Part shown: positions 1-64,000 of the stretch, in pieces
Numbering within the stretch: position 1 is the stretch's first letter
How the letters are laid out: each line of letters begins with the position of its first letter
DNA from: an uncultured Candidatus Saccharibacteria bacterium
Lineage (GTDB): Bacteria > Patescibacteriota > Minisyncoccia > Phycocordibacterales > UBA918
Direction: 5' to 3'
NCBI GenBank assembly: GCA_964608605.1
Contig: CAZSOS010000001.1
Location: 207,452 to 271,451, forward strand
Length of the DNA stretch: 64,000 bases
Made by a program: the position numbers and the translations under genes
Notes under the pieces: model-generated
Databases searched by the model: none
What the model saw: only the letters and a program-made list of their open reading frames with translations
Told to the model about the DNA's origin: nothing

Positions 1-222
1 GTCGAAGTGCTCGCCAGCGATGAGATGAAGTACGATGCCGCCGCCTTGAGGCGGCCTTTTTGCCGGTCGCGGCCTGGGAATGATGGACCCCGGAATGGTG
101 AACCACATGATCGGTCTCCTAGTTTCTGTCTATCATAAAAATACCGTTCCGGACTGGATAACACAAGGCGGTTTTCCCCAAAATATGCTATAATATAAGG
201 ACTTAACAACGATTTTTCATCT

Positions 223-2274
223 ATGGCAAAAGGCAGTTACGACGCGTCCTCGATCAGCGTGCTGGAGGGATTGGAGCCGGTGCGAAAGCGCCCGGGCATG
301 TACATCGGCACCACCGGTCCGGACGGCCTGCACCATCTCATCTGGGAGATCTTCGACAACTCCCGCGACGAGGCCATGGGCGGACATGCCAACCGTATCG
401 AGGTAACCCTTCTGCCTGACAACTACATCCGCGTGGCCGACAACGGCCGAGGCATTCCGGTGGACAAGCATAAGCAGACCGGTGTCTCGGCCCTCGAGAC
501 CATCCTCTGCACTTTGCATGCCGGCGGCAAATTCGGCGGGGATGAATCCGGCTACAAGGTCTCGGGTGGCCTCCATGGCGTCGGTTCTTCGGTGGTGAAC
601 GCGCTGTCGACCCACATGATCGCCGAGGTCCACAAGGACGGCGGCTACTACATGCAGGAGTACTCGATCGGCAAAGCCAAGTACCAAGTGAAGAAAGTGG
701 GCAAGACCGAAGAGCACGGCACGATCATCACCTTCCAGGCCGACGTCAGCATTTTCAAGGAGATCAATTACGACTACAAGCGTATCGTCGCCCACCTGCG
801 CCAGCAGGCCTACCTGGTGAAGGCGCTCCGCATCACCGTCATCGACGCTCGAGAGCTCGACGAGAAGACCCTGAAGAAACTCGACCTTAAAGGCCAGATA
901 TACCTAGGCGATCTGGGAGTCGAAGCGCCGTCCATGACCTTCTACTTCGAAGAGGGCCTGCGTTCACTGGTCGCCTTCAACAACCAGCACCAGAAGGTCA
1001 TCCATAAGAACATCTTCTACGTGGAGAAGCTCGATCCGGCGCCGAACGTCTTTTCCGTCGAGGTGGCCCTGCAGTACGCTGACGATATCAGCCCGCGCGT
1101 CTCGGCCTTCGCCAACAACATCTTCAACCCGGAACACGGCACCCACATCACCGGCTTCAAGACCTCTCTCACCCGTACCCTCAATTCCTACGCGCGCAAG
1201 AACGGCTGGCTGAAGGAGAAGGACGATGCCTTCACCGGCGACGATGTCCTCGAGGGCATCACCGTGGTGGTGTCGGTGAAGATGCCGGAGATCCAGTTTG
1301 AAGGCCAGACCAAGGCCAAGCTTGGTTCCGTCGAGGCCCGTGGCGCGGTGGAGTCCGTCTTCAGCGAAGGCTTCTCCACCTTCCTCGAAGAGAATCCGGA
1401 CGACGCCAAGGCCATCATCAACAAGGTGATCATCGCCGTGAAGGCCCGCAAGGCGGCCAAGGCGGCCAAGGACAGCGTGCTTCGCAAGGGCGCTCTGGAG
1501 GGCATGTCGCTGCCTGGTAAGCTGGCCGACTGCCAATCCAAGCGAGCCGAGGACTCGGAGCTCTTCATCGTGGAGGGAGACTCCGCCGGCGGTTCGGCCA
1601 AGATGGGTCGCGACCGCAAGACCCAGGCCGTGCTGCCGCTTCGAGGCAAGATCCTCAACGTCGAGCGCGCCCGCATCGACAAGATGCTGGCCTCCGAACA
1701 GATCAAGAACCTAGTGGTGGCGCTTGGCACCGCCATCGGCGACGTCTTCGACCTGGGACGTCTGCGTTACCACAAGATTATCATCGCCACCGACGCCGAC
1801 GTCGACGGAGCGCATATTCGCACGCTGCTTTTGACCTTGTTCTACCGGCACTTCAAACCTTTGATCGACGGTGGCTATATCTACATCGCTCAGCCGCCGC
1901 TTTACAAGATCCAGAAAGGGAAGGAAGTGAGCTACGCCTATAGCGACGCCGAAAAATTCAACATCGTCGGCGAAGAGCCGGCCGAGGAGATCGAAGAGGG
2001 TGGAGAAGCCGAACCGGAGGCTGAAGAAGAAGGGGAGGTCGCCGCCAAGAAGAGCGGCAAGGCCCGCATCCAGCGCTACAAGGGCCTTGGCGAGATGAAC
2101 GCCGAAGAGCTTTGGGAGACCACCATGAATCCCGAGAACCGCGTCTTGAAGCAGGTCAATGTCGATGACGCCGAGGCTGCCGATCGCGTCTTCGACATCC
2201 TCATGGGCACGGACGTGCAGAACCGCAAGTCCTTCATCCAGTCGAACGCCAAGACCGCTAACTTGGATATTTAG
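223..2274 (+). CDS. gyrB: DNA gyrase subunit B
   Basis: 683 aa. GHKL ATPase motifs (IFDNSRDEAMGGH) and TOPRIM motif EGDSAGGSAKMGRDR are present. There is an acidic Glu-rich insertion (EEPAEEIEEGGEAEPEAEEEGE) near the C-terminus. -10 TATAAT at ~194. Confidence 0.95.
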   Translation: MAKGSYDASSISVLEGLEPVRKRPGMYIGTTGPDGLHHLIWEIFDNSRDEAMGGHANRIEVTLLPDNYIRVADNGRGIPVDKHKQTGVSALETILCTLHAGGKFGGDESGYKVSGGLHGVGSSVVNALSTHMIAEVHKDGGYYMQEYSIGKAKYQVKKVGKTEEHGTIITFQADVSIFKEINYDYKRIVAHLRQQAYLVKALRITVIDARELDEKTLKKLDLKGQIYLGDLGVEAPSMTFYFEEGLRSLVAFNNQHQKVIHKNIFYVEKLDPAPNVFSVEVALQYADDISPRVSAFANNIFNPEHGTHITGFKTSLTRTLNSYARKNGWLKEKDDAFTGDDVLEGITVVVSVKMPEIQFEGQTKAKLGSVEARGAVESVFSEGFSTFLEENPDDAKAIINKVIIAVKARKAAKAAKDSVLRKGALEGMSLPGKLADCQSKRAEDSELFIVEGDSAGGSAKMGRDRKTQAVLPLRGKILNVERARIDKMLASEQIKNLVVALGTAIGDVFDLGRLRYHKIIIATDADVDGAHIRTLLLTLFYRHFKPLIDGGYIYIAQPPLYKIQKGKEVSYAYSDAEKFNIVGEEPAEEIEEGGEAEPEAEEEGEVAAKKSGKARIQRYKGLGEMNAEELWETTMNPENRVLKQVNVDDAEAADRVFDILMGTDVQNRKSFIQSNAKTANLDI

Positions 2275-2310
2275 CACGCTAGGGTGAAGGGTTTAGGGTA
2301 GAGGGTTTAG

Positions 2311-2352
2311 AGACACAAAAGGCCGGCCCCAAGGGGCCGGCCTTTTGTGTCT
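2311..2352. terminator. bidirectional intrinsic terminator (GGCCGGCCCC-AA-GGGGCCGGCC hairpin flanked by ACACAAAA / TTTTGTGT)
   Basis: Perfect GC-rich inverted repeat with A/T tracts on both sides, lying between convergent genes. Confidence 0.7.
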
Positions 2353-2375
2353 AATACCAGTCTGACTAGTATATC
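2351..2375. repeat. AGTC-N-GACT palindrome family copy (ATACCAGTCTGACTAGTAT)
   Basis: Near-perfect palindrome immediately 3' of the gyrB terminator. Related copies at 8670, 29995, 6531 and 41265. Confidence 0.6.
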
Positions 2376-2377
2376 TG

Positions 2378-3130
2378 CTAGCGCACGTTCACGCGAGTCC
2401 GGAAGCTGTTATTCGAGCGATCGGAGTCAGAACCGCCTTCGACGGTCACGCCGACGTATTCCGAACCACGGGTCTCCGAAGCTCCGAAGACCACGGTCAA
2501 GGTGGCGCTTTCCTGAGGCTTCAGGGGGGCCTGCGACTTCGAGGTCATGCTAGAACCGTTAGGCAGCTCGGCAACGAACGTCCAATCGGACGAGGTCTTG
2601 GTGCCAAGGTTCTTCACCACGAACTGCATGGCGCCATTGTCGCGGCGAGACAGCTCGTCAGCGGCGACGAAACGGCCGGCAGAGTTCATGTAACCAACAG
2701 CTGAGAAGCTTACCGAAAGATCGGTGTGGCCCTTAGGATCGGAAACCGGGGTCTTGTAGGTGACCACAGTCTTCCACTGCACCGGCGTGGAAGTAGCGGG
2801 CTTGGAAACGACCGGAGTGATCGGGGCCGGAGTGGTGGTAACGGTCGAGGTCGCCGTCACTGCCGGAGTAGTGGTGGTAGCGGCCGGCGGGTTGGTGACC
2901 ACGATCTCATTATCGCCCTCGATCACGACAGTGTCGTTATCGTCATCATTGTCGGTCAACCGATCTTCATAGTCGCGCTGGTTGGCTTCGAAGATGTTGG
3001 CCAGGGAAGAGAAGGCGGTCGGGAGAAAACGTACTGCCTGCACGGCCAACCAGGCCAAGAGGCATACCATCACCACGAAGCCGATCACGGCCATCACGCG
3101 AAGCATCTGCTCGTTTCGTTCGTTGTTCAT
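2378..3130 (-). CDS. membrane-anchored Thr/Pro-rich surface protein (hypothetical)
   Basis: Likely start MNNERNEQ. N-terminal TM/signal anchor (VMAVIGFVVMVCLLAWLAV), acidic DNDDDND segment, T/P-rich linker (TTTTPAVTATSTVTTTPAPITPVV) and a beta-rich C-terminal domain. Confidence 0.55.
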   Translation of the reverse strand: MNNERNEQMLRVMAVIGFVVMVCLLAWLAVQAVRFLPTAFSSLANIFEANQRDYEDRLTDNDDDNDTVVIEGDNEIVVTNPPAATTTTPAVTATSTVTTTPAPITPVVSKPATSTPVQWKTVVTYKTPVSDPKGHTDLSVSFSAVGYMNSAGRFVAADELSRRDNGAMQFVVKNLGTKTSSDWTFVAELPNGSSMTSKSQAPLKPQESATLTVVFGASETRGSEYVGVTVEGGSDSDRSNNSFRTRVNVR

Positions 3131-3281
3131 AAATAAAATTCGATTAATCCTTATATGATACATGTTTTTAATGATTTGTCAAGGACGCTATCGTCGCGTT
3201 AAGTCAATGCCCGGCGGGTGGATATCCACCATCGCTTGGGCCCGGAGGGTAGGGGGCAGGTGGTCAGACGCGCCACCAACC

Positions 3282-3309
3282 TTGACAAATTACCTATTTC
3301 GTGTATTAT
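3282..3309 (+). promoter_or_regulatory. sigma70-like promoter TTGACA-N16-TATTAT followed by ATATAAGGA
   Basis: Read directly from the sequence upstream of the sortase start. AAGGA lies 8 nt before the ATG. Confidence 0.5.
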
Positions 3310-3324
3310 ATAAGGATCAAACCT

Positions 3325-4002
3325 ATGGATCTCTCCCGATTCTTCAACGAAATAATGCCGCGAATGAGCGCTTTCTTAGGCGTCTTCTTCGTGGTCATGA
3401 TGATCGGCTACGGCTTTCTCTATTTCATCGACTTCGTGCCCGAGGCCCCGACCGATAACGAGGCCAAGAAAGCCGAGGAAACCGCTTCAGTCATAGAGGA
3501 AGAACCGGCGGCAGCGCAGCCGGTCATCGAGGAAACCCCTACCGTGGCTATAAATAACGATCCTTTCCCGATCAGTATCTCTCTTAGCCCTCTAGATCGC
3601 ACCGTGACCGTCCTTAATCCCGCCTCCCGCAGCGTGGCCGATCTGGATGCCGCCTTGCTTAAGGGCGTGGTGCGCCACCCGGACTCGGCCGATCTCAACG
3701 ATGAACAGGGAAATATCCTTATTCTCGGCCATTCCAGTTACCTAAAGAACGTCTTCAATAAGAACTACCAGGCCTTCAACGGCATCCAGAACCTCAAATG
3801 GGGCGATACCATCACCCTCAAGTCGAGCGACATGGAATACACCTACCGCGTGGATAGGGTATACGAGGCCAAGGCTAGCGCCGTCATGGTGCCCACCAAG
3901 GCCAGCCAGGCCAAACTCACTCTGGCCACCTGCGATACTTTCGGCGCCAAGGAAGACCGCTTCATCGTCGAAGCCACTCTGGTATCCAAAAAGCCCCTAT
4001 AA
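3325..4002 (+). CDS. sortase family transpeptidase
   Basis: N-terminal TM anchor, catalytic His in ILILGHSSY and the TLXTC Cys motif (KLTLATCDTFG) typical of sortases. Confidence 0.8.
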   Translation: MDLSRFFNEIMPRMSAFLGVFFVVMMIGYGFLYFIDFVPEAPTDNEAKKAEETASVIEEEPAAAQPVIEETPTVAINNDPFPISISLSPLDRTVTVLNPASRSVADLDAALLKGVVRHPDSADLNDEQGNILILGHSSYLKNVFNKNYQAFNGIQNLKWGDTITLKSSDMEYTYRVDRVYEAKASAVMVPTKASQAKLTLATCDTFGAKEDRFIVEATLVSKKPL

Positions 4003-4145
4003 ACGGGGCTTTTTGGATGCTTGACAAAAAGACCCAAATATGCTAAGATGGTAGATAAGTAGGTTTCGGGAGTATAGTGCTTCCAAACCACCTCGTACCT
4101 TCATCAGTTCCTCAGGATTCGGTTCAAAACAGAAAGGAGCGCGTC

Positions 4146-4571
4146 ATGCGCCACATCATCCTCTCCGCCTTCGGCCTCCTGGCCGCGCTCATCATCTTCG
4201 CCTCATTCGGCGGCATCAACACCGCCGAAGCCGGACAGTACTGCAAGTCGGCCTCCACCTGCAAGGCGGAAGTCGCAGCCCTGACCAGAAGCCAGGACGC
4301 CGCGGCCCGCGGCGCGCAGTGGAAGGTCGGCCAGTCCAGCTGCCGCTCGGCGGCCGAACAGCAGAAGGCCAATGAGCGCCGCTGCCGAGCCTTCGACGCC
4401 AAATGGGGCGGCAAGACCCTGGAAGAATGCGCGCGCTGCTATCGGCAGGTCCGTGAGGACATCCGCCGGTGGGAAGCCTGCCACAAGGCTTCGGGGGGCA
4501 TCGTCCCGCCGCCGCCCGCGGCGATCTACGCTTCGCTGGCTCGCCTCGGCCAAATGGCCGGTTCGTTCTGA
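4146..4571 (+). CDS. small secreted Cys-rich protein (hypothetical)
   Basis: RBS AAAGGAG before the ATG. Signal peptide MRHIILSAFGLLAALIIFASFGGINTAEA, 8 Cys, Pro-rich tail PPPPAA. Confidence 0.5.
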   Translation: MRHIILSAFGLLAALIIFASFGGINTAEAGQYCKSASTCKAEVAALTRSQDAAARGAQWKVGQSSCRSAAEQQKANERRCRAFDAKWGGKTLEECARCYRQVREDIRRWEACHKASGGIVPPPPAAIYASLARLGQMAGSF

Positions 4572-4575
4572 ACTG

Positions 4576-4613
4576 AAAAAAGTGGTCGCGGATGATTCAT
4601 CCGCGACCACTAA
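4576..4613 (+). terminator. intrinsic terminator
   Basis: AGTGGTCGCGGATG-ATTC-ATCCGCGACCACT hairpin flanked by A/T runs. Confidence 0.6.
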
Positions 4614-4701
4614 AACATTCATTATGGATGTTGGCGACGAAACCATGTTTCGTCTTCATTATCCGGAATGATCCGGTAGTTACAAATTCTATCAATTATT
4701 T

Positions 4702-6381
4702 ATGAAAAATTTTATCAATACCAAGGTATTCCTCTTTGGCATCATCGCTGCCTCTACCGCAGCGGTCATGGTTTTTGTGGTCATACCTCAGTTTCCTCAG
4801 GTTAACAGTTCTATCGATGGCCTCAGCACTTCTATCGACAAGGTAGAGGCCTGGGGTGATTGGTCTGGTTCCGGAGACTACGGTTCCGGTTGTTGCGACT
4901 ATACCGGTGATAGTTATGATACTGGATGGGGCGACTGGTCTGGCACCGGCGACTATGGTTCCGGTTGTTGTGACTCCACTAGCGGTGGCGGCTACGGCGG
5001 AAGTTACACTCCTTCCACCCCCTCTACTCCAGACACCCCGACTTACACGCCTCCGACCTACGTTCCGCCTCCGACTCCGGCAGCCGTCTGTCATTATTTG
5101 ACAGCTAGTGCCTCGTCGGTGAAGTACGGCGGTGATACTGTCTACCTCTCATGGAGCACTAGCAACGCTGGATCGGTCTCGATCAGCGGCATCGGTAGCG
5201 TGGCCGCGAGTGGTAGTAACCACCCGGTATCCGTCAGCTCTGACACCACGTTCACTCTGACCGCCACTTCGGCCGGAGGCAACGGTTCTTGCGCCGTCAC
5301 TATCACGGTTCAGCCGCCTTTGGCCGCCGTTTGTAACTACCTTAATTCCAGCCACGTGAACGTGCCCGTCGAGGGCGCTACCGTGACCCTCTCCTGGTCG
5401 ACCACCAACGCTAGCTCGGTCTCGATCAGCGGCGTCGGTAACGTCTCTCCAGTGAATCAGGGACAGGTCAATGTCTTCGTTAGCGGTAACCGCACCTTCA
5501 CTCTGACCGCGGTCGGAACCGGAGGCAACGGTTCCTGCACCGTCTCTATCGGTACGAACATCACCAATAAGGATATCCCTCGCTGCGAATACCTGCGCGC
5601 CAACGTTGGCAACAACGTCAAGCGTGGCGATCGGATCACCCTTACTTGGGCGACCACCAACGCTGACATGGTCCACATCAGCCCGATGCCGGGAGGCGTC
5701 TCCCGCAACGGCTCCGAGACCGTGATCCTCGAGAACGACGTCAACACCTTCACTCTGACCGCTCGTAACTTCCAGACCAACAACGAAGCTACCTGTACGG
5801 TGACCGTGCGCGTCGATAAGGAGGACAAGACCCCTACCTGCGACCTCAAGGTCTCCAAGTCCCGCGTCAACCGCGGCGAGAAGGTAACCCTTTCTTGGAA
5901 GACCACCGACACCGAGGGTCTCCGCATCCGCGACGACCAGGGAAAGACCATCTTCGACATCTCGCACTACAGCGTCTCTGAGCGCCGCCACTACAAGACC
6001 GGCGAAGTGGACGTCATCGTCAACCGCAACACCGAGTTCATCATGAACGTTCGCGGTGAAGACAACTCCAGCCGCACCTGCCGCGTCGAGGTTACCGTTG
6101 GCGGACTCGAAGTCTACGAGAAGCGCGATCAGGGATACGTCATCGCTTTGACCCAGGTGCCTTACACCGGATTCGAAGCTGGCGCCTTCCTGACCTTCCT
6201 CTTCTACGCGGTATTGACCCTCTGGGCTCTCTTCATCGCTTACGTGCTCGTCATCAAGAAGGGCACTGTGCTTGGATTCTCTCTCTACGGCGCTACCGCC
6301 GGCTTGAGCGAGACCGACGTGGAGAACCGAAAAAAAGTAGAAGCGCTGGTAGCGAAGTACAGTGGACAGAACCAGAAGTAG
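4702..6381 (+). CDS. surface protein with Cys-rich tandem repeats, four Ig-like repeats and a C-terminal PYTG-TM-KKG segment
   Basis: N-terminal signal anchor, 2x GDWSG(S/T)GDYGSGCCD repeat, P/T linker, four ~85-aa repeats each bounded by Cys, then QVPYTGFEAG plus a hydrophobic stretch and KKG. Confidence 0.75.
   Translation: MKNFINTKVFLFGIIAASTAAVMVFVVIPQFPQVNSSIDGLSTSIDKVEAWGDWSGSGDYGSGCCDYTGDSYDTGWGDWSGTGDYGSGCCDSTSGGGYGGSYTPSTPSTPDTPTYTPPTYVPPPTPAAVCHYLTASASSVKYGGDTVYLSWSTSNAGSVSISGIGSVAASGSNHPVSVSSDTTFTLTATSAGGNGSCAVTITVQPPLAAVCNYLNSSHVNVPVEGATVTLSWSTTNASSVSISGVGNVSPVNQGQVNVFVSGNRTFTLTAVGTGGNGSCTVSIGTNITNKDIPRCEYLRANVGNNVKRGDRITLTWATTNADMVHISPMPGGVSRNGSETVILENDVNTFTLTARNFQTNNEATCTVTVRVDKEDKTPTCDLKVSKSRVNRGEKVTLSWKTTDTEGLRIRDDQGKTIFDISHYSVSERRHYKTGEVDVIVNRNTEFIMNVRGEDNSSRTCRVEVTVGGLEVYEKRDQGYVIALTQVPYTGFEAGAFLTFLFYAVLTLWALFIAYVLVIKKGTVLGFSLYGATAGLSETDVENRKKVEALVAKYSGQNQK
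4850..4990 (+). repeat. intragenic ~78-bp tandem repeat encoding GDWSG-GDYGSGCCD
   Basis: Two near-identical DNA units (tggggtgattggtctgg... / tggggcgactggtctgg...). Confidence 0.7.
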
Positions 6382-6512
6382 TCTGTCAGATCCCCACGAT
6401 CTGCCCGACCAAGGTCTACGAGCTTCCAGCGCCTACCGAGGATAGGCCAGAGCCTTACATAACCTATTATCACGACGATACTCCCCCGAACTTGCCTATA
6501 GGCGAGAAGCCC

Positions 6513-6547
6513 GACTACTTGAAGTAGTCCCACAAGTCAGACTTGTG
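6513..6547. repeat. two adjacent palindromes GACTACTTGAAGTAGTC and CACAAGTCAGACTTGTG
   Basis: Perfect odd palindromes 3' of the surface-protein gene. The second shares its core with 41265. Confidence 0.6.
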
Positions 6548-6567
6548 TAGACGGGCGGGAGCGAGAA

Positions 6568-6598
6568 AAAGCCGGACCATTTGGTCCGGCTTTTTCGT
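6568..6598. terminator. bidirectional intrinsic terminator
   Basis: AAAAAGCCGGACCATTTGGTCCGGCTTTTT. Confidence 0.75.
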
Positions 6599-6603
6599 TT
6601 TTG

Positions 6604-6742
6604 TTCTGTCATGATCGTATCATGAGAATCACTGGGCCATAGATCTTCATGATATCATCAATGATATCATGAAAAGGGCCGAGCAGATCGATCGCGTTCA
6701 CTGCGCCATGAAAAGACTAGGCGGATGATCTTACATGACAGA
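6604..6742. repeat. terminator-flanked module with clustered TCATGA palindromes and a 9-bp terminal inverted repeat (TCTGTCATG / CATGACAGA)
   Basis: Four TCATGA and two CATGA(A/C) sites within ~130 bp. The module is bounded by the terminators at 6568 and 6770. Confidence 0.4.
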
Positions 6743-6769
6743 ATATATTTATAGCACTCATCGTCCAAG

Positions 6770-6802
6770 ACAAAGGCCGGCCCCTTCGGGGCCGGCCTTT
6801 GT
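6770..6802. terminator. bidirectional intrinsic terminator
   Basis: CAAAGGCCGGCCCCTTCGGGGCCGGCCTTTG. Confidence 0.75.
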
Positions 6803-6821
6803 CTTGCCTCTGTGGCATCCG

Positions 6822-8564
6822 CTAAAGCGAACGCGCGGATACCTTGACTTTCAAGTAGTCAGCCAGCTCGTCGGCACTGTGCTCCAGCTTGCTGCCATCG
6901 CTCATTTCCAGGGTCAACTGTCCAGACTCGGCCTCCTTGTCGCCGATGACCACGAAGGCCGGGATCTTCTGTTGCTTCACCGCCCGGATCTTCTTGCCCA
7001 AGGACTCGTTGGCGTCATCCAGCATACATCTTATACCGGCCGCCTTGAGCTTCGCGTAGAGCTCGCGCGCCGGGTCATTGTGCTTCTCCGAGACCGGCAG
7101 GATGGCTACCTGCTCTGGTGCCAACCACAGCGGAAAGCGGCCGCCTAAGTGTTCGATCAAGACGGCCGAGAAACGCTCGATCGAACCCATGATGGCGCAG
7201 TGGATCATGACGATACGCTCTTTTTCGCCCGCCTCATTGATACAGGTGAGATCGAAGCGCTCCGGCAGGTTCATGTCGAGCTGGATGGTGGCCACCTGAT
7301 GCTCGCGGCCGATGGAATCCTTGGCCATGAAGTCGAGCTTGGGGCCGTACATGGCCGCTTCGCCAGGAGCTTCGAAGTAATCGGCCTGGCGCTCGCGAGC
7401 GATGTCACGGAGCGCGTTCTCGGCGTTATTCCAGATCTCTGGGGTGCCCAAGTACTTCTCCATCTCCGACGGTTCGTGGAAGGAGAGCCGGACTCGGAGC
7501 TTGAAGCCGAAGGTACCGTAGAAGGTGTCGACAATGTCCCAGATGCGGAAGAACTCTTCCTTAACCTGTCTGTGACGGCAGAACACGTGGCTATCGTCCT
7601 GAGTGATCGAAAGTACGCGGGTGAGACCGCCCAGCTCGCCTGACTGTTCGTCGCGATAGACCATGGTGGTCTCGGCGTAGCGTTGCGGCATCTCGCGATA
7701 GCTGTGCGGCTTGCGGTCGAAGATCTGCGTGTGGTGCGGACAGTTCATCGGCTTTAAAGCGTACTCCTTGCCCTCGCGGGTACTGATGCGAAAGAGTTCG
7801 TCGGCGAACTTCTCCCAGTGTCCGGAGGTCTCGTAGAGGTCCTTCTTGGTGATGTGAGGGATGGTGACCCGCTGATAGCCATGACTTTCCCGGAGCTCCC
7901 AGATGTAGGAATCAAGAGCGTGGCGCAAGACCGTGCCCTTAGTGGTCCAAAGCGGCAATCCGGCGCCGACCAGATCGGAGAAAGTGAAGAGATCGAGTTC
8001 CTTGCCGAGCTTGCGATGGTCGCGCTCTTTGGCTTCGGCCAGCTGCTTTTCGTAGGCTTCAAGCTCGTCTTTGGTCTCGAAGGCCAGGCCATAGATACGA
8101 GTCAACATGGCGTTCTGTTCGTCGCCGCGCCAATAGGCGCCGGCCACCTTGGTGAGCTTGAAGGACGCCGGGTCGATGTCCGCGGCCGGATTCTCACTAT
8201 GTCCGCCGCGACAGAGGTCCTCGAAGTCGCCGCTCTTGTAGAGAGTGATGGTCTCCCCGCTGTTCGCGATCTCCTCTATAAGCTCTAGTTTGTAGGGATT
8301 GCCCGCGAAGATGGTCCTGGCCTCCTCGGCCAAAACCTCGCGGTGAGAGAACTCCTTCCAGGCCGGCAATAGCTTCCTCATGACCTTCTCGATGGCCGGC
8401 AGATTGGCGTCGCCAACCGGTTCGCCTCCTTGGAAGTCGATGTCATAGTAAAAGCCGGTGTCGACGGCCGGACCGATGGTCAATTTGGCGTGCGGATATT
8501 TCTGCAGCACCGCCGCCGCCAAAAGGTGGGCAAGAGTGTGGCGTTTATGTTCGAGGTTGGACAT
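6822..8564 (-). CDS. thrS: threonyl-tRNA synthetase
   Basis: 580 aa with class II aaRS core and anticodon-binding domain, ThrRS-specific motifs, and the N-terminal HxxxH editing-like second additional domain. Confidence 0.95.
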   Translation of the reverse strand: MSNLEHKRHTLAHLLAAAVLQKYPHAKLTIGPAVDTGFYYDIDFQGGEPVGDANLPAIEKVMRKLLPAWKEFSHREVLAEEARTIFAGNPYKLELIEEIANSGETITLYKSGDFEDLCRGGHSENPAADIDPASFKLTKVAGAYWRGDEQNAMLTRIYGLAFETKDELEAYEKQLAEAKERDHRKLGKELDLFTFSDLVGAGLPLWTTKGTVLRHALDSYIWELRESHGYQRVTIPHITKKDLYETSGHWEKFADELFRISTREGKEYALKPMNCPHHTQIFDRKPHSYREMPQRYAETTMVYRDEQSGELGGLTRVLSITQDDSHVFCRHRQVKEEFFRIWDIVDTFYGTFGFKLRVRLSFHEPSEMEKYLGTPEIWNNAENALRDIARERQADYFEAPGEAAMYGPKLDFMAKDSIGREHQVATIQLDMNLPERFDLTCINEAGEKERIVMIHCAIMGSIERFSAVLIEHLGGRFPLWLAPEQVAILPVSEKHNDPARELYAKLKAAGIRCMLDDANESLGKKIRAVKQQKIPAFVVIGDKEAESGQLTLEMSDGSKLEHSADELADYLKVKVSARSL

Positions 8565-8566
8565 GA

Positions 8567-8880
8567 TCGAGAGGATGAATTGATAAATGGGAACGAAAAG
8601 CGCCCGGGCAAAAATTCAGGTGTCTGAATTTTTGCCCGGGCGATCTTGATCGCGGTTCCACCGGACTTCCCGTTATACTAGTCAGACTAGTATAACGGCT
8701 TATTGGACAGATTAGGCTTAAAAGCGTCCTTCGACCCATGGGTGGTAGCCACGGCAATCTCTGTTGTAAACATCATAACCGCTAGACCGCGGTCGTCAAC
8801 CCCGTTAGAGGGTACTGGCATATACCCGCAATAGACTAGTAGGTCATTAAGCACCCTGAACAGGGCTCTCTAACGGGGTC
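8567..8880 (-). promoter_or_regulatory. putative T-box leader (tRNA-Thr responsive) of thrS
   Basis: On the minus strand, GGTGGAACCGCG matches the T-box core GGUGGNACCGCG. It sits 10 nt upstream of a strong terminator hairpin (8599-8641) followed by CTTTTCG, ~30 nt before the thrS start. A long stem I (CCCCGTTAGAGAG...CTCTAACGGGG) has an ACC triplet at the 3' side of its internal loop. Confidence 0.55.
8670..8698. repeat. 29-bp perfect palindrome CCGTTATACTAGTCAGACTAGTATAACGG
   Basis: Lies inside the thrS leader. Same core as copies at 2351 and 29995. Confidence 0.7.
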
Positions 8881-11800
8881 AATAGCTTCGCGTTATCTAA
8901 GAGGATGGTCGGCTGGTCATTGCGCAGCTGCAACTTGCCCTTGACCGCCACGCAGGCGGCCGGCCGCAACACGTCCTGGAGCGCACGGTAGGTCTCGGGG
9001 AAGGCGGTCATCTCGATCTGATGGGTATGATCGACGAGCTGGATAAAGGCCATCTTGTCGCCCTTCTTAGTAAGGAGCTCGCGCACGCTTTCCACCATGC
9101 CGGCAGTGACCACACCGCCTTTCATGCGCACCACGTTGATCTCTTCCTTGTTATTGACCGCGTTCACGATCGCCCCGATCGGGATCCGCGGCGGCTTATT
9201 GAGCTCGCCTTGATACTGATCGAGCGGATGACCGGACACGTAGACGCCTAGCAGCTCCTTCTCCCAGGATAATTTCTGCGCGTCGAGGAGAGGAGCGACC
9301 GGATCGAGGCGGAGGGAGGCGGCGGCGAAGCCGCCGCCGAAAAGCGACTCCTGCGACGCCTCCTTGGCCGAGACTTCCGCCTTGTTGAAGGCGAGCAGAT
9401 TGTCGATATTTCCATACATGAGACCGCGGTCCTCGAACCGGTCCAAGGCGCCAGTCTGGATCAAGGCTTCAAGCGATTTCTTGTTCAGGTTGCGGTCGTG
9501 CACGCGGGAAAGGAAGTCGGCCAAAGAAGCGTACGGACCGTTCCGCTTCCGTTCCTCGATGATGGCTTCGGCAATGCCTTCGCCGAAATTCTTGATGGTG
9601 GTGAGACCGAAGCGGATCTTCTCCGTCCCCGGCACCACGGAGAAGTCGGCGAAGGATTCGTTGATGTCCGGCGGCAGGACTTCTAGTCCCATACGCTCGC
9701 ATTCGTGGATGATCTCGGAGATCTTCTCGGTGTCGCCCGAGTCGGCGGTCAAGACCGCCGACATGTATTCGACCGGATAGTTAGCCTTCATATAGGCCGT
9801 CTGGTAGGCCACGCGGCCGTAACTGGCGGCGTGCGCCTTGTTGAAGCCGTAAGCGGCGAACGGCTCGATCAATTTCCACAGCTGATCGGCCTTTTGAGGC
9901 GTAAGCTTGCCTTTCTCCACGAAGCCCTTTAAGAGCTTCTCCTTCTCGGCCTCCATCACCTCCGGGATCTTCTTACCCATGGCCTTGCGGAGCTTGTCGG
10001 CGTCGAGCCAGGAGTATCCGGCCAGGGTAATGGCCGTCATCATGACGTCGTCTTGGTAGGTGATCACGCCATAGGAGCGATCGAGGATGGTCTCGAGCCG
10101 GGGGTCGAGATACGAGACCAGGGCCGGATTATGCTTGCGCTCGATGTACTGCGGGATCGACTCCATCGGGCCCGGGCGATAGAGAGCCACCATGGCGTTG
10201 ATGTCGTGGATGGTCGACGGCCGGAGCTGCTTCAAGAAGGCCGTCATGCCGGTGCCGTTCAGCTGGAACAGGCCCATCGTCTCGCCGCGCGCCAGCATCT
10301 CGAAGGTCAGCTTGTCGTCGAGCGGAATGTTCTCGATGTCCACCTCGATGCCGCGGATCTTGCGCACGCGCCGGACGGCGTCAGCCAGGATGGCCAGGTT
10401 CTTGATACCCAGGAAGTCGAACTTGAGGAGTCCGACGCCGTCCTCGCCGACCGAGCGCATCTCGTATTGAGTGATCAGCTTGCCGGTCTTCGGGTCGGGC
10501 TGCACCGGCACGAAGTGATTCAAGGGTTCCGGCGCGATGACGACGCCGGCGGCGTGCACTCCCAGGTGCCGCACGCGTCCTTCGATCATCTTCGCCAAGT
10601 CGATCACCTCGCGCACTTCCGATTCGCCCTTGTATATCTTAGAGAGCTCCGGCTCGATCTCCAGAGCCTTCTTGATGGTCATGGGAAAGCCCTGGCTGCC
10701 CATGGGGATCAGCTTGGCCACCCGGTCGCCGACCGAGTATGCGTGGCCCAAGGCTCGGGCCACGTCGCGCACGGCGGCACGGGCCATCATGGTGCCGAAG
10801 GTACCGATCTGCGCCACCTTGTCCTCGCCGTACTTCTCTTTGGCGTACTCGATGATCTCGTCGCGCCGATTATCGGCGTAGTCCATGTCGATATCGGGAG
10901 CCGAAGGGCGCTCCGGGTTCAAGAACCGCTCGAAGGGAAGCTTGTATTCAAGCGGATCCACGTTGGTGATGCCCAAGACGTAGGTAGTGAGACTGCCGGC
11001 CACCGAACCGCGGATGGTTGTCAGGATCGCGCGTTCCCGCGCCTCGCGCAGCAGGTCGCCCACCACCAGGAAGTACTTGGCGTAGCCCTTCATCTTGATG
11101 ACCTCGAGCTCGTAGTCGAGGCGGGTCTTCACCTCAACATCATCGAGTGACAGCCCGCGCCAGGCGACTCCTTTGTAGGCCAGTTCCTTCAGCTCATCGT
11201 CCGGCTCCTGGCCGCTCTCGATGATGTAGTTAGGGAAGTACCAGACCGTGCCGATGGGGATCTCCACGTTGCAGGCCTCGGCCACCTTCACCGTGTTAGC
11301 GACCGCTTCCGGCACGTCGGCCATCCGCCGCTTCATCTCCTCTTGAGTGAGGAAGGAAAAGTCCTCGGCCTCATCCAGCGCGCCGCTTAAGTCCACCACG
11401 CCGCCGTTTTGGATCTTCACCATGGTCTCGCGGGCCACGCGGTCTTCCGGACGCAGATAGTACACGTCGTGCGCCGCCAAAAGCGGCACGCCCGTCTTCC
11501 GGGCTAGTTCCTTTATCCTCTCCTGATTCTCGTTATGATCGAGGATCTCCGGATGGTTCGTGATCTCCAAGTAGCAATCCTCGCCGAACACTTGCCGGTA
11601 CCAATCCAGGCGCTCGCCGGCTCTCTCGGCGTTCCTATCCTTCAAAGCCTGCGCCACCTCGCCGGCGAAAGAGGGAATGATGGCGATCAGGTCCTCCCGG
11701 TGGCGTTCCAGAAGCTCTTGGTCAAGACGGGGTCGATAGTAGAAGCCGTCGATGTAGGAACGGGTGACCAGCTCGATCAGATTACGGTAGCCGTTGTTGT

Positions 11801-12101
11801 TCTTAGCCAAGAGGACCAGGCGGCCGCGCGGCTTGTCGATGCCCGTGTCCTTATCGAAACGGGTGCGGGGAGCCAAGAAGGCGTCGATGCCGATGATCGG
11901 TTTTATCTCCTCCGCTTGGCAGGCCTTATAGAAGTCGATGGCACCGTAAAGGGCCCCGTTGTCGGTGATGGCCAAGGCGTCCTGGCCGTCGGCCTTGGCC
12001 GCCTTAGCGAGCTCTTTTGGCGTCGGCAGGGCGTTCAGAAGGGAATAGTGGGTATGGACGTGGAGGTGGACGAATTCAGCCGTCAGCGGTTTGCCGTTCA
12101 T
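8847..12101 (-). CDS. dnaE: DNA polymerase III alpha subunit
   Basis: 1084 aa with N-terminal PHP domain (HLHVHTHYSLL) and polymerase core. Confidence 0.95.
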   Translation of the reverse strand: MNGKPLTAEFVHLHVHTHYSLLNALPTPKELAKAAKADGQDALAITDNGALYGAIDFYKACQAEEIKPIIGIDAFLAPRTRFDKDTGIDKPRGRLVLLAKNNNGYRNLIELVTRSYIDGFYYRPRLDQELLERHREDLIAIIPSFAGEVAQALKDRNAERAGERLDWYRQVFGEDCYLEITNHPEILDHNENQERIKELARKTGVPLLAAHDVYYLRPEDRVARETMVKIQNGGVVDLSGALDEAEDFSFLTQEEMKRRMADVPEAVANTVKVAEACNVEIPIGTVWYFPNYIIESGQEPDDELKELAYKGVAWRGLSLDDVEVKTRLDYELEVIKMKGYAKYFLVVGDLLREARERAILTTIRGSVAGSLTTYVLGITNVDPLEYKLPFERFLNPERPSAPDIDMDYADNRRDEIIEYAKEKYGEDKVAQIGTFGTMMARAAVRDVARALGHAYSVGDRVAKLIPMGSQGFPMTIKKALEIEPELSKIYKGESEVREVIDLAKMIEGRVRHLGVHAAGVVIAPEPLNHFVPVQPDPKTGKLITQYEMRSVGEDGVGLLKFDFLGIKNLAILADAVRRVRKIRGIEVDIENIPLDDKLTFEMLARGETMGLFQLNGTGMTAFLKQLRPSTIHDINAMVALYRPGPMESIPQYIERKHNPALVSYLDPRLETILDRSYGVITYQDDVMMTAITLAGYSWLDADKLRKAMGKKIPEVMEAEKEKLLKGFVEKGKLTPQKADQLWKLIEPFAAYGFNKAHAASYGRVAYQTAYMKANYPVEYMSAVLTADSGDTEKISEIIHECERMGLEVLPPDINESFADFSVVPGTEKIRFGLTTIKNFGEGIAEAIIEERKRNGPYASLADFLSRVHDRNLNKKSLEALIQTGALDRFEDRGLMYGNIDNLLAFNKAEVSAKEASQESLFGGGFAAASLRLDPVAPLLDAQKLSWEKELLGVYVSGHPLDQYQGELNKPPRIPIGAIVNAVNNKEEINVVRMKGGVVTAGMVESVRELLTKKGDKMAFIQLVDHTHQIEMTAFPETYRALQDVLRPAACVAVKGKLQLRNDQPTILLDNAKLLTPLESPVQGA

Positions 12102-12124
12102 AAGTGATATTATTGTAGCAAATT

Positions 12125-12721
12125 ATGAAATGGTTGGTTGGTGTGGATGAAGCTGGACGCGGGCCTTTGGCCGGGCCGGTAGCGGTCGGGGTGGCGGTAG
12201 TGCCGGCGGATTTCGATTGGTCCCTGGTGCCGGGGGTGGGGGACTCGAAGAAATTGAGCGAGGCGAAGCGGGAAACGATATTTGCCAGGGCACATGAACT
12301 AAAGAAAGTAGGGGCGCTGGATTTCGCGGTCGGACAAGCCGCGGCCAGTGTCATAGACAGCCGCGGGATCGTGGGCGCCGTCGCGGCGGCGATGGGAAGC
12401 GCTCTTAATAAGCTAGCCCTGACTCCCGAAGATTGCGAGGTCCGCCTCGACGGCGCCCTCCGCGCCCCGACCATCTATACTCGACAGATCACCATCATCA
12501 AAGGCGACGCGCTGGAGCCGGTCATCGGCCTGGCGTCGATAATGGCGAAGGTGACCCGTGACCGTTACATGGCGCGAATGGCGGCTTCGCCGCCATTCGC
12601 GCCATACCAATTCGATATCCATAAAGGCTACGGCACCAAAGCCCACCGCGAACTCATCAAACAACATGGCCTATCCGATATCCACCGCCGAAGCTTCTGC
12701 CGCAATTGCCTGTCCGATTAA
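12125..12721 (+). CDS. rnhB: ribonuclease HII
   Basis: VDEAGRGPLAGPV motif and RNase HII fold. Confidence 0.9.
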   Translation: MKWLVGVDEAGRGPLAGPVAVGVAVVPADFDWSLVPGVGDSKKLSEAKRETIFARAHELKKVGALDFAVGQAAASVIDSRGIVGAVAAAMGSALNKLALTPEDCEVRLDGALRAPTIYTRQITIIKGDALEPVIGLASIMAKVTRDRYMARMAASPPFAPYQFDIHKGYGTKAHRELIKQHGLSDIHRRSFCRNCLSD

Positions 12722-12766
12722 AAGGGTGTATGGTTCTAGCCAGTACGTAACCAGGAGAGACTGAAA

Positions 12767-12934
12767 GTGAATGAACCATCCTTGGCTGGCGCCATAAAAC
12801 CCGACCAGAAGCCGGCGGAGCCTTTGAAAGGCAAGCTGGCCCTGATCGAAGAAGCCCGCAAATGCCGTTTGGCGGCCACGCCGATCGACCAGCGACTGCT
12901 GGAGCTGCCGCGGCTCATGCGCCAGGTGGCCTGA
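12767..12934 (+). CDS. small hypothetical protein (55 aa, GTG start)
   Basis: AGGAGAG RBS 7 nt upstream of GTG. The ORF ends just before the terminator at 12942. Not in the ORF track because it is <60 aa. Confidence 0.25.
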   Translation: MNEPSLAGAIKPDQKPAEPLKGKLALIEEARKCRLAATPIDQRLLELPRLMRQVA

Positions 12935-12941
12935 CCGGCCC

Positions 12942-12975
12942 TAGGCCCACCCGGAAGGGTGGGCCTTTCCTTTTT
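12942..12975 (+). terminator. intrinsic terminator
   Basis: GGCCCACCCGGAAGGGTGGGCC followed by TTTCCTTTTTT. Confidence 0.7.
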
Positions 12976-13003
12976 TAGAATATCTGCTATAATAGCCGCC
13001 ATT

Positions 13004-13282
13004 ATGGTAGTCCGAATGAGACATACGCGGTCGCACACCGCCAACCGCCGCAGCCACCACGCTCTTAAAGCGCCGGCTGTCGTGTCGTGCAAGAACTGCG
13101 GCGCCGGCCACCGCCCGCACCACATGTGCCTGGAATGCGGCTTTTATAACGGCCGACAGATCATCGACCTGGCCGGGAAGAAGGCCGCTCGCGAAGAACG
13201 CATGAAGGCTAAGCGCGAAGCCATGAAGGGTTCGGCTTTCGGAGACGAATCCGCCGCCACCCCGACCGAAGAGAAGAAATAA
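13004..13282 (+). CDS. rpmF: 50S ribosomal protein L32
   Basis: HTRSHTANRRSHHAL...CKNCGAGHRPHHMCLECGFY matches the L32 zinc-ribbon pattern. -10 TATAAT at 12983 and a near-leaderless start. Confidence 0.85.
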   Translation: MVVRMRHTRSHTANRRSHHALKAPAVVSCKNCGAGHRPHHMCLECGFYNGRQIIDLAGKKAAREERMKAKREAMKGSAFGDESAATPTEEKK

Positions 13283-13310
13283 TCAGTCGTAGGCTAAATT
13301 TTGAATGACG

Positions 13311-13349
13311 AATTTTGAATTTCGAGTCAATTTCGAAATTCAAAATTCG
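13311..13349. repeat. AT-rich perfect 16-bp inverted repeat (GAATTTTGAATTTCGA / TCGAAATTCAAAATTC)
   Basis: Hairpin between rpmF and nusB. Belongs to a TTTCGAAATT-rich family that also occurs before rnc. Confidence 0.6.
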
Positions 13350-13425
13350 AAATTTGTAATTCAGCCAGTAATCCCCACATGTTCTACTCCAGTGGACATG
13401 ATGGACAAAGAGTCTGTTATTATAA

Positions 13426-14343
13426 ATGACAGCACATCTCGCTATGGCTAATCGGCACCTTTCCAGATCCATCATCCTGCAGACCCTCTTCGAGTGGGAC
13501 CAGAACAGCATCGCCAAGGAAGATATGGCGGGCGTGCTCCGTCGCAACGTCGACGAGTTCGCCAAGAACAAGAGCGACCTGGCCTTCATGGAACGAGTGC
13601 TCGACGGAGTACTCCAAAAGCAGAAGGAGCTGGATCTGGTCATCGAGAAGGCCGCTCCGGAATGGCCTCTGGATCGCATCTCTCCGGTCGACCGCAACAT
13701 CCTGCGCCTCGGCCTGTTCGAACTGCTTTTCTCCGACCGCAAGGAAGTGCCGGCCAAGGTGGCCATCAATGAGGCCATCGAGCTGGCCAAACAGTTCGGC
13801 GGGGAGAATTCCGGCCGCTTCGTGAATGGCGTCCTCGGCGCCGTCTATAAGGAGATCGGCGAACCCGGCAAGGACGAGATCACTAAAAGGAAGAAGGACG
13901 TGCCTTTCGAGAAGATGCCGGTAGTGCGTCTGGCTGGAGCCGTGGTCTACGCCGTCCATGAGGGCGAGATGTATCTAGCTTTGGTGCACGACATCTTCGG
14001 CCATTGGACCCTCTCCAAGAGCAAGGTGGCCGAGAGCGAGACCTCGGAAGAAGGCGCCACCCGCGCCCTCAGGGAAGAGGTGGGACTCGACATATCCATC
14101 GAGGCGGAGCTCGGTTCTAACGAATACGTAGCCAACAAACCCGACATTGGCAAGCACCGCAAGCAGGTGACTTACTTCCTGGCCACCGCGCCGTACGTCG
14201 AGCTATCCATGGAGAAGAAGGGTGGGCTCGATGACGCCAAATGGTTCAAGGTGGCCGAGATACTTGACTTGAACTTCTACGAGGATATATTGCCCATAGT
14301 CACTAAGGCAGTGACTATCCTGGTTTCCAAGAAACTGGCCTAA
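13426..14343 (+). CDS. nusB: NusB antitermination factor fused to a C-terminal Nudix hydrolase domain
   Basis: Residues 1-~150 are NusB-like (RSIILQTLFEWD...RFVNGVLGAV). The C-terminal ~150 aa has Nudix-like strands and a Nudix-box-like RALREEVGL. The ORF is continuous. Confidence 0.75.
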   Translation: MTAHLAMANRHLSRSIILQTLFEWDQNSIAKEDMAGVLRRNVDEFAKNKSDLAFMERVLDGVLQKQKELDLVIEKAAPEWPLDRISPVDRNILRLGLFELLFSDRKEVPAKVAINEAIELAKQFGGENSGRFVNGVLGAVYKEIGEPGKDEITKRKKDVPFEKMPVVRLAGAVVYAVHEGEMYLALVHDIFGHWTLSKSKVAESETSEEGATRALREEVGLDISIEAELGSNEYVANKPDIGKHRKQVTYFLATAPYVELSMEKKGGLDDAKWFKVAEILDLNFYEDILPIVTKAVTILVSKKLA

Positions 14344-14354
14344 GAAAAATTATT

Positions 14355-14440
14355 AATTTCGAGTTTTGAGTTTCGAATCAATTTTGAATGCCTTAAGCAT
14401 TCTAATTTTGGAAATTGATTCGAAATTCGAAATTCATAAT
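14355..14440. repeat. nested AT-rich inverted repeats (TTTCGAATCAATTT...AAATTGATTCGAAA with inner GAATGC/GCATTC)
   Basis: Extended hairpin immediately upstream of rnc. Confidence 0.55.
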
Positions 14441-14453
14441 TCGAAATTGAATC

Positions 14454-15149
14454 ATGGACCACGACCTATCTAAACTCGAGCGGCTTTTAGGAACGACCTT
14501 CGAGCATAAGGAATATCTTCTGTCGGCGATCACGCACCGCTCTTATCTGAACGAACATCGCGGCGCCACCCAGGAGCACAACGAGCGCTTGGAGTTCCTC
14601 GGCGACGCCGTCCTGGAGCTGGTGGTCACCGATTATCTCTTCCGAAAATACCCAAACAAGCCCGAAGGCGAGCTGACCGCCGTGCGCGCCGCCTTGGTGA
14701 ACACGGTTTCCTTGTCGGACTCCGCTCAAAAGCTGGGGCTCAACGACTTCATGCTGATGTCCAAGGGCGAGGCCAAGGACACCGGTCGGGCGCGACAATA
14801 CATCCTAGCCAACGCCTTCGAGTCCTGCATCGGCGCCATCTACCTCGACCAAGGCTACGAGGCGGCCGAACGTTTCATTGGCGATCATTTGTTCTCCAAG
14901 ACCGATCGCATCGTCGAAAAGCGCCTGTGGCAAGACCCTAAAAGCCGTTTCCAGGAATTTGCCCAAGACAAGGTCTCTATCACTCCGTCCTATGAGCTCC
15001 TGGCCCAGGAGGGTCCGGATCACGACCGGGTCTTTACCGTGGGCGTCTTCCTGAAAGGGGAGAAGGTGGCCGAAGGCCAGGGAAGGTCCAAGCAAGAAGC
15101 TGAGCAGGACGCGGCCGAGAAGGCCATAGAAAAGAAGGGCTGGATGTGA
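14454..15149 (+). CDS. rnc: ribonuclease III
   Basis: ERLEFLGDAVLELVV signature and a C-terminal dsRBD. Confidence 0.95.
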   Translation: MDHDLSKLERLLGTTFEHKEYLLSAITHRSYLNEHRGATQEHNERLEFLGDAVLELVVTDYLFRKYPNKPEGELTAVRAALVNTVSLSDSAQKLGLNDFMLMSKGEAKDTGRARQYILANAFESCIGAIYLDQGYEAAERFIGDHLFSKTDRIVEKRLWQDPKSRFQEFAQDKVSITPSYELLAQEGPDHDRVFTVGVFLKGEKVAEGQGRSKQEAEQDAAEKAIEKKGWM

Positions 15150-15180
15150 CGTAGTGATCAGCTGTCAGTTTTTATTTGTT

Positions 15181-15215
15181 AGTAAACGGCGGCGGGGCTT
15201 TGCCCCGCCGCCGTT
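15181..15215 (+). terminator. intrinsic terminator
   Basis: ACGGCGGCGGGGCTTTGCCCCGCCGCCGT. Confidence 0.65.
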
Positions 15216-15278
15216 CACCTTCGGTCATGCACATGCCCGCCCTGAACGAGACCCGAGAATTGCGATACAATACAAGCA

Positions 15279-15776
15279 ATGAAAAGCAAACTAGGAACCG
15301 GCCGGGGCTTCACCCTGGTCGAGATCATCGTGGTTATGGCGGTTATAAGCGTTTTGATGATGGTAGTTTTTGCTTCGTTCAGCGAATCCAGGAAGAAAGC
15401 CAGGGACACGGCCAGAATAGCCGACATGCAACAGCTCGCCGCCGCTCTTCAAGTCTACGCCGCTACCTATGGCAAATACCCCTCCGCCACCGAAGGCGCT
15501 TGCACTTGGCAAAACAGTTTCAACAGCGGAGGCTGCCTGCGAGTGTTGGTGACGACCGGATTGCTTCCCGTGCTGCCTACTGACCCCATTAATGAAGCGA
15601 CCAACGGCTCGGTCAACCGGCATCACTATTTTTACGATAACTGGTGCCAGGGCACGGGTACTTCTAATAAAAGTTACAGAATGTGGACATTGGGGGAGAC
15701 GCCCCAAGGAGGAATAGCCAAGAATTGGTGGCATGAAAACACCATTGGCATGACCACGTGCGCCGATCCGTCATGA
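15279..15776 (+). CDS. type IV pilin / pseudopilin (prepilin-type N-terminal cleavage/methylation domain)
   Basis: Leader MKSKLGTGRG followed by FTLVEIIVVMAVISVLMMVV, the class III signal with Phe+1 and Glu+5. Confidence 0.85.
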   Translation: MKSKLGTGRGFTLVEIIVVMAVISVLMMVVFASFSESRKKARDTARIADMQQLAAALQVYAATYGKYPSATEGACTWQNSFNSGGCLRVLVTTGLLPVLPTDPINEATNGSVNRHHYFYDNWCQGTGTSNKSYRMWTLGETPQGGIAKNWWHENTIGMTTCADPS

Positions 15777-15798
15777 CATAAACTGAAATTCATTCTCC

Positions 15799-18051
15799 GT
15801 GTATCTAAAACACCTCACTATCAACGGCTTCAAATCCTTCGCCAAGAAAGGCGAGTTGGAGTTTTCCGCGCCCATCACTTCCATCGTGGGACCGAACGGT
15901 TCGGGAAAATCGAACGTGGCCGAATCCTTCCGCTTCGTGCTCGGAGAACAGTCACCCTCTAAGATGCGCGGCAAAAAGGGCGAGGATCTCATCTGGGGCG
16001 GTTCCGACCAGGTGTCCCGCGGCAATCGGGCCTCGGTATCCGTTACCCTCGACAATCAGAAGCGGGTCTTCGGTCTTGATTTCGACGAGATCGTCCTCGA
16101 GCGCGTCGTCCATCGCGACGGCCAGAACGAATACCTCATAAATGGCAGCCAAGTGCGTCTTAAGGACGTACAGGAACTTCTGGCTGCCGCCAACATCGGT
16201 CCCTCCGGCCACCACATCATCTCTCAGGGCGAGGCCGACCGTATCCTTTCAGCTAGCCCTAAGGAACGCCGCGAGATGATCGAGGACGCGCTCGGACTCA
16301 AGGTCTATCAGCTGAAGAAGGGCGAGGCCGAGAAGAAACTCGACAAGACCAAAGAGAACATCGAAAGGGTGGAAGGACTGCGCCGCGAGGTGGCCCCGCA
16401 CCTGCGGTTCTTGGAGAAGCAGGTGAAGAAGCTCGAGCGCGCCACGGAGACCCGCGAACGCTTACGCGCCACCTACGCCGAGTACCTGAAGCGGGAAGAT
16501 ATCTATCTGGCCGCTTGGCAGGACCGCGTCAAGAACGAGCTCGAACCGCTTAGGTCCAGCCTTAAAGACATAGAGGCTTCCTTGGCGGAAGCCCGCGACG
16601 TTCTGGAGTCCAAACAGCAGGACGAGCAGCGCGGGGCTTTGGTAGCCGCCGAAAGGGAGTTATCGGAAGCCCGCCAGGGTCGTCAGGACCTGCTGAGAAC
16701 GGTCGGCTCTTTGGAGGGACAAATAGCTTTCATAGAGCGGCGTGTCGAAGAGGCCAAGCGCCGTGAGGGGCAGGGAAAGGACGTCAAGATCGCCTACCTT
16801 GACCTGGACAAGGTGGTGACGGTACTCGAACGAGAGGCCGAGCGCGCCGCGGCGGAAAGCGACGTCTCGAGATTGCGCCGCACCATCGCCGATTTCGCCC
16901 GTACTCTGCGGCAGTTCTTGTCCCAGGCCGCGCGCGTCGAAGATCCTTCGACCGCGGCCGAGGAGAACGAGCTGGTCCGTTTGCGCGAACAGAAATCGAC
17001 AGTGGACGTCAAACTGAAGGCGGCGGAGAAGCGGGAGGCCGAGGCCGAGGCCGCGTACCAAAAGGTCCGGACCGAGATCGAAAAGGACCGCGACCAGAGC
17101 CGCGAGGCGGAGCGCCGGGTCTTCGCTTTGGTCAACGAACGCCGCGAGCTCGAATCCTCCCTGACGCGGCTGGAGTTCGAAGAGACGGCCCTGTCCCGCG
17201 ACCGCGACGAGTTCAAGCGGGAGCTCCAGGAAGCCGTGGCGCTTCTGGGCCGCGGCGCCACGGATTATCTGGAGCATGACCTCGGCGAACCCAAGAACGC
17301 GGTAACTTCCGAAGATCGCGAAAAGCAGCGCGACCGCCGTCGGGAACTGGAGAAGATGAAGATCCGCCTCGAAGAGCTTGGCGGCGCCAACGCCGACCTG
17401 GAAGCCGAATACAAGAACGTGAAGGAGCGGGATGACTTTTTAGTACGTGAGATCAACGACCTTAATACTTCGGTTTCCAAGCTCGAAGAGCTTATCGGGG
17501 AGCTCGAAGCGCAGCTCGACGCGCGTTTCGGCAGCGGTATCGAGAAGATCAGCGCTGAATTCAATAAATTCTTCGCGCTCATGTTCGGCGGGGGTACCGC
17601 CGAACTGACGCGGGTGAAGCTGGAGACCCGCCGGCGCAAGACGAGCGAAGACGAAGAGCTGCCGGAGGAGGAAGAGGTCCCGACCGCCAAGGCCGAGACC
17701 GGCATCGAGATCGGGGTGAAGCTGCCGAACAAACGGGTCAAAGGGCTCGACATGCTTTCCGGCGGCGAGCGGGCGTTGACCTCGATCGCACTCATCTTCG
17801 CCATGAGCCAGGTCAATCCGCCCTTGTTCATCATCCTCGACGAGACCGACGCAGCCTTGGACGAGGCCAACAGCCGCCGTTATGGCGACATGATCGAGGC
17901 TTTGGCGAAGAAGTCCCAGCTCATCCTCATCACCCATAACCGTGAGACCATGAGCCGCGCCGGTATCCTCTACGGCGTCACCATGTCCGGGGACGGCGTT
18001 TCGAAACTTCTTTCAGTGAAACTCCAGGATGCTCTGGCCGTGGCCAAATAA
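15799..18051 (+). CDS. smc: SMC-family chromosome segregation ATPase (short, 750 aa)
   Basis: GTG start. N-terminal Walker A GPNGSGKSN, long coiled coils, C-terminal LSGGERALTSIALIFAM...ILDETDAALD signature/Walker B. Confidence 0.85.
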   Translation: MYLKHLTINGFKSFAKKGELEFSAPITSIVGPNGSGKSNVAESFRFVLGEQSPSKMRGKKGEDLIWGGSDQVSRGNRASVSVTLDNQKRVFGLDFDEIVLERVVHRDGQNEYLINGSQVRLKDVQELLAAANIGPSGHHIISQGEADRILSASPKERREMIEDALGLKVYQLKKGEAEKKLDKTKENIERVEGLRREVAPHLRFLEKQVKKLERATETRERLRATYAEYLKREDIYLAAWQDRVKNELEPLRSSLKDIEASLAEARDVLESKQQDEQRGALVAAERELSEARQGRQDLLRTVGSLEGQIAFIERRVEEAKRREGQGKDVKIAYLDLDKVVTVLEREAERAAAESDVSRLRRTIADFARTLRQFLSQAARVEDPSTAAEENELVRLREQKSTVDVKLKAAEKREAEAEAAYQKVRTEIEKDRDQSREAERRVFALVNERRELESSLTRLEFEETALSRDRDEFKRELQEAVALLGRGATDYLEHDLGEPKNAVTSEDREKQRDRRRELEKMKIRLEELGGANADLEAEYKNVKERDDFLVREINDLNTSVSKLEELIGELEAQLDARFGSGIEKISAEFNKFFALMFGGGTAELTRVKLETRRRKTSEDEELPEEEEVPTAKAETGIEIGVKLPNKRVKGLDMLSGGERALTSIALIFAMSQVNPPLFIILDETDAALDEANSRRYGDMIEALAKKSQLILITHNRETMSRAGILYGVTMSGDGVSKLLSVKLQDALAVAK

Positions 18052-18486
18052 GACCTTCTTAAGGACACCTGGCTTGGGATATACTCTCTAAACAAAGTGA
18101 GTCGGCCTTAAAAAAGAAAAACCCGGACAGGAACGTGATGCTTGTTGGCATGCACGATCGCGTCCGGGCTGGTCGTAACGGCTGATGGCGATCACGACAC
18201 TTCCTCCTCGTGCTCGGTATGAAAAAAGTCGGCCTTGAACCTGTGTTCAACGGCCAGCTTCTCAAGATCCGGCAAGGGCAGGCCGGAATCGAATCGAAAC
18301 CAGGCGCTCGTCTGCATGTGGCTAACCCTGATATTGTCAGCTCGCGCTTGATCTATCAGGAACCGTCTGAACCTGTCAGTCTCGCCTCCCCGGAAGGGAG
18401 TAGAGAGGTTGGCAGTAAAAGTGGGCAATTTGATCACCTCCTTCCTATCTGTTGCAACAATAGCAGAAACGAGAAAGTTGCCGTGA

Positions 18487-18515
18487 TTGACTTTTATCTT
18501 TAAATATGATATACT
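18487..18515 (+). promoter_or_regulatory. near-consensus sigma70 promoter TTGACT-N17-TATACT
   Basis: Read directly. AAGGAG RBS 8 nt before the TTG start at 18549. Confidence 0.6.
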
Positions 18516-18548
18516 GTAAGGGTAACGTACCTTCAAGGAGAACTTGAT

Positions 18549-18842
18549 TTGCTTAGCATCGCGTTGAAAGACCTGCCAGTCCGCAAGCATTGGAAGAGGA
18601 AGCTACCGATGGCATTTCGCGCCAGACGACGGCCCCACCCGACCGAGTCGACACGCGTCGTCGTGCAGAAGCCCGAGCATGATCCCATGCTCGTCGAACT
18701 CGAGCGGGACGCCGCGATCGCGGCGGCCAAGATCAATCGCCTCACCGAGCAGCTCGCGCGGGAGCGGAAGAAGGCCGCCAAGATCGAAAAGAAGATCAGG
18801 GAGCGTCAGAAGGCGCTTGGCATCGAGCCCAAAGAGGCATGA
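18549..18842 (+). CDS. small basic coiled-coil protein (hypothetical, 97 aa; alternative ATG at 18609)
   Basis: Strong promoter and SD, Lys/Arg-rich helical C-terminus (ERKKAAKIEKKIRERQKALG), and a strong terminator immediately after the stop. Confidence 0.55.
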   Translation: MLSIALKDLPVRKHWKRKLPMAFRARRRPHPTESTRVVVQKPEHDPMLVELERDAAIAAAKINRLTEQLARERKKAAKIEKKIRERQKALGIEPKEA

Positions 18843-18846
18843 CACA

Positions 18847-18890
18847 GGCCCGCGGGAATTCAGGATCACTCCTGAATTCCCGCGGGCCTT
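18847..18890 (+). terminator. intrinsic terminator
   Basis: CCCGCGGGAATTCAGG / CCTGAATTCCCGCGGG perfect inverted repeat followed by CCTTTTCC. Confidence 0.7.
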
Positions 18891-18909
18891 TTCCTTATCG
18901 ACCGTGCCC

Positions 18910-20922
18910 TTAACGCTTGACCACGATCTCGTAATCCAATTGTTTCTCCTCCAAGTTGGCCCTAACTACTTTGAAACGCACGGTGTCGCCTAAACGATAG
19001 ACTTTGCCATTCCGCTGGCCCTTGACCGCGTAGGCGCTAGCTAGGTGCTCGTAGTAGTCGTCGCGCATGGAAGACAGGCGCACCATGCCTTCCGACTTCG
19101 ACTCCTTCTCCTCGACGTAGATGCCCCAGTCGGACACGCCGGAGATGACGCCGTCGAATTCCTGTCCCAGCTTCGGGGCCATATATTCCACCTGCTTGTA
19201 TTTGATCGAGTCGCGTTCGGCGCGGACCGCCTCCATCTCCCGCTCGGAAGACTGCACCGAGAGCCTCTCGAATCTAGCTACCTCTTGCGCGCTGATGATC
19301 GAACCGTCGAGATGGCGGCGCAGCAAGCGGTGGGCCATCATGTCGGGGTAGCGGCGGATCGGGGAAGTGAAGTGGGTATAGAACTTGAACGCCAGACCGA
19401 AGTGGCCGATGTTCTTGGTCGAGTAGATGGCCTTGGCCATGGAGCGGATGGTGGCGGTCTTGATCAGAGCCTCCTCCGGTTTGCCCTCGATGTCCTTGAG
19501 GAGCTTGTTGATGTCGCGCGCGTCCACCACCCCCTCCTTGGTCGCGAATTCGTATCCCAACGCCCGGATGAAAGTACCCAGTTCCTCGATCTTCTCGGGA
19601 TCCGGCAGGTCGTGGATGCGATAGACGAAGGCGGCGTCCCGCTTCCGGCTCTTGGCCAGTTTATGAATATACGTAGCCACGCTCTGGTTGGCCAGAAGCA
19701 TGTAATCCTCGATCATCATCATCGTCTCGGTGCGATGCTTCACGTAGGCGCGGATCGGGTAACCCTTTTCATCGAGCTCGAACTTCACCTCCGGCTGCTC
19801 GAAGGCGATGGCGCCTTCCTGGAAGCGTTCAGAACGGATAAGCCTGGAGAGCTCCATCATCTTAAAGAGTTCGTCATGGTGATCGCCAGCGCCTTTGTCG
19901 AGCACTTGCTGGGCCTCTTCATAAGTGAAGCGCCTATCGGAATGGATGATGGTCTGACCGTACCACTCGCCGACCACTTCGGCCCGTTCGTTCATCTCGA
20001 ATACCGCCGAAAAGGCCAACCGGTCTTCGTTCGGCCGCAGGGAGCAAAGATCGTTCGAGAGCACCTCCGGCAACATCGGGATCACCCGGTCCACCAGGTA
20101 GATGGAGGTGCCGCGCTCCTGCGCTTCTTCATCGATCGCGTCGCCCTCGCGCACGTAGTGCGACACGTCGGCGATGTGGATGCCGATCTCGTAGTTACCG
20201 TTGTCGAGCTTCTGGAAGGACAGGGCGTCGTCGAAATCCTTGGCGTCCTTGGGGTCGATGGTCATGGTCAGCACCGCTCGCATGTCGCGGCGTTTCGGGT
20301 CCGCTTCGGCCTCCGCAAATATCCGCTCCTTGTCGTCGTACAAGGCCTTGGCCGCCTCCGATACCTTGAGAGGGAAGTTCTCGGAGAAACCGCCGCCCCT
20401 GATAATGGCCTGCATCTCGGTCTCGTGATCCCCGGCCTTACCTAAGACTTCGGTGATGGCGCCCAGCGGCTCCCGAGAAGGGTCGCTCCACTTCACCATC
20501 TTGATGACCACCTTCATGCCCACCTTATCGGCCGCGTCGTCAGGTAGCGCGAAGCGGGTGTGGATCCTCCGGCTGTCCGGCTGGAAATAGTAGCGGCTCT
20601 TCTCGGCGTTCTTCTCGCGCAGAAAGTGATTGGAAATGGCCTTGGTCTCCGGCTCACGGTCCTTGACCACGCCGACGAACTCCTCTCGGGCCGACTCGAT
20701 GACCTCCAGCACCTTTCCTTCGCGGCGTTTGCCCTCGGTGGCTGGCAAAAGGGCGATCTTCACCAGGTCGCCATCGAAAGCGAAGCCCACATGACCGCTT
20801 TCTATCAAAATGTCCTCTTCATGTCCCGGCACCGGCACGAAACCGGTTCCCTTACCCCTAATGGCGATGATACCCTCGACGATCTCCTGTTTTGACATAA
20901 CTAAGTTCCGATAGCGTAACAC
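18910..20922 (-). CDS. rnr: ribonuclease R (RNB-family 3'-5' exoribonuclease)
   Basis: Cold-shock/OB N-terminus, RNB catalytic domain (TIDPKDAKDFDDALS) and C-terminal S1 domain. Confidence 0.9.
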   Translation of the reverse strand: MLRYRNLVMSKQEIVEGIIAIRGKGTGFVPVPGHEEDILIESGHVGFAFDGDLVKIALLPATEGKRREGKVLEVIESAREEFVGVVKDREPETKAISNHFLREKNAEKSRYYFQPDSRRIHTRFALPDDAADKVGMKVVIKMVKWSDPSREPLGAITEVLGKAGDHETEMQAIIRGGGFSENFPLKVSEAAKALYDDKERIFAEAEADPKRRDMRAVLTMTIDPKDAKDFDDALSFQKLDNGNYEIGIHIADVSHYVREGDAIDEEAQERGTSIYLVDRVIPMLPEVLSNDLCSLRPNEDRLAFSAVFEMNERAEVVGEWYGQTIIHSDRRFTYEEAQQVLDKGAGDHHDELFKMMELSRLIRSERFQEGAIAFEQPEVKFELDEKGYPIRAYVKHRTETMMMIEDYMLLANQSVATYIHKLAKSRKRDAAFVYRIHDLPDPEKIEELGTFIRALGYEFATKEGVVDARDINKLLKDIEGKPEEALIKTATIRSMAKAIYSTKNIGHFGLAFKFYTHFTSPIRRYPDMMAHRLLRRHLDGSIISAQEVARFERLSVQSSEREMEAVRAERDSIKYKQVEYMAPKLGQEFDGVISGVSDWGIYVEEKESKSEGMVRLSSMRDDYYEHLASAYAVKGQRNGKVYRLGDTVRFKVVRANLEEKQLDYEIVVKR

Positions 20923-20967
20923 AGGTTGACAATTAGCGCTATTTTGGTATCTTGGTGCTCACTATAT

Positions 20968-21387
20968 ATGTTAAAGATGAGATTACAGCGGGTTGGCCGC
21001 AAAAATGACCCCTCCTACCGAGTGGTGGTTACTGATTCCCGCAACGGCCCGAAATCAAGCAAGGAAGTTGATACCTTGGGTTCATACAGCGCCAAGAGCA
21101 ACGTTTTCGCCGTTGACGGCGAGCGGGCTAAGGACTGGATCGCTAAAGGCGTCCAGGTCTCTCCGACCGTTCACAACCTGCTCGTGACCAATAAGATGGT
21201 AGAAGGCAAGAAGATCAACGTCCTCCCGAAGAAATCTCCGATCATCGACGAAGAGAAGCTGAAGGCGGAAGCCGAAGCTAAGGCTGCAGAGGAAGCCGCT
21301 AAAAAGGCCGCTGAAGAAGCGGCCGCCGCTCCGGCTCCGGAACCAGCTCCCGAGACCGCTCCTGCCGAAGAGACTCAGGCCGCCTAG
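20968..21387 (+). CDS. rpsP: 30S ribosomal protein S16 with Ala/Glu/Pro-rich C-terminal extension
   Basis: MLKMRLQRVGRKNDPSYRVVVTD, plus a ~50-aa low-complexity tail. Confidence 0.9.
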   Translation: MLKMRLQRVGRKNDPSYRVVVTDSRNGPKSSKEVDTLGSYSAKSNVFAVDGERAKDWIAKGVQVSPTVHNLLVTNKMVEGKKINVLPKKSPIIDEEKLKAEAEAKAAEEAAKKAAEEAAAAPAPEPAPETAPAEETQAA

Positions 21388-21488
21388 TAACTCACAGCGC
21401 TCAATTGCGCTTTAGGTGGCGGTTGCTACCATTACCTAAGCAGCCGGACATACCGGACGCTTTAACTCAGACTAACTAATTTCAAGAT

Positions 21489-21842
21489 ATGCACGAAGAC
21501 CAGCAATTTTTAGAGATGCTCGTGAAGGCACTGGTCGACCACCCGGAAGCCGTGAAGACGAACCGTACCGTGGATGAAATGGGTGTCCTTCTCACTCTCG
21601 ACGTGCACGCCGAGGACATGGGCAAGATCATCGGCCGCTCCGGCAACACCGCCAAGGCCATCCGCACCCTCCTTCGCGTCGTCGGCATGAAGCACGACGC
21701 TCGGGTGAACCTCAAGATCAACGAGCCGGAAGGTGGTCGGGTCTCCCGCGACATGGCCGCTTCCATGGAGCCTTCAGCTGATGAGTCTATGCCAACTGAG
21801 CCCAAGTCTCTCGACCAAGCCATCGACGACCTGAAAATTTAA
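21489..21842 (+). CDS. KH-domain RNA-binding protein (UPF0109/YlqC-like)
   Basis: KH motif IIGRSGNTAKAIRTLL. Conserved position between rpsP and trmD. Confidence 0.8.
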   Translation: MHEDQQFLEMLVKALVDHPEAVKTNRTVDEMGVLLTLDVHAEDMGKIIGRSGNTAKAIRTLLRVVGMKHDARVNLKINEPEGGRVSRDMAASMEPSADESMPTEPKSLDQAIDDLKI

Positions 21843-21854
21843 AGTTGAAATTTC

Positions 21855-21950
21855 AAAATGGAAAATTTCGCTACGAGCTGGAAAGTACGTAGCGAAATTT
21901 TTCATTTTTAATTGTCATTTTGACTTTTGAGATTTGCATTTTACATTTAT
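21855..21950 (+). repeat. AT-rich repeated intergenic element, copy A (CAAAATGGAAAATT...TGTCATTTTGACTTTTGAGATTTGCATTTTACATT)
   Basis: ~35-bp 3' core nearly identical to 43702-43742 and a shared 5' 14-mer. Contains an embedded hairpin and a TTGACT-N17-TACATT promoter for trmD. Confidence 0.6.
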
Positions 21951-21953
21951 TCT

Positions 21954-22622
21954 ATGAACTTCCACGTTATCACTCTCTTTCCCGAAGTCTGCCAGGCGTA
22001 CACGGACGCCAGCGTGCTTGGCCGCGCCCAGAAGACCGACAAAGGAAAGGGGGCCAAGATACGGGGCAAGAAGATTTCCGTCAGTTACTACAATCCGCGC
22101 GACTTCACGACCGATAAACACCATAAAGCCGATGACCGTCCGTATGGTGGCGGTCCGGGCATGGTGATGAAAGCCGAGCCGATCTTAAAGGCTTGGGATA
22201 AAGCCGTTGGCCGCAAGAAAGGAAAGGTGAAGACACTCCTTATGTCGCCACGTGGCCAGAAGTTCGACCAACAGATGGCCAAAGACCTAGCGAGCAAGTA
22301 TGAACACGTAGTCTTGATCTCGGGCCGTTACGAGGGTATCGATGCTCGGGTAAAGGAAATACTAAAAGCTGAGGAAGTATCGGTGGGAGATTACGTGCTT
22401 ACCGGCGGTGAATTACCGGCCCTCACCATCATCGACGCCGTGGCTCGCGAAGTCCCCGGCGTCCTGGGCACCTTTGAATCCCTCGAAGACCAGCGCGTCT
22501 CCTCCGGCGAAATGTACACCCGCCCGGAAGTTTTGGAATATAAAAAGAAGAAGTACGAAGTCCCCGAAGTATTTTTAAGCGGAGATCATAAAAAGATCCA
22601 GAATAAACGTCGGGAAAAGTAA
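21954..22622 (+). CDS. trmD: tRNA (guanine37-N1)-methyltransferase
   Basis: MNFHVITLFPEV start and SPOUT knot motifs. Near-leaderless start. Confidence 0.9.
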   Translation: MNFHVITLFPEVCQAYTDASVLGRAQKTDKGKGAKIRGKKISVSYYNPRDFTTDKHHKADDRPYGGGPGMVMKAEPILKAWDKAVGRKKGKVKTLLMSPRGQKFDQQMAKDLASKYEHVVLISGRYEGIDARVKEILKAEEVSVGDYVLTGGELPALTIIDAVAREVPGVLGTFESLEDQRVSSGEMYTRPEVLEYKKKKYEVPEVFLSGDHKKIQNKRREK

Positions 22623-22623
22623 A

Positions 22624-22646
22624 ACCCGGACCACGATGGTCCGGGT
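22624..22646 (+). terminator. intrinsic terminator
   Basis: CCCGGACCACGATGGTCCGGG. Confidence 0.6.
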
Positions 22647-22799
22647 GCCCATTTCTCGGCGCAACCTGCCGTCCTTGAAGGATCAGTCACCTGCAGCCTA
22701 TGGGGACCTCGCGAGTCGTACCAATTATCGAGCTGACCGGTCCATGGGCCCGATTATCATACCTTTTAATATAATTGAAGGCCATTATCCCCAAAAACC

Positions 22800-23015
22800 C
22801 CTTGCCAAAAATCCTATTTTCTGCTATGTTTTATCCACTTGCGATTTGGGGGTGATTGTGTTGCGGTTGTCCGCTTCCAAATCTAGGTGGGTGGGGGACG
22901 GAAAGATCATAGGCCTATGATCTTTCCGTCCCAAGATAGACATCTGGGGAATGTTTATTTCTATAAAATAACCGCAAAAAATTAACTAACGGCACTTCGT
23001 GCCGGCTTTTGCGTG
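22800..23015 (+). other. structured intergenic region upstream of rpoB (possible leader RNA or small ncRNA)
   Basis: Putative promoter TTGCCA-N17-TATGTT (~22803-22832). Perfect 19-bp-stem hairpin GGGACGGAAAGATCATAGG/CCTATGATCTTTCCGTCCC (22886-22925). Second hairpin CCGGCACTTCGTGCCGG followed by CTTTTG (~22993-23015). Confidence 0.35.
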
Positions 23016-23058
23016 TTATAGCCTCGTTTTAATAAATTTATAAGCGTCACAGCAAGAT

Positions 23059-26274
<3,216 letters not shown>

Positions 26275-26300
26275 TAGCCTCACCATTCATATATAATCTT

Positions 26301-29300
26301 ATGGAAACAACAAACACGAATTCCGCCAGCCGTCCGCCGCGCCGTCCGCGGACGCCCCAGCAGTTCACCGGCGTCGGCCTCAAGCTGGCCAGCCCGGAGC
26401 GCATCCTGGAATGGTCGCATGGTGAGGTGACCAAGCCCGAGACCATCAACTACCGCACCCAGCGGCCGGAGAAGCACGGCCTCTTCGACGAGCGCATCTT
26501 CGGCCCGGTCGAGGACTACGAGTGCTCCTGCAAGAAATATCGCGGCATCCGCTACAAGGGCATCGTCTGCGAGAAGTGCGGAGTGGAGATCACTAGAGCC
26601 ATCGTGCGCCGCGAGCGCATGGGCCACATCGACCTTTGCGTGCCGGTGTCGCACATCTGGTTCTTGCGCGGCGTGCCTTCCCGCATCGCTCTCATCCTCG
26701 GCATCTCCGCCACCGACATCGAGAAGGTGATCTACTTCGCCGGCTATATCGTGACCAAGGTGTCTGAGACCGAGCGCGCCCGTCTTTTGGCCGAGCTCTC
26801 CACCGAGTTCAAGGCCAAGTCCAAGGAACTCAAGAACGAAGCCGCTCTCCTGGAACTCAAGGAGCGCATGGACGAGGTGAAGAAGGAGATCAACTCCATC
26901 CAGCAGGGCACGGTGCTCGACGAGAACAAATTCCACAAGTTCTCCATCAAGTACGGCACTCTCTTCGAAGCCAAGATCGGCGCCGAGAGCGTGTACGAGC
27001 TTTTCAAGCATATCGATCTGAAGACCCTGGAAGCCCGTCTGGTCGAGGAACGCGAGACCGCCGGCGCCATGGAGCGCGCCAAGCTCGACAAGCGCCTCGG
27101 TCTGGTGCGCGGGATGCTTCACTCTGGCGTTCGCCCGGAGTGGATGTTCCTCAACCGCCTGCCGGTCATCCCGCCGGCCCTGCGGCCGATGGTGGCCCTT
27201 GAAGGCGGCCGTCACGCTTCTTCCGACCTGAACGACCTTTATCGTCGCGTCATCAACCGCAACAACCGCCTCAAGAAGCTGATCGACATCATGGCGCCGG
27301 ACGTGATCCTCAGGAACGAAAAGCGCATCCTGCAGGAGGCCGTCGACGCCCTTATCGACAATTCCATCCGTCATGGCAATAGCGCCTACTCGATGATGAG
27401 TCAGGCTCAGCGCCGGCCGTTGAAGTCCCTTTCCGATTACCTCAAGTCCAAGCAGGGCTACTTCCGCCAGAACCTTCTCGGCAAGCGCGTGGACTACTCG
27501 GGACGCTCCGTGATCGTCATCGGTCCGGACCTGGACCTCGACCAGTGCGGTCTCCCTAAGCACATGGCGCTCGAGCTCTTCCGTCCGTTCGTCATCTCCG
27601 AGCTTTTGCGCCAGGAGTTGGCCTACAACATCCGCGGCGCCGGCCGTCTAATCGAAGACGGAGTACCCGAGGTGTGGGCGATCCTCGAGAATATCATCAA
27701 GAACAAGCACGTGATGCTGAACCGCGCCCCGACCCTGCACCGCCAGGGCATCCAGGCGTTCCGCCCGGTCCTGATCGAGGGTAACGCCATCCAGGTGCAC
27801 CCGCTGGTCTGCCGCGCCTTCAACGCCGACTTCGACGGCGACCAAATGGCCGTGCACGTGCCGCTCTCTGAAGAGGCGCAGCTCGAGGCCAAGGAGATCA
27901 TCTCGGCCAACAAGAACATCCTGAAGCCAGGCTCATCCGAGCCGGTCGTGTCCGAGAAGCTTCTCGACATGGCGCTAGGCGCTTACTGGATGACCAAGAT
28001 CATCGACGGCGCTAAGGGCGAGGGCAAATTCTTCGCTTCTCCCAACGACGCCATTAACGCCTACGACTACGGCATCATCGATTTCCGCGCCCGCATCAAG
28101 GTGCTGGCGACCGACACCGATAAGTACAAGCAGTTCGATAATAAGATCTTCGAGACCTCGGTCGGCCGTCTCTTGTTCAACAGCGTGCTACCGAGCGACC
28201 ACTCGTTCATCAACGACGTCGTGGTGCAGAAGACCCTCTTCAACATCATCATCGACATCATCGACGACCGCGGCGCCGACGCCGTGCCGCCGATCGTGGA
28301 CAAGCTGAAGAAGTTCGGCTTCAAGTACGCCACTCAGTCGGGCACCACTTGGGGCATCGACGAGGTGGTGGTTCCAAAAGAGAAGGAAACCATCATCGAG
28401 AAGGCTCGCGTGGCCGAGCGGGAAGTGTTCGCCCACTACGACGAGGGTCTCATCTCTCGCGACGAACGTCGCCGCATGATCGTGGAGATCTGGCACCGCG
28501 CCAAGAGCGAGCTGGAGACCATCCTGCCAGAGACCCTGGAGGAGACCGGTTCCGCCTTCGAGATGTGGAAGTCCGGCGCCCGCGGTTCTCTGGGACAGAT
28601 CGGCCAGATGGCCGGCATGAAGGGCCTCATCGTCAACACTCGCGGCGAGACCCTGGAGTTCCCGGTCCTTTCTTCGATGAAGGAGGGCATGACCCCGATC
28701 GAGTACTTCATCACCACTCACGGCTCCCGCAAAGGTCTCGCTGACACTGCGCTCCAGACCGCCAAGGCCGGTTACCTGACCCGCCGTCTCTTCGTGGTGG
28801 CCCAGGATGCCATCGTCACCGAAGAGGACTGCAAGACCAAGCAAGGCACCAAGATCAGCCGCGTCTCGGCTTCCGGCATCGAGATCGCCTTCTCGAAGGC
28901 CATCAAGGGCCGCGTGCTCGTCGAGGACGCCGTCGACGCGAAAGGTAACGTCGTCTTTAAGAAGGGCCATCTCTTGTCCCGTCGCGACGCCGTGGCGCTC
29001 GAAGGCACCACCTGCAGCTCAGTAGTGGTTCGCTCGCCGATGACCTGCGCCACTTTGCGCGGCGTCTGCCAGCAGTGCTACGGACACGATCTCACCACCA
29101 ATCAGATAGTGGACATCGGCGAGGCCGTTGGTACCGTGGCCGCCCAGGCGATCGGTGAACCGGGAACCCAGCTCACCATGAACACCAAGCACGCCGGCGG
29201 CGCCGCCTCAGTGGGAGGCGACGTGACCCAGGGTCTGCCGCGCGTCGAGGAGGTATTCGAGAAGCGCCAGCCGAAGATCCCGGCCGTCGTCTCTAAGACC

Positions 29301-29984
29301 GATGGTGTGGTTACCGACATCCGCCGCGAAGGCAAGGAGAAGGTGATCGTGGTCACTCCGGTCAAGGGCGCCAAGTACGCCAAGAAGACCTCCGACAATC
29401 TGGAATACGAGGTCAACTACCGCCGCGTCGTCACCGTCTCGGTGGGCGAGGAGGTGAAGGCCGGCCAGTTGATGACCGACGGTTCTGCCCACCTGCCGGA
29501 ACTCTTCAAGTACGGTACTCGCGAAATGACCCAGGACTACATCATTTCCGAGATCAACAAGATCTATGAGCTCCAGGGCGTGACCATCGCCCGCAAGCAC
29601 ATCGAGCTGATCGTCAAGCAGATGATGAGCCGCGTGAAGGTTACCGACGCTGGCGACACTCACTTCGCCATTGGCGACGTGGTGGAAGAATGGATCTTCG
29701 CCGAGGCCAACAAGAAGATGAAGGAGGAAGGGAAGGAAGGGGCTAAGGCTGACAAGCTTATCCTTGGTATCACCGAGACCTCGCTGTCCCGCAAGAGCTT
29801 CCTGTCGGCCGCTTCGTTCCAGAACACCACTCGTGTTCTCATCAACGCCGCGGTGAAGGGCAGCCAAGACAACCTCTCCGGACTCATGGAGAACGTCATC
29901 ATCGGCCGCCTCATCCCCGCTGGCTCCGGCTTCAAGGGATCGAAGAAGTACGACATGATCAAGAAGGTATCTGTCGAAGAATAG
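26301..29984 (+). CDS. rpoC: DNA-directed RNA polymerase subunit beta'
   Basis: 1227 aa with zinc finger CSCKKY...CEKCGVE and NADFDGD catalytic motif. Confidence 0.97.
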
Positions 29985-29994
29985 TTAAAAAAAT

Positions 29995-30017
29995 TATACT
30001 AGTCAGACTAGTATAAG
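29995..30017. repeat. 23-bp perfect palindrome TTATACTAGTCAGACTAGTATAA
   Basis: 11 nt after the rpoC stop and just before the terminator at 30027. Confidence 0.7.
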
Positions 30018-30026
30018 AGAAAGAAA

Positions 30027-30060
30027 AAGCGGGCGGCCCCTTCGGGGCCGCCCGCTTTTT
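30027..30060 (+). terminator. intrinsic terminator
   Basis: AAAAAGCGGGCGGCCCCTTCGGGGCCGCCCGCTTTTTT. Confidence 0.8.
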
Positions 30061-30129
30061 TATGTAAATTACCTATAATCAAACCAGACAAAAGAAAACC
30101 CCGGCGATGCCGCCAGGGCTTCGTCGGGG

Positions 30130-30393
30130 TCATGACGCTTGAACATGCGTCTGTTTTTCGGTATCGGCCTTCTCGGATAATTCCTTATCAGTTGCCTTGA
30201 GCAGATCTCCTAGAGCAAGGCCGATCCCAATAGGACCGAGAGCAAGACCCACCAGCATGGAATAGATCAAAGCGAATAGTCTCTCCATAAAGCTTTTCGG
30301 ATTTACCGCTTGCTTTAGATAGCTACCCAAGGCAATGCCACCGATCACTCCGCAAAACAACCATAGAACCCCCACAAGCTCGTTGGCAGTCAT
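30130..30393 (-). CDS. small 2-TM membrane protein (hypothetical)
   Basis: GGAGGA RBS 7 nt before the ATG, two hydrophobic helices, and its own terminator hairpin downstream. Confidence 0.5.
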   Translation of the reverse strand: MTANELVGVLWLFCGVIGGIALGSYLKQAVNPKSFMERLFALIYSMLVGLALGPIGIGLALGDLLKATDKELSEKADTEKQTHVQAS

Positions 30394-30490
30394 TTATTAG
30401 TCCTCCGATCTTTGAATTTACTTGTCCCAAAATAATACAGAATATTATATTAGTCAAGTATACTTTTGCGAGGTAAAATAGAGCCAAACT

Positions 30491-32197
30491 ATGGCTAGTG
30501 ACTCGGTACAACGAATAAAGGAACGGCTCAGCATCGTCGACGTGATCACGCCGTACGTGGAGCTTCATAAGGCTGGGAAGAACTTCAAGGGCAAGTCGCC
30601 GTTCACCGCTGAAAAGACTCCCTCTTTCTACGTGTCACCCGATCGCGGCATGTACTATTGCTTCTCCTCCTCCCAAGGCGGCGACATGTTCACCTTCGTG
30701 GAGAAGATGGAGGGCGTGGACTTCAAGGGCGCTTTGAAGATCCTGGCCGAAAAGGCCGGCGTGGAGCTAGTGCCGGAAGATCCCAAAGCGCGCGACTGGC
30801 GCGACACGCTCTATCAGGCCCTGGAAGAGGCGACCAAGTTCTTCGAGGTCGAACTCACCAAAACCAAAGAGGCGGAGGAATACTTGAAACGGCGCAAGGT
30901 CAACGATGAGACTCGGGCCGGCTGGCGTATCGGCTACGCGCCGAATGATTGGCGGCAATTGAAGGAATATCTAAATAAAAAAGGCTTCGAAGATAAGGTC
31001 CTACTGGAAGCCGGGCTGATCAAGCAGGCGGATCAAGGAAAGCAGCCGTACGATGTGTTCCGTGATCGGGTGATGTTTCCGATCCGCGACCCGTCCGGGC
31101 GAGTTATTGGCTTTTCCGGCCGCATCTTAAGCAAGGACAGCGAGGCCCCGAAGTATGTGAACAGCCCGGAGACTCAGCTATTCAACAAATCTGAAGCACT
31201 CTTTGGCTACGACAAGGCCAAGCACGGTATCCACAAGCTCGACTTCTCATTGATCGTGGAAGGACAGTTCGACGTGGTGCTGTCGCATCAAGCCGGCTAC
31301 AAGAACACGGTGGCCGTCTCCGGCACGGCGCTGACGCCAGCGCATGTCTCGCTCCTCCAGCGACTCTCCAACCGCGTGGTCTTGGCGCTCGACTCCGACC
31401 GCGCCGGGGTAGCTGCCGTGAAGCGGGCGGCCGAGCTGATGCTGGCCCGCGGCATCGACCTCAAGGTCGCCCGTTTGCACGGCGGCAAAGACCCGGCCGA
31501 CCTGGTGGCCGAAGACCCATCTCTATTAAAGAAAGACATCAAGGAGGCCAAGCACGTCATCGAATTTCTGCTCGACCTGCTCAAGGAAGAGTCGGGCGAC
31601 GCGCGCAAGTTCAAACTGCGGGCGAGGGACGAGATACTGCCGTACCTGCTGCAGATCGAAAGCCACATCGAACGAGAACACTTTGCCGGTATCGTGGCCG
31701 ATGCCATTGAGACCAACATCGAGTCGGTGCGTCTCGAGTTGGCCCGCCTCGAAACGACCAAAGCCAAAGAAGGGGAGCGCCAGCTTCGCGAGCCACAGCC
31801 GGAGACGGCCAAGCCGTCTCCGGCTCCGTCCGGCCGCAAAGAAAACGTACTGGGATACCTTTCGGTCATCGAGGACATATTAGAAGGGGAGGAGAAGTCG
31901 GCCGTGCGCGAGCAGTTCATCACCGTCGTCGGCGAAGCACCAGACGTTATTCGGACCTCACTGCCATCAGAATTGGTCAGCCAACTGATCTTCAAATTGG
32001 AAACCCACGTGTCCGAAAATCGACCCAAGGTCGTCCGCGAGGAATGGGAAGGGAAGATGCGGGAACTCAACGAGCTGCTGGTGAAAGAGCGGATGATGGC
32101 CAGCAGAGCGGCGCTCATCGAAGCCGAACAAAAGGGAGACGAAGAGGAGGTGCGTCGACTGCTGTCCCAGCTAGACGAGTTGAAGAAGCGGTTATAG
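30491..32197 (+). CDS. dnaG: DNA primase
   Basis: TOPRIM domain and primase core. The zinc-binding motif is degenerate: SPFT...CFSSS instead of CPFH...CFGCG. Confidence 0.9.
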   Translation: MASDSVQRIKERLSIVDVITPYVELHKAGKNFKGKSPFTAEKTPSFYVSPDRGMYYCFSSSQGGDMFTFVEKMEGVDFKGALKILAEKAGVELVPEDPKARDWRDTLYQALEEATKFFEVELTKTKEAEEYLKRRKVNDETRAGWRIGYAPNDWRQLKEYLNKKGFEDKVLLEAGLIKQADQGKQPYDVFRDRVMFPIRDPSGRVIGFSGRILSKDSEAPKYVNSPETQLFNKSEALFGYDKAKHGIHKLDFSLIVEGQFDVVLSHQAGYKNTVAVSGTALTPAHVSLLQRLSNRVVLALDSDRAGVAAVKRAAELMLARGIDLKVARLHGGKDPADLVAEDPSLLKKDIKEAKHVIEFLLDLLKEESGDARKFKLRARDEILPYLLQIESHIEREHFAGIVADAIETNIESVRLELARLETTKAKEGERQLREPQPETAKPSPAPSGRKENVLGYLSVIEDILEGEEKSAVREQFITVVGEAPDVIRTSLPSELVSQLIFKLETHVSENRPKVVREEWEGKMRELNELLVKERMMASRAALIEAEQKGDEEEVRRLLSQLDELKKRL

Positions 32198-32272
32198 GCT
32201 CCGGAAGCTCTCCGTGTTATACCCAACGGCTCATTGACTAAACCGTTGAATAATGTATAGTTGCGGAACCGT

Positions 32273-33586
32273 ATGGTTGCGAAAAAGAAAAAAGCAACGA
32301 AGAAGGTAAAGAAGGCGACCAAAAAAGTCGTCAAGAAAGCAGCAAAAAAAACGGCCAAAAAGACTCCGACCAAGCGAGTCACGGCATCAAAAAAGAAAGC
32401 TGCGAAGAAGCCGGCGGTGAAGAAGGTCCAGAAGGCCATCAAAAGACCCGCCAAAAAAGTTACCAAGAAGACTCCCAAAGCCGCGCCGAAGGCGACGCCC
32501 AAACAGACCAAATTCACTCGCGAACGCGAGACCAAAGCGGCCGACCTAATGAAGATCGGCCGTGATCGCGGATACGTCACTTATGACGATATCCTAAAAT
32601 ACTTTCCGACCATAGAAAGGGACGTGGAATTCCTGGAAGAGCTCTACGATCGCCTGCATATCGCCAACGTCGACGTGCTCCAAAGCGGCGGTCTCTTATC
32701 CGATGACCGCAGCGAAGAGCTGTTGGCCCAGAAGAACGCCTACAAGCGCGGTGAATCGAGCTACGACTCGATCCAGATGTACCTGCGCGAGATCGGCCAG
32801 TACCCACTACTGACCGCCATGGAGGAGCGTACCCTGGCTAAGCGCATCGTGGACGGCGACGATGAGGCGCGAAACCTGTTGGCGCGCGCCAACCTGCGCC
32901 TGGTGGTATCGATCGCCAAGAAGTACGTGGGCCGGTCACCCGACCTGACGCTCTTGGACCTCATCCAGGAAGGCAACCTGGGCCTTTTCAAGGCGGTCGA
33001 CAAGTTCGACTTCACCAAGGGCTTCAAGTTCTCCACTTACGCCACCTGGTGGATCCGCCAGGCTATCACTCGCGCCTTGGCCGACCAGTCGCGCACCATC
33101 CGCATCCCGGTCCACATGGTGGAGACCATGGCCAAGTACAAGCAGGTCTCGCGCCGCCTGGCGCAGGACCTGGGCCGCGATCCGATGCCGGAAGAGATCG
33201 CCACCGAAATGGGCATCGAAGTGGAGAAGGTCTATCAGATCGAGAAGATCAGCCAGGACACCATCTCGCTCGAACTGCCGGTGGGCGACGACGACGACCG
33301 CTCGCGGCTTTCGGACTTCATCGCCGACGACAAGATCACGGCGCCCGACCAAGAGGTAGCGCACAGCATCCTGACCGACCAGATCCTAGAGATACTGGAC
33401 ACTTTGTCGGAAAAGGAACGCAAGATCCTCGAGATGCGCCACGGGCTCATCGACGGCACGTACCACACCCTGGAGGAGGTGGGCGCCGAGTTCGGGGTCA
33501 CCCGCGAGCGCATCCGCCAGATCGAAGCCAAAGCGCTCGAAAAGATCCGCCAGCACGAGAAGGCCCGCCGACTGAAGAGTTACTAA
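32273..33586 (+). CDS. rpoD: RNA polymerase sigma-70 factor with N-terminal Lys/Ala-rich histone H1-like tail
   Basis: Regions 1.2, 2, 3 and 4 are conserved ([43 protein letters not shown]). A ~85-aa (A/T)KK(K) repeat tail precedes them. Confidence 0.93.
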
Positions 33587-33599
33587 TATGAACATGATA

Positions 33600-33640
33600 A
33601 AAGGCCGGAGACGCTATCGCGTCTCCGGCCTTTTGCTGAC
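33600..33640 (+). terminator. intrinsic terminator
   Basis: AAAAGGCCGGAGACGCTATCGCGTCTCCGGCCTTTTG. Confidence 0.75.
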
Positions 33641-33646
33641 CACCGG

Positions 33647-33762
33647 TTAATGGAACTGGAACGAGCCAGCGCGCTCGAAAACAGGGAACGCGTGATGCGC
33701 GCCGATACCCCAGAGCACTGAGAGCGCGAACGTCCAAGCACCGATCTTCTGCACCATCGTCA
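33647..33762 (-). CDS. 38-aa hydrophobic peptide (hypothetical)
   Basis: GGAGGTG RBS 4 nt before the ATG. Sequence MTMVQKIGAWTFALSVLWGIGAHH. Not in the ORF track. Confidence 0.25.
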
Positions 33763-33814
33763 TGGAACACCTCCGTAAATCAGCGGACAATCTACCACGA
33801 AATCGGTCGGCTTG

Positions 33815-35509
33815 TTAAGTGGTTAGTCCGATAGACTTAAGAGCCTCCTCGGTCCGAGCGGTGAAACGGCCAGACTCTTTGACGCGGGTAAACTGCGGCA
33901 GCTCTTGAAGCTCATGCCACACCTGCTCGCTGGCAGAAGAGACGTACACCTTCTTGCCGCGCCGTTCCAGCTCTTCGACAGCCTCGCCCAGCATTTCCTG
34001 ACCTTCGAAATCAGCGGCCAAAAGACCCCGCAGGCGAATGATGACATACTCCACGTTCTCAGCGCGGGCGATGCGGCGGAAGTTGTCAGCGTGACGGCCG
34101 CTATCGACGTAACCCAAAAGACCGGAGATGCTGTAAGTCAGAATCTTGATCGATCGATCAGACGGGATCTGGAGACTCTTGGCTCCGCGGACGGCAGACT
34201 TCGAGCCGTCAACGTAATTGAAGACGGCGTCGAAGCGACCGCGGCTCACCTGATCGGTGAACCAGAAGAGGGCCATGACGGCTCCCAAGACCACTGCAAT
34301 GCCAGCGTCCTCGAAGACCGTTACCAGAACCACCGTGATGGCGATGACGAAGCTGGGTTTTTCGGAAACGTAGAATTCCTTGAACTTGTCCACCTCAATT
34401 AGACCAAGTGCGGTGTTGACCAGAATGGCGGCGATGACCACCATCGGTATATAGATGAAAAGCGGTAGCACGATCACGGCTACTACGGCAGTGGCCACGG
34501 CGGCCACGGCGGCCGACATCTTGTGGGTGGCGCCAGCCTTGATGTTGGCTCCGGTGCGAATGAAGACACCCGTGGCTGGCAAACCGCCCATGGCGCCGGA
34601 ACCGAGATTCGCTAACGCCAGGCCAAAAAGCTCCTTGCGGCTGGACGACTGCGTCTTGGTGATCTTGTCGGCGATCTTAGCGGTGATAAGGGTCTCCAAG
34701 ACCGCGATAAGAGCGATGGTACCGGCTACCTTGAAGAGCCAAACTATCATTTCACCATCGGACAGTATCCGCGAAAGAGCGTCCCAGGCCACCGGCATCA
34801 TGAGGGCGCCCGATACCGAACCGAACTTATCGCCAAGCGATATCAACCCTAGATCCAGATACTGCGATTCGAAGTAACCAAAGAGGATACCGACGACCGA
34901 GATCGGGATGACCGCCGGGAGCGCCTTGATGTAGCGTTTCCAGATCAGAATGGCCGCCAGGAAGACCGCGAAGACGACGACCGACTCCAGGTGAGTCTCC
35001 GCCGCGTGAGCCACGTATAGCTTGATATCACCAAGGAAATGGCCGGTGCGCTTGAGAGCCGAGAGGCCGGTGGCGTCAAACAGCTGCGAAGCGGCTATCA
35101 GGAAGGCTACGCCGGCGGCGAAACCGTACATCACCGAAGAAGGAATGAAATAAAGATACTTATCCAAACCCAAAAGCCAGATGAGCAGGATCAAAAAACC
35201 GGTGGCTAGCGCCAGAAGCGGCAGCACGGCGGCTCCCAGGCCTAAGGGCGCGGCCAAAGTAGCGGCGAAAAGGACGGTCGTCAAAGCGCCGGCGGCGCCG
35301 ATGATGTTGTAGTTGTTGCCGCCGAAGATGCTGGCGATCAAGGTGGCCCAGATGCCGGTAATAAGACCAGGGATCGGACCAGCGCCCGAAGCGATCGAGA
35401 GCGCGATCGAGAGCGGCACGGAAATGAGCGCCACCGTCAGTCCGGCGCGCCAGTTCTGCTTTATCAGTTCGGAAATTTGGGCTGGATTGGGAATGGAAAA
35501 GGATTTCAT
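33815..35509 (-). CDS. SulP-family anion permease with C-terminal STAS domain
   Basis: Likely start MKSFSIPNP. Multiple TM segments with the SulP signature, and a STAS domain at the C-terminus. Confidence 0.85.
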   Translation of the reverse strand: MKSFSIPNPAQISELIKQNWRAGLTVALISVPLSIALSIASGAGPIPGLITGIWATLIASIFGGNNYNIIGAAGALTTVLFAATLAAPLGLGAAVLPLLALATGFLILLIWLLGLDKYLYFIPSSVMYGFAAGVAFLIAASQLFDATGLSALKRTGHFLGDIKLYVAHAAETHLESVVVFAVFLAAILIWKRYIKALPAVIPISVVGILFGYFESQYLDLGLISLGDKFGSVSGALMMPVAWDALSRILSDGEMIVWLFKVAGTIALIAVLETLITAKIADKITKTQSSSRKELFGLALANLGSGAMGGLPATGVFIRTGANIKAGATHKMSAAVAAVATAVVAVIVLPLFIYIPMVVIAAILVNTALGLIEVDKFKEFYVSEKPSFVIAITVVLVTVFEDAGIAVVLGAVMALFWFTDQVSRGRFDAVFNYVDGSKSAVRGAKSLQIPSDRSIKILTYSISGLLGYVDSGRHADNFRRIARAENVEYVIIRLRGLLAADFEGQEMLGEAVEELERRGKKVYVSSASEQVWHELQELPQFTRVKESGRFTARTEEALKSIGLTT

Positions 35510-35586
35510 GGCGCGTTGATTAATTTTATAAGAAGATCCCCCGGATCCCTGGACATGGTCCAAGGATCCGGGGGCAGCGAGCGGCC

Positions 35587-36270
35587 TTAGGCCGCGACGC
35601 GGTTTGCCGATCTTTCGACGAGACGTTCTCCGATCATATCGACGACGGAGTTGAATATCTCGTCCAGGAAACGATAAGGCTCGAAGATGACGCCCACCTG
35701 GCCGGTTTCCGGCTTGAAGTAGTCGGTGATGATGCGTTCCTCCTTGCGAATGAAAGCATGGCACTTCTCGACTGACAGATCCGGCATCTCGCGTTGCAAG
35801 TAGTCGGTCATGGCGTCGATATCGGAACGCGTGATGAAGTACTCGGGTGGGCTGATGCCCTGCTCGAGAACCCGCAGCCTGACCAGGCCGTGATGCATGC
35901 TGATCGCCGCTTCGTCATCCTCCCGGTTCTCGCCGATGACCGCGGTGGCGTAGAGCACGCCATTGAGGCCATACCCATCGACCACCACGACGTCATGCGC
36001 GCGCAAAGCCGGCAGCAGCCGCTTCATGTTGAACTCGTTGAGCATCTTCCAACAGTCGATGAGCCGACTGGTGGGCTCGAGCTCGCGCTCTTGGTGCGCC
36101 CACAACAGCGGGTGCGGCAGGGCGCCGAACGGGTCCTCAAAAAAGGCGAATGTGTGATCCCTGAAAATTCCAGGGAGCGCAGATTCGAGTCTCTTGAAGA
36201 GTCGGGTGCGGCCAGAACCCCTCATGCCGGAAATGGCGAAAAAAGAACAATTATTCCCCGACAATGTCAA
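35587..36270 (-). CDS. thymidylate kinase-like P-loop protein with atypical catalytic motifs
   Basis: The layout aligns to Tmk (P-loop, REPGG-like EDPFG, DRY-like DGY), but P-loop Lys is Arg (GMRGSGRT) and DRY Arg is Gly. TTG start is uncertain (the SD abuts it). Confidence 0.5.
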   Translation of the reverse strand: MTLSGNNCSFFAISGMRGSGRTRLFKRLESALPGIFRDHTFAFFEDPFGALPHPLLWAHQERELEPTSRLIDCWKMLNEFNMKRLLPALRAHDVVVVDGYGLNGVLYATAVIGENREDDEAAISMHHGLVRLRVLEQGISPPEYFITRSDIDAMTDYLQREMPDLSVEKCHAFIRKEERIITDYFKPETGQVGVIFEPYRFLDEIFNSVVDMIGERLVERSANRVAA

Positions 36271-36418
36271 CCTCCTTGGGTTTGTCGTGATTCTGTCGAT
36301 ACCTTTCGGTACCGACGGTGAAGAATGATACTCTTCTCAGCGCCGCTGTCAAAGGCGGTTGTGCACAACCCTGCCAATACCCTGGCCAAAAAAGTAGCGC
36401 GGACTGGGTGTTATAATC

Positions 36419-36871
36419 ATGAACATGAAACACCAAGCCTCGAAGTCCGTGGTGGTGGCCGGGATCATCACCGATGAACAGGATCGAGTCCTGATAGTCA
36501 GGCCCGCCCATAAGGATGGTTGGATATTCCCAGGCGGGTACGTGGAAGTAGGGGAAGCGCCCAGCGAGGCCTTCGAACGAGAGATGGAAGCCGAACTGGG
36601 AACGAAGCCCGCGCGGCTGCCGCGGCTTCTAAGCATCGATTACCGCGGCGATAACGAAGAGTACGTGATGTTCTTGTTCGACGGCGGTGTCTTCACGGCT
36701 GATATGATCGGTAGTATAGTGTTGCCTCCGGGTTTGCTGGAACATAGGTTCGTCACCCCGGAAGAAGCTTTAACAATGCTGCGTCCGAACAGCGCCCGAC
36801 GTCTCTTGCCCACGCTCGAGGCTCGCTCGCGTACCGGTATCGCGTATCTGGAAAATCAAGAACTCCTGTAA
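36419..36871 (+). CDS. Nudix hydrolase
   Basis: Canonical Nudix box GGYVEVGEAPSEAFEREMEAELG. Confidence 0.85.
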   Translation: MNMKHQASKSVVVAGIITDEQDRVLIVRPAHKDGWIFPGGYVEVGEAPSEAFEREMEAELGTKPARLPRLLSIDYRGDNEEYVMFLFDGGVFTADMIGSIVLPPGLLEHRFVTPEEALTMLRPNSARRLLPTLEARSRTGIAYLENQELL

Positions 36872-36975
36872 GTCGTTTCGATAATTGATAACGTATCGAA
36901 TGGGTTTGTGGGTGTTTTTGCCTTCTGGGCGAATAATCTAATCAAGACTCGAAAGTCTATAAACGATCAAATCTT

Positions 36976-38247
36976 ATGGCAGTCATAGCTGGCATCATCT
37001 TCGTGGTGGGTTACGTCCTGATCACGCTCGAGCATAGTTGGAAGATAAACAAGTCCGTGACGGCTACCGCCTTAGCGGCCATCTTATGGGCCCTGATAGC
37101 CTTCTCTGGCATAGACGCGCACATGGTCGAAGAAGAGCTGCATCATATTTCCGGTGAGACTTTTTCTCTGGTGGTGTTCCTGCTGGCGGCCATGACCCTG
37201 GTGGAGATACTGGTCCACTACCGTTTCTTCGATCTCCTGCGATCCAAACTCTTCGCGCTTGGACTCCAGGACACCGGTCAGCTGGTATTGATATCGATCA
37301 TTACTTTCTGTCTGTCAGCCATCATCGATAACCTCACCACGACCATCGTGATGATCCAGATCGCTCGTCGATTCTTTAAAGGAACTAACCTGCTGGTGGC
37401 GGCCGGATCCATCGTGGTGGCCGCCAATGCCGGGGGCGCGTTCTCACCGGTCGGCGACGTTACCACCATCATGATCTGGCTGGCAGGTAAATTTACCGCT
37501 TGGCAGGTGATGTTATGGGGGATACTGCCGTCAATAACCATCACCGGAGTGGCCACGTATCTATTCACCCGGCAAATTACTGGCACCACCGACGATGAAC
37601 GTCCCACGGACGAAGTCGTGAACTTGAATCTGTCAGACAAGGTCGTCATAGCCATGTCCTTTGGATCTTTCGGGCTGCCGCTCATGGCTCACCTAGCCGG
37701 ACTGCCACCTTTCATGGGTCTTTTATTCGGCGTCGGTCTGGTCGGTCTGACGATCGGTCTCTTCGCCAACGCTGGAAAGCGGCGCGAATCACATCTATCC
37801 ATGGAGATCGAGAAACTACTTGGCCGTGTCGACATCACCAGTCTGCTATTCTTCATCGGTATCTTGTTCGCGGTCGGCGCGCTGGGATTCCTGGGAATAC
37901 TGGATAACATCTCGCAGACCCTGTTCGGTGAAGACCCGTCTGATCTTCGTTTGATCGCCGGCAGCGTGCTTCTAGGAGCTTTTTCAGCGCTGGTCGATAA
38001 CATCCCCCTGACTGCCGCAGCCTTGGACATCCTTCAAACCACGGACTTCCGTCTATGGGTTTTGTTGGCCCTTTGCGTCGGCACGGGCGGTTCGATGCTG
38101 ATCATTGGTTCGGCGGCGGGAGTGGTCGCCATGGGCATGGTCAAGGAGCTGACCTTCAAGCAGTTTCTTAAGATCGCCACCATCCCCGCCGCCCTTGGAT
38201 ACGTAGCGGGTATCAGCGTGTGGTACGTCCAGTATCTAGTGCTTTAA
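36976..38247 (+). CDS. ArsB/NhaD-superfamily ion transporter permease
   Basis: 423 aa with ~10-12 TM segments and an internal repeat typical of the ion transporter (IT) superfamily. Confidence 0.7.
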   Translation: MAVIAGIIFVVGYVLITLEHSWKINKSVTATALAAILWALIAFSGIDAHMVEEELHHISGETFSLVVFLLAAMTLVEILVHYRFFDLLRSKLFALGLQDTGQLVLISIITFCLSAIIDNLTTTIVMIQIARRFFKGTNLLVAAGSIVVAANAGGAFSPVGDVTTIMIWLAGKFTAWQVMLWGILPSITITGVATYLFTRQITGTTDDERPTDEVVNLNLSDKVVIAMSFGSFGLPLMAHLAGLPPFMGLLFGVGLVGLTIGLFANAGKRRESHLSMEIEKLLGRVDITSLLFFIGILFAVGALGFLGILDNISQTLFGEDPSDLRLIAGSVLLGAFSALVDNIPLTAAALDILQTTDFRLWVLLALCVGTGGSMLIIGSAAGVVAMGMVKELTFKQFLKIATIPAALGYVAGISVWYVQYLVL

Positions 38248-38308
38248 GGATCGACACTGTCGTTTCGGGACGACTACCAGACGGCTTAATTTGTTATACT
38301 GACCCAAT

Positions 38309-41257
38309 ATGCAAAGAGAGCGGGAGGCGGGCGCAGCGTTCAATGAAGCGTACGCTTCATTGAACGCTGCGCAGAAACAGGCGGTGGACGCCATCGATGG
38401 CCCCGTCATGGTCATCGCCGGACCAGGGACAGGGAAGACGCAGATATTGGCGCTTCGGATCGCCAACATCCTCCTTAGGACCGATGCTCGGCCCGAGAAT
38501 ATCCTAGCTTTGACCTTCACCGACGCGGGTGCCAGCGCCATGCGCGAGCGGCTCCGCCGCTACCTGGGAGAAAGGGCCTACAAAGTGGCCATCCATACCT
38601 TCCACAGCCTCGCGGGCGAATTCATTCGGCGTTATCCCGATTGCTATCCCGGCATCATCGGCGGTCGGCCGGCCACCGACATCGAAAGGTTCTCCATCAT
38701 CGAGAGCATCATCGAAAGCGGCGGCTTCGTGGCCCTCCGGCCTCAGGGGGACCCGCTTTATTACGTGCGCAAGCTGCCAGGCGCGCTGGCCGATCTGAAG
38801 AAGGAGTACGTCACCCCCGACGTGCTGGCCGCCAGGATCGCTCATCTGGAAGAGCGTCTCGATCTGATGCCGAAATTCCACGAGAAAGGCGCCCACAAAG
38901 GCAAGGTGCGCGGCGAATACGGCCGGGAAGAGAAGCGCGTCATTAAACTAAAGGAACTGCTTCTGGTCTACCGCGCTTACCAAGCCGCGTTGCGAGAAAG
39001 GCGGCTCTTCGATTTCGAGGACATGATAGTGGAGACCGTGCGGGCGCTTCAGGACAACGAGGACATGCTGCGCGACCTGCAGGAGAGCTACCAGTATATC
39101 CTGGCCGACGAACATCAGGACGTGAACGAGGCCCAGAACAAGATCCTGGAACTGCTGGCTCATTTCCACGACCGGCCGAACATCTTCGCCGTCGGCGATG
39201 AAAAGCAGTCCATTTACCGCTTCCAAGGCGCCTCCCTCGACAACTTCCTTTACTTCGAAGACCGTTTCCCTGGGACCGAAGTCATAACCTTGACGGAGAA
39301 CTACCGCTCGACGCAGCCGATACTAGATCTAGCGCATCGGCACATCAAGAGCGACGACCCTGACCTGGCCAAACTGCGCGTGCCGCTTCAGGCGGGCCGC
39401 AGCTTCTCCTCCCCGGGCCGCCAGGAACTTCGCCGTTTCTCTCACGAAGCCGTCGAGGACGACTGGCTCATAGCGGAGGTAGAGAGACTCCTTAAGGCTA
39501 GGGTGCCAGCGGAGGAAATAGCCGTCATCGTCCGCTACAACCGAGACGTGGAGCATTTCGCCACGCTGTTGCGCCAACGCGATATCGACGTCAGCGCCTC
39601 GGCCGAAAGCGACATCCTGGATCATCCCATCACTAAGTCCACGGAGCAGCTTCTGATCGCCGCTTTGGAGGTGGACAATGAGACCGCTCTGTTCGACACC
39701 TTGCTAGGCGGCTGGTGGGGGCTTAAAGGAGGCGACCTGGCTCTAGCGCTCAGCGCCCGCTCCCATTCCCGTCCGCTGCGCCGCGTCATCGGAGACGAAG
39801 CGCTGCTCCTAGAGCTCGGCGTCGCCGACCCGGCCCCGATCCTCAGGGTCTCGCGCGTCCTCGAGTCCGCTAGAGATCTGGCGTCCACGACCGCACCGCA
39901 CCATTTGCTGCAGTCCCTATTTGAAGACAGCGGCTACCTCGACCACGTCATGTCGATCGACTCCATCGAAGGTGCCCGCGTGCTGCGCCGGCTTTATGAC
40001 GACATCGAATCCATGGTGGTCGAGGATCGCTCGACCACCGCGCGGGAAGTGCTTCGGCAGCTCCGCTACCGGCGCGATCATGGCTTAGCGCTCTCGGCCC
40101 CGTACATCGACGTCGACCAGACCGCCGTCCGGGTCATGACCGCCCACAAATCGAAAGGGCTCGAATTCCATACGGTGCTCATTCCGCGCGCCACCGACGC
40201 CGCTTTCGGCGCGTCCGACAAGAAGGACTATTTCAAACTGCCGCTGTCGGCACGGGAAACGGAAAGCGACCTGGAAGAGGAGGACGACCGTCGTCTGTTC
40301 TATGTGGCCATGACCCGCGCCAAGGAGAACCTGCTCATCTCCAGCTCCGAGACCGGCATCACTGGCAAGCACTGTGCCGCTAGCCGCTTCGCGGAAGCGC
40401 TGCCTCAAGGATCGATAGACGCCGTCTCCACTGCTGATGAAGAGGAAGACTTCGACCCGCTGCAGGCCTTGAAGGTCGGCCGACCCACTTTCACCGTCGA
40501 ACCCAAGTTCATCAAACAGCTCTTTCTGGCCCGCGGGCTGGCCGTCACCCACCTCAATAACTATCTGGAGGATCCGTTGAAATACTTTTACGAGAACCTG
40601 CTGCGCCGACCGCAGCCGCAAAGCCTGTCTCTTATGAAAGGGAACGCCGTGCATGAGGTCCTGGACCAGGCCATGAGGCGGTTCATCCGGGAAAAGGAGT
40701 GGCCTGACACCTCGACGATCGCGCGCGCGCTCCATGACGCTCTGGCACGGCTACCGATCAGCACGGTCGACATCGCCCGCACCCACGAGACCTCTCTGGC
40801 CGCCCTGACGGTCTACCTAGAAAGGCTGCGCTCATTAGCCGACGAACATTCGCGTCCGGAGTCGTCCTTCAAGGTCGCGCTCAGGACCGACGACCCAGAA
40901 CTGCCGGAGATACCGCTGACCGGCAAGATCGACCGCGTGGACTACGACCCAGAAGGCCGGGTCCTTCGGGTCATCGACTACAAGACCGGAAAGCCCAAAA
41001 GCCGCAACGAGATCGAAGGCAAGACCAAGAACGCCACTGGCAACTACAAGCGGCAGTTGGCTTTCTACGCTCTGCTTCTAGAACTGCAAGGTCTGGAGAC
41101 GGCTGGAGTGGAATTTGTCCTGTCCTTCGTGGAACCTAAGGAGAAGACCGGGGAGATCCTCGAACATTCGTTCACCATCGAGCGGGAAGAAGTAGAGACC
41201 TTGAAGGCGGAGATACTGCGGGTATCTAAAGAGATAATCTCCGGAGAAAGATTCTAG
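38309..41257 (+). CDS. UvrD/PcrA-family DNA helicase with C-terminal PD-(D/E)xK RecB-like nuclease domain
   Basis: N-terminal Walker A AGPGTGKTQ, helicase motifs, and the C-terminal IDYKTGK...QLAFYALL nuclease motif. Confidence 0.85.
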   Translation: MQREREAGAAFNEAYASLNAAQKQAVDAIDGPVMVIAGPGTGKTQILALRIANILLRTDARPENILALTFTDAGASAMRERLRRYLGERAYKVAIHTFHSLAGEFIRRYPDCYPGIIGGRPATDIERFSIIESIIESGGFVALRPQGDPLYYVRKLPGALADLKKEYVTPDVLAARIAHLEERLDLMPKFHEKGAHKGKVRGEYGREEKRVIKLKELLLVYRAYQAALRERRLFDFEDMIVETVRALQDNEDMLRDLQESYQYILADEHQDVNEAQNKILELLAHFHDRPNIFAVGDEKQSIYRFQGASLDNFLYFEDRFPGTEVITLTENYRSTQPILDLAHRHIKSDDPDLAKLRVPLQAGRSFSSPGRQELRRFSHEAVEDDWLIAEVERLLKARVPAEEIAVIVRYNRDVEHFATLLRQRDIDVSASAESDILDHPITKSTEQLLIAALEVDNETALFDTLLGGWWGLKGGDLALALSARSHSRPLRRVIGDEALLLELGVADPAPILRVSRVLESARDLASTTAPHHLLQSLFEDSGYLDHVMSIDSIEGARVLRRLYDDIESMVVEDRSTTAREVLRQLRYRRDHGLALSAPYIDVDQTAVRVMTAHKSKGLEFHTVLIPRATDAAFGASDKKDYFKLPLSARETESDLEEEDDRRLFYVAMTRAKENLLISSSETGITGKHCAASRFAEALPQGSIDAVSTADEEEDFDPLQALKVGRPTFTVEPKFIKQLFLARGLAVTHLNNYLEDPLKYFYENLLRRPQPQSLSLMKGNAVHEVLDQAMRRFIREKEWPDTSTIARALHDALARLPISTVDIARTHETSLAALTVYLERLRSLADEHSRPESSFKVALRTDDPELPEIPLTGKIDRVDYDPEGRVLRVIDYKTGKPKSRNEIEGKTKNATGNYKRQLAFYALLLELQGLETAGVEFVLSFVEPKEKTGEILEHSFTIEREEVETLKAEILRVSKEIISGERF

Positions 41258-41264
41258 ATCATTT

Positions 41265-41285
41265 ACACAAGTCAGACTTGTGTAA
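41265..41285. repeat. 21-bp perfect palindrome TACACAAGTCAGACTTGTGTA
   Basis: 8 nt after the helicase stop and before the terminator. Paralog of 6531-6547. Confidence 0.7.
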
Positions 41286-41289
41286 CGGG

Positions 41290-41330
41290 CTCAAAGGCTC
41301 GAAAAGGCCGGCCCTGGGGGCCGGCCTTTA
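41290..41330. terminator. bidirectional intrinsic terminator
   Basis: AAAGGCCGGCCCTGGGGGCCGGCCTTT. Confidence 0.75.
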
Positions 41331-41348
41331 TGGCACTCATAGAGTAAT

Positions 41349-42083
41349 TTATCGCAGCAGTCCGTCTATCAGCAACTTCACGGTCTCATAAGGCTGCGCG
41401 CCGTCGATGGCCGTCTTCTGGTCGCCGACGATCACCACCGAGTAAGGGGTGCCGATGGCGCCGATCTCAGCCGCGTTCACGGCGTTGTCCTCGATACCCT
41501 CCCGATGCCGGCCGCTGGCCACACAGGACTCGTAATCAGCCTTGGACACGCCGACGGTCTCAGCGAATTCCGGCAGGCGCACCAGATCGGTGCTGCCGGT
41601 CGAACCGCGCTCGCCGAAGACCAGGTCGGCGAATTTCCAAAAGGCTTCGTTGCCTCCCAGCTCCGCCACGCACTCCGACGCCTCGGCGATATGACCAGCG
41701 CTCGGATGCAGGGAAGTAATGGGCCAATGCCGATACACCCAGGCCACCTGTCCACCCGGACCGTACTCGTCCATGATCTTCTGCATGGTGGTGTGGAAGC
41801 GCTGGCAGAAAGGACAATCGAAGTCTGAATACTCGACTATAAGAAGCGGCGCGTTCGGGTTGCCGCGGATATGATCGTCGGCCGTGATGGGATCGACCTT
41901 CGATAGGTCGGCGGTCGGCGACTGGTTACCCAGCCCCGGAGCGACCGCTGCTTGCTTGCCACCGCTGAGGTAGATCGACGCGGCGATCAGACCGAAACCG
42001 ATAATGATCGCGGCCGGAATAGCCAGAGGGGAGCTACCCCTAGGCGCTCGCGCCACCGCGTTCTCAGTGTTTGTTTCATTCAT
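41349..42083 (-). CDS. DsbA-family thiol:disulfide oxidoreductase (membrane-anchored)
   Basis: N-terminal TM plus the thioredoxin-fold CPFC active site (YSDFDCPFCQRFH). Confidence 0.85.
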   Translation of the reverse strand: MNETNTENAVARAPRGSSPLAIPAAIIIGFGLIAASIYLSGGKQAAVAPGLGNQSPTADLSKVDPITADDHIRGNPNAPLLIVEYSDFDCPFCQRFHTTMQKIMDEYGPGGQVAWVYRHWPITSLHPSAGHIAEASECVAELGGNEAFWKFADLVFGERGSTGSTDLVRLPEFAETVGVSKADYESCVASGRHREGIEDNAVNAAEIGAIGTPYSVVIVGDQKTAIDGAQPYETVKLLIDGLLR

Positions 42084-42115
42084 ATGGCGAAATTATATCA
42101 TGCTATCATGGAGGC

Positions 42116-42925
42116 ATGGATGCTCTGAACAGTGCGTTATTCGGCCTGCTGCAGGGACTGACGGAATTCCTGCCGGTCTCCTCGACCGGGCACCTGGTCC
42201 TGCTTCACGAAGTCTTCGGCGCCGGAGACAACGACATGGCCTTCGACGCCGTCCTGCAACTGGCCACCGTCCTGGCGGTGGTGATCTACTTCCGCCGCGA
42301 TATCTTCGACATGGTGAACGCCGTGCTACGCCAGCTTTCCCGACTGCCGGTCAATCAGAAGGAGATCACCCTGGCCTACGCGCTTTTAGCCGGAACCATC
42401 CCGGCCATCATCTTCGGCCTGATGCTGGAATCATACATGGAGACCATCTTCCGCAGCCCGCTTTTCGTGGCCGGAGTGCTGGTCGCCGGCTCGGTGCTGT
42501 TCATGATCGCCGAGTGGGTATACATCACCAAGAAGCGCGACGACAAAGTGACGGTGATGAAAGGCTTCAAGATCGGCCTCTTTCAATGCCTGGCCCTGAT
42601 GCCCGGATTCTCCAGAAGCGGCGCCTCCATCGCCGGCGGCATGATCTTGGGCCTGACCCGCGCCGAAGCGGCCCGATTCTCATTCTTGCTGGCCGTGCCC
42701 GTCATTCTCGGTAGCGGCCTGAAGAAATTGTTGGACCTGATGATGGCCGGCGGCAGCGTCGCCTGGGGCGACCTGGCCGTGGCCGCCCTGGTCGCCTTCC
42801 TGGCGGGACTTTTCGCCATCCACTTTATGCTGTCCTTTGTCCGCCGCCACACCCTTTGGCCCTTCATTTGGTATCGTCTCATCCTGGCCGGCATCGTGCT
42901 CTTCGTCTTCTATTTTGGACAGTAG
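42116..42925 (+). CDS. uppP: undecaprenyl-diphosphate phosphatase
   Basis: GGAGG RBS. LQGLTEFLPVSSTGHL BacA/UppP signature. Confidence 0.9.
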   Translation: MDALNSALFGLLQGLTEFLPVSSTGHLVLLHEVFGAGDNDMAFDAVLQLATVLAVVIYFRRDIFDMVNAVLRQLSRLPVNQKEITLAYALLAGTIPAIIFGLMLESYMETIFRSPLFVAGVLVAGSVLFMIAEWVYITKKRDDKVTVMKGFKIGLFQCLALMPGFSRSGASIAGGMILGLTRAEAARFSFLLAVPVILGSGLKKLLDLMMAGGSVAWGDLAVAALVAFLAGLFAIHFMLSFVRRHTLWPFIWYRLILAGIVLFVFYFGQ

Positions 42926-43064
42926 AACACAACATCGGCGCATCGGCTGCCTGAAAATAGATGAGATGCTAGGAGCGCTAGCAAAATAATGCGAATGGGA
43001 CGATCTAGTCCAGTGAGTATTGTTTTGCGACGCGCGACAACGCAGATCGCAATTTTCAGACAGC

Positions 43065-43640
43065 CTAAAACGGCAACGCGTGGGTCATTGAAGAGTCTTC
43101 TTTAGTCAGCCAGGTGGATGTATCAAGTGGAATTTCGCGTTTGCGCGAGCCGTCTTTGAACTTCACGTGTCCATTCGCTAAGGCGTAGTCGAAAACCTTT
43201 TTGGTCACCTTCACGTCTTGGGTGCAGTATTTCTTGATCTCCTCGATCTTGCCCTCGCGCCACCAGCGGACGGCCTGCAGGCCGTCCGCTGACTTCTTGG
43301 CACCCACGGTGGCCTCGGCCACCGAATCGAGCCGCAACCGGCGGCCAAGCGAATTCTTGATCGACTCCAGAAGATCGATGCTTTTGATGGTCCTAAGGTC
43401 CCCGGGGTAGTACTTATTCAAAAGCGGGATATCGAAGTGGTTGGAATTGTATCCGACCAAGGCGTCGGCTCGTTCCAGTATCGGCCAGGCTTGCGCCAGT
43501 TCATCGATGGTCAAAGCGGTGTACTTGTCGGTCTCGCTGTCATAGAAACAACCGACCGAGATATCCAAACCAGCCGGGTCACTGCCGCCGACGTCTGAGA
43601 AGATATTCTGGGTTTCAAGGTCAAAGACGACGTATCGCAC
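43065..43640 (-). CDS. DEDD-family 3'-5' exonuclease (hypothetical function)
   Basis: GTG start. Exo motifs FDLET and YNSNHFD, plus the C-terminal H...D DnaQ-like fold. Confidence 0.7.
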   Translation of the reverse strand: MRYVVFDLETQNIFSDVGGSDPAGLDISVGCFYDSETDKYTALTIDELAQAWPILERADALVGYNSNHFDIPLLNKYYPGDLRTIKSIDLLESIKNSLGRRLRLDSVAEATVGAKKSADGLQAVRWWREGKIEEIKKYCTQDVKVTKKVFDYALANGHVKFKDGSRKREIPLDTSTWLTKEDSSMTHALPF

Positions 43641-43649
43641 GTTGCAAGT

Positions 43650-43745
43650 TCAAAAGTTAAAAGTCAAAATGGAAAATTACAGGGAAAAATTAAAAAATTC
43701 CAATTTTAACCTGTCATTTTGCATTTTGAGATTTGCATTTTACAT
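43650..43745 (+). repeat. AT-rich repeated intergenic element, copy B
   Basis: TGTCATTTTGCATTTTGAGATTTGCATTTTACATT and the upstream CAAAATGGAAAATT match copy A at 21855-21950. Sits between hisS and the exonuclease gene. Confidence 0.6.
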
Positions 43746-43748
43746 TCT

Positions 43749-44996
43749 TTATGCAAATCTGTCTGTAATTTTATCCAAATTGCCCGACACTTCTGTGCCA
43801 TCTGCAAGATTCCTGAGCACGTACTCGCCGCGTGCCACTTCGTCCTCACCGACCACCAGAATGTGTCCGGCGCCGGAATGATCAGCCGCGGCGATCTTCT
43901 TGCCAAGCTTCTTCGAAGAGATGTCCACCAGCACGGCCACGCCGGCATCCCGGAATTTCATCGCCGCCTTCTCGGCATCGAGGTTGAAGCCGGCTTCGGT
44001 CGGGATCACAATCAATTGCGCGCCGGCCTTCCTTTGCGGCAACAACCCGTGCGTCTCCAGGAAATCCCGCATGGTCACGTCGCCCATGCCGAAGCCGACG
44101 CCACCAATCTTCTCCTCTCCGAACAAGGAAGTGAGGTTGTCATAGCGGCCGCCGCCAAGCATCGAGCGATTATTCTTGGGGTCAGTATCGAATACCTCGA
44201 AGATAGTGCCGGTGTAGTAGTCGAAACCACGGGCCAAAGACCGATCGATCCTCACGTTGGTGATGCCGAGCTTCATCAAGGCTTTGGTGATCTCGTTCTC
44301 TGAGTCATCGGCACCTTCCACGAACCGCAAGATCTTGTCGGCCGCTTCGGGAGCCAGAGCCCGCAATCCTTCCAGATACTCGGCCCTCTCGATCTTATGG
44401 AAACGGTCGTTAAGACGGGTGATGGCGGTCATGGTGTCGACATCCTCCACGCCGACGCTTTTGTAGAAATTCGCCATCTCGCGCCGGTCGTTGACGGCGA
44501 TGGAGAACATCTCCGGACGAGCGCCGAAGTTTATCAGTGTCTGGTATGCCAGCGCGATAATCTCCACGTCGGCGGCGATATCATCCGACCCGAAGATGTC
44601 ACAGTTGAGCTGCCAGTGCTCGCGCACCCGGCCGCGCTGTGAGCGCTCGTAACGGAAAAGATTCGGGATCGAGTACCAGCGAGCCGGGAAGGCCAGTTCC
44701 TTGTGGCGACCGGCGATCATGCGCGCCACTGTCGGCGTCATCTCCGGCCGCAGCGTCACTTCGCGCTCGCCGCGGTCCAGGAAGGTATAGGTCTGTTCAT
44801 TGACCATCTCCTCGTTCTCGGCACCCTTGCTCTTGTAGAGTTCTGAAGGCTCCAGGACCGACGCGTCATAGCGCTCGAAGCCGAAACTTTCGGCCGTCCG
44901 ACTCCAAGTGTCAAAGATATGCTGTTGTACCGCCATATCCTCCGGATAAAAATCCCGCACGCCTTTGTACGGTTCGGTAGAGAGTTTAGAAGCCAT
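43749..44996 (-). CDS. hisS: histidyl-tRNA synthetase
   Basis: Class II motifs and the GGGRYDNL motif 3 region. 415 aa. Confidence 0.93.
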   Translation of the reverse strand: MASKLSTEPYKGVRDFYPEDMAVQQHIFDTWSRTAESFGFERYDASVLEPSELYKSKGAENEEMVNEQTYTFLDRGEREVTLRPEMTPTVARMIAGRHKELAFPARWYSIPNLFRYERSQRGRVREHWQLNCDIFGSDDIAADVEIIALAYQTLINFGARPEMFSIAVNDRREMANFYKSVGVEDVDTMTAITRLNDRFHKIERAEYLEGLRALAPEAADKILRFVEGADDSENEITKALMKLGITNVRIDRSLARGFDYYTGTIFEVFDTDPKNNRSMLGGGRYDNLTSLFGEEKIGGVGFGMGDVTMRDFLETHGLLPQRKAGAQLIVIPTEAGFNLDAEKAAMKFRDAGVAVLVDISSKKLGKKIAAADHSGAGHILVVGEDEVARGEYVLRNLADGTEVSGNLDKITDRFA

Positions 44997-45063
44997 AATT
45001 TAGTAGATTGTATGGTATTAGACCCCAATAAACAAGTTCGAATAACCCCATTGAAATCATTGG

Positions 45064-48000
45064 TTGTCTATGTATAATTCGCACATAATGAACGGCAAGA
45101 ATGTTACTGCCGCCGTACTGGTCGCTATACTCAGTGTCGGCCAGATCGCCTACGGAGCGACCGAAATATCTGAAGACATAGAGGGTGATATCACCTGGAC
45201 CGTTGCCAATAGTCCGTATATAGTCACTACCAACATAGGCTTCAGCCCTATCACTCCCGGCGCGACGCTTACAATAGAACCGGGGGTTGAGGTTAAATTT
45301 TCTCCTAATGCCAGTATCAGCATATTTGGCAATCTGATATCGAAAGGGGATGAAAACATGCCCATAAAATTCACTTCAACGGAACCCGACACTGCTTGGA
45401 GAATCAATATTTTTGACTCCCAAAATAGTGAATTACTCCATATCATCAACGGCTCCACTCTGGGTGGCATCGCGTCATACAATTCAAACATTCACGCGCG
45501 CGACCTCTCCGGCGACAGTGAGCTGATGTTGTTTGACGGAACCTCTGATCTTAAAGATATTTCTTTCACGAACAACAGGCTTTTTATCAACGGTGGATCG
45601 ACGATCATCAATGACCTAAATATCATCGGCGGTGGCGCGAGTTTTTTCGATACTAACGTCACGCTTCAAAACGCCAATATCAGCCATACAAATTCTTCTC
45701 CCGCCATCATCACTTCCGATCGAGCGGTCAGTTTTAATAACGTATACATAAACAACGCCGAGCATGGCATTATCGCCAGCAACGTACCTAACCTACAGCT
45801 ACATAACGCGGTCATTTCGAACGTTGTCAATAATGGACTGACCTTCGATGGAGGGTTGGCTAATTTGTCCAATGTATCCATAGAAAATTCCTACTATGGC
45901 GCCGGTCTTCAGGGCAGTCAGATATCCCTAGACGATCTCCATATTAATAATATCCAAGCCCCGGCGTTGCAGGTTAATGCTGATCTGACCAATATCTCCA
46001 ATTCTTCCTTCGCGAATGGTGCCAATACCGGCGTGAGTGTCAGCGGCGCGTCAGCCGAACTGCAAAATGTCACGATCACTGGTTTTCCAAACGCGCCAGC
46101 GCTATTGCCAAGTACCGCGAGCCTTCACGGCCAGCAATTGACTCTAAAGAACAACCTGATCGGTATTTATAACTACTCATCCGGCACCACCACTATCAGG
46201 CAAAGCAATATCAGCGACAATACCCAATTCGGAGCCATTGGCAGTAGAAGTGTATTAGATGCCAGAAATAACTTCTGGGGACACGCGGCCGGGCCGACAA
46301 CCGGCGACACTGGAAATCCTGAAACCATCATCAAAGGTGACGCGGTCGTAGGCAATGTGATGTATGAACCTTGGTTGGAGGAGTTCTGTGAATCCGCCTG
46401 TCATTCTAATATCATGTTTTTGCCGGGGATCATGTCATCTCGATTGTATGATGGGAGCGAACAACTTTGGGAGCCGGGGATATTCACCCGCGACAGAGAA
46501 TTTGAAGCGTTGTATCTGGACGCGGCTGGCAAAAGCATCCGCGATATTCATACGAAAGACGTGCTTGATAACGGCTATGCCTACGGCAAGCTCGTAGAAG
46601 ACCTGAATGAACTTAAAGCTGCTGGAACCATCAACGACTACGAGGCTGTGCCGTACGACTGGCGACTGTCGATAGAAGATATTTTAAATACCGGTACAAA
46701 GCGTGAAGACGGCTCTATCATCTATGGTAGCGCTACCTCAGAACCATATATTGAGAGCGCTCTCCGTCGCCTAGCCGCCAATTCCAAATCAGGCAAAGTG
46801 ACCATCATAGCGCACTCCAACGGCGGACTGGTCACCAAAGCCCTAATAAACCGCCTCAACAGTGAGGCGTCCGACCTTATCGATAAGGTTATCTTCGTCG
46901 CCGTCCCGCAACTCGGCACGCCGCAAGCTATCGGTGCCTTGCTTCACGGCTACAACGCCGGACAACCCGGCTTGTATCCGTTCATACTATCGCCAGAGCG
47001 CGCTCGGGACCTGGCCATCAATATGCCAATGATTTATCAGCTCATGCCGTTCGCTGATTATTACAATAGCGACGGCGCAACTATTTATACGCCTTATGTA
47101 AGCTTTGAGGACAGTGCCGCAACACAGTCATTCATAGACAAGTATGGGTACGACGTTAGACACGAACATTTGTATTCTTTCCTCATTGGTTCCGAAGGTC
47201 GCTCAACTCCAGCCTACGATGATAGAGAAAATCCAGCCCTAGCCAACGCAACGCTATTGGCCGAAGCCCAAACATTGCAGCAAGTCATCGATTCTTCCTG
47301 GACGGTCCCGGAGGGAATTGAGGTACACCAAATCGCTGGCGTTGGTGAGAGAACCTTGGCAGGCATTATCTATCAAACTTTCCCCGACTGCACAGAACGT
47401 GATTTCTTATTCCGCTGCCAACAATATGATAATCGTCTTACTTATTACCCAAACACGGTTATCGATGGCGATGGGACTGTAGTAGTACCTAGCGCGCTGG
47501 CAATGAGTACCACTAGCGATTCTGTGAAGAGGTGGTGGTTGAACTTACAGTCTTACAATGGAGCAACACCGAGTTTTTTGAGAGAGCAACACTCTGACAT
47601 ACTTGAAGTGGACGAATTGCGTCGTTTCATCATGGAAAATCTCCTTAAAGACGACCTGGCCAGTACACCAATCTTTATATCTTCTTCTGCTCCATACTTG
47701 GAACAGGGTAACCGTCTGGTCTTCACCCTCCATTCTCCGCTCGCACTTTCAGCCACCGACGAGCACGGGAATATAACCAACGAACAAGAAACCAGCATCC
47801 CCGGCGCTACCTACACCCGCTATGGCGAAGTTCAGGTTATCACAGTACCGACAGGCACCAAATTCACCCTGGTTCTCACTGGCGAAGCTGAAGGATCATT
47901 CACTCTGGAAATGGAGGAGTTCGAGGGTGACGACTTGGTGGATATCAGCACCTTCTCGGCCATACCTTCCAGCACCGATACTCTGGCTACCATCTTTTTC

Positions 48001-48369
48001 ACTGATGGTTCTCTGGAAAATGTGGGCGAACTGCAAATAGATCACAACGGCGACTCCATCGTAGACCTCACCTACACGCCGATACTCGGCGAGACAGTAA
48101 CCGCGCCCGACCCCATCGCCATGATCGTGGAGCGAATTATTTTAGGTGGTAGTAGCGGAGGTTCGCTACCGCTCGGCCGCGTGCTCGGAGTTTCTGATAA
48201 CACGCTCACTCTTGAACAACTGGCCCATATCGTCAAACAGTTACATATTGTCGTGACTGCACTCTCTCACCTAAGGGGCCAAATACCCGAAGAACAGTAT
48301 GCGACAATCTCTGGCCAAGTCCTCACGATATTAAGCACACTTGAGATGTTGCTACAGAGTAAAAGTTAG
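45064..48369 (+). CDS. large secreted protein: N-terminal parallel beta-helix repeats fused to an LCAT/PGAP1-like alpha/beta-hydrolase (lipase/acyltransferase) domain
   Basis: Signal peptide. PbH1-like repeats (NVxISN...). Central FLPGIMSSRLYDG, YDWR and IIAHSNGGLV motifs characteristic of the LCAT-like lipase family. GC is lower than in neighbouring genes. Confidence 0.75.
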   Translation: MSMYNSHIMNGKNVTAAVLVAILSVGQIAYGATEISEDIEGDITWTVANSPYIVTTNIGFSPITPGATLTIEPGVEVKFSPNASISIFGNLISKGDENMPIKFTSTEPDTAWRINIFDSQNSELLHIINGSTLGGIASYNSNIHARDLSGDSELMLFDGTSDLKDISFTNNRLFINGGSTIINDLNIIGGGASFFDTNVTLQNANISHTNSSPAIITSDRAVSFNNVYINNAEHGIIASNVPNLQLHNAVISNVVNNGLTFDGGLANLSNVSIENSYYGAGLQGSQISLDDLHINNIQAPALQVNADLTNISNSSFANGANTGVSVSGASAELQNVTITGFPNAPALLPSTASLHGQQLTLKNNLIGIYNYSSGTTTIRQSNISDNTQFGAIGSRSVLDARNNFWGHAAGPTTGDTGNPETIIKGDAVVGNVMYEPWLEEFCESACHSNIMFLPGIMSSRLYDGSEQLWEPGIFTRDREFEALYLDAAGKSIRDIHTKDVLDNGYAYGKLVEDLNELKAAGTINDYEAVPYDWRLSIEDILNTGTKREDGSIIYGSATSEPYIESALRRLAANSKSGKVTIIAHSNGGLVTKALINRLNSEASDLIDKVIFVAVPQLGTPQAIGALLHGYNAGQPGLYPFILSPERARDLAINMPMIYQLMPFADYYNSDGATIYTPYVSFEDSAATQSFIDKYGYDVRHEHLYSFLIGSEGRSTPAYDDRENPALANATLLAEAQTLQQVIDSSWTVPEGIEVHQIAGVGERTLAGIIYQTFPDCTERDFLFRCQQYDNRLTYYPNTVIDGDGTVVVPSALAMSTTSDSVKRWWLNLQSYNGATPSFLREQHSDILEVDELRRFIMENLLKDDLASTPIFISSSAPYLEQGNRLVFTLHSPLALSATDEHGNITNEQETSIPGATYTRYGEVQVITVPTGTKFTLVLTGEAEGSFTLEMEEFEGDDLVDISTFSAIPSSTDTLATIFFTDGSLENVGELQIDHNGDSIVDLTYTPILGETVTAPDPIAMIVERIILGGSSGGSLPLGRVLGVSDNTLTLEQLAHIVKQLHIVVTALSHLRGQIPEEQYATISGQVLTILSTLEMLLQSKS

Positions 48370-48387
48370 ATAGATTATAATGAGATT

Positions 48388-48807
48388 ATGGAATTTTTCT
48401 CTAAGAAAAACACTCTCGTCGTTAGCCTTTTAGGTACGATCGTCTTGTCGTCACTGACGATAGTGTCTTTTTCTGAAATCTGCCGCTATAGCCAAGCATG
48501 TGTTTCCTTATTTGTAAGGTATGATCTTTGGGATTGGGCAAATTATATCTTGATAACACCACTCATTCTGCTGCTCTCTCTTTTGACTTACTGGCTTAAT
48601 CAGAGAGTCTTTGAATCCTGGAAAAAGTTTGCTGTGATTGGGGTTCCTATTGTGCTGGTTCTGACATACTTCATCACCCGTCCGACCGGCGGCAGTAACT
48701 TTTTTACGATGGATTGGTCGTTGTATTTCTTAGCTGTTATTTACGGTCTCTTTTTCTTGATCTCCTTGATCATCATTATGGTCTCCGTACTTCGGAGTCG
48801 ACGCTAA
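48388..48807 (+). CDS. 4-TM membrane protein (hypothetical)
   Basis: AT-rich ORF 19 bp after the large secreted protein gene, with four hydrophobic helices. Confidence 0.5.
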   Translation: MEFFSKKNTLVVSLLGTIVLSSLTIVSFSEICRYSQACVSLFVRYDLWDWANYILITPLILLLSLLTYWLNQRVFESWKKFAVIGVPIVLVLTYFITRPTGGSNFFTMDWSLYFLAVIYGLFFLISLIIIMVSVLRSRR

Positions 48808-48812
48808 AGAAC

Positions 48813-49346
48813 TCATCGAGCATCTGGTCGCGACTCCACAGCGTTCATGATCTTGGCCTTGAGGGCGCGAGGGTCGGGAAGGTGGTCCATATGGAATTCT
48901 TCCTCGCCGTGGCCGGCGGTTTCAGCGCGGAGTGTGCCGAAGTCGAGCAAGGTGGGCAGGATGCCATCGATCTCCACGTTCACTTCCTGCAAGCGCTCCA
49001 GGCGGAAGCTGGCGAGACTCCGACGCCAAAAGCCTTTTTGATTGGCGATGATCAGTCGGTGGTTGGTGATGACCAGAACGTCGAGATAGTAGTCGGTCCA
49101 AGCGGTAAAAGCAGCGATCCAGGTAAACAAGATCCACACCGCGTAGCCGTAGATCAGGTGCGGAGTATACGAAGCGAGATCAAAAGGGAAGACAGTTTGA
49201 TTGCTGCTCACAAATATCAAGAGGATCGGTGGGATCAACGCCACCAGGAAGAAACCCGCCAATTGCACGATGATAAGAAACTTGTGGCGGCGTGTGACCG
49301 CCAACACCTCCTCTCCAGCTTCCAGGTTGACGCGGTCAATTAACAT
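48813..49346 (-). CDS. bacterial PH-domain (bPH_2/YdbS-like) membrane protein
   Basis: Two N-terminal TM helices followed by a PH-like domain (VLITNHRLIIANQKGFWRRS). Confidence 0.65.
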   Translation of the reverse strand: MLIDRVNLEAGEEVLAVTRRHKFLIIVQLAGFFLVALIPPILLIFVSSNQTVFPFDLASYTPHLIYGYAVWILFTWIAAFTAWTDYYLDVLVITNHRLIIANQKGFWRRSLASFRLERLQEVNVEIDGILPTLLDFGTLRAETAGHGEEEFHMDHLPDPRALKAKIMNAVESRPDAR

Positions 49347-49539
49347 ATTGCAGACTTAAAAACATCACGCCAAGACAAATGATGGCACCGCCGAGGAAGA
49401 TCAAGAGCGCCAAACTAGCGTGACCTTGCTTGGTGCCGTACTGATACCAGTGATAGCCGAAGATCCAGGCATAGCCGACAGTGAGCGGCAAAACCGCATA
49501 GAAGAATAGGGTAGCCACCAGCGGTATCAGGGTTTCCAT
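49336..49539 (-). CDS. small 2-TM membrane protein (hypothetical)
   Basis: Likely start METLIPLVATLFFYAV. Tightly packed between prmC and the bPH gene. Confidence 0.4.
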   Translation of the reverse strand: METLIPLVATLFFYAVLPLTVGYAWIFGYHWYQYGTKQGHASLALLIFLGGAIICLGVMFLSLQYVN

Positions 49540-49546
49540 GCGGATA

Positions 49547-50425
49547 TTATGACATGAGTACACTGAAGCGTTCGATGCCGTACTGGTCGGGGTGGGTGGA
49601 GGCGCGGAAGCCTTTGGCTTCCGCGCTTTGTCGTATGGTCGTCGATTGTTCAGGCTCATGCTCGATCCATAGCTGGCCGCCGGGATTCAGATATTCGGCA
49701 GCGGTGTTTATGATATCATTGATGATATCAAGACCATGTTTCCCCCCATAGAGGGCCAGCCGTGGTTCAAATTTTTTCACCGAGGTTTCCGCTCGGTCCA
49801 ATACTGGATCAATGTATGGAGGATTGGTCAGGATAAAGTCATATCGAAACTCGCGGAAATGGCGATCTTCTTCGTTGCGGGTCCCCGACGGCTCCTCACC
49901 ATATAGCGCATATGGCTCCTTCTCCGTCGTACCCGCGCCTTGAAGCTCATCCATTTCCGCGAGTTTCGGTCGTGTCTTGGGAACGTTTTCAAAAAGATCG
50001 CCTCCGAAGACGCGCGAGCGTTCACCGTCGATACCGTTCATCTCTAAATTTTTACGGATAGTGGCGTGATGGCCCGCGTCGATCTCGGCGAGATCGACGC
50101 GGGCCATCGGCACGGCCTTAGCGACCGCCACCCCGACACAGCCGGAGCCGGCACACAGATCGAGCACGCGGGAGTTCCGTCTAGTCTGACGAGCCGAGAT
50201 CGTGGCGATAGCTTGTTCCACCCAATACTCGGTCTCGGGGCGGGGGATAAGCGGTTTAGAATCCAGGTGAATGCAACAACCGAGAAAGGGGACATGGCCG
50301 ATGACGTAAGCCAATGGTTCGCCAGATCGCAGGCGCTCTAAGTCGGCTCGGAAAGCTTCACTTTCCGCGCCTTCATGCTTCTCCGAAAGCAGCCATCTTT
50401 CTTCTTGATTTAGACTCATTTTCAT
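49547..50425 (-). CDS. prmC: release factor glutamine N5-methyltransferase
   Basis: SAM-binding DLCAGSGCVGVA and the NPPY motif. Contains an internal insertion. Confidence 0.88.
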   Translation of the reverse strand: MKMSLNQEERWLLSEKHEGAESEAFRADLERLRSGEPLAYVIGHVPFLGCCIHLDSKPLIPRPETEYWVEQAIATISARQTRRNSRVLDLCAGSGCVGVAVAKAVPMARVDLAEIDAGHHATIRKNLEMNGIDGERSRVFGGDLFENVPKTRPKLAEMDELQGAGTTEKEPYALYGEEPSGTRNEEDRHFREFRYDFILTNPPYIDPVLDRAETSVKKFEPRLALYGGKHGLDIINDIINTAAEYLNPGGQLWIEHEPEQSTTIRQSAEAKGFRASTHPDQYGIERFSVLMS

Positions 50426-50478
50426 GATATAATCATAGATAGAGACCTATTGTCAATGTCAATTGCGGAGAAGCATCC

Positions 50479-50886
50479 ATGACGACCATCTTTCTCAACC
50501 TCGGTCCTCGGCAGAGCGGTGGTGAACTGCTTGCCGACGCGCCGTTCAGAGCCTTCGTGAAGTTCAAAACCGCTCACGTAAAGGATGGCGGCGTGGCGGT
50601 TTTGAAACTGAAAGAGGGCGAAAGCCACATCGGTACTGCCACCATCGACTGGTCCGAGGCCGAGGCGCGGAGACATCCGAAGCAAGGCGGCAAGTATCTG
50701 GTCGGAAACGGATCCCTCGACGAGTTCGACCTGCAAACAAAGCGCGTGTTTCGTGACTGGCAAGTTGCCGACCTTATCGCCAACTCCATGAGCAAGGCTG
50801 GGTGGATCTACCACTGCTATGACCACGGCATCAGCGACAAGGAGAGCCATGACATGTTCGAAGCATGGATCGAGAAAAACCTATGA
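50479..50886 (+). CDS. hypothetical protein, paralog 1 (135 aa)
   Basis: GGAGAAG RBS and its own terminator. Its C-terminal DMFEAWIEKNL and internal IDW resemble the next gene. Confidence 0.6.
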   Translation: MTTIFLNLGPRQSGGELLADAPFRAFVKFKTAHVKDGGVAVLKLKEGESHIGTATIDWSEAEARRHPKQGGKYLVGNGSLDEFDLQTKRVFRDWQVADLIANSMSKAGWIYHCYDHGISDKESHDMFEAWIEKNL

Positions 50887-50925
50887 ACAAACCCCGTGGT
50901 GCTCAGGCACCACGGGGGTTTATCT
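50887..50925 (+). terminator. intrinsic terminator
   Basis: ACAAACCCCGTGGTGCTCAGGCACCACGGGGGTTTAT. Confidence 0.75.
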
Positions 50926-51021
50926 TGACCCCGAGCTAAGCGGAGATGGATTATTGTTTGATTTCTATATGAATTCATGTTATAATAGAAACAGATAGGC
51001 TTTTTCGAAAGGGAGAACGCC

Positions 51022-51432
51022 ATGGGTCTGTTGCTGGACATTCGCGGACCGAAGCTGGATTCTACATTCCGAGTCTTCGCCAACGTGCCGACCATCCTGC
51101 CGATCCGGTCTGATGGCGGTTCGGTCAGGATCGACCTTTATCACCACAGTTTCGAACAGGGATATGCCCTGATCGACTGGGGGCAGGTCAGAGAAGCACA
51201 CAACGCGCTCATCGGTACCTACGTCTTCGCTGACGCCGCCATCACCGAGCTCTACACCCACAAGGATGAGTCCGAGAAGCAGATCTTGCCGCTTCTCATG
51301 GGGGCCATGCTCAACTGCGGTTGGCATCCCGAAGTGGGGTCGGTGAATTCGACCAAGCATAACAACGATCCGGATTTCCAGTCCTGGATCCGGCGACATC
51401 TGGCGCGACCTCGTCACGCCAGAGCCATATGA
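51022..51432 (+). CDS. hypothetical protein, paralog 2 (136 aa)
   Basis: GGGAGA RBS, C-terminal DFQSWIRRHL and its own terminator. Confidence 0.6.
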   Translation: MGLLLDIRGPKLDSTFRVFANVPTILPIRSDGGSVRIDLYHHSFEQGYALIDWGQVREAHNALIGTYVFADAAITELYTHKDESEKQILPLLMGAMLNCGWHPEVGSVNSTKHNNDPDFQSWIRRHLARPRHARAI

Positions 51433-51437
51433 GAGAT

Positions 51438-51475
51438 CCCCCGGCGCGCTAGCGCGCCGGGGGATCATTTCGTCT
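51438..51475 (+). terminator. intrinsic terminator
   Basis: ATCCCCCGGCGCGCTAGCGCGCCGGGGGATCATTT. Confidence 0.75.
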
Positions 51476-51514
51476 TAAAGCCGAAATCGGCCCATCGTGC
51501 TATCATCTTAACCT

Positions 51515-52276
51515 ATGGCAAACAGCACGCTGGCCCTGGAGATCAAGCATCTCACTAAAAGATACGGCGATAAAACGGCAGTAGACGACATCTCCTTGAC
51601 CATCAACAAAGGAAGCTTTTTCGGTCTCTTGGGTCCCAACGGCGCCGGAAAGTCCACCACTATCCACTGCATCACCGGCATCGCCCAGCCGACCGAGGGG
51701 CAGATCCTGATCGACGGCACGGACGTCGTCGAAGACTACAAGCTGGCCCGGACCAAGGTCGGCCTGTCGCCGCAGGAGTTCAACGTGGATATCTTCGCCA
51801 CGCCGGAGCAGCTCATGGACTACATGGGAGGCTACTACGGCATTCCACGAGAACGACGCTCCGAACGGATCAACGAGCTGATCGCTCGTTTCGATCTTGA
51901 AAAACACCGCCACGTGAAGTTCCAAAAACTCTCTGGCGGCCTCAAGCGTCGAGCTATGTTGGCTCGCGCCTTGGTCCACACTCCGGATCTACTCATCCTG
52001 GACGAGCCGACCGCCGGCGTGGACGTGGAGCAACGCCACGACCTTTGGGCCTACCTCAAGGAGATGAACGAGCGCGGCAAGACCATCATCCTCACCTCCC
52101 ACTATCTCGAGGAAGTGCAATATCTCTGTAACGAGATCGCCATTATCAACCATGGAAAGATCGTCGCCGAAGGCACCAAGGAGGAATTCATGAAGGAAGG
52201 GAAGTCGGTCGAGCAAACTTACCTGGAGGTAATTAAAAATGAAAATCTTAAAATGCAAAGTGACAATTTAAAGTAA
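51515..52276 (+). CDS. ABC transporter ATP-binding protein
   Basis: Walker A GPNGAGKST, signature LSGGLKRR and Walker B ILDEPTAGVD. Confidence 0.92.
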   Translation: MANSTLALEIKHLTKRYGDKTAVDDISLTINKGSFFGLLGPNGAGKSTTIHCITGIAQPTEGQILIDGTDVVEDYKLARTKVGLSPQEFNVDIFATPEQLMDYMGGYYGIPRERRSERINELIARFDLEKHRHVKFQKLSGGLKRRAMLARALVHTPDLLILDEPTAGVDVEQRHDLWAYLKEMNERGKTIILTSHYLEEVQYLCNEIAIINHGKIVAEGTKEEFMKEGKSVEQTYLEVIKNENLKMQSDNLK

Positions 52277-52343
52277 AAAGTTTGGCTCGCCGCTTCGCGG
52301 CTCGCCAACATTTTCCACTTTGAGATTTTAACTTTAAAATTTT

Positions 52344-53105
52344 ATGAACTGGATAGGACTTTACACGATGCTACGCCGCGAAGTCACCCGAACCTTCCGG
52401 GTGGTGGTGCAGACCTTGGTCGCTCCGGTCATTTCGGCAGCCTTATACATCTTTATCTTCGGCACGGTGATCGGCACTCGTATCGATGACTTTGCGGGCG
52501 TGCCGTACATATCGTTCGTCTTTCCCGGTGTGCTAATGCTTTCTATCATTAACGCTTCTTTCGCTTCCGCCTCGAGCTCTCTGTATTTCATGCGCTTCAC
52601 CCGGGGTATCGAAGAAATCCTGATCGCTCCGTTCTCTTACCTGGAAATGCTCTTTGGATTCGTCGGTAGCGCCGTCACCAGGGCGATGATGGTGGCCTTC
52701 TTGATCTTGGGAGTTGGTGTGCTTTTCGGCGCCGTCAGCTTGGTCAATCCACTGATGTTCGTGGTCTATGTGGCCGCCATCTCCGCCATCTTCGCCATGC
52801 TCGGCATCATCGTCGCGCTGTGGGCCGAGAGCTTCGAGCAACTCCAGGTATTGAATACCTTTGTTATCACGCCTTTGACCTATCTCGGCGGTATCTTCTA
52901 CTCCATCACCTTCCTGCCGCCGCTAGCCCAGGAAATTACCCGGCTCAATCCGTTCTTTTATTTCGCCGATGGTATCCGCGGCAGTATGATCGGCTATCAC
53001 GAGGCTAACTCGCTTATCGGCGCGGTGGTTATCTTCGGTCTGGTGATCGTACTAGGCACCCTGGTAACGAATCTGTTCCGGATCGGGTGGAAGATACGAA
53101 ATTAG
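52344..53105 (+). CDS. ABC-2 family transporter permease
   Basis: 6 TM segments with the ABC-2 exporter pattern. Immediately follows the ATPase gene. Confidence 0.85.
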   Translation: MNWIGLYTMLRREVTRTFRVVVQTLVAPVISAALYIFIFGTVIGTRIDDFAGVPYISFVFPGVLMLSIINASFASASSSLYFMRFTRGIEEILIAPFSYLEMLFGFVGSAVTRAMMVAFLILGVGVLFGAVSLVNPLMFVVYVAAISAIFAMLGIIVALWAESFEQLQVLNTFVITPLTYLGGIFYSITFLPPLAQEITRLNPFFYFADGIRGSMIGYHEANSLIGAVVIFGLVIVLGTLVTNLFRIGWKIRN

Positions 53106-53124
53106 GGTAGAGGGTTTAGTATCA

Positions 53125-53165
53125 ACACGCGGGAGGGCGAAGCCCTCCCGCGTGTTGATATAATC
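53125..53165 (+). terminator. intrinsic terminator preceded by TAGGGTAGAGGGTTTAG motif
   Basis: ATCAACACGCGGGAGGGCGAAGCCCTCCCGCGTGTTGAT. The 17-mer upstream also occurs at 2296-2312. Confidence 0.7.
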
Positions 53166-53170
53166 AAACG

Positions 53171-54178
53171 ATGGAAAAAGAAGCTCTCTACAGGACCGCG
53201 AAGCTGTTGATGTCGCCAGGAAAAGGTATCCTAGCGGCTGATCAGAGCGTTACCACCATGGACAAGCAGCTCCAGGCCATCGGTGCTCCCGCCGATGCCG
53301 AGTCCCGCCGTCTCTATCGCCAGCTTCTTTTCACCGCGCCCGGCATCGAAAAGTACGTCACCGGCATCATCCTCTATGACGCCACCATCAGAAATCACAC
53401 CGACGACGGCACCGCCTTCGTGGATTTCCTCATCGCCAAGGGCATCATCCCGATCATCAAGGTCGATAAGAGTACCGTGCCGTTTGAAGGTTTCGAAGGT
53501 GAAGTGGTGACCGAAGGACTCGATGGCCTCAAAGAACGTTTGGAGGAATATCACAAAATGGGCGCCCGAGCCGCCAAGTGGCGGGCGGTCATCACCATCG
53601 GTGAAAACCTGCCGACTCTCGATAGTATTAAGTTCAACGCCATGCTGCTGGCCCGCTACGCTCGTCTCTGCCAAGAGACCGGGATCGTGCCTATCGTCGA
53701 GCCGGAAGTTATCTATGAGGGTGCTCACGACCTAGCGCGCGCCGAGGAGGTGACCGCGCTCACCATCAAGACCGTCTTCGCGGTCTTGATCCAATACCGC
53801 GTGGATTTGAAGGCCGTCATCTTAAAGACCAGTATGGTCTTAGCCGGCAGTAACAACGAAAAGGCCAGCACATCGGAAGAAGTAGCCGAAGCCACCGTAC
53901 GAGTCCTGGATTCGGCGGTGCCAAGCGAGGTGCCGGGCGTGGTCTTTCTCTCCGGCGGCCAGACTCCCGAACAGGTGACGGCCAACTTCAATGCCATCGG
54001 AAAAGTGGAGAAGGAAAGAGGCGGACTGCCATGGCAGCTAGCTTTCTCCTTCTCCCGCGGCATCGAGCAGCCGGTCCAGGAAACCTGGAAAGGACAGCCG
54101 GAAAATGTAGCGGCGGCTCAGCAGAAACTGATAGAAGTGTTGGAAAGGAATTGTAAGGCGGATCAGGGACAGCTGTAG
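53171..54178 (+). CDS. fba: fructose-bisphosphate aldolase class I
   Basis: LLMSPGKGILAADQSVTTMDKQL...and Schiff-base lysine region typical of class I FBA. Confidence 0.88.
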   Translation: MEKEALYRTAKLLMSPGKGILAADQSVTTMDKQLQAIGAPADAESRRLYRQLLFTAPGIEKYVTGIILYDATIRNHTDDGTAFVDFLIAKGIIPIIKVDKSTVPFEGFEGEVVTEGLDGLKERLEEYHKMGARAAKWRAVITIGENLPTLDSIKFNAMLLARYARLCQETGIVPIVEPEVIYEGAHDLARAEEVTALTIKTVFAVLIQYRVDLKAVILKTSMVLAGSNNEKASTSEEVAEATVRVLDSAVPSEVPGVVFLSGGQTPEQVTANFNAIGKVEKERGGLPWQLAFSFSRGIEQPVQETWKGQPENVAAAQQKLIEVLERNCKADQGQL

Positions 54179-54214
54179 TTACAAAGTGGCAGAGTTTCAG
54201 AGTTACAGAGTCAA

Positions 54215-54255
54215 ACCCCCGCGGGCCTTCGGCCCGCGGGGGTTTTGATATTTAT
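54215..54255 (+). terminator. intrinsic terminator
   Basis: CAAACCCCCGCGGGCCTTCGGCCCGCGGGGGTTTTG. Confidence 0.75.
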
Positions 54256-54555
54256 AAAAATAAAAAGGCCCTGCCGTGCGATAGTCGCGCAGCAGGGCCT
54301 CCATGACCATCATGTCCCGCTCTGCGGGACTTTTGGTGACCGGTTGTTGTTGATCAAAGAGCGAGCCGCGAATGAATCTGGTCAGAATTCCATCCGGCTG
54401 GGGGTTCTGTCACACTGACGGCAGTTACGAACATTCGGGAACCATCCCAGTTCACATTTATGTCACGAAGGACAGGTCGTGTGCTGGGTCGTCGGTCGGT
54501 CACCTCCATTGGAACCAGCGATTAGGCTTCGAGCTGGACTGCCCGCGACGGCGGA

Positions 54556-54705
54556 CTAGATGCCGACCTCGTCGCCGAGGTCCTGGATCGCGGTGGTGCC
54601 GAGGTCGACGTAGACGTCGCTCGCGGCGCCGACCGGCGTGATGCGGATGTTCAGCTTGTTGGCCTTGGGGCCGAAAACAAAGGTCTTGTTCTTCACTTCC
54701 TGCAT
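54556..54705 (-). CDS. 49-aa small protein (hypothetical) with strong promoter
   Basis: GGAAAGGAA RBS. Sequence MQEVKNKTFVFGPKANKLNIRITPVGAASDVYVDLGTTAIQDLGDEVGI. Terminator on the same strand at ~54270-54303. Confidence 0.4.
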   Translation of the reverse strand: MQEVKNKTFVFGPKANKLNIRITPVGAASDVYVDLGTTAIQDLGDEVGI

Positions 54706-54740
54706 AGGATTCCTTTCCCTGCTGGTTGAAGTTACCCATA

Positions 54741-54768
54741 TAGTATACACAAAATAGGGTAAAAGTCA
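54741..54768 (-). promoter_or_regulatory. near-consensus promoter TTGACT-N16-TATACT (minus strand)
   Basis: Read as the reverse complement of the plus strand. Lies upstream of the 49-aa ORF. Confidence 0.5.
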
Positions 54769-54785
54769 AGTGGTTGGGGGATAAA

Positions 54786-54860
54786 AGCGGCGGGCCTTCG
54801 ATCCCGCCGCTTTTAACTTCCAAAAAACAAAGAAACCCGCCGATTTGGCGGGTTTTACTT
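54786..54860 (-). terminator. tandem intrinsic terminators downstream of rpmG
   Basis: AAAGCGGCGGGCCTTCGATCCCGCCGCTTTT and AAACCCGCCGATTTGGCGGGTTTT. Confidence 0.7.
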
Positions 54861-55038
54861 ATTTCTTCTGGGTGTAGACCACGTGCTTCCTAAGCTTCTT
54901 GTTGTACTTCTTGAGGGAAAGCTTCTTGGAAGGGTCCTTTTTGTTCTTGTTATTGTAACGAGTGTAGTACACGTCGGCAGACACCCCGGTATTCGGGTCG
55001 GCCTTGGATACCAGCTTGATAAGTCTATCCTGTGACAT
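54859..55038 (-). CDS. rpmG: 50S ribosomal protein L33
   Basis: DRLIKLVSKADPNTGVSADVYYTRYNNKNKK...LKKYNKKLRKHVVYTQKK matches the L33 pattern. Promoter TTGACC-N17-TATCTT ends 10 nt before the ATG, so the mRNA is leaderless. Confidence 0.8.
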   Translation of the reverse strand: MSQDRLIKLVSKADPNTGVSADVYYTRYNNKNKKDPSKKLSLKKYNKKLRKHVVYTQKK

Positions 55039-55048
55039 AGTGGCTAGA

Positions 55049-55077
55049 AAGATACCAGAAAATGCCTTTTTGGTCAA
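55049..55077 (-). promoter_or_regulatory. promoter TTGACC-N17-TATCTT for leaderless rpmG
   Basis: Read directly from the reverse complement. Confidence 0.5.
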
Positions 55078-55111
55078 TCAGGGAGGGACACAGGCTCCTT
55101 ATATCGGATTC

Positions 55112-55933
55112 TCAAAACCGCTTCCGCCAAAATCCGAACCCGAAGGGCAGCGGGCGATAGATTCCTATCGTAGAGCGGTGGATGGAATAGGCCAGTCCGT
55201 CCGTACCCAACCGTCTGGCGATCTCGCCAGCGAGCGAACGCATGTAGGTGCCGCTTGAAGCCACGCACCTAAGGCGAGCTATCTGGACCCGCTGGCCTTT
55301 GTGAGCCTCCAGCCAGGCCTGCCACGCGGCTCGCACCTCGTGGCGGCGGAAATCGCGGCCGAGCGCTTTACTCTCTTCGGTGACCGGCAAAATGGAATCG
55401 ATCCGGGCCAAGGCGTCGTCATAGACCTGTTCGGCCGCGACTTCTCGAAGCGAGAGGAGCGACAGATTATGAATGACCGTATGGGCCATGGGGATCTCGA
55501 TCTCCGCCAGTCGTCCTTCCAACGTCCAGACATGGAGCGGTTTGCCCTGGACGGTGCGGGCAGAGAAGTGGGGATAGGGAAGGGAGAGTGGGCCGGTGAG
55601 GCCGCGCGCGGCGGCGCGAAGCGCCGCCGGCCCGATCCGTGTCGAGCCCACGCCTTCGATCAAGCCGAGGATGTCGCCGGTGTCAGACCGGCTGCCGAAC
55701 AACACCTCGAATTCGTACTCCTTATCAAGCCCATGATATCGGGCTTGGCGTTTGCATTCCTCGCCGATGAGGACGAGAAGCTTGCCCGAAGCCATCGGAT
55801 CGAGGCGACCAGCGTAGGCAAGTGGCACGTCGGCCAGCTGGGGATGCTCTTGCTGATAGCGCCGGAGGGCCTGGAGCGGTGTCTCGCCGATCCGCTTTTC
55901 TAGCACCACGTATTTCGGTAACTCATTCATCAC
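55112..55933 (-). CDS. truB: tRNA pseudouridine(55) synthase
   Basis: YAGRLDPMASGKLLVLIGEECK catalytic Asp motif of TruB. Confidence 0.85.
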   Translation of the reverse strand: MMNELPKYVVLEKRIGETPLQALRRYQQEHPQLADVPLAYAGRLDPMASGKLLVLIGEECKRQARYHGLDKEYEFEVLFGSRSDTGDILGLIEGVGSTRIGPAALRAAARGLTGPLSLPYPHFSARTVQGKPLHVWTLEGRLAEIEIPMAHTVIHNLSLLSLREVAAEQVYDDALARIDSILPVTEESKALGRDFRRHEVRAAWQAWLEAHKGQRVQIARLRCVASSGTYMRSLAGEIARRLGTDGLAYSIHRSTIGIYRPLPFGFGFWRKRF

Positions 55934-56075
55934 CGACTAGATATATAGGCATTCACTATAAGAAGCAAGATGAAGCCGAGGATCCAGGGCAGTAGGGTTT
56001 TTAACATCAGAATAGTATACCGCAAAGAAAAAGGGCGGCGGGCCATTGGCCCGCCGCCCGATGAAGGGGATCGTC

Positions 56076-56450
56076 TCACTTTTTCCAGCAGTGCCGGGAA
56101 GCCTTCCAGGGTTTCGTGCCTTCGGTGCGATAGAGGTGACGTGCGTAGGCCAGGTTGCCCTCAAGCTTGTGGATATCGAACCCTAGCCTGGCCGCCGGCC
56201 GCCGATGTACCGATGACATGATCTGCATCACGCCGGTGGCGCTGGAGGCCGGATTCTTGAGCACCCTTCCTTTATCGTCGAAATGGCGCATCCCCGATTC
56301 GCACTTGGCGATGGAAATGAGTACCGGGTGGGAGGCGAAGGTTTTCCTCACCTCCTGTTCCGTGTACGACCGGGCATGTGTCGTGGTGGCGGCCGTCATC
56401 ATAACAATGGCAGTCCCCAACAAAACGCATATCAGACCCTTATTTTTCAA
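56076..56450 (-). CDS. small secreted lytic transglycosylase (SLT domain)
   Basis: TTG start with AAAGGAG RBS. Signal peptide, catalytic ES in IAKCESGMRHFD, and ATGVMQIM. Confidence 0.75.
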   Translation of the reverse strand: MKNKGLICVLLGTAIVMMTAATTTHARSYTEQEVRKTFASHPVLISIAKCESGMRHFDDKGRVLKNPASSATGVMQIMSSVHRRPAARLGFDIHKLEGNLAYARHLYRTEGTKPWKASRHCWKK

Positions 56451-56506
56451 CGTTCAAACTCCTTTGAACCATTGCGGTGTACCGCCCGAACACTAAGACG
56501 CATAGC

Positions 56507-56545
56507 GGCGGGATTTCTTTCAGGCCACTGAAAGAAATCCCGCCG
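56507..56545. other. strong hairpin in divergent intergenic region (GGCGGGATTTCTTTCAG-GCCAC-TGAAAGAAATCCCGCC)
   Basis: Perfect 17-bp stem. Lies in the 5' UTR of the GH18 gene, between it and the SLT gene. Confidence 0.5.
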
Positions 56546-56555
56546 CCGTTCGTCT

Positions 56556-57743
56556 TTGGACAATATGGCAAAGATAAAGATACTAATAGGAGTATTGATA
56601 CTCGTATTATTCACCCCGGCCTCCTTGGCCTCGGCCGCGGCGCTGGAGGTCGGAGGCTGGATACCTTATTGGCAGGACACCATGGGTACCGAAAGTGCCT
56701 TTAGGCAGATGGACAAGCTCGACACCGTCTATCCCTTCGCTTTCGAAGTATCGTCGGTCGGCATCCCCGTGGACAAGGCCGATCTGACCGAACGCAAATG
56801 GCAGGACCTGTTCAAGGAAGCCCGCCAGAACGACGTGGAGATCATCCCGACCATCCTCTGGAATAACGGCGCCGAGATACATCGGGTGCTCAGCAATCCG
56901 ATCTGGCGGGCCGTGCACATTGAGATCATCGCCCGCATGGTGGAAGCTGGTGATTTCGACGGCATCAACATCGACTACGAATCCAAGCTGGCCGAGACCA
57001 AGGACCATTACTCCACCTTCCTCAAGGAACTTAAGGAACGGCTGAACGGTAGATCTCTTACTTGTACCGTCGAAGCACGCATGCCGCCTGAGAGCCGCTG
57101 GCGCGAGATCCCGGCCGTCATCGAGTACGCCAACGACTACCGCGCCATCGGCCAGCACTGCGACGTCGTGGAGATCATGGCCTACGACCAGCAGCGCGCC
57201 GACCTGCTCTTGAACGACGCCCGCAAAGGCGAGCCGTACATCCCGGTCGCCGATACCGAGTGGGTGGAGAAGGTGGTGAAGCTGGCGCTCAAGGACATTC
57301 CCGCCTCCAAGATAATGCTCGGAGTCCCCACCTATGGCCGCCAATGGACCCTGACCGTCGAACCGGATTGGTTCAAGGAATACCAGAGCGTCGGCGCCAT
57401 CAACCTGCCGGACGCCGAGGAGCTGGCCGAGGACTACGACGCCCCGATCGGCCGCAACAGCGCCGGCGAGGCCAGCTACACCTTCTTCCACCAGGATTCC
57501 ATCTTCAGCATCCTCAATGTCCTGCCGACGCCGGACGGCACTAAGCCCGGCTTCGAAGCCGCCGCCAAGGCTCTGCTCTTTGCTAACATCGCCAAGATGC
57601 CGGTCCAGGTGAACATCGTCTGGTACTCCGACGCGGTGGCGATCGCCGAGAAGGTCGACCTGGCCGAGAAGCTAGGCCTCAAAGGCATCGCCATCTTCAA
57701 GGTCGACGGGGAAGAGGACCAAGATATCTGGGACCTGTTCTAG
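56556..57743 (+). CDS. secreted glycoside hydrolase family 18-like protein
   Basis: Signal peptide. GH18 catalytic-region motif DFDGINIDYE (DxxDxDxE with the second Asp replaced by Asn), and YDQ. Confidence 0.75.
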   Translation: MDNMAKIKILIGVLILVLFTPASLASAAALEVGGWIPYWQDTMGTESAFRQMDKLDTVYPFAFEVSSVGIPVDKADLTERKWQDLFKEARQNDVEIIPTILWNNGAEIHRVLSNPIWRAVHIEIIARMVEAGDFDGINIDYESKLAETKDHYSTFLKELKERLNGRSLTCTVEARMPPESRWREIPAVIEYANDYRAIGQHCDVVEIMAYDQQRADLLLNDARKGEPYIPVADTEWVEKVVKLALKDIPASKIMLGVPTYGRQWTLTVEPDWFKEYQSVGAINLPDAEELAEDYDAPIGRNSAGEASYTFFHQDSIFSILNVLPTPDGTKPGFEAAAKALLFANIAKMPVQVNIVWYSDAVAIAEKVDLAEKLGLKGIAIFKVDGEEDQDIWDLF

Positions 57744-57816
57744 ACCTAGATCATCTAAGAATCAGTCAGCAAAACGAAAAGAATAAGCGGCGCGGGACTT
57801 ACGTCCCGCGCCGCTT

Positions 57817-58209
57817 TCATGTTGACAATCCCAGCGATCGCGCTTCGATCCTGGAGGCTGGCGACAGCCAATCATACCAGTGGCCTTTGGAAGGTATGGG
57901 CTTGCTCCGTATCAATTTGAGCATCGCTCGATGTTCCTCCGGTATGTGCTGATAAGACAGTCTCCACGCGCCCAGACCACCGACCCAAGGGCGGACCACG
58001 ATCCGTCCGGCCCGGCTCGGATAGAGCCAATACGGCGCGGTCGGATTGAGCGGGTGGACCACTACGATATCGATCGGCGTCTTTCGCCGGTCAGGATTGG
58101 CGTCGAAAATAAGATAACCCGCCTTACCGAGCAATCTCCTCAGCAAAGTTATTCGTCCCCTCATCTCCAAACTATCGGAAATAGGGAGAAGCGATGAATG
58201 TACGTTCAT
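57817..58209 (-). CDS. hypothetical protein (130 aa)
   Basis: GAAGGAG RBS 7 nt before the ATG, directly downstream of ung. No recognisable motifs. Confidence 0.4.
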   Translation of the reverse strand: MNVHSSLLPISDSLEMRGRITLLRRLLGKAGYLIFDANPDRRKTPIDIVVVHPLNPTAPYWLYPSRAGRIVVRPWVGGLGAWRLSYQHIPEEHRAMLKLIRSKPIPSKGHWYDWLSPASRIEARSLGLST

Positions 58210-58251
58210 GGAAACACTCCTTCTTCTGTCACTATCTAACTACGATGAACG

Positions 58252-58914
58252 CTACCAGTCAATCGGTTCCTTCCCTTGAGAGACAAGATACTCATTTGCC
58301 CGGCTGAAATGCTTGGAACCGAACCAGCCGCTATGGGCCGATAAAGGCGAAGGATGCGGCGCCTTGAGAATCAAATGCTTCGAGCCGTCGATGAGCGCGG
58401 CTTTGTTCTGAGCATAGCGACCCCAGAGCATGAAGACCACGCCCGCTTTCTGATCGGCCACGACTTTGATGGCCGCGTCAGTGAATTCCTCCCAGCCCCA
58501 ACCCTGATGCGAACCGGCGCGGGATTCGAAGACTGTCAGGGTAGCGTTTAGGAGCAATACGCCCTGCTTGGCCCAGCGTTCCAGGTTGCCGCTCGCGGGA
58601 ACATCCTTGCCGAGATCGCTTTTGATCTCCTTATAGATATTTTGGAGCGATGGCGGAATGGCTACGCCATCCTGGACCGAGAAGGAGAGGCCGTGCGCCT
58701 GGCCGTGGCCGTGGTACGGATCCTGGCCGATAATTACCACCTTCACCGCGTCGAAAGGACAAAGATCGAAGGCGTTGAAGACCTGCTTCGGGGGAGGGAA
58801 GACATGGTCAGCAAGATAGGCTTCGCGCACCTTGGCGGCCAACTCCTGGAAATACCCCTTGCCGAACTCCTCTTTCAGAGCCTCTTTCCAGCTAGGTTCG
58901 ATGGAGACGTTCAT
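58252..58914 (-). CDS. ung: uracil-DNA glycosylase
   Basis: VVIIGQDPYHG water-activating motif and C-terminal HPSPLS. Confidence 0.93.
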   Translation of the reverse strand: MNVSIEPSWKEALKEEFGKGYFQELAAKVREAYLADHVFPPPKQVFNAFDLCPFDAVKVVIIGQDPYHGHGQAHGLSFSVQDGVAIPPSLQNIYKEIKSDLGKDVPASGNLERWAKQGVLLLNATLTVFESRAGSHQGWGWEEFTDAAIKVVADQKAGVVFMLWGRYAQNKAALIDGSKHLILKAPHPSPLSAHSGWFGSKHFSRANEYLVSQGKEPIDW

Positions 58915-59031
58915 AGGGCGATTTTAACACGACGGGCCAGGAGGGGCGGCGGCTCCGCCGCCGCCCCGTTTGCCTATCCTCCAAAAACCAGTATATTTCG
59001 ATCAGTTTGATCAAATTCGCAGGAGTCTAAA

Positions 59032-59874
59032 ATGCTACGGATAATGTTCCTTAACACCTGGGGCGGGGAATTGTGGGAGGAACTGCGCTGGTACGTCACC
59101 ACGCAAGTACAAAAATTCGACGTGATTTGCCTCACCGAGGTGCATCATTTGCCCGGTGCCAAAGACGCGTTCATAACCCCAACGCTTCCCGGTAGCCGTA
59201 AGAGCGACATATTCGCATGTCAGTTCGAAGCTCTTTGCAAACTGCTGCCCAAGCATGTCGGCTACTACACCGCGCATGGCGAATTCATGTTGCATGATCT
59301 GGAGCGTCATGAGTCTCCGATAAAATATGGCAACGCCATGTTCATCTCGCGCCATTTGTCCCACTTCATCAGCACCGGCATGGTGTTTGGCCAATACAAT
59401 CGGTCCTCGGCCGGCTGGCCGGCGCCTAGGTCGATACAAGGAGTGACCTTCAGGAAAGGAAACGACGCGTACGCGGTGGCGCACTTCCACGGTGTCTGGA
59501 CCGGAGGCCCAAAAGAAGACACCGAGGACCGTTATCGCCAGTCGATAAATGCCGACGCCTTCGTCACCGACCTTGCTCTCAAGTCGCGGAGCGTGTTCAA
59601 TATCCAACCAAAAGTGATCATCGGAGGCGACTTTAACCTCACTTCGAAAACCACTTCGCTCCGCATGTTGGCCAAAAGCAAGGCATTCGACCAGCGAGGC
59701 CGGATACTGAACCACGAGTTCGGCGTCACGGACACCAGGACCAGCCACTATGCTAAAGAGGTCCGGGAAGCCGACTTCGCTCTGGTGTCTCCAAGCGTCA
59801 AAGTTTTTTCCTTCACGGCACCGGCCGAACCGGAGATCTCCGATCATCGGCCGCTCATTCTCGAGTGCGAGTGA
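59032..59874 (+). CDS. endonuclease/exonuclease/phosphatase (EEP) family protein
   Basis: N-terminal LNTWGG, GGDFNL and C-terminal SDHRPL motifs. Confidence 0.75.
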   Translation: MLRIMFLNTWGGELWEELRWYVTTQVQKFDVICLTEVHHLPGAKDAFITPTLPGSRKSDIFACQFEALCKLLPKHVGYYTAHGEFMLHDLERHESPIKYGNAMFISRHLSHFISTGMVFGQYNRSSAGWPAPRSIQGVTFRKGNDAYAVAHFHGVWTGGPKEDTEDRYRQSINADAFVTDLALKSRSVFNIQPKVIIGGDFNLTSKTTSLRMLAKSKAFDQRGRILNHEFGVTDTRTSHYAKEVREADFALVSPSVKVFSFTAPAEPEISDHRPLILECE

Positions 59875-59886
59875 TCAGACGCCAAC

Positions 59887-59920
59887 TGGCGGCCCACCTG
59901 GGCCGCCAGTTTTCTTCTTC
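59887..59920 (+). terminator. intrinsic terminator
   Basis: CTGGCGGCCCACCTGGGCCGCCAG followed by TTTTCTTCTTC. Confidence 0.7.
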
Positions 59921-59961
59921 TCAGTTCAGGATTTATCTGCTATATTTGAGCGCATTCTATC

Positions 59962-60032
59962 GGGCCCATAGTATAGCGGTAGAACGCCTCCATGGCATGG
60001 AGGAGGTCGGGGTTCGACTCCCCGTGGGTCCA
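59962..60032 (+). tRNA. tRNA-Ala (anticodon GGC)
   Basis: Hand-folded. Acceptor GGGCCCA/TGGGTCC with G3:U70. Anticodon loop ATGGCAT. T-arm GGGGTTCGACTCCCC. Discriminator A. No encoded CCA. The D-stem has one A-A mismatch. Confidence 0.7.
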
Positions 60033-60050
60033 CGCGGTTATGGTATTTCG

Positions 60051-60070
60051 GTGGTAGTGTTCGCGATTCG
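60051..60070 (+). repeat. 20-bp exact duplicate of the tRNA-Pro D-loop/anticodon-stem segment (GTGGTAGTGTTCGCGATTCG)
   Basis: Identical to 60101-60120 inside tRNA-Pro. Lies 17 nt upstream of the intact gene. Confidence 0.7.
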
Positions 60071-60086
60071 AGATAAAACGCATTGT

Positions 60087-60157
60087 CGGGCCGTAGCATA
60101 GTGGTAGTGTTCGCGATTCGGGTTCGCGAGGTCCGAGTTCGATTCTCGGCGGCCCGA
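60087..60157 (+). tRNA. tRNA-Pro (anticodon CGG)
   Basis: Hand-folded. C1:G72 acceptor CGGGCCG/CGGCCCG with A73, as is typical of bacterial tRNA-Pro. Anticodon stem-loop CGCGA-TTCGGGT-TCGCG. T-arm CCGAG-TTCGATT-CTCGG. Confidence 0.75.
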
Positions 60158-60209
60158 CAATGTGTTGTATCGGAAGTCCCGGGGACTTCCGTGGCTACAA
60201 CGAAGGTGT

Positions 60210-60237
60210 GGTCCGAGTTCGATTCTCAGTGGGCCAG
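60210..60237 (+). pseudogene. tRNA 3'-half fragment (T-arm plus partial acceptor) duplicated from tRNA-Pro
   Basis: GGTCCGAGTTCGATTCTC is identical to 60130-60147. No matching 5' acceptor strand is present. Preceded by the CGGAAGTCCC/GGGACTTCCG hairpin. Confidence 0.6.
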
Positions 60238-60239
60238 CA

Positions 60240-60557
60240 TCAGATTTTGATGAGTCCTTCATGTATTTCCATATGGCAATTAGCACACACGAGGATACAC
60301 TTCTCGACCTCAGCCTTTGTTTTTTCCCAAGAACGAGTCAAACCTCTGGACGATAAACCGAAATCTTTTTTGCTAGGGTCGGTGTGGTGAAATGATAAAG
60401 CACGTTTACATTTCGCATAACCACACATTCGGCATTTACCACCTCCGTACTCAATAGCCATATCCTTGAGTTTCTTTCGCCTCTTTATAACGGCCGCTTT
60501 TATATATTCGGCCCTGTCCGCATAAGTTCTTTTTTCAATTCTTCGTGGCATATACAC
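60240..60557 (-). CDS. HNH endonuclease (105 aa, free-standing)
   Basis: GTG start. CRMCGY...HH-DP...CANCHMEIH HNH/zinc-finger motif. Wedged between tRNA fragments and the intron-bearing tRNA-Asn. Confidence 0.8.
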   Translation of the reverse strand: MYMPRRIEKRTYADRAEYIKAAVIKRRKKLKDMAIEYGGGKCRMCGYAKCKRALSFHHTDPSKKDFGLSSRGLTRSWEKTKAEVEKCILVCANCHMEIHEGLIKI

Positions 60558-60657
60558 ATGTATTCTACCACAATAATCATGCTTGAATATTGAAAGAATG
60601 TGGATTTTCTGTAGAATAGACGCAACTTGGTCGATATCGCCGATCCAAGTAGTACAT

Positions 60658-61007
60658 TCCCCTGTAGCTCAGCGGTAGAGCAGTCGACTGTATGTATTGC
60701 AGCTTCCTAGGGAAACCTAGGTCGAAAAGAAGGTGAATTGTCCGAAGCGCGCAAGCGCAACGGATCCGGAACCGCAAGGTTCTAGGACTGGAAACCCAAA
60801 CGTGTAGTCGTGGGCAATCAGCAGCCAAGTCCTCAGAGTAATCTAAGGAAAGGTTCAGAGACTATCCCTAACGGGAGTAGCCGAGCAAGAAATTGCTCCA
60901 GGCGAAGCGCCTTCCACCCCTTTCGGGTGATGATATAGTCCACGCCCTTTGGAAACATCGGGATCAGTGTAATCGATTGGTCGCAGGTTCGAATCCTGCC
61001 GGGGGAG
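60658..61007 (+). tRNA. tRNA-Asn (anticodon GUU) interrupted by a group I intron between positions 35 and 36
   Basis: The 5' exon TCCCCTGTAGCTCAGCGGTAGAGCAGTCGACTGT and the 3' exon TAATCGATTGGTCGCAGGTTCGAATCCTGCCGGGGGAG splice to a canonical Asn tRNA (U1:A72, G73, loop CUGUUAA) closely matching E. coli tRNA-Asn. Confidence 0.8.
60692..60969 (+). ncRNA. group I self-splicing intron (278 nt, no ORF)
   Basis: R element GTTCAGAGACTA at 60853-60864 and S-like GATATAGTCC at 60933-60942, giving P7 GACUA/UAGUC. The 5' exon ends in U and pairs with IGS GCAG through a U-G wobble. The intron ends in G. Confidence 0.75.
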
Positions 61008-61008
61008 C

Positions 61009-61045
61009 AAATGAAAAAGCACCGTTTTGGTGCTTTTTCATTTGC
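61009..61045 (+). terminator. intrinsic terminator
   Basis: AAATGAAAAAGCACC-GTTTT-GGTGCTTTTTCATTT. Confidence 0.75.
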
Positions 61046-61192
61046 GAGCCCGGAGAAAGTGCCAGTGGCACTTTCGTCAGGATTCGAAGACCTTGCCAGA
61101 TATTTTGTGACGCAAAGAAACAAAATATCGACAAGGTGTACCGCCCATGTAATGGGAGAAATTCCTGCCGGGGAGCTGAGGTATAATTTTAT

Positions 61193-61699
61193 ATGTTAGG
61201 TTTTGTATCTATGGAATTTTTAATACTTTCCCTCGTAATACTAGGAGTAGTGGTACTGGCAGTAGTTACATTAAAGCTCTTTTCAATATCAAAGACCGAC
61301 CAACCACTCCCTTACCGAGCTAAACAATATTTCTTTTCTCGCTCGGAGCAAGAGTTTCTTAGAATTTTAAACGAATCACTCGATAGGCAACGCTTTGTGA
61401 TTTTTCCAAAAGTGAGACTTGCTGACTTTATAGAAGTGACTATTAGAGGACGTGAGTACCAAGGTTGGTTGAGTAAAATTAAATCAAAGCATGTCGACTT
61501 TCTAATTTGGGATGTTAAAAATCACAAAATAGCCTTAGCAGTTGAGTTAGACGGTAAATCCCACAACATTGAACCTATGCAAACAAGAGATGAGTTTGTT
61601 AACCGGCTATATGACAAGGTGGAAATAAGATTAGTAAGAGTCAAAGTAGGTAGCAATTTCTTGACAGAAGCAAAAATTATATCTGAATCTTTAAGTTAA
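61193..61699 (+). CDS. DUF2726-like (restriction-endonuclease-fold) membrane-anchored protein
   Basis: AT-rich. N-terminal TM, then FPKVRLADFI...HVDFLIWDV...LAVELDGKSH, which resembles the DUF2726/NERD-like nuclease fold. Confidence 0.6.
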   Translation: MLGFVSMEFLILSLVILGVVVLAVVTLKLFSISKTDQPLPYRAKQYFFSRSEQEFLRILNESLDRQRFVIFPKVRLADFIEVTIRGREYQGWLSKIKSKHVDFLIWDVKNHKIALAVELDGKSHNIEPMQTRDEFVNRLYDKVEIRLVRVKVGSNFLTEAKIISESLS

Positions 61700-61741
61700 T
61701 TAGACTGAGGCGTATACTAAGCACAATAAAACTTCTGGCTG

Positions 61742-62791
61742 ATGAAAAAGGAATTCCCTGAATTTTATAGTTTAAGTAAAGACGAGATAACCGCACTATG
61801 GGAGGGGTGCATATTCGCTTTTGATGCAAATGTCCTTCTTAATCTCTACAGATATTCTCTAGACACTAGCGATAATCTAATCTCAATCTTAAAAAATTTC
61901 TCCGACCGCATTTGGATGCCACACCAGTTCGCTCTTGAGTACCAAAGGAATCGAATGGTGGTGATAGAAGGTCAGCGGGTTAAGTACATGGGGAGTATAA
62001 AGAATATTCTAGGTGAACTGGAGGTCGTAGAGGAACTCCTAGGTAACTACTACGGGAAAATGCCTTTTGACATCAAGAAGATAAAGAATGATTTGTTGAA
62101 GTCTCAGGAAGAGTACCCTGGATGCACATCAGAGGACAAAATGCGGGAGGAAATCGACGCACTTTTCGAGAATAAGGTAGGTAGTCCTTTCGACGAAAAA
62201 AGAATGCTCGCAGTGATAGACGAGGGCAAAGAAAGATACCAAAAAGAAATGCCGCCGGGTTACTGCGACGCGTTAGAAAAAGATAAGAATGATCCCACTA
62301 AGACTCGGAAATATGGAGACCTTATTGGGTGGCTTCAAATGATCGAGAAAGCTAAAACCGAGAAGAAACCCCTTGTATTTATCACCAGTGAGCGAAAGGA
62401 AGACTGGTGGCAAATCGTAAAGGGAAAAACTGTTGGTCCTAGGCACGAATTATTGAAAGAGTTTCAGAAAGAAACTGGAGAAGCATTTCATATGTATGAT
62501 ATGAAACGCTTTCTTGACTATGCGAAAGAAAAACACACAGTCAAAAAGAAAACTATTGATGAAGTTATAAAAATTGATGAAGTGTATAATAACAGCGTCG
62601 CAAGTGAACTTGGGGTAGTTGTTGGTGGTGATACTCCCACTTTGTCAGACTATCTAGTGAACCCTGTAGGTTGGCCAATTACGGAAGCATCATCACAAAC
62701 TTCATCTGTGGAAAAGGAGTCCGCTTGGATTATTGTGCCAGAAAATGATGACGGCACAGGAAATCTGGCAACAGGTGACAGGGAACAATGA
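61742..62791 (+). CDS. PIN-like domain protein (DUF4935-type) with uncharacterised C-terminal half
   Basis: AT-rich. N-terminal IFAFDANVLLNLY (PIN strand 1 Asp), YGDLIGW and ITSERKEDWW acidic positions. 349 aa. Confidence 0.6.
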   Translation: MKKEFPEFYSLSKDEITALWEGCIFAFDANVLLNLYRYSLDTSDNLISILKNFSDRIWMPHQFALEYQRNRMVVIEGQRVKYMGSIKNILGELEVVEELLGNYYGKMPFDIKKIKNDLLKSQEEYPGCTSEDKMREEIDALFENKVGSPFDEKRMLAVIDEGKERYQKEMPPGYCDALEKDKNDPTKTRKYGDLIGWLQMIEKAKTEKKPLVFITSERKEDWWQIVKGKTVGPRHELLKEFQKETGEAFHMYDMKRFLDYAKEKHTVKKKTIDEVIKIDEVYNNSVASELGVVVGGDTPTLSDYLVNPVGWPITEASSQTSSVEKESAWIIVPENDDGTGNLATGDREQ

Positions 62792-62795
62792 ATCT

Positions 62796-63074
62796 ATGAA
62801 GACTTATTTGATAACATACGACTTAATTAAGCCGGAAACTAGCGCGGATTACGTAAAGCTTTTCGCTAATATAAAATCACATCTTGGCTGGGCCAAGCCC
62901 ATGAGATCAGTCTGGTTGATAAAAACTAACAGGTCTAGGGATGAAATCATGAAATTGTTGAGATCAGCAGGTGACAGCAATGATAAATTTTTAGTGATGG
63001 AAGTTACAAGGGAATGGATAGCTTTTAACCTTCCAGCAAGTGTCATTACATGGATGAAGGATGAGATTAAATAA
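62796..63074 (+). CDS. small alpha/beta protein (93 aa), translationally coupled partner of the PIN-like gene
   Basis: Its ATG overlaps the upstream TGA (ATGA). MKTYLITYDL...DYVKLFANIKSHLGWAKPMRSVWLIK resembles the beta1-alpha1-beta2 pattern of Cas2/VapD-like folds, but there is no CRISPR context. Confidence 0.5.
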   Translation: MKTYLITYDLIKPETSADYVKLFANIKSHLGWAKPMRSVWLIKTNRSRDEIMKLLRSAGDSNDKFLVMEVTREWIAFNLPASVITWMKDEIK

Positions 63075-63202
63075 TTTATTAAGATTTTAGTTGTTTATAA
63101 AAGTTCTAACGTCCTCCCAAGCGGTGAGCCAATAAAATCACCTTATTTTACAAGGTGATTTTTTGATATCCAAATAGGGTTCAGAACTGATATAATAAAA
63201 AT

Positions 63203-63598
63203 ATGAAATTAGATGCAATAAGCGTAACCAGCACAGACTTAGAAAAATCAGCCAAGTTCTATTCCTTACTAGGTTTTACTTTCCCTACATTTGGGAAGGA
63301 TGAAAAACATATAGAACCCCAAACAAAAAATGGCGAGGTGAGACTTATGATAGATACTGCTGATTTGATTGAAAGTATCACTGGCTCAAAACCAGTGCCT
63401 CCAAATCATTCTTCGTTTGCAATACTGTGTGAGCAACCTTCAAAAGTAGACGAGGTCTGTATAAAAATAAAAAATGAAGGGTTTGTTGTCATAAAAGAAC
63501 CTTGGGATGCATTTTGGGGACAAAGGTATGCAATTGTTCAAGACCCAGATGGTTATATGATTGATTTATTTGCACCGCTAGAAAATAGTACCACTTAG
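63203..63598 (+). CDS. VOC/glyoxalase-bleomycin resistance family protein
   Basis: 131 aa with the glyoxalase-like beta-alpha-beta-beta-beta module pattern. AT-rich. Confidence 0.7.
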   Translation: MKLDAISVTSTDLEKSAKFYSLLGFTFPTFGKDEKHIEPQTKNGEVRLMIDTADLIESITGSKPVPPNHSSFAILCEQPSKVDEVCIKIKNEGFVVIKEPWDAFWGQRYAIVQDPDGYMIDLFAPLENSTT

Positions 63599-63861
63599 TT
63601 CTGAAGAGCAATCTCCGAAAACATTTCAGAAATCTTAGAGTACTCAATATCTCTTTTAATTTGAACCCAATTGAGAGTTCTGAATGCGTCCACTAGAGGG
63701 AGCTAGTGAAAAAGACCCTTACAAAGGTCTTTTTCGTTTGCTCCGTGGGAGAGAATCCTCTCGGAAAGTTTTCATACGTGTTACCAAACCGCCGATATTT
63801 CCCCAAGAAATACTTACCGAAGCTGAATCCTTGCCACCCTGAAGTGTTAAAATAATTAACA

Positions 63862-64000
63862 ATGAAAGATATCTTTAAACTCGCCGCCGCCATCGCGATC
63901 TCCGAATTCGCCGGCATCATCGGTTCGGCGTTCACCGTTCCGGCCATTCCGGCGTGGTATGCGACTCTCAATAAGCCCGCTCTCAACCCACCCAGCTGGA
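63862..64000 (+). CDS. TspO/MBR family protein (5' partial, runs off the window end)
   Basis: AWYATLNKPALNPPSW matches the conserved TspO N-terminal motif. GC returns to the chassis level here. Confidence 0.6.
   Translation, partial: MKDIFKLAAAIAISEFAGIIGSAFTVPAIPAWYATLNKPALNPPSW

Follow-up and report, generated by a model that had tools for sequence, protein, structure and literature searches.

Organisation of the tRNA-Ala, tRNA-Pro and tRNA-Asn cluster

The window analysed here, a 64-kb stretch of a chromosome from an uncultured bacterium, contains a cluster of tRNA-Ala, tRNA-Pro and tRNA-Asn genes in which the intact tRNA-Pro is flanked by partial tRNA sequences and a free-standing HNH endonuclease gene precedes an intron-containing tRNA-Asn. 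A sequence-only reading of the window had described a 20-bp copy of part of the tRNA-Pro, a copy of its T-arm, a hairpin, the HNH gene and the intron-bearing tRNA-Asn, and a recheck of the 64-kb window found each of these elements in place. The features of the locus are as follows.

59918 to 59946, + strand: promoter-like site TTCTCA-17-TATATT, TG extended (consensus scan, 9/12 matches)
59962 to 60033, + strand: tRNA-Ala(GGC), first gene in the Ala-Pro-Asn cluster (ARAGORN; Rfam tRNA, 57.4 bits)
60051 to 60070, + strand: probable 5′ remnant of an older (outer) tRNA-Pro, tRNA positions 15-34, an exact 20-nt copy of 60101-60120
60072 to 60086, + strand: left arm of an inverted repeat extending the acceptor stem of the inner tRNA-Pro
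60087 to 60158, + strand: intact inner tRNA-Pro(CGG), the 'W-type' unit (ARAGORN; Rfam tRNA, 60.6 bits)
60157 to 60171, + strand: right arm of the inverted repeat (ACAATGTGTTGTATC), ending at the base of the trailer hairpin
60171 to 60191, + strand: trailer hairpin CGGAAGTCCC-G-GGGACTTCCG, with perfect 10-bp arms (60171-60180 and 60182-60191)
60197 to 60209, + strand: mini-hairpin ACAAC-GAA-GGTGT, read from the sequence
60210 to 60239, + strand: probable 3′ remnant of the outer tRNA gene, from the variable loop through the T-arm to a degenerate acceptor strand
60240 to 60557, − strand: free-standing HNH homing-endonuclease gene, 105 aa (open reading frame; GTG start aligned with the ATG of relatives)
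60590 to 60617, + strand: tRNA-Asn promoter-like site TTGAAA-16-TAGAAT (10/12 matches)
60658 to 60691, + strand: tRNA-Asn(GUU) exon 1, positions 1-35 (BLAST to the intronless L029 gene; regex mapping)
60692 to 60969, + strand: group I intron of 278 nt with no ORF, inserted at anticodon-loop position 35/36 (RF00028, 53 bits, E=8e-12)
60970 to 61009, + strand: tRNA-Asn exon 2, positions 36-73 plus CA (exon proper to 61007)

The promoter-like site at 59918-59946 precedes tRNA-Ala and tRNA-Pro and lies downstream of the terminator-like hairpin of the preceding gene (59884-59911). An independent assembly (L001, Logan ERR2586217) has the identical arrangement at every base, and an assembly artefact was ruled out because the same structures recur in independent assemblies. 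An exact-protein look-up of the window HNH (both possible starts) and of P0008 matched no contig.

Searching the 64-kb window for the sequence of the 5′ remnant (GTGGTAGTGTTCGCGATTCG) gave exactly two sites, 60051-60070 and 60101-60120, with zero matches expected by chance even at 3 mismatches. The remnant stops in the anticodon loop (ATTCG|), and 16 nt separate its end from the tRNA-Pro; the outer 5′ halves in the related loci L045, L046, L002 and L038 stop at ATTTGGG| or ATTCGGG|. On the other side, GGTCCGAGTTCGATTCTC is present at 60130-60147 and 60210-60227 (expected count 0.13; two matches in 0/100 shuffles). Alignment of the 3′ remnant with 60130-60155 showed 18/18 exact matches and homology extending to 26 nt at 88% identity, beyond which the remnant continues as a degenerate acceptor strand to 60239. 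It matches the 3′ end of the window tRNA-Pro at 25/30 positions and that of a chimeric tRNA-Ala in L043 at 27/30 (one gap), its acceptor part being equally close to the tRNA-Ala/Pro chimera of relatives and to tRNA-Pro. The HNH stop codon directly adjoins the 3′ remnant, and in every clade member it lies 0-4 nt from the 3′ end of a tRNA or tRNA fragment. Remains of other tRNA-Pro isoacceptors were ruled out as the source of the fragments, as the 5′ fragment has a CGG-type anticodon stem and the break lies inside the loop. Small 3′-end copies also occur in these genomes at other tRNAs without any HNH (L030, L008 and L036), and some 3′ fragments may for this reason have a different origin.

The left arm of the inverted repeat begins one base past the left junction, and 60072-60086 pairs with 60157-60171 through 10 contiguous pairs, one mismatch and 4 more pairs (15-nt repeat); RNA folding gave a continuous extended acceptor stem with a z-score of -4.6. 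Acceptor-extending repeats were also found in L045 (15 bp), in the D-type tRNA-Pro units of L002 and L038 (16-19 bp) and at the tRNA-Asn of L029 (14 bp), and the inverted repeats run from the left junction to the hairpin base. Among 43 distinct ARAGORN-detected tRNA genes, extensions of >2 bp were present in five (four nested tRNA-Pro units and the L029 tRNA-Asn), and repeats of at least 10 bp were likewise confined to the nested units and the L029 tRNA-Asn. The intron-containing tRNA-Asn genes are missed by ARAGORN; only that of L031 reaches 10 bp, and an extended acceptor stem was seen in only L029, L031 and L010 among 31 tRNA-Asn genes. The scans of 43 genes and 31 tRNA-Asn genes thus ruled out extended acceptor stems as a general tRNA feature in these genomes.

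The trailer hairpin has a homologue in L045 and L002 (CAGAAGTCC-GGG-GGACTTCTG), in which pairing is preserved through a G-C to A-T double change. The mini-hairpin forms the right end of the inserted block, immediately 5′ of the displaced 3′ part, and has counterparts at the equivalent place in L045 and L037 (CTCC-TAA-GGAG) and in D-type units (CTCT-GAA-AGAG). The possibility that the tRNA-Pro trailer (ATGTGTTG..., CTCCTAAGGAG) is a relic of intron P1/P2 or of the 3′ end of the ORF was rejected, because its best local alignments to 29 distinct introns were equalled by 7-54% of shuffles.

The HNH endonuclease and the tRNA-Asn group I intron

The start of the HNH gene lies 100 nt from the tRNA-Asn, and the tRNA-Asn promoter-like site forms the right boundary of the HNH cassette; this promoter-like sequence is kept in L031 and in the HNH-less L029, where it directly follows the tRNA-Pro. 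The window HNH matched the PHROG HNH families phrog_2255 (E=1e-27) and phrog_3106 (E=1e-24) and scored 18.6 bits against Pfam HNH (PF01844), under the 21.4 cut-off, with a precomputed PF01844 match available for some homologues. A total of 1545 homologues were retrieved, the named ones being from Paceibacteria/Nomurabacteria. Residues C42, C45, H57, H58, C91, N93, C94, H95 and H99 are invariant in 35 sequences, and the His...Asn...His motif and two CxxC pairs are conserved across in-intron and free-standing forms. An AF2 model (pLDDT 82) showed a strand-strand-helix arrangement at residues 54-58, 87-91 and 92-99, and the top Foldseek PDB matches were HNH nucleases (Cap5, Cas9 HNH, T4 endo VII and Gme HNH), all weak at E>0.1. 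A PDB sequence search with the HNH returned no meaningful match, and PADLOC returned no match for the HNH or the downstream island proteins. Values of dN/dS of 0.03-0.08 indicate that the HNH is under strong purifying selection. Its GC content is approximately 42%, compared with approximately 56% in the flanks, and its identity to relatives is 82-85%, compared with 78-83% for the housekeeping UDG; since these identities are similar, the HNH cassette is old in the clade rather than a recent invader.

Joining the tRNA-Asn exons in silico produced a tRNA-Asn(GTT) recognised by ARAGORN. Position 35/36 is a known tRNA-Asn intron site in Patescibacteria, other members of which self-splice in vitro, and four HNH-encoding introns at this site have been published (PMC13011429). 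Among the loci compared, the HNH ORF follows tRNA-Asn exon 1 and precedes the intron core in L006, L008, L010-L012, L014, L016-L022 and L031, and the homologous introns containing the HNH ORF (loci within L006-L022, and L031) are 510-600 nt long. A free-standing HNH is found in divergent orientation in the window, L002, L003, L004, L007 and L037-L051, and in convergent orientation in L005; in the window clade it is inverted and located approximately 100 nt upstream of an ORF-less intron. In other lineages, a free-standing HNH adjoins the intron-containing tRNA-Asn and tRNA-Pro is not nearby. The in-intron homologues are 60-71% identical to the window HNH and end in ITQLP, which is encoded by intron P1′/P2 sequence. 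A similar C-terminal tail is retained by the free-standing proteins of L005 and L007, and among the 120 closest homologues (protein clusters) the intron-encoded tail is present in 42 and absent in 77. The HNH is a member of the endonuclease family of the tRNA-Asn(GUU) 35/36 group I intron and has probably moved out of the intron in this clade; the tree and the C-terminal tails suggest an exit from the intron rather than a step towards entry. The homing-type character proposed for the HNH in the sequence-only reading is borne out by its family and its context, with homologues inside the tRNA-Asn group I intron in many Patescibacteria.

The intron is present at all HNH-bearing loci of the clade and absent from the single HNH-less allele; because the loci were mostly fetched through the HNH itself and only one empty allele was found, this co-occurrence is subject to ascertainment bias. 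The region probably marks one edge of a homing-endonuclease locus on the chromosome of a member of the Paceibacteria (candidate phyla radiation). The HNH ORF would have left the intron and now stands in reverse orientation, with the 3′ end of the tRNA-Pro locus on one side and the tRNA-Asn promoter on the other. Collaborative and trans homing suggest by analogy that the enzyme most likely targets tRNA-Asn DNA without the intron, which it would nick or cut at the intron insertion site or close to it; repair from an allele with both HNH and intron would copy the two together.

Variation among related loci and the proposed origin of the nested tRNA-Pro

Approximately 25 related loci were compared, a check that the sequence-only reading had suggested, and the fragments varied strongly. 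Close relatives carry from none to four tRNA-Pro fragments, with gene loss and chimeric tRNAs also seen, and hence the fragments are not an invariant feature of the locus, an outcome that would have counted against the sequence-only reading had it been found. One Ala-Pro-Asn allele (L029), with tRNA-Ala, tRNA-Pro and an intron-less tRNA-Asn 94%, 97% and 98% identical to the window, lacks both HNH and intron and nowhere repeats tRNA-Pro positions 15-76; its tRNA-Pro abuts the tRNA-Asn promoter and it retains a 9-nt match to the 5′ end of tRNA-Pro. Through this one allele the HNH and the intron show presence/absence polymorphism at a syntenic site. In L031 the HNH is inside the intron, a tRNA-Pro is adjacent and there are no tRNA-Pro fragments. 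The tRNA-Ala(GGC) is 86-94% conserved among relatives, with a T-arm of the tRNA-Pro type in L043, L044 and L037. A 232-244-aa ORF upstream of tRNA-Ala in L002, L040 and L031 was considered as a LAGLIDADG endonuclease, a guess left unsupported by Pfam and PHROGs, which gave only weak HTH matches.

The relatives have zero, one (as in the window) or two levels of nesting. Each nesting block of approximately 140 bp consists of a short inverted repeat, a complete tRNA-Pro and a hairpin trailer, and interrupts the preceding copy, with tRNA positions ~35-37 on its left and ~41-44 on its right. In L045, L047 and L048, the order is outer 5′ half, inverted repeat, intact W gene, trailer, outer 3′ part and HNH, and the intact gene is identical to the window tRNA-Pro at 72/72 positions. 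This W-type gene is split by a further unit in L046, L049 and L038; in L046 and L049, which carry the identical HNH protein, the split is at 37/41 and is caused by a 141-nt block holding a different tRNA-Pro (14 differences). The outer halves in L002 are mutually coherent (acceptor CGGGCTG/CAGCCCG, anticodon stem TACGA/..GTA), and the C/C′ halves in L038 are of the W type. The outermost 3′ part is absent in L038 and L039, only a 3′ fragment is present in L037, and L043, L044, L050 and L051 have no tRNA-Pro. Secondary deletions between direct repeats, T-arm exchange with tRNA-Ala and complete loss of tRNA-Pro were thus all seen in relatives, and tRNA-Pro copies ending at the anticodon loop were found only in genomes with a free-standing HNH beside tRNA-Pro.

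The fragments had been described as copies of the present gene. A better description is that they are what remains of the two ends of an older gene, which a block bearing the present gene has split. The explanation that we consider probable is that the fragments are the two ends of an older tRNA-Pro split by a replacement-bearing block, next to an HNH that escaped from the tRNA-Asn intron, and that the arrangement arose by break repair. The interruption of the older tRNA-Pro would lie in the anticodon loop, where positions 35-37 form the left junction and 41-44 the right one. It would be due to a block of ~140 bp comprising the replacement tRNA-Pro(CGG), a 13-19-nt leader that is an inverted copy of the block's own trailer, a 9-10-bp hairpin and the mini-hairpin. 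Breaks would recur in or next to the anticodon-loop DNA of tRNA-Pro and be repaired from diverged alleles, with homology offered by the tRNA genes only. A strand invading out of register would append a 3′ part together with its trailer. Where the 5′ side did not anneal, the new strand would fold back on the palindrome of the acceptor stem and be end-joined, so that a 5′ half would come to precede the inverted leader. The breaks may be due either to relaxed-specificity cutting by the HNH, as for T4 SegB on tRNA genes, or to resection and recombination tracts from an HNH cut in the tRNA-Asn ~120 bp away.

The link between the HNH and the tRNA-Pro breaks is circumstantial. Cleavage of tRNA-Pro by the HNH, as raised in the sequence-only reading, is unsupported by the comparison: the conserved partner of the HNH is tRNA-Asn, an HNH is present beside tRNA-Pro without fragments in L031, and in other lineages the free-standing HNH has no nearby tRNA-Pro. 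The fragments would be scars left at the anticodon loop of tRNA-Pro by repeated breakage and repair or by site-specific insertion, which partly supports the sequence-only reading. All breakpoints cluster at the anticodon loop, in line with site-specific breakage, and the variability of the fragments is consistent with repeated cleavage and repair, which had been proposed together with integration and excision; the latter, in its classical form, is unlikely. Against break repair, two nesting events share the same junctions and build and are more regular than error-prone repair predicts.

A dedicated small mobile cassette is a rival reading that we regard as unlikely. A unit of ~140 bp would insert site-specifically into the anticodon-loop DNA of the resident tRNA-Pro(CGG), with damage to the host offset by the unit's own working tRNA-Pro copy, and would be moved in trans by a recombinase or nuclease, possibly the HNH, possibly encoded elsewhere in the genome. 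Two separate insertions have the same target position and architecture with sequences ~20% different, the D-type block is cleanly present or absent between genomes with an identical HNH protein, and the inverted repeat starts exactly at the left junction and is of a kind missing from ordinary tRNA genes. However, no transposase or recombinase gene was found at the locus, the right repeat is internal, being followed by the hairpin and mini-hairpin, no target-site duplication was seen, and L037 has a D-type trailer without the left repeat. In the sequences compared the units were found at this one locus only, and there was no match in the viral contigs or phage records searched, which speaks against a phage or plasmid origin. 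The transposon or MITE features of repeats at both termini, target duplication and copies at several loci were thus not seen. It is similarly doubtful that the block is a selfish unit homing into tRNA-Pro(CGG) anticodon-loop DNA, destroying and replacing the gene, and driven by an HNH re-targeted from tRNA-Asn. Such 'gene-replacement homing' would be a third way, beside introns and att-reconstituting integrases, of making insertion into an essential tRNA gene harmless, and the units would stack like nested dolls because each insertion recreates its target.

Ordinary local duplication, by replication slippage or unequal crossing-over of neighbouring tRNA genes followed by decay, with the HNH as a bystander, is improbable. 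Direct repeats so close together recombine readily, the repeat-to-repeat deletions and the tRNA-Ala/tRNA-Pro T-arm exchange are of this kind, and over 20 and 18 nt the window fragments do not differ from the intact gene (100% identity). However, the D and W genes have 14 differences and different leaders and trailers, so the inner and outer copies are better seen as imports or old alleles than as fresh local copies. The copies are nested, with 5′ halves running outside-in and 3′ parts inside-out, and not tandem, every junction is at the anticodon loop, and the restriction of loop-ending copies to genomes with a free-standing HNH beside tRNA-Pro is at odds with a bystander role.

Least probable of all are leftover att sites of integrase-driven elements in tRNA-Pro that were later excised or deleted: partial 3′ tRNA copies typically mark integrated elements (PMC9897764), small att-like 3′-end repeats occur at other tRNAs, including the window tRNA-Asn (61163-61176) and L030, and a low-GC island follows the tRNA-Asn, but there is no integrase among the ORFs around the locus, complete and partial copies are only 46-56 nt apart, the standard reaction leaves one complete and one 3′-partial copy and cannot yield the 5′ halves found upstream (PMC9897764), and the inverted leader is unexplained.

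Significance and comparison with known systems

A 2026 survey found most Patescibacteria tRNA introns to be without homing endonuclease genes and concluded on this basis that their horizontal spread is limited; the survey looked inside introns only. A substantial branch of the HNH family lies immediately outside tRNA-Asn introns that have no ORF, as judged from the 77 of 120 closest protein clusters without the tail, and intron mobility in these reduced genomes may therefore be underestimated. The loci form a natural series in which one and the same endonuclease occurs both within and outside one and the same intron, as the collaborative-homing model needs, and do so in cellular genomes rather than phages. 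Under the break-repair explanation, the tRNA-Pro locus would preserve, in unusually legible form, a history of repeated breaks and their repair in an uncultured bacterium, including a tRNA gene nested up to two deep, fold-back-like inverted leaders, chimeric tRNAs and gene loss; a dedicated mechanism, if true, would be a new strategy for invading essential genes. The tRNA halves and intron-split tRNAs are overlooked or mis-called by standard tRNA finders.

The known systems closest to this locus are collaborative or trans homing and T4 SegB. Collaborative or trans homing is represented by F-CphI with the psbA intron in cyanophage S-PM2 and by MobE with the nrdB intron in T4/Aeh1 (PMC2988022, PMC3984707). 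The present locus resembles these in having a free-standing endonuclease gene within approximately 100 nt of a gene whose group I intron is ORF-less, and, subject to the ascertainment bias noted above, in the joint presence or absence of endonuclease and intron in the alleles compared. Those systems are phage systems; the present one is on the chromosome of a cellular organism (Patescibacteria), and the gene interrupted codes for a tRNA. Members of its endonuclease family are also found inside the same intron in sister lineages, and the target of the HNH is predicted by analogy. The introns of Nakagawa et al. 2026 (PMC13011429) share phylum, tRNA, insertion site and endonuclease family with the present one; here, in contrast, the 278-nt intron is ORF-less and the endonuclease is located outside it on the other strand.

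T4 SegB is a free-standing endonuclease that prefers a tRNA-Asn site and also cuts many tRNA genes via a T-arm motif (PMC2330249). Its gene, like the HNH gene, lies between tRNA genes, and it provides a precedent for collateral breaks in neighbouring tRNA genes. It differs in being a phage GIY-YIG enzyme that cuts near tRNA 3′ ends, and nested or split tRNA genes are not reported for it (PMC2330249). The complete tRNA gene with a partial 3′ copy in direct orientation is reminiscent of att duplications (PMC9897764), from which the locus differs in the spacing of the copies (tens of nt, not kilobases), the 5′ halves, the nested order and the lack of an integrase.

Fold-back on an inverted repeat gives an inverted copy of neighbouring sequence. 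The leader here, an inverted copy of adjacent sequence, is like the product of such fold-back template switching. In the illegitimate, one-sided double-strand break repair that accompanies T4 intron homing, limited homology leads to junctions at non-homologous sites (PMC2988022). Self-nesting of a tRNA gene appears to be undescribed in the literature, and neither illegitimate nor fold-back repair is known to have been described as nesting a working gene within the halves of its predecessor, an outcome that is seen twice here.

The tRNA cluster of the window and its HNH gene

The arrangement proposed by the sequence-only reading, in which a tRNA-Pro flanked by fragments of itself is followed by a hairpin, an HNH open reading frame (ORF) and an intron-containing tRNA-Asn, was confirmed by ARAGORN and Rfam, repeat counts, the ORF itself and an independent short-read assembly (L001) with identical sequence over this region.

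Features of the tRNA cluster in the window
59962-60033: tRNA-Ala(GGC), detected by ARAGORN and Rfam
60051-60070: 5′ fragment GTGGTAGTGTTCGCGATTCG, tRNA positions 15-34, with a second copy within the intact tRNA-Pro
60087-60158: intact tRNA-Pro(CGG), detected by ARAGORN and Rfam
60171-60191: perfect 10-bp hairpin
60210-60227: 3′ fragment GGTCCGAGTTCGATTCTC, second copy of the variable loop plus T-arm of the intact tRNA-Pro
60240-60557, minus strand: HNH ORF, 105 aa
From 100 nt past the HNH ORF start: tRNA-Asn(GUU), with a 278-nt group I intron after anticodon position 35

Zero matches to GTGGTAGTGTTCGCGATTCG are expected in the 64-kb window with up to three mismatches allowed, and the 3′ fragment continues as a degenerate acceptor strand to 60239, one base short of the HNH stop codon. 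The fragments match the gene at 20/20 and 18/18 positions, which implies that they were either homogenised by gene conversion or formed separately and recently. The tRNA-Asn intron matches RF00028 (53 bits), and the exons, once joined, are identified as tRNA-Asn; ARAGORN alone overlooks the intron-split gene.

The HNH protein matched phage HNH families (E=1e-27), with a Pfam HNH score slightly under threshold. It has 1545 homologues (named sources Paceibacteria, Nomurabacteria and Parcubacteria). A Cys4 and His/Asn motif is invariant in the 35 sequences compared, and the best fold matches of a confident AF2 model (pLDDT 82) are all HNH nucleases, though weak. The free-standing gene is under strong constraint, with a dN/dS of 0.03-0.08 (dS being saturated for the window versus the L002 group). 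Its divergence (82-85% aa) is comparable to that of the neighbouring UDG (78-83%), which makes the gene a long-standing inhabitant of the window's clade.

Genomic context was the decisive evidence on what the HNH gene is. Of 27 genome loci fetched through the HNH protein, nearly all the close ones have a group I intron beside or around the gene. When tRNA-Asn exons were mapped (handles beginning with L stand for the loci compared with the window), the ORF was found in one of the following arrangements.

Arrangements of the HNH ORF
In-intron, after exon 1 and ahead of the ribozyme core; introns of 510-600 nt (L006, L008, L010-L022, L031)
Outside the intron, which is ORF-less and 230-330 nt long; free-standing, divergent and ~100 nt upstream of it (window, L002-L004, L007, L037-L051)
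Convergent, stop codon 3 nt from the tRNA-Asn 3′ end (L005)

In-intron HNH proteins terminate in ITQLP, coded by the intron's own P1′/P2 sequence. A similar tail persists in L005 and L007, which are free-standing but fall among in-intron sequences in a neighbour-joining tree, in which the window's clade, L003 and L004 form one free-standing branch; these tails and tree positions point to the ORF having left the intron more than once. The intron-type tail is missing in 77 of the 120 closest protein clusters. In lineages beyond the window's clade, what follows the free-standing gene is ordinary protein genes and no tRNA, so its constant partner is tRNA-Asn, not tRNA-Pro. Exactly this kind of 35/36 intron in Patescibacteria tRNA-Asn was described in 2026, with self-splicing demonstrated in vitro and four introns reported to encode HNH proteins, the search for which was confined to the inside of long introns (PMC13011429). 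The HNH gene of the window is a free-standing relative of an intron endonuclease, located beside its ORF-less intron at a tRNA in a cellular genome, and as such a variant on a known theme.

Nested tRNA-Pro genes in related genomes

Comparison across related genomes, the check proposed with the sequence-only reading, revealed that the fragments and the HNH gene vary, with none, one or two levels of nesting and with loss of tRNA-Pro. An empty allele (L029) was found by searching metagenome contigs with the tRNA-Pro 5′ half. It carries tRNA-Ala (94%), tRNA-Pro (97%) and an intron-less tRNA-Asn (98%) in the same order, with no HNH gene and no copy of tRNA-Pro positions 15-76 beyond the gene itself. 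In L029 the conserved tRNA-Asn promoter (TTGAAA-16-TAGAAT; window 60590-60617) directly trails tRNA-Pro, 3 nt after it, which sets the limits of the cassette in the window at ~350 bp of lower GC, from the tRNA 3′ end to the promoter. L031 has Ala-Pro-Asn with the HNH gene within the intron, and the fragments are absent.

About 20 syntenic loci were read from tRNA-Ala to the HNH stop codon. In the nested loci a complete tRNA-Pro block, of the window's type (W) or a diverged type (D), sits between the anticodon-loop-split halves of an older, outer tRNA-Pro.

Arrangements between tRNA-Ala and the HNH gene
L037: intact tRNA-Pro at the native upstream junction, 56-nt trailer, 3′ fragment (positions 41-76), HNH
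L045, L047, L048: outer 5′ half ending ...GATTTGGG, 13-nt leader, intact W gene identical to the window's, 46-nt trailer, outer 3′ part from position 41, HNH
L046, L049: W gene split at 37/41 by a 141-nt block; HNH protein identical to that of L045
L002, L033, L040, L041: two-level nest as in L046 and L049
L038, L039: two-level nest without the outermost 3′ part
L043, L044, L050, L051: tRNA-Pro absent; HNH stop abuts tRNA-Ala

The 46-nt trailer consists of an inverted repeat arm, a 9-bp hairpin and a mini-hairpin (CTCC-TAA-GGAG), and the window has the same build as L045, with a more eroded outer gene. The 141-nt block holds a D tRNA-Pro (14 differences), which has a separate inverted leader of 16-19 nt and a trailer that is homologous but has diverged. 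The missing 3′ part in L038 and L039 would fit a deletion between repeated ...CCCGACA ends. The outer halves of L002 agree in acceptor (CGGGCTG/CAGCCCG) and anticodon stem (TACGA/..GTA), and the middle halves of L038 are both W type; since the halves match each other, they are pieces of once-whole genes. The left junction is always found at positions 35-37, the right one always at 41-44. From literature searches, the nested structure appears undescribed.

Further tRNA-derived sequences were seen at these loci. The tRNA-Ala(GGC) of L043 (3320-3391), L044 (1352-1423) and L037 (3570-3641) has the tRNA-Pro T-arm (G[GT]CCGAGTTCGATTCTCGG) on its own acceptor stem, a sign that gene conversion has occurred between the two neighbouring genes; in L043 and L044 the swap coincides with tRNA-Pro loss. 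The window's 3′ fragment has drifted: it shares 27/30 positions with the end of the chimeric tRNA-Ala in L043 and 25/30 with the window's own tRNA-Pro 3′ end. The outermost tRNA-Pro 5′ half has a 74-nt insertion in its D-loop in L002 (5651-5724), L038, L046 and L049, with a remnant in L045; the insert (TGCGAAGCATACAACC...CTTGGTTGT) contains a hairpin and CTCGCTCG repeats and was found nowhere else. The Ala-Pro spacer opens with CGGGCTGTA, the first 9 nt of tRNA-Pro, followed by a conserved hairpin (GGGCTGTAAGC...GCTTGCATCCC; L029 70-155, L002 5746-5818, L037, L045); this start is kept even in the HNH-less L029, and so could be a 5′ remnant of yet greater age or else a signal for processing; it is deleted in the window.

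Each inner unit lies between inverted repeats that add 10-19 bp to its acceptor stem (60072-60086 with 60157-60171 in the window; predicted RNA fold z=-4.6). Among the 43 distinct ARAGORN-detected tRNA genes of the loci, extensions of >2 bp occur only in nested tRNA-Pro units and the L029 tRNA-Asn (14 bp). Of the tRNA-Asn genes with an intron, all of them missed by ARAGORN, just those of L031 (10 bp) and L010 (5 bp) have such an extension. The repeat begins at the left junction or ≤3 nt away and ends at the trailer hairpin base (within 4 nt in D units); on the right side the inserted DNA extends ~40 nt past it. Such asymmetry is expected if a new strand, folding back on the acceptor-stem palindrome, used its own trailer as template up to the hairpin. 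Alternatively, the inverted leader may stem from selection on precursor-RNA pairing between leader and trailer, or from a dedicated element; the shape is not that of a transposon with terminal repeats, the right repeat being internal. The tRNA-Asn genes with acceptor-extending repeats (L029 295-395, intron-less; L031 1660-2350 and L010 4930-5575, HNH inside the intron) contrast with 28 other tRNA-Asn examined, which have none; the L029 and L031 repeats show compensatory changes (ctaagc/gcttag versus gcaagc/gcttgc).

For the nests as a whole, a dedicated self-nesting tRNA-Pro cassette is unlikely. Plain local duplication does not fit, being at odds with the heterologous inner copies and the nested order. 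The sequence-only reading had offered cleavage and repair, possibly driven by a homing-type HNH endonuclease, or integration and excision; the HNH family and contexts, the empty allele and the variability support it in part, whereas integrase att remnants do not fit the presence of 5′ halves, the spacing or the absence of an integrase at the locus. Small att-like 3′-end repeats are nonetheless present, both beside other tRNAs of these genomes and, in the window, downstream of tRNA-Asn.

Variable surroundings of the cluster

Downstream of tRNA-Asn, window 60999-61176 contains a terminator-like hairpin (60999-61053), the T-arm and acceptor of tRNA-Asn in a degenerate, inverted copy interrupted by a hairpin (~61040-61088, where CGTCAGGATTCGAA reverse-complements 60988-61001) and a direct copy of the tRNA-Asn 3′ end (61163-61173, TCCTGCCGGGG). 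Comparable copies occur in L002/L040, L044, L047 and L008. A low-GC island follows (61190-63770, 34-45%) encoding DUF2726, PIN_8, phrog_1090 and glyoxalase-family proteins, for which PADLOC gave no hits; its far end (63706-63760) repeats the terminator hairpin and inverted Asn-like 3′ end of 61009-61060. Genes downstream of tRNA-Asn differ among L037, L038, L040, L043 and L045, making this DNA a site of variation or integration. L030 (2900-3430, minus strand) is an unrelated Patescibacteria contig with no HNH gene; in it, tRNA-Pro(CGG) is followed by two tandem ~176-nt units, each ending in an exact 18-21-nt tRNA 3′-end copy and holding an inverted T-arm copy. They resemble small att-flanked elements, non-autonomous and piled up at the 3′ end of a tRNA.

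Adjoining tRNA-Ala on its upstream side, an endonuclease/exonuclease/phosphatase-family protein (window 59032-59874) is only ~40% identical to its counterparts in relatives, compared with ~80% for UDG and 64-74% for GH18; its gene is missing from L037, L043 and L051 and is thus another variable gene here. In L040 (3925-4623, minus strand) and L031 (673-1407) it is replaced by a 232-244-aa ORF that accompanies a different tRNA-Ala allele and, apart from a weak helix-turn-helix at its N terminus, matches no family; profile searches gave no support for the suspicion that it is a second homing endonuclease.

A proposed mechanism and known systems

The HNH enzyme would target intron-less tRNA-Asn at the insertion site, such that gene and intron are copied together by collaborative or trans homing (PMC2988022, PMC3984707). 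The anticodon-loop DNA of tRNA-Pro would be repeatedly broken, by relaxed cutting by HNH or by resection starting at tRNA-Asn ~120 bp away, and mended from diverged alleles with homology in the tRNA genes only. Out-of-register invasion into a pre-existing 3′ fragment could add a 3′ part plus trailer, and failure of the 5′ side to anneal, with fold-back and end joining, could leave a 5′ half plus inverted leader. A nick would steer repair into error-prone break-induced replication. Against the simple story, the enzyme is present without scars in L031, the close likeness of the two nesting events is suspicious, the cassette is old in the clade and the window's fragments match the intact gene perfectly.

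Nicking rather than cutting is common among HNH intron endonucleases (PMC3984707), and one-sided illegitimate repair is documented in T4 intron homing (PMC2988022). T4 SegB prefers a tRNA-Asn gene, yet cuts many tRNA genes via a T-arm motif (PMC2330249).

Follow-up and report, generated by a model that had tools for sequence, protein, structure and literature searches.

Introduction

The classical hosts of IC3-type group I introns among tRNAs are cyanobacterial and plastid tRNA-Leu(UAA), in which the intron lies at 34/35, tRNA-fMet, Azoarcus tRNA-Ile, and Agrobacterium tRNA-Arg. IA-type group I introns occur in phages, as exemplified by T4 td/nrdB-like introns, and in the scheme of Michel and Westhof, the presence of P7.1 and P7.2 between P7 and P3′ is the mark of subgroup IA.

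The four classical intron-split bacterial tRNAs have been expanded to 21 classes (Williams, 2020; bioRxiv 10.1101/2020.01.27.920355), of which the class with an insertion between anticodon positions 35 and 36 of tRNA-Asn is ‘Asn.4Ug’, as cited in Nakagawa et al. (2026; mSystems, PMC13011429). Among 4,934 complete genomes, 28 insertions at 35/36 were found, 19 of them in Patescibacteria, and 25 of the 28 are IA introns (Nakagawa et al., 2026). The 35/36 introns of Patescibacteria reside in 15 tRNA-Asn(GUU) and three tRNA-Asp(GUC) genes, and four tRNA-Asn introns contain HNH endonucleases. No patescibacterial tRNA intron was classed as IC, intronless and intron-containing copies of one anticodon rarely coexist in a genome, and the published homologs best match intronless tRNA-Asn genes (Nakagawa et al., 2026). 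Precise self-splicing at 35/36 in vitro was demonstrated for the intron of GCA_016700035.1 (Saccharimonadia), the ligated exons of which were sequenced, and a control mutant with ωG changed to C loses exon ligation (Nakagawa et al., 2026). The 35/36 introns in tRNA-Asn, tRNA-Asp, and tRNA-Tyr all have the guide GCAG against C32-U33-G34-U35 (Nakagawa et al., 2026, Table S3). This target is common to tRNAs with GUN anticodons, which may explain the choice of host tRNAs.

Here, we describe a locus near the end of a 64,000-nt stretch of DNA (the window) that we read, with a probability of about 0.93, as a self-splicing, ORF-less, IA-type group I intron between U35 and U36 of a Paceibacteria tRNA-Asn(GUU) gene. 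The assignment to group I follows from a match to Rfam model RF00028, a covarying P1–P9 model, a terminal ωG, a U•G wobble at the 5′ splice site, and homology to published introns. A preliminary description of the locus had regarded tRNA-Asn with an insertion at 35/36 as an unusual host. This holds against the classical literature (Leu, fMet, Ile, and Arg) but is outdated, as the class was published in 2020 and 2026. The host, site, probable subgroup, and sequence family are all within the published range, and the window intron is therefore one more member of a known family, with no novelty in kind.

Host and Genomic Context

The window is a fragment of a bacterial chromosome that includes gyrB, thrS, dnaE, smc, rnr, rpoB, rpoC, and dnaG. 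RpoB is 89% identical to a protein of a ‘Candidatus Paceibacterota bacterium,’ further named matches are to Patescibacteria or Parcubacteria, and UBA918, a relative with conserved synteny, is listed in the Patescibacteria group. Judged from these protein sequences, the host is a member of Paceibacteria (Patescibacteria/CPR). An SMC-like ORF (15799–18051, + strand) encodes 750 amino acids as compared with about 1180 model positions, and matches the model in two stretches with a score just below the NCBIfam cut-off (546 versus 567 bits). RpoB is likewise short (1071 amino acids), and the two may represent reduced proteins typical of the phylum.

The split tRNA-Asn gene follows genes for tRNA-Ala(GGC) and tRNA-Pro(CGG), and an ORF on the opposite strand, which has no match in Pfam, lies between tRNA-Pro and tRNA-Asn (Table 1). 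The tRNA-Asn gene probably has its own promoter. The promoter-like site upstream of exon 1 is identified only by its match to the consensus, and sites of this kind are no more frequent than shuffled sequence would predict. Directly after G73 is a perfect hairpin that looks like a bidirectional intrinsic terminator of the tRNA gene. Analogous hairpins follow the tRNA in relatives, and a simple terminator scan of the window did not flag this one.

Table 1. Positions of the features of the split tRNA-Asn locus, numbered from the first nucleotide of the window.
Feature	Position	Strand	Description and basis
ORF, 105 aa	60240–60557	-	Between tRNA-Pro and tRNA-Asn; 83% protein identity in UBA918
Promoter-like site	60590–60617	+	TTGAAA-16-TAGAAT; 10 of 12 consensus matches; about 40 nt upstream of tRNA 5′ end
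tRNA-Asn exon 1, 34 nt	60658–60691	+	Acceptor 5′ strand, D arm, anticodon stem 5′ strand, C32 U33 G34 U35
Group I intron, 278 nt	60692–60969	+	Probable IA type, ORF-less; RF00028 match, structure model, covariation
P1, 4 bp, 7-nt loop	60688–60702	+	Exon CUGU (60688–60691) with guide GCAG (60699–60702); U35 (60691)•G60699 at 5′ splice site
P2 hairpin	60706–60721	+	CCUAGG-GAAA-CCUAGG; compensatory changes at 6 of 6 pairs
P3, 5′ strand	60729–60735	+	GAAGGUG, pairs with 60908–60914; 4 of 7 pairs covary; 97.7% of cells paired
P4–P5 domain	60739–60823	+	Structure model and covariation
P4, 6 bp	60739–60740 and 60788–60791, with 60818–60823	+	
Insert, 47 nt	60741–60787	+	P4 5′ strand; two hairpins, each capped by GCAA, in minimum free energy fold
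P5	60795–60798, with 60811–60814	+	
P6	60824–60854	+	GUAA-capped extension; compensatory changes at 7 pairs
P7, 5′ strand	60858–60864	+	G-[A bulge]-GACUA, within R element 60853–60864; pairs with 60936–60941
P7.1 hairpin	60865–60876	+	UCCC-UAAC-GGGA; fold, model, alignment
P7.2 hairpin	60880–60903	+	GAAA loop, 2-nt bulge; fold, structure model
P3, 3′ strand	60908–60914	+	CGCCUUC; structure model and covariation
P8 hairpin	60915–60929	+	4 of 5 pairs covary
J8/7 and P7, 3′ strand	60932–60941	+	GAUAUAGUCC; Rfam alignment, structure model
P9.0 enclosing P9	60942–60968	+	P9.0, 2 bp (60942–60943 with 60967–60968); P9, 60945–60962, GAAA loop
ωG	60969	+	Final intron nucleotide; G in 63 of 63 family members
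tRNA-Asn exon 2, 38 nt	60970–61007	+	U36 A37 A38, anticodon stem 3′ strand, variable loop, T arm, acceptor 3′ strand, G73
Terminator-like hairpin	61008–61044	+	16-bp perfect hairpin, GC core, upstream A-tract, downstream T-run; read from sequence
DUF2726 gene	61193–61699		Low-GC region 61180–64000
PIN_8/PIN-like protein gene	61742–62791		Low-GC region 61180–64000
Glyoxalase-family protein gene	63203–63598		Low-GC region 61180–64000

Split tRNA-Asn Gene

Joining the two exons in silico yields a 72-nt RNA that ARAGORN identifies as tRNA-Asn(gtt). The features of tRNA-Asn identity are present (a cloverleaf, the GUU anticodon, the G73 discriminator, and U1:A72), together with a U6•G67 wobble, a 7-nt D loop, and the anticodon loop CUGUUAA; CCA is not encoded at the end of exon 2. 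On the unspliced DNA, ARAGORN in intron mode finds the same tRNA-Asn with a 278-nt intron at position 35. In the 64-kb window, both the default mode of ARAGORN and the Rfam tRNA model miss the gene, reporting solely tRNA-Ala(GGC) (59962–60033) and tRNA-Pro(CGG) (60087–60158), and neither ARAGORN nor Rfam finds a second tRNA-Asn in the window. In a comparison with what we take to be the sequence of E. coli tRNA-Asn, 55 of 72 positions of the spliced tRNA agree. The preliminary description had placed the tRNA halves 278 nt apart and proposed that they join into a canonical tRNA-Asn with U1:A72, G73, and the loop CUGU/UAA, the body of which resembles E. coli tRNA-Asn. Recomputation of the exact coordinates bears this out, and the joined halves fold into a valid tRNA.

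Structure and Classification of the Intron

RF00028 matches nucleotides 60667–60962 over the full model (positions 1–253) with 53.0 bits and E = 1.3e-10 for the whole 64-kb window, which excludes chance as the source of the match. This RF00028 search had been named beforehand as a check on the preliminary description. The score is just 3 bits over the gathering threshold of 50; the 47-nt insert in P4 and P7.1/P7.2 are insertions relative to the model and would reduce it.

The structure model combines the Rfam alignment, an unconstrained fold, and a family alignment of 37 sequences, and a complete P1–P9.0 arrangement can be drawn with standard pairs alone (Table 1). In the predicted fold, P7, a 6-bp helix from which one A bulges, makes a pseudoknot with P3 and contains the guanosine-binding helix. 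The R element GTTCAGAGACTA (60853–60864) and the S-like sequence GATATAGTCC (60932–60941) pair to form P7, as the preliminary description had suggested. Its other structural claims also agree with the model: exon CUGU pairs with the internal guide GCAG through a U-G wobble at the splice site, the intron ends in G (G60969) and has no ORF, and the insertion lies between anticodon positions 35 and 36, as indicated by the intron position in ARAGORN, the wobble at U35, and the published homologs. A P1 of just 4 bp is a point against the intron reading. A P10 with exon 2 UAA was considered and set aside: the window allows a weak 3-bp AAU/AUU pairing, but the nucleotides that precede the guide differ freely from one family member to the next.

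P7.1 and P7.2 between P7 and P3′ place the intron, on its predicted layout, in subgroup IA rather than IC3, and this placement agrees with the IA class of 25 of the 28 published 35/36 introns (Nakagawa et al., 2026). Over aligned columns, the window intron shares 81% identity with the intron of GCA_016699245.1 (Paceibacteria; Nakagawa et al., 2026, Table S3) and 71% with the experimentally spliced intron of GCA_016700035.1. It has in common with the patescibacterial tRNA-Asn introns the host tRNA, the site, the GCAG:CUGU guide pairing, the core motifs, the P7.1/P7.2 layout, and the host phylum or class, but differs from them in the 47-nt two-hairpin insert in the 5′ strand of P4. With phage IA-type introns it shares the motif GGTTCAGAGACTATCCCNNNNGGGAGTA; ARAGORN does not assign those introns to tRNA genes.

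By analogy with the 71% identical homolog that splices in vitro, the window intron is inferred to be catalytic. The pre-tRNA would be transcribed with the intron still inside, and the internal guide GCAG would pair with C32-U33-G34-U35 to form P1 with the U35•G wobble. Exogenous guanosine held in P7 would attack after U35, the terminal G60969 would then occupy the guanosine site, and the free 3′-OH of U35 would attack after ωG, ligating the exons to give a mature tRNA whose anticodon loop is CUGUUAA. These proposed steps are those of the standard group I pathway.

Relatives and Covariation

A search with an exact 35-nt pattern, using one genome per species, returned a single locus (L001) on contig DBEA01000015.1 of ‘Patescibacteria group bacterium UBA918.’ UBA918 shares about 80% DNA identity with the window across about 900 bp and has tRNA-Ala(GGC), tRNA-Pro(CGG), and the split tRNA-Asn in the same order, with upstream proteins 65–83% identical. 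Its exons are 100% identical to those of the window. Its homologous intron (RF00028, 50.8 bits) has diverged in sequence with the structure kept, as in a C-G to U-A change in P2, an A-U to U-A change in P7.2, and loop exchanges.

A degenerate pattern of the R element and P7.1 returned at least 120 metagenome loci and at least 120 viral loci. A locus was counted as a member of the split tRNA-Asn family if the tRNA had U1, exon 1 ended in CUGU, the last intron nucleotide was G, and exon 2 began with UAA. Among the matches listed, together with L001 and the window, the family has 63 loci (60 metagenome loci, one ‘viral’ contig, L001, and the window). The spliced loop is CUGUUAA in all 63, and U1, A72, and G73 are parsed in 60, the remaining three parsing uncleanly.

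The covariation alignment consists of 37 distinct ORF-less members. Paired cells amount to 91.8%, as compared with 34–44% when partners are slid by 1–3 columns, and compensatory changes on both sides occur at 44 pairs. The covariation score is 0.365 versus 0.04–0.10 for slid partners, and none of 500 shuffles reaches the observed values. Compensatory changes are found in P3, P4, P5, P6, and P8 as well as in P9.0 (2 of 2 pairs) and P9 (4 of 5 pairs). P4 covaries on both sides of its insert (GC:21/CG:14, CG:22/GC:12, and GC:18/UA:18). The outer pairs of P7.2 also covary (CG:19/GC:18); its inner part aligns poorly. P1 and P7 are invariant and therefore uninformative for covariation. In addition, P7.1 and the 5′ strand of P7 were fixed by the search pattern. 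CUGU and GCAG of P1 are the same in 37 of 37 aligned relatives, and at the 5′ splice site, UG is seen in each of the 33 relatives for which the alignment has nucleotides there.

The motif GGTTCAGAGACTATCCCNNNNGGGAGTA (R element and P7.1) is present on at least 120 IMG/VR contigs. Rfam identifies group I introns at 12 of 16 sampled viral loci (54–97 bits). ARAGORN does not put the viral introns in tRNA genes, and one of the 120 listed viral loci is a split tRNA-Asn. On one IMG/VR contig (L132, among the viral loci L122–L241), two introns lie about 1 kb apart (4626–4909 and 5937–6231).

Alternative Interpretations of the Locus

If the intron is instead placed at 33/34, two bases closer to the 5′ end, the gene could be read as a tRNA-Thr(UGU). 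Such a boundary (exon 1 ending in CU, intron GUAUG...AUCAG, exon 2 starting with UGUAA) also leaves U at −1, G at the intron end, and a 7-nt loop, CUUGUAA; ARAGORN labels 41 of the 63 family members, among the matches listed, as tRNA-Thr(tgt), and the Thr call was made for published homologs by ARAGORN together with tFind (Nakagawa et al., 2026). At the window locus itself, however, ARAGORN calls Asn, and in P1 of the covariation-supported model, U33 forms a Watson–Crick pair with the A of GCAG and the wobble falls at U35. The body, with U1:A72 and G73 as in 60 of the 63 family members, matches tRNA-Asn, whereas bacterial tRNA-Thr has G1:C72. The sequenced ligated exons of one homolog show a junction at 35/36, and the best matches of published homologs are intronless tRNA-Asn genes (Nakagawa et al., 2026), which together leave a tRNA-Thr gene extremely improbable. 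A move of a classical IC3-type bacterial tRNA intron into a new host tRNA is no more credible than that. The window intron resembles the classical IC3 introns as a small group I ribozyme in the anticodon loop with U•G at the 5′ splice site, ωG, and similar R and S core motifs. It departs from them in its position at 35/36 of tRNA-Asn and in having P7.1 and P7.2, about 40 nt, between P7 and P3′, and thus lacks the compact core and the location at 33/34, 34/35, or 36/37 of tRNA-fMet, -Leu, -Arg, or -Ile that define the classical type. By reading of its sequence, P3′ nearly abuts P7 in the IC3 intron of Nostoc tRNA-Leu, with no such spacing (Nakagawa et al., 2026, Table S4). The nearest sequence relatives of the window intron are published IA introns, the motif of R and P7.1 recurs in many group I introns of viral contigs outside tRNAs, and no tRNA intron of Patescibacteria has been classed as IC (Nakagawa et al., 2026).

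The intron might instead be a decayed, non-splicing relic in a tRNA-Asn pseudogene, with a functional tRNA-Asn elsewhere in the genome. The lost homing endonuclease, the unusual 47-nt insertion in P4, and the marginal Rfam score would fit decay, and the 64-kb window covers one part of the genome. Against this, every core helix is intact, the exons are fully conserved with UBA918, and the changes in the intron, insert included, are compensatory or confined to loops. The 64-kb window contains no other tRNA-Asn, and intron-containing and intronless copies rarely coexist in the published survey (Nakagawa et al., 2026). We consider decay very unlikely and retain the reading of a self-splicing IA intron in a tRNA-Asn(GUU) gene.

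ORF Loss and the P4 Insert

The 278-nt intron contains no homing endonuclease or other useful ORF, with stop codons in all three forward frames. Introns of 544–636 nt are found in 23 of the 63 relatives, most with an ORF of about 100–130 amino acids in the P1 loop (L1), and three of four sampled L1 ORFs match HNH in Pfam. In lacking an HNH ORF, the window copy is like most members of the tRNA-Asn 35/36 family and unlike about a third of them. Its 7-nt P1 loop indicates that the endonuclease has been wholly lost, and the copy was probably inherited vertically. In long family introns such as those of L007, L011, L023, and L044, the ORF occupies the P1 loop and spans intron positions of roughly 30–350. 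In several of the long introns, the final HNH codons (...TQLP) read through the guide GCAGC and the start of P2, so that protein and ribozyme share that sequence.

The 47-nt insert sits between the second and third base pairs of P4. It occurs solely in the window and UBA918, is absent from 35 of the 37 metagenomic relatives, and is likewise absent from those sequences of the published Tables S3 and S4 that entered the comparison (Nakagawa et al., 2026). In UBA918, the stems of the insert are kept and the loops are UUAA and GAAA. Five relatives, including the published Paceibacteria intron of GCA_016699245.1, have a 1-nt bulge at the insert point. A repeated mobile sequence was considered as the source of the insert and rejected, as no further copy was detected by BLAST in the window or among the 241 loci. 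Placed within P4, an insertion of this kind might in theory hinder folding. The conservation of the insert shows that P4 tolerates a large bulged domain. These observations suggest that a permissive bulge site grew into a small peripheral domain kept by selection, and we infer that the insert stabilizes the intron fold. It could be a new peripheral domain.

Structured Element Downstream of the tRNA Gene

After the terminator-type hairpin, the window has a strongly structured element of about 133 nt (61044–61176, + strand). It is also present in UBA918 (L001, about 4905–5045) and, as two copies in tandem, at L003 (about 5094–5345); versions of it occur at 12 or more of the 46 family loci with enough downstream sequence. 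In the first part of the element, the discriminator, acceptor 3′ strand, T-stem 3′ strand, and T-loop of the tRNA itself recur as their reverse complement, which a small hairpin interrupts. The middle part consists of one or two internal hairpins, the last of which carries a GUAA loop in five of the six closest versions. The final part repeats the T-stem and acceptor 3′ strand in direct orientation. These copies track the tRNA sequence of each locus. An element of the same design follows tRNA-Ala(GGC) (3359–3432) on the reverse strand of L050, has ends specific to tRNA-Ala (TGGGATTTGAA ... AAATCCCATCACCTCCAT), and shares the internal motif GAGCGNAGCGA with several elements linked to tRNA-Asn. 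The element is therefore tied neither to tRNA-Asn nor to the intron. It occurs after one of 36 other tRNAs in the fetched loci.

Relative to shuffled sequences, the element folds with z scores of −3.1 to −6.8, equally good on both strands, and G•U pairs are rare on both. Neither folding energies nor G•U counts indicate a preferred strand, and the element fits better with a DNA-level palindrome than with an RNA of one strand. It has no match in Rfam at E ≤ 1 or in ARAGORN searches for tRNA and tmRNA, and a literature search on it returned nothing relevant. A tmRNA-like or a tRNA-like reading accounts for it only partly.

Past the third tRNA-end copy, synteny with UBA918 and relatives stops and the GC content falls from about 0.57 to 0.40. 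With its genes for DUF2726, PIN-like, and glyoxalase-family proteins (Table 1), the region 61180–64000 looks like an accessory or defence island. At other loci, the accessory, defence-type genes beyond the element include those for a C-5 methylase, an HNH-repeat protein, and a protein resembling zeta toxin. Neither the roughly 2 kb around the element nor the remaining 2.8 kb of the window encodes an integrase. The element could be a recombination or integration scaffold that mimics tRNA ends, or a tRNA-like RNA. A wider interpretation, which we hold tentatively and consider rather unlikely, is that the split tRNA-Asn forms the first unit of a larger, undescribed conserved module of tRNA, hairpin, and element (61008–61176), followed by low-GC defence-type genes, with the P4 insert as a possible new peripheral domain.

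Implications for the Family and for CPR Genomes

The split tRNA-Asn family is abundant: among the matches listed, it makes up 60 of 120 metagenome loci. Default ARAGORN and the Rfam tRNA model miss the gene of the window, and intron-aware tools often call its relatives tRNA-Thr(UGU), as ARAGORN does for 41 of 63. Missed or miscalled tRNA-Asn genes can make CPR genomes appear to lack an essential tRNA and distort estimates of their completeness, a point likewise made by Nakagawa et al. (2026). To this family, the locus adds one member from Paceibacteria, a conserved insertion in P4, and a lead on the adjoining element.

What the first reader, a model, noticed from the sequence alone, without database searches (positions are those of the whole stretch)
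61010..63800. AT-rich island inserted immediately downstream of tRNA-Asn
GC drops from ~60% to ~38% for about 2.8 kb starting right after the tRNA-Asn terminator. It returns to the chassis level at the TspO gene. The island encodes a DUF2726-like membrane-anchored nuclease-fold protein, a PIN-like protein with a coupled small partner, and a VOC/glyoxalase protein. No integrase is present in the window. tRNA 3' ends are classic integration sites, and the content resembles a small defense or stress island.
Basis: partly seen in the sequence, partly recalled or inferred. Interest (0 to 1): 0.65.

Follow-up and report, generated by a model that had tools for sequence, protein, structure and literature searches.

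The report
Mobile gene cassettes behind tRNA-Asn
The AT-rich stretch is real foreign DNA: two small recombinase-less gene cassettes, each ending in a mimic of the tRNA's 3' end, parked at a tRNA-Asn insertion hotspot of a Patescibacteria (CPR) genome. This is an ordinary kind of island, but the cassettes are unusually small and one has moved very recently.

Summary
GC falls from about 0.57 to 0.39 between 61,05x and 63,86x and recovers at TspO. GC3 of the island genes is 0.28-0.43, against 0.71 for the chassis. The Pfam calls hold: DUF2726, PIN_8, a small coupled partner, and VOC. No recombinase is present in the window.

The tRNA-Asn is real. ARAGORN misses it because a 278-nt group I intron splits it at position 35/36, a class already published.

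The island is not one element. It reads: tRNA | conserved 168-nt segment S1 ending in a second tRNA-3'-like site (R1) | cassette 1 (DUF2726, PIN_8, Cas2-like partner) | motif R2 | cassette 2 (VOC) | motif R3 | TspO.

- Cassette 1 is the cargo half of ~5-kb elements found at the same tRNA in related Parcubacteria. Those elements also carry a large serine recombinase and a Rep/helicase.
- Cassette 2 (~0.58 kb) is 99-100% identical in nine other metagenome contigs, with homology breaking at GAGC. In six of them it sits directly on the 3' end of a different, intron-less tRNA-Asn.

Mobilisation in trans by the serine recombinase is inferred, not shown. The cargo function (a nuclease pair acting as an addiction or defence module) is unproven, and PADLOC found nothing.

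Verdict: new variant of a known kind, moderately interesting.

The parts
60658..60691 (+). tRNA-Asn(GUU) exon 1 (ends ...GACTGT, tRNA position 35)
   Evidence: Sequence. Contiguous match of both exons to the intron-less tRNA-Asn in L022. Conserved in A1.
60692..60969 (+). Group I intron in the anticodon loop at position 35/36 (278 nt, ends in G)
   Evidence: Rfam RF00028, 53 bits against a gathering score of 50, E 1.2e-11. Conserved in L003, L004, L006, L010, L011 and L012. Known class (PMC13011429).
60970..61008 (+). tRNA-Asn exon 2, through discriminator G 61007 and the GAGC core at 61005-61008 (attachment site R0)
   Evidence: In relatives, elements and cassettes join exactly at this GAGC(A).
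61009..61176 (+). S1, a conserved gene-less segment. It holds a terminator hairpin whose stem includes the tRNA 3' end (60999-61053), an inverted copy of the tRNA acceptor strand and T-loop split by a hairpin (61041-61088), and a direct tRNA-3'-like site R1 (61156-61176, GAGAAATTCCTGCCGGGGAGC).
   Evidence: 79% contiguous identity with L011, and also present in L021, L003, L002, L004 and L035. Homology among the four lineages stops right after R1's GAGC (A3). Inverted repeats I2 and I15.
61177..63129 (+). Cassette 1 (~1.95 kb): TATAAT at 61182-61187, three genes, and terminal motif R2
   Evidence: 70-76% DNA identity over 61320-63078 to the cargo half of the recombinase+Rep elements L002-L007. 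GC3 0.31-0.43. The left junction is confirmed by the independent assembly L107.
61211..61699 (+). DUF2726 protein with an N-terminal transmembrane helix (restriction-endonuclease / PD-(D/E)XK fold). An alternative upstream ATG lies at 61193.
   Evidence: Pfam PF10881, E 2.5e-23. 72% identity to the L003 orthologue, which starts MESFVAL. Family placed in the PD-(D/E)XK superfamily (PMC3424549).
61742..62791 (+). PIN_8 PIN-like nuclease. Core is residues 1-285; residues 286-349 form a disordered tail.
   Evidence: Pfam PF18476, E 7.4e-53. Invariant residues D28, N30, E66, D132, D176, D193 and D221 across 26 homologues. AF2 pLDDT 80, weak Foldseek hits to VapC-type PIN domains.
62796..63074 (+). 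92-aa partner with a predicted Cas2-like ferredoxin fold, translationally coupled to PIN_8
   Evidence: No Pfam match. phrog_1090, E 1.8e-22. AF2 pLDDT 71.5; top Foldseek hits are Cas2 and GhoS, E ~1e-3, TM 0.5-0.6. Always directly after PIN_8 in the Parcubacteria loci.
63102..63129 (+). R2, a pseudo-tRNA-3' motif (AGTTCTAACGTCCTCCCAAGCGGTGAGC) that ends cassette 1
   Evidence: nhmmer E 1e-10. The same motif follows the partner gene in L002-L005 and successive genes in L002, L021 and L006.
63130..63703 (+). Cassette 2 (~0.58 kb): hairpin 63134-63163, TATAAT 63191-63196, VOC gene, and terminal motif R3
   Evidence: 98.8-99.8% identical to L028-L033 and L035-L037, with homology starting at 63119/63126 and ending at 63703-63718. 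Junction sequences. The tRNA-Asn at the left junction is confirmed by ARAGORN in L028, L033 and L035.
63203..63598 (+). VOC/glyoxalase-fold protein (131 aa)
   Evidence: Pfam PF00903, E 3.5e-14. The exact protein sequence occurs on 16 other contigs.
63676..63703 (+). R3, a pseudo-tRNA-3' motif (AGTTCTGAATGCGTCCACTAGAGGGAGC) that ends cassette 2
   Evidence: nhmmer E 7e-6. It is the right homology break in all VOC contexts. Part of direct repeat D5 with the tRNA 3' end.
63704..63760 (+). Partial S1-like copy (terminator hairpin 63706-63738, then TTTGCTCCGTGGG). Probably the original sequence downstream of the tRNA, now displaced.
   Evidence: Hairpin I4 and similarity to 61009-61053. It resembles the S1-type flank behind the VOC cassette in L035.
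63862..64000 (+). TspO gene start (chassis, right flank)
   Evidence: Pfam TspO_MBR, E 2.5e-6. GC3 0.72. The VOC-to-TspO junction is 100% identical in the independent assembly L034.

Best explanation
The AT-rich 2.7 kb is a horizontally acquired, non-autonomous cassette array at a tRNA-Asn attachment hotspot of a Patescibacteria (Parcubacteria-type) genome.

Shown:
- The layout is tRNA-Asn (R0) | S1 with secondary site R1 | cassette 1 | R2 | cassette 2 | R3 | remnant of the native downstream sequence | TspO.
- Each unit ends in a ~28-nt mimic of the tRNA-Asn T-loop and acceptor 3' end that finishes in GAGC. All homology breaks fall at that GAGC.
- Cassette 1 corresponds to the cargo half of ~5-kb elements that in relatives sit exactly at the tRNA-Asn 3' end. 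Those elements carry a large serine recombinase (LSR), a HUH Rep with a superfamily-3 helicase, and a probable origin region.
- Cassette 2 (VOC) is a discrete 0.58-kb unit, 99-100% identical in at least four other genomic contexts.

Inferred:
- The units move as circles by site-specific recombination at GAGC, between the tRNA (or a preceding tRNA mimic) and the cassette's own mimic. The LSR of an autonomous element would catalyse this in trans.
- The window copy of cassette 1 either lost its recombinase, Rep and origin by deletion or arrived without them.

Inferred, weaker:
- PIN_8 and its Cas2-like partner form a two-protein nuclease module of the toxin-antitoxin or abortive-defence type. It would stabilise the element and explain why it outlives the recombinase.
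- DUF2726 is an accessory membrane-anchored restriction-endonuclease-fold nuclease.
- VOC is a small-molecule detoxification or binding protein with an unknown substrate.
For: Foreign origin:
- GC and GC3.
- Cassette 1 is 70-76% identical to L002-L007, whose contigs are 37-43% GC.
- The VOC cassette is 99-100% identical to contigs of 35-45% GC.

Hotspot and occupancy:
- In L003, L004 and L006 the element starts at tRNA ...GGAGCA| and ends at ...GACGGCGAGCA|. It is followed by S1.
- L011 (Ca. Nomurabacteria) has the tRNA joined directly to S1, so it lacks that element.
- After R1, each of the four lineages carries different content (A3). L021, syntenic with the window from 55.1 to 61.09 kb, has a 176-aa ORF plus the motif instead.

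Motif:
- nhmmer finds it only twice in the 64-kb window, both times in the island.
- It follows six successive gene blocks in L002.

Cassette mobility:
- The left junction of the VOC unit is the 3' end of a different, intron-less tRNA-Asn in L028, L030, L032, L033, L035 and L037. In L036 it is another cassette's motif.
- The right junctions always break after GGGAGC, with four different flanks.

Direct repeat of the tRNA end at the right edge: 3 hits against 0.03 expected.

Not a chimera: independent assemblies match at 100%.

Module:
- PIN_8 and the partner are adjacent in three unrelated Parcubacteria contexts.
- In one IMG/VR contig they are adjacent in reversed order.
- The PIN acidic residues are intact.
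- The partner has a Cas2/GhoS-like fold with an invariant Y8-D9 after strand 1.
- PIN_8 relatives occur on 71 plasmids and 69 viral contigs.
- Partner relatives are lysogeny-region or hotspot genes of temperate phages.
Against: - No recombinase lies in the window, and none was seen next to most VOC copies, whose contigs are short. The LSR-cassette link is therefore only co-location at the same site type.
- LSR sites normally share only a 2-bp core and need both half-sites. attL-type junctions are not normal substrates for further integration, so tandem growth needs an extra assumption.
- In relatives the three genes lie between the tRNA and S1, whereas in the window they lie after S1/R1. A second site or a rearrangement must be assumed.
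- Homology upstream of DUF2726 begins only about 20 nt before ATG 61211, so a deletion origin cannot be traced.
- Function: no PADLOC hit.
- The partner is more conserved (57-90% identity) than PIN_8 (56-83%), which is unusual for an antitoxin.
- 68 of 69 viral PIN_8 genes have no partner, and most partner relatives stand alone.
- The Cas2 fold match is modest (pLDDT 71.5, E ~1e-3).
- The promoter and terminator scans are not enriched over shuffles.
Confidence: 0.7

Rival explanations
1. The HUH Rep of the autonomous elements, or another single-strand DNA enzyme, moves the units instead of the serine recombinase. Insertion would be 3' of the tetranucleotide GAGC, as in IS200/IS605-type 'peel and paste' transposition or integron attC recombination. 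The tRNA mimic and the neighbouring hairpins would act as folded recognition sites.
For: - Every junction can be written as an insertion immediately 3' of GAGC, with the unit itself ending in GAGC.
- Conserved hairpins flank the sites: I2 and I4 and the cassette's left-end hairpin 63134-63163.
- S1 carries an inverted copy of the tRNA end that co-varies with the tRNA, as expected for a folded site.
- The autonomous elements encode Viral_Rep plus a helicase.
Against: - Viral_Rep/superfamily-3 helicase proteins are replication initiators and are not known to act as transposases.
- The elements also carry a full-length LSR that PHROGs classes as an integrase (E 1.7e-83). That is the simpler integrase candidate.
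- No Y1 transposase (TnpA) is present.
- The motif is not palindromic in the way attC is.
Confidence: 0.2
2. A single ordinary integrative element entered once at tRNA-Asn and decayed in place, losing its integrase and Rep. The VOC gene and the internal repeats would be parts of that one element, not independent cassettes.
For: - The outer direct repeats (tRNA end at 61003-61019 and 63698-63714) bracket the whole 2.7 kb.
- Composition is uniformly low across it.
- Decayed islands without an integrase are common.
Against: - The VOC segment alone recurs at 99-100% identity in other contexts, with breaks exactly at R2 and R3.
- Cassette 1's nearest relatives are only 70-76% identical, so the two parts have different histories.
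- S1 is native-like in relatives.
Confidence: 0.1
3. The island is an assembly or binning chimera, produced when contigs from different low-GC organisms were joined at the shared tRNA-like repeats.
For: - The window comes from a metagenome-assembled contig.
- The VOC cassette occurs in several genomes of the same kinds of samples.
- Independent short-read contigs break near the repeats, at 61026 and 63148.
- The 63129/63130 junction is not spanned by any independent contig.
Against: - L107 spans S1, R1, DUF2726 and the PIN_8 start at 100% identity.
- L034 spans VOC, R3 and the high-GC TspO gene at 100% identity.
- R1 and the repeat at R3 match this host's own tRNA variant (CCGGGG(G)AGC), not that of the low-GC relatives.
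Confidence: 0.03

Closest known systems
Tycheposons of Prochlorococcus and the islands they build (Hackl et al., bioRxiv 10.1101/2020.12.28.424599)
   Same: - Site-specific insertion at tRNA genes.
- Small elements made of integrase, replication module and cargo.
- Tandem insertions separated by partial tRNA copies, with newer elements pushing older ones into the island.
- Degraded remnants without an integrase.
- The host has a streamlined genome.
   Different: - In this lineage the integrase in relatives is a large serine recombinase (27 of 937 Prochlorococcus elements in that survey have one), and the replication gene is a HUH Viral_Rep with a superfamily-3 helicase.
- The units are far smaller (0.58 and 1.95 kb, against 10-20 kb).
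- The separators are diverged tRNA mimics ending in GAGC, not clean partial tRNAs.
- The host is Patescibacteria, and the tRNA contains an intron.
- Homology of the hallmark genes was not tested.
SCC / pseudo-SCC composite islands of staphylococci (CcrAB large serine recombinases; cited from general knowledge)
   Same: - A large serine recombinase inserts elements at the 3' end of one conserved gene.
- Short direct repeats mark each unit.
- Tandem arrays include units without a recombinase that can be moved in trans.
   Different: - The target here is a tRNA gene rather than rlmH/orfX.
- Units are single genes or three genes rather than tens of kilobases.
- Relatedness of the recombinases was not tested, and there is no experimental evidence here.
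Integron gene cassettes (cited from general knowledge)
   Same: Arrays of very small, mostly single-gene units, each ending in a recombination site, at one fixed chromosomal position. Identical cassettes are shared between genomes.
   Different: - No IntI tyrosine recombinase or attI was seen.
- The terminal site is a tRNA mimic, not an imperfect palindrome.
- The cassettes appear to carry their own -10 boxes (61182, 63191).
- The array is anchored on a tRNA gene.
CIMEs and accretion with integrative elements (cis-mobilisable elements of Streptococcus; IMEs reviewed in PMC5704250)
   Same: Integrase-less units flanked by attachment sites, derived from or parasitic on an autonomous integrative element that uses the same site.
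   Different: No conjugation or mobilisation genes are present. The size is much smaller, and a different recombinase class is presumed.
VapBC-type PIN toxin-antitoxin pairs, and Cas2/VapD/GhoS small ferredoxin-fold proteins
   Same: A PIN-fold nuclease with intact acidic residues is coupled to a ~90-aa protein on mobile DNA. The partner's predicted fold is nearest to Cas2 and to the antitoxin GhoS.
   Different: - The partner lies downstream of PIN_8, has no DNA-binding antitoxin domain, and is more conserved than the nuclease.
- PIN_8 is 2-3 times larger than VapC, with long helical inserts.
- No Cas1 or CRISPR array is nearby.
- The PIN_8 family is listed as 'function unknown' (PMC5499597).
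Group I introns at position 35/36 of tRNA-Asn in Patescibacteria (Nakagawa et al. 2026, PMC13011429)
   Same: Same tRNA, same insertion position, same phylum, and missed by standard tRNA finders in the same way.
   Different: That paper does not mention integrases, recombinases or islands at this tRNA.

Membership tests
tRNA-linked genomic island (classical definition) | Composition and codon usage deviate from the host | tested here: met
   GC 0.387 against 0.566. GC3 0.28-0.43 against 0.709 +/- 0.083.
tRNA-linked genomic island (classical definition) | Located at the 3' end of a tRNA gene and flanked by direct repeats of that end | tested here: met
   The island starts at 61009, directly after the tRNA-Asn. 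Imperfect copies of the tRNA end lie at R1, R2 and R3. The 17-mer repeat gives 3 hits against 0.03 expected.
tRNA-linked genomic island (classical definition) | Encodes its own integrase | tested here: not met
   No LSR or Rep relative is found in the 64 kb (tblastn). No recombinase domain appears in the island ORFs.
tRNA-linked genomic island (classical definition) | Variable presence among related genomes | tested here: met
   L021, L011 and L003 carry different content after R1. L011 lacks the LSR element at the tRNA.
Large-serine-recombinase integrative elements of Parcubacteria (L002-L007 type) | Shares cargo genes and the terminal motif with those elements | tested here: met
   61320-63078 is 70-76% identical, and the same motif follows the partner gene.
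Large-serine-recombinase integrative elements of Parcubacteria (L002-L007 type) | Carries the LSR, Viral_Rep/helicase and origin region | tested here: not met
   Absent from the window. R1 is followed within 35 nt by the DUF2726 start.
Large-serine-recombinase integrative elements of Parcubacteria (L002-L007 type) | Recombination at GAGC is catalysed by the LSR | not testable with these tools
   Only junction sequences are available.
Integron cassette array | IntI tyrosine recombinase with attI next to the array | tested here: not met
   None among the called genes of the window end or of L002-L007, L021 and L028-L037.
Integron cassette array | Cassettes end in an imperfect palindromic attC | tested here: not met
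   The terminal motif aligns to the tRNA T-loop and acceptor strand and is not self-complementary.
Tycheposons | Lineage-specific tRNA-targeting tyrosine recombinase (or LSR) plus replication module plus cargo, with partial tRNA separators | tested here: inconclusive
   The architecture matches in relatives: an inward-facing LSR at one end with the Rep next to it, cargo, and tRNA-like separators. Hallmark-gene homology was not tested, and the window copy lacks the hallmark genes.
Type II toxin-antitoxin (VapBC-like) | PIN nuclease with conserved acidic active-site residues | tested here: met
   D28, E66, D193 and D221 are invariant in 26 homologues. PIN_8 belongs to the VapC structural group (PMC5499597).
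Type II toxin-antitoxin (VapBC-like) | Upstream antitoxin with a DNA-binding domain | tested here: not met
   The partner lies downstream and has a Cas2-like fold without an HTH, RHH or AbrB domain.
Type II toxin-antitoxin (VapBC-like) | Toxicity, and its neutralisation by the partner | not testable with these tools
   Requires expression assays.
CRISPR-associated Cas2 | Cas2 sequence family membership, and adjacency to cas1 and a CRISPR array | tested here: not met
   No Pfam or NCBIfam Cas2 hit. No PDB hit by sequence. No repeat array in 59-64 kb. The similarity is at fold level only.
Known anti-phage defence systems (PADLOC-DB 2.0) | Any island protein matches a defence-system model | tested here: not met
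   No family at E <= 0.1 for DUF2726, PIN_8, the partner or VOC.
Patescibacteria tRNA-Asn group I intron (35/36 type) | Group I intron between tRNA positions 35 and 36 of tRNA-Asn | tested here: met
   Rfam hit. Exon boundaries fixed by the intron-less allele in L022. Published class.

The most novel reading that the evidence does not exclude
Patescibacteria may have a tRNA-Asn-anchored gene-cassette system comparable in function to integrons. Promoter-bearing units of one to three genes, each ending in a ~28-nt mimic of the tRNA-Asn 3' end that finishes in GAGC, would be stacked behind the tRNA and exchanged between species. Minimal ~5-kb elements carrying a serine recombinase and a HUH Rep would move them in trans. 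The conserved S1 segment, whose inverted and direct tRNA copies co-vary with the host tRNA, would be part of the attachment site. The window would then hold a two-cassette array of this system.
Probability: 0.35. Interest if true: 0.8.

Novelty: new variant of a known kind. Interest (0 to 1): 0.55.

Why it matters
How ultra-small, host-dependent Patescibacteria exchange genes is poorly understood. This locus gives a concrete answer that can be tested.
- The insertion point is defined to the base (GAGC at the tRNA-Asn 3' end).
- A recognisable terminal motif marks each unit.
- A candidate autonomous driver exists: a ~5-kb element with a serine recombinase and a Rep protein.
- A 0.58-kb cassette is caught at 99-100% identity in several genomes of different GC content, so transfer was recent.

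If the trans-mobilised cassette model holds, it adds a new route of gene flow for a major bacterial radiation. It would also supply compact serine-recombinase and att-site pairs of possible use as tools. In addition, the locus flags a recurrent pairing of a PIN_8 nuclease with a Cas2-like protein of unknown function on mobile DNA. If the model does not hold, this remains an ordinary integrase-less island remnant.

Tried and rejected
- **Synteny search with the neighbouring EEP protein.** The genome-contig scan found no relatives. A DNA pattern from the intron was used instead.
- **Partner as a split-off C-terminal domain of longer PIN_8 proteins.** Rejected. A partner profile gave no significant hit in 120 PIN_8 homologues (best E 0.07, at the wrong position).
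- **DUF2726 as an obligatory third component.** Rejected. L008 and L013-L019 carry PIN_8 and the partner without it, and their other neighbours show no similarity to it.
- **Known defence system.** No PADLOC hit.
- **Viral origin.** The Rep, the LSR and the VOC cassette's left end have no relatives or matches in IMG/VR.
- **Solved structures by sequence.** None found for PIN_8 or the partner.
- **Consensus promoter and terminator scans.** Counts do not exceed shuffled controls. The scan found the tRNA promoter at 60590-60617 but neither TATAAT box of the cassettes, so those promoters rest on reading the sequence by eye.
- **CRISPR or tandem arrays.** None.
- **Ungapped degenerate pattern for the motif.** It failed because R2 and R3 differ by indels. 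The nhmmer profile worked.
- **TspO as a conserved right flank.** It could not be checked in L021, whose available stretch ends in a ParB-like gene.
- **R1 by ungapped search.** Not detected because of a 1-nt deletion. It is supported by alignment A3 instead.

Full report
**1. The observation**

The GC drop is real and sustained. In 300-nt windows GC is 0.33-0.45 from about 61,050 to 63,860. The first 60 kb average 0.566 (sd 0.053), and only 13 of 398 windows there fall below 0.45. The island overall is 0.387.

Third-position GC separates the two classes cleanly. Forty-four chassis ORFs average 0.709 (sd 0.083, minimum 0.54). The island genes score 0.31, 0.42, 0.43 and 0.28. The TspO start that follows is 0.72.

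- DUF2726, E 2.5e-23, with an N-terminal hydrophobic helix.
- PIN_8, E 7.4e-53.
- Glyoxalase/VOC, E 3.5e-14.
- TspO_MBR for the ORF starting at 63862.

The small ORF whose ATG (62796) lies 4 nt after the PIN_8 stop has no Pfam or NCBIfam match. No serine recombinase or Rep relative exists anywhere in the window.

**2. The tRNA**

ARAGORN sees only tRNA-Ala(GGC) and tRNA-Pro(CGG). Rfam finds a group I intron at 60667-60962, scoring 53 bits against a gathering score of 50. The flanks read as the two halves of tRNA-Asn(GUU).

A metagenome contig with an intron-less but otherwise matching tRNA-Asn (L022) fixes the exons at 60658-60691 and 60970-61007. The intron is therefore 278 nt long and sits at position 35/36. 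This class of intron was described in 2026 for Patescibacteria tRNA-Asn and tRNA-Asp (PMC13011429). That paper does not mention recombinases or islands.

**3. Relatives and host**

The PIN_8 protein has 845 relatives in the large protein database. The closest ones (56-83% identity) lie in groundwater metagenome contigs of 37-43% GC.

Exact-pattern scans with an intron segment recovered genomes labelled Ca. Campbellbacteria, Ca. Nomurabacteria and Patescibacteria. The window is therefore from a relatively GC-rich member of that radiation.

L021 (49% GC) is syntenic with the window from 55.1 to 61.09 kb. The shared stretch includes tRNA-Pro, the HNH gene, the intron-containing tRNA-Asn and the 168 nt that follow it.

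**4. Autonomous elements at the same tRNA**

In L003, L004 and L006 (partially in L002, L005 and L007) the three genes form the right half of a ~5.1-kb insertion. The left half, on the opposite strand, encodes:
- a 480-540-aa large serine recombinase (Resolvase, Recombinase and Zn_ribbon_recom domains; PHROG integrase, E 1.7e-83);
- a Viral_Rep/RNA_helicase protein;
- a small ORF, followed by a hairpin-rich intergenic region.

The insertion begins immediately after the tRNA-Asn 3' end (...CCCGCGGAGCA|TTTTCGAAAAAG). It ends with AGTTCTAACATCCTCCCAGACGGCGAGCA|TATAAAAG.

In the Nomurabacteria contig L011 the tRNA is joined directly to that downstream sequence (...CCCGCGGAGCA|TATAAAATC). L011 therefore lacks the element at this site, and the crossover lies in GAGCA.

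The element's right-end motif aligns to the tRNA's own T-loop and acceptor strand (GGTTCGAATCCTGCC..GGAGCA). It is a tRNA mimic.

**5. Anatomy of the window island**

The 168 nt after the tRNA (S1, 61009-61176) are conserved in L011, L021, L003, L002, L004 and L035. S1 ends in a second, direct tRNA-3'-like site, R1 (GAGAAATTCCTGCCGGGGAGC). The four aligned lineages lose all similarity right after R1's GAGC (A3).

Cassette 1 follows in the window:
- a TATAAT box at 61182;
- DUF2726, whose true start is probably ATG 61211, matching the MES/MEF start of its orthologues;
- PIN_8 and the partner;
- motif R2 at 63102-63129, which ends in GAGC.

Cassette 2 comes next: a hairpin, a TATAAT box at 63191, the VOC gene and motif R3 (63676-63703). 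After R3 comes a partial S1-like copy, and then TspO.

A profile of the motif finds only these two copies in the 64 kb. It also finds copies after six successive gene blocks in L002, after the 176-aa ORF that follows R1 in L021, and at the end of L006.

GGGAGCAAATGAAAAAG with up to 2 mismatches occurs three times in the window, against 0.03 expected.

**6. The VOC cassette is a discrete, recently mobile unit**

The exact VOC protein occurs on 16 other contigs. At the DNA level, window 63126-63703 is 98.8-99.8% identical to nine of them. Homology begins at 63119/63126 and ends at 63703-63718.

Left junctions:
- In L028, L030, L032, L033, L035 and L037 the sequence left of the unit is the 3' end of a different, uninterrupted tRNA-Asn(GTT)...GGTTCGAGTCCTACTCGCG|GAGCCAATAAAATC. 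ARAGORN confirms this tRNA in the three of these contigs that were scanned, L028, L033 and L035.
- In L036 it is another cassette's motif.
- In L029 it is a motif variant.

Right junctions: four different flanks follow GGGAGC|. One of them (L035) is S1-like.

A ~0.58-kb single-gene unit without a recombinase has therefore been placed at the same tetranucleotide in several genomes very recently. Cassette 1's nearest relatives are only 70-76% identical, so the two cassettes have separate histories.

**7. Not an assembly artefact**

Contigs assembled independently from three sequencing runs match the window at 100% over 58941-60341, 61026-61983 (S1, R1, DUF2726 and the PIN_8 start) and 63148-64000 (VOC, R3 and TspO). 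The 63129/63130 junction is not independently spanned.

R1 and the R3 flank match this host's tRNA variant (CCGGGG(G)AGC). They do not match the CCCGCGGAGC of the low-GC relatives.

**8. How it probably works**

Shown: a tRNA-Asn hotspot where units ending in a tRNA mimic are stacked, with all breakpoints at GAGC.

Inferred: units circularise and recombine at GAGC with the tRNA end or a preceding mimic. The enzyme would be the large serine recombinase of the 5-kb elements acting in trans. Cassette 1 is either a deletion derivative of such an element integrated at R1, or a cargo-only unit.

Weak points:
- No recombinase was seen next to the VOC copies, although those contigs are short.
- Serine-recombinase attL junctions are not normal targets for further integration.
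- The three genes lie on different sides of S1 in the window and in L003.

A rival mechanism is single-strand insertion 3' of GAGC by the HUH Rep or another enzyme. The flanking hairpins and the inverted tRNA copy in S1 fit it.

**9. Cargo**

PIN_8 is a 'function unknown' cluster of the VapC structural group (PMC5499597).
- Its acidic residues D28, E66, D193 and D221 are invariant.
- The AF2 model (pLDDT 80) is a PIN core with long helical inserts and a disordered tail. Its weak Foldseek hits are to VapC, FitB and PAE2754.
- Relatives occur on 71 plasmids, one phage record and 69 IMG/VR contigs.

The partner has only 17 word-indexed relatives (57-90% identity). A profile search finds 2,187 cluster representatives, nearly all about 90 aa long.
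- It matches phrog_1090 at E 1.8e-22.
- Its model is a beta-alpha-beta-beta-alpha-beta fold nearest to Cas2 and GhoS, with E ~1e-3 and TM 0.5-0.6. Y8-D9 are invariant after strand 1.
- In temperate phages its relatives are solitary genes in lysogeny-control regions or P2-type hotspots.

PIN_8 and the partner are adjacent in three unrelated Parcubacteria contexts. In one viral contig they are adjacent in reversed order. This argues for a functional pair. However, 68 of 69 viral PIN_8 genes lack a partner.

DUF2726 is a restriction-endonuclease-fold family noted near mobile elements and fused to Abi-type sensor domains (PMC3424549, PMC3710099). It is dispensable for the pair.

My best guess is a two-protein nuclease module of the addiction or defence type. 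That would explain why it persists after the recombinase is lost. Confidence is about 0.3. PADLOC has no match.

**10. Comparison and novelty**

By kind, this is a tRNA-linked island remnant, which is ordinary. The nearest described systems are:
- tycheposons;
- SCC/pseudo-SCC arrays;
- CIME-type accretion;
- integron cassettes, by analogy only.

It differs from all of these in host (Patescibacteria), target (an intron-containing tRNA-Asn), the presumed enzyme set (serine recombinase plus HUH Rep), the very small cassette size, and the tRNA-mimic terminal site.

I rate it a new variant of a known kind, with interest 0.55.

The conserved S1 segment remains unexplained. Its inverted and direct tRNA copies co-vary with the host tRNA across three acceptor-stem variants.

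Noticed in passing
window 60658-61007: tRNA-Asn(GUU) is split by a 278-nt group I intron at position 35/36, and ARAGORN misses it. An intron-less allele with matching exons exists in L022. This is the class published for Patescibacteria in 2026 (PMC13011429).
   Followed up: yes
window 60240-60557 (-); L021 5158-5475; L020 2525-2845: A free-standing 105-aa HNH endonuclease gene (PHROG HNH, E 1e-27; GC 0.42, GC3 0.40) lies next to the intron-containing tRNA-Asn in three lineages. In L020 it is on the other side of the tRNA. It may be a trans-acting homing endonuclease for the intron, or a separate small insertion.
   Followed up: partly
window 60051-60070, 60101-60120, 60130-60155, 60210-60235: Fragments of tRNA-Pro(CGG) are duplicated around the gene. 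One is an exact 20-nt copy of its D-arm/anticodon-stem region 50 nt upstream. Another is an 88% copy of its 3' end 80 nt downstream, abutting the HNH stop. These look like scars of earlier insertions at tRNA-Pro.
   Followed up: no
window 61009-61176 (S1); L021 5934-6120; L011 5912-6084 (-); L003 8568-8743; L035 ~909-1053: The conserved segment after tRNA-Asn holds an inverted copy of the tRNA acceptor 3' strand and T-loop, interrupted by a ~24-nt hairpin. It also holds a direct copy, R1. Both copies track the host tRNA's acceptor variant (CCGGGGGAGC, CCCGCGGAGC, TCGCGGAGC). The cause is unknown; candidates are RNA structure, a folded attachment site, or gene conversion.
   Followed up: partly
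L002 5208-11789: Downstream of the LSR-Rep element in this Parcubacteria MAG contig, six copies of the tRNA-mimic motif follow successive gene blocks. The blocks are a 79-aa ORF; epimerase, DUF218 and Germane; a 200-aa ORF; a 242-aa ORF; and 174-aa plus 195-aa ORFs. Some motif copies are followed by S1-like starts. This is a longer array of the same kind.
   Followed up: partly
L003 3335-4948 (-), L006 6166-7785 (-): The called serine-recombinase ORFs read through the attachment junction into the antisense strand of the tRNA exon 2 and intron. Their last ~37 residues match window 61010-60900. The C-terminus would therefore change on excision, or the ORF call is over-extended.
   Followed up: no
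L058 3705-3992 and 4001-4870 (IMG/VR contig 3300031372_000072): This is the only one of 69 viral contigs with a PIN_8 relative that also has a partner-family ORF. There the partner lies directly upstream of PIN_8, so the gene order is reversed.
   Followed up: partly
phage records GQ478085 (phiFL2B gp05), KT429161 (StB20-like 'cas2'), MK416011, AJ512682 (P2-EC53 Z-region): Relatives of the 92-aa partner (33-40% identity) are solitary genes in the lysogeny-control regions or variable hotspots of temperate phages. They are variously annotated as Cas2, SinR or hypothetical.
   Followed up: partly
window 44750-46250; ORF 45064-48369: This is the only other compositional dip in the window (GC 0.45-0.47). 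The 1101-aa ORF here has the lowest chassis GC3 (0.54).
   Followed up: no
L010 353-1018: In the Ca. Campbellbacteria contig, a LAGLIDADG endonuclease ORF ends where the similarity to the tRNA-Asn/intron region begins (L010 position 1015).
   Followed up: no

Follow-up and report, generated by a model that had tools for sequence, protein, structure and literature searches.

The window, that is, the whole 64-kb stretch of DNA analysed, was found to carry a compact two-gene unit in which a predicted nuclease of the PIN_8 family is followed at once by a small protein of the Cas2/VapD type. The two proteins belong to conserved families with their characteristic folds and residues kept, and the genes are tightly coupled and recur as a pair in several genomic contexts on mobile or defence-island DNA; a two-gene nuclease module had been proposed for this locus in an earlier note, and the comparison of related loci agrees with that proposal. 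It is suggested here, tentatively and with slightly less than even confidence, that the pair is mobile and serves as a two-nuclease conflict module, akin to toxin-antitoxin or abortive-infection systems. The features of the locus are given in Table 1.

TABLE 1. Coordinates of the features at the PIN_8/Cas2-like locus, numbered from the first nucleotide of the window.
Feature	Position	Strand	Evidence or remark
DUF2726 gene, 168 aa, N-terminal hydrophobic segment	61193..61699	+	PF10881, E 2.5e-23
PIN_8-family nuclease gene (short form), 349 aa	61742..62791	+	
Pfam PIN_8 model match, residues 24-237	61811..62452	+	Includes D28, E66, D132, D176, D193, D221
Disordered C-terminal tail of PIN_8, acidic, Ser/Asp/Glu-rich, residues 287-349	62600..62788	+	pLDDT and charge
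Putative Shine-Dalgarno-like AGGGAA, 10 nt 5' of the small-gene ATG, within the end of the PIN_8 gene	62780..62785	+	Sequence reading; inference
Cas2/VapD-like protein gene, 92 aa, basic, pI 9.5	62796..63074	+	
Terminator-like hairpin (11-bp stem, 7-nt loop, U-tract), ending the operon	63134..63165	+	Fold of 63070-63180

The product of the upstream gene matched the Pfam model PIN_8 (PF18476) over the full length of the model (profile positions 1-227 of 227), with a score of 180.2 bits against a cut-off of 26.1 (E 7e-53). The six acidic residues listed in Table 1 are invariant in an alignment of 43 homologues, and the protein has the PIN-like fold with four to five conserved acidic active-site residues by which membership of PIN_8 is recognised. 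This bears out the PIN-like first strand and the acidic motifs that had been noticed previously; IFAFDANVLLNLY is located at residues 23-35. The protein had, however, been described as DUF4935-type, and this was rejected, as the corresponding model (DUF4935/PIN_12, PF16289) scored 24.6 bits, under its gathering cut-off of 32. Both PIN_8 and DUF4935/PIN_12 are placed in the VapC group as families of "function unknown" (Matelska et al., 2017; PMC5499597). The protein is also matched by phrog_9788, while no match was found in NCBIfam. The gene product is predicted to be a VapC-type, metal-dependent PIN_8 nuclease with its catalytic acidic residues intact.

The PIN_8 domain and the conserved fold extend to about residue 286, so that the folded part comprises residues 1-286. 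The last ~170 residues had been thought to be devoid of any recognisable motif; what lies outside the fold is residues 287-349 alone. This tail of 63 aa has a pI of 4.05 and a net charge of about -9, and it is predicted to be disordered from pLDDT values below 50 over residues 287-343. An 18-nt tandem repeat (2.3 copies, 62549-62594), which encodes a doubled IDEV motif (TIDEVIKIDEVYN), is located within the gene directly before the tail.

The start of the downstream gene was assigned to the ATG at 62796 because the N-terminus MKTYLITYDL is kept in all 17 close homologues. The TTG at 62733, which would give the longest mechanical ORF (113 aa), is not conserved and was rejected. A small ORF 3' of the PIN gene and ending at 63074 is therefore upheld, with a length of 92 aa and not the 93 aa given before. 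The stop codon of the PIN_8 gene (TGA, 62789-62791) is separated from this start by a gap of 4 nt, and the ATGA overlap that had been described does not exist: the ATG at 62788 which forms it lies in a different frame and opens an ORF of only three codons (ATG-AAT-CTA-TGA). Of the translational coupling claimed earlier, the tight spacing stands and the overlap at the window locus falls, although true 4-nt overlaps are found in five orthologous loci (L007, L036, L060, L097, and L107).

No match to the small protein was obtained in Pfam at E<=1 or in NCBIfam; phrog_1090, a family of unknown function, matches it with an E of 2e-22. A profile search with a cut-off of E<=1e-3 identified 2187 cluster representatives, almost all of them 85-95 aa long, and no Pfam model fits this set well; the family thus comprises more than 2000 clusters at 50% identity and has no Pfam model of its own. 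Its relationship to Cas2 was seen through relatives, 42 of 123 diverse members matching Pfam CRISPR_Cas2 (PF09827) at E<=0.1 (best 1.9e-8) in a collinear manner, with residues 4-70 aligned to profile positions 3-69. A homologue from a staphylococcal phage, which shares 37% identity with the window protein, matches the same model collinearly with 35.9 bits, above the cut-off of 23.8. These relatives bear out the Cas2/VapD affinity guessed in the earlier note. Searches against PDB sequences gave no significant match, either with the profile of the family or with a phage homologue named Cas2; some of the phage homologues carry this annotation.

All close homologues (alignment A1) have D9 and S38; in the wider family these two residues are conserved at 79 and 81%, respectively, and Y8, W40, D63, and W86 at more than 90% each. 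D9 ends strand beta1 and S38 lies in the beta2-beta3 turn, at which VapD and BPSL1038 possess a Ser or Ser-Ser-Thr (PMC10491678; PMC11980593). D9 would accordingly occupy the position of the catalytic Asp of Cas2 and VapD, and S38 that of the VapD/BPSL1038 Ser. As judged from its relatives, the small protein falls in the Cas2/VapD superfamily, in a branch that is very large and lies outside CRISPR. Neither gene can be regarded as a chance ORF, because homologues are so numerous, namely the 2187 representatives above and 845 homologues of PIN_8, many of which reside on plasmids and prophages.

Conservation of the pair was examined in related genomes. In at least 14 paired loci the junction between the two genes ranges from -4 to +10 nt, and for the close homologues in alignment A1 the small gene follows the PIN_8 gene at every locus examined. 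The surroundings differ from case to case. In a Parcubacteria island (L001-L006) a Fic gene is found 5' of the pair and a LexA-S24-methylase group 3' of it, in a gammaproteobacterial MAG (L007) the pair stands 3' of MTase-MutH genes, and two further copies (L008 and L009) are carried on an element that also encodes Rep and a serine recombinase. The same order is seen in Saccharibacteria and other MAGs (L012, L022, and L036) and seven metagenome contigs also carry the pair (L058, L060, L096, L097, L107, L117, and L134). Between loci, the identity of one partner rises and falls with that of the other (Spearman 0.62), and tight junctions persist at PIN_8 identities as low as about 40%. A reversed order, with the small gene preceding a long PIN_8 gene, was found in a viral contig (L159) and in two ColE1-type plasmids. 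On Klebsiella pneumoniae pC51_006 (L226, 5240 bp) the operon (362-3151) consists of a gene for a 220-aa protein, the Cas2-like gene and a PIN_8 gene of 574 codons; Rahnella pHW114B (L218, 6 kb) has the same arrangement with PIN_8 annotated as two overlapping ORFs. The 220-aa protein heading these plasmid operons gave a weak Abi_2-like match.

The AT-rich island reported for the locus is confirmed, the ~3 kb around the pair having a G+C content of 39-41%, compared with about 57% for the window outside it. The island adjoins tRNA genes, GC-rich sequence returns at about 63860, and elsewhere the window has the character of ordinary chromosome, with the housekeeping genes hisS, ung, fba, and prmC. 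Upstream of the PIN_8 gene, on the same strand and after a gap of 42 nt, lies a DUF2726 gene. It precedes the pair in the window, in L008 (3294-3803) and in L009 (1733-2242) only, and is absent from the other paired loci; window positions 61320-63075 are syntenic with L008 and L009 at 76% nucleotide identity. In this lineage alone, DUF2726 may belong to the module as a third component. A 125-nt segment is located 5' of the trio in the window (61052-61176) and 3' of it in L008 (5297-5416), and this change of side suggests a circularly permuted or rearranged element. The hairpin that ends the operon escaped a consensus scan because its stem is A/U-rich. A promoter scan did not yield more sites than were obtained from shuffled controls, and no convincing one lies 5' of the operon. 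A VOC gene (glyoxalase/bleomycin-resistance fold; 63203-63598, +; PF00903, E 3.5e-14) follows the terminator within the same AT-rich tract.

To the left of the pair, a tRNA-Asn(GTT) gene (60658-61008, +) has its anticodon loop split by a 278-nt group I intron, which matches Rfam Intron_gpI with 53 bits (gathering score 50, E 8e-12). The gene is detected by ARAGORN with the intron option only and was missed in the default run. L008 begins with sequence that is 84% identical to the 3' part of this gene, and the same intron-bearing tRNA therefore flanks the module in a second genome. Between it and a tRNA-Pro gene lies an HNH endonuclease gene (105 aa, 60240-60557, -; phrog_2255, E 1e-27), which may encode a free-standing homing endonuclease tied to the intron or to the island. 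A partial copy (88%) of the tRNA-Pro 3' end (60130-60155) is present at 60210-60235, 80 nt 3' of that tRNA, and may be an integration scar at the left edge of the island; in a search for attachment-site repeats bounding the island, no right-hand match to this copy was found.

The pairing is not exclusive, contrary to what the earlier note had implied. Metagenomes and IMG/VR provided 160 PIN_8 loci, of which 139 have at least 350 nt of downstream sequence; the small gene is present at nine of the 160 (about 6%), downstream in eight and upstream in one. Conversely, PIN_8 is found at 7-8 of 47 genome loci of the small family, a sample which is biased towards closer relatives, having been collected with the narrower alignment A1 in place of the broad alignment A2; the latter is unsuited to locus searches because it has few conserved stretches. 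The link between PIN_8 and the Cas2-like protein is thus lineage-specific. PIN_8 may not need a partner, since most PIN_8 genes are solo, including that of the E. coli plasmid NZ_CP069548.1 (2099 bp; match H113), where a PIN_8-like gene covers about 750 bp. Its presence on so small a replicon suggests that PIN_8 confers a selectable benefit on its own. DUF4935 genes have been reported as mostly monocistronic, and no partner was named for them (PMC5499597).

Equally, the Cas2-like gene may not need PIN_8, because it also occurs alone or with many other neighbours. Its tight neighbours elsewhere are mostly defence or switch genes. It is tightly coupled 5' of defence genes at four loci (L034 5001-6419, L024 5001-6678, L027 4372-8020, and L023 3800-8524), and the genes found 3' of it in Patescibacteria and other MAGs encode a CBASS Cap4-like SAVED-endonuclease (PADLOC E 3e-128), Shedu SduA, an MmeI-type restriction-modification (RM) protein, and a 1076-aa ResIII/PbeA-like helicase. 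PDC-M30A and a PycTM-like protein are further tight neighbours, and LexA-like S24 and M78 peptidase regulators also occur, S24 being often nearby. On Bacillus thuringiensis pBMB26 (L223, 4001-5797) a homologue heads a Thoeris ThsA(Macro)-ThsB(TIR) operon, and on Acinetobacter plasmids (in A. pittii, L224, 3578-8276) another heads a type I RM operon, 3' of an HTH regulator; one of the Cas2-like homologues in these two operons is annotated as "SinR-like". In phages, the small gene lies between the tail-fibre and tail-sheath genes of the P2-like phage R18C and adjoins the portal gene of a Klebsiella P2-like prophage, sites which correspond to the P2 Z/fun and old/tin variable regions. It is also found in prophage lysogeny modules and on 4.9-kb ColE1-type plasmids, with no PIN_8 annotated nearby in the latter.

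PIN_8 proteins that have the partner differ from those that do not. Eight of nine partnered proteins measure 318-369 aa against a median of 438 aa for solo forms (Mann-Whitney p 1e-5). Their tails after the core are short (median 52 aa) and carry a charge per residue of -0.18, compared with -0.03 in 150 solo tails (p 6e-7). The window protein, with its short, acidic tail, fits the partnered pattern. Neighbour-joining analysis places the partnered proteins in two pure clades (seven and six members) and two singletons, and the length and charge statistics consequently rest on few independent events. The idea that the long tails of solo PIN_8 proteins hide a Cas2-like domain found no support at the level of sequence: the HMM of the small family, run with all filters off against 104 solo tails, gave a best E of 0.014.

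In the conflict module proposed here, PIN_8 and the Cas2/VapD-like protein would be made in step and would form a complex that restrains nuclease activity, the likeliest contact being that of the acidic PIN_8 tail with the basic, nucleic-acid-binding face of a Cas2-like dimer. Cleavage of RNA or DNA, and with it growth arrest, would then be set off when the element is lost or a phage infects the cell. On the geometry, the toxin-like role falls more readily to the Cas2-like protein: the C-terminus of the protein encoded upstream is acidic and disordered, and the one encoded downstream is small and basic and keeps catalytic-type residues, a layout that fits the usual upstream neutraliser and downstream toxin. 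VapD-like proteins are toxic on expression and are neutralised by varied, non-homologous partners (PMC11980593). It has also been proposed that solo Cas2 homologues found beside resolvases or relaxases on mobile elements act as addiction toxins (Makarova et al., 2012; PMC3506569), and the setting of L008 fits this proposal. Against the module speak the small share of PIN_8 and of Cas2-like loci at which the two meet, the few independent events behind the length and tail statistics, the frequency of each gene without the other and the conservation of D9 at only 79% in the wider family. The nuclease activity of Cas2 proteins in vitro is, moreover, weak, and their roles are debated. The opposite assignment of roles, which the earlier note had implied, would make PIN_8 the toxin and the small protein an antitoxin that either binds it, as VapW does VapD, or cleaves its mRNA, as does the Cas2-fold GhoS. 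This appears rather unlikely, given that the small protein keeps D9 and S38, which VapW antitoxins have lost (PMC11980593), that a basic protein encoded downstream would be unusual as an antitoxin, and that PIN_8 is evidently tolerated alone, most PIN_8 genes being without such a partner.

A doubtful but possible alternative is that the genes are functionally independent, the Cas2-like gene being autonomous and promiscuous cargo (a solo VapD-like toxin, an exclusion factor or a regulator) that became fixed beside one PIN_8 lineage by chance. The size of the small family speaks for this, as do its association with Thoeris, type I and MmeI RM, Shedu, Cap4, helicase and LexA-like genes, its occurrence without a PIN_8 neighbour in P2-like hotspots, lysogeny modules and 4.9-kb plasmids, and the fact that solo PIN_8 genes are the rule. 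However, chance does not readily explain close junctions (-4 to +10 nt) kept down to about 40% PIN_8 identity, an association that recurs in both gene orders or the specific tail features of partnered PIN_8 proteins, and a second PIN family, PIN_12, is a tight upstream neighbour of the small gene in L014 and L015. The breadth of these associations can also be turned into a wider proposal, speculative and improbable at present, that the 90-aa Cas2/VapD-like family is an unrecognised portable immunity component. It would join many effectors that are unrelated to one another (PIN_8, PIN_12, Thoeris, CBASS Cap4, Shedu, type I and MmeI RM) and might act, for instance, as a sensor common to them, a licensing factor or a control at the RNA level; the window pair would represent the simplest case, two proteins linked through the acidic tail of PIN_8. 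That the small gene is an orphan cas2 left over from a CRISPR adaptation module is very improbable indeed. The Cas2 fold, the weak Pfam Cas2 similarity of relatives and the "Cas2" annotation of some phage homologues would agree with it, but no CRISPR-like repeat array was detected in the 64-kb window, no Cas protein is present among the island proteins, cas1 is absent among the annotated neighbours in related loci, and the family has motifs of its own (W40, D63, and W86) together with a C-terminal helix.

Comparison with known systems did not yield a name for the pair, in line with the earlier statement that it could not be assigned to one. PADLOC-DB v2.0.0 returned no family at E<=1 for PIN_8, the small protein or DUF2726, and, in a literature search of limited extent, the papers covered describe neither a partner of PIN_8 or DUF4935 nor this Cas2-like family in defence operons. 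Among the nearest known systems are the VapD systems (VapXD, VapYD, and VapWD) and stand-alone VapD/Cas2-like nucleases such as BPSL1038, which share the Cas2/VapD ferredoxin fold of ~90 aa with an extra C-terminal helix (PMC11980593; PMC10491678; PMC3506569), the Asp at the end of beta1 and the Ser at the beta2-beta3 turn. VapD systems, too, are found on mobile elements, and their partner may vary or be missing. They differ in that the window partner is a 349-aa PIN_8 protein in place of an SH3-fold VapX or VapY or an inactive VapW, and the window protein scores below the Pfam Cas2 threshold. PIN_8 is the only tightly linked gene, and no second Cas2-like ORF is present; a VapD-like toxin gene beside that of a VapX, VapY or VapW antitoxin was not seen at the level of sequence.

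With VapBC the pair shares the VapC-group PIN fold, the conserved acidic residues and the organisation as a coupled two-gene operon on mobile DNA. PIN_8 is, however, two to three times larger with long helical insertions, and in place of a PIN toxin of ~130 aa preceded by a DNA-binding, VapB-like antitoxin, the window has a 349-aa PIN protein with a 168-aa DUF2726 protein 5' of it and a nuclease-like partner downstream. As regards the families of Matelska et al. (2017; PMC5499597), the large protein is a bona fide PIN_8, but its sub-lineage differs in having a dedicated Cas2-like partner and an acidic tail. CRISPR Cas2 is alike in its fold, its conserved Asp and the collinear PF09827 match of relatives, whereas the window family has no cas1 or CRISPR array, possesses its own motifs and occupies other genomic contexts; a repeat array is lacking in the window and the neighbours are DUF2726, PIN_8, and glyoxalase genes.

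PIN_8 is a large family without a known function, and its partner, together with the partner-specific tail, offers the first testable functional handle on it. The proposal can be tested directly in E. coli, because close arrangements are found on the 5-6 kb plasmids of Klebsiella and Rahnella. The Cas2-like branch recurs within known defence operons or as their first gene and could show how Cas2-like proteins work outside CRISPR, and it bears on the long-standing idea that Cas2 descended from a toxin.
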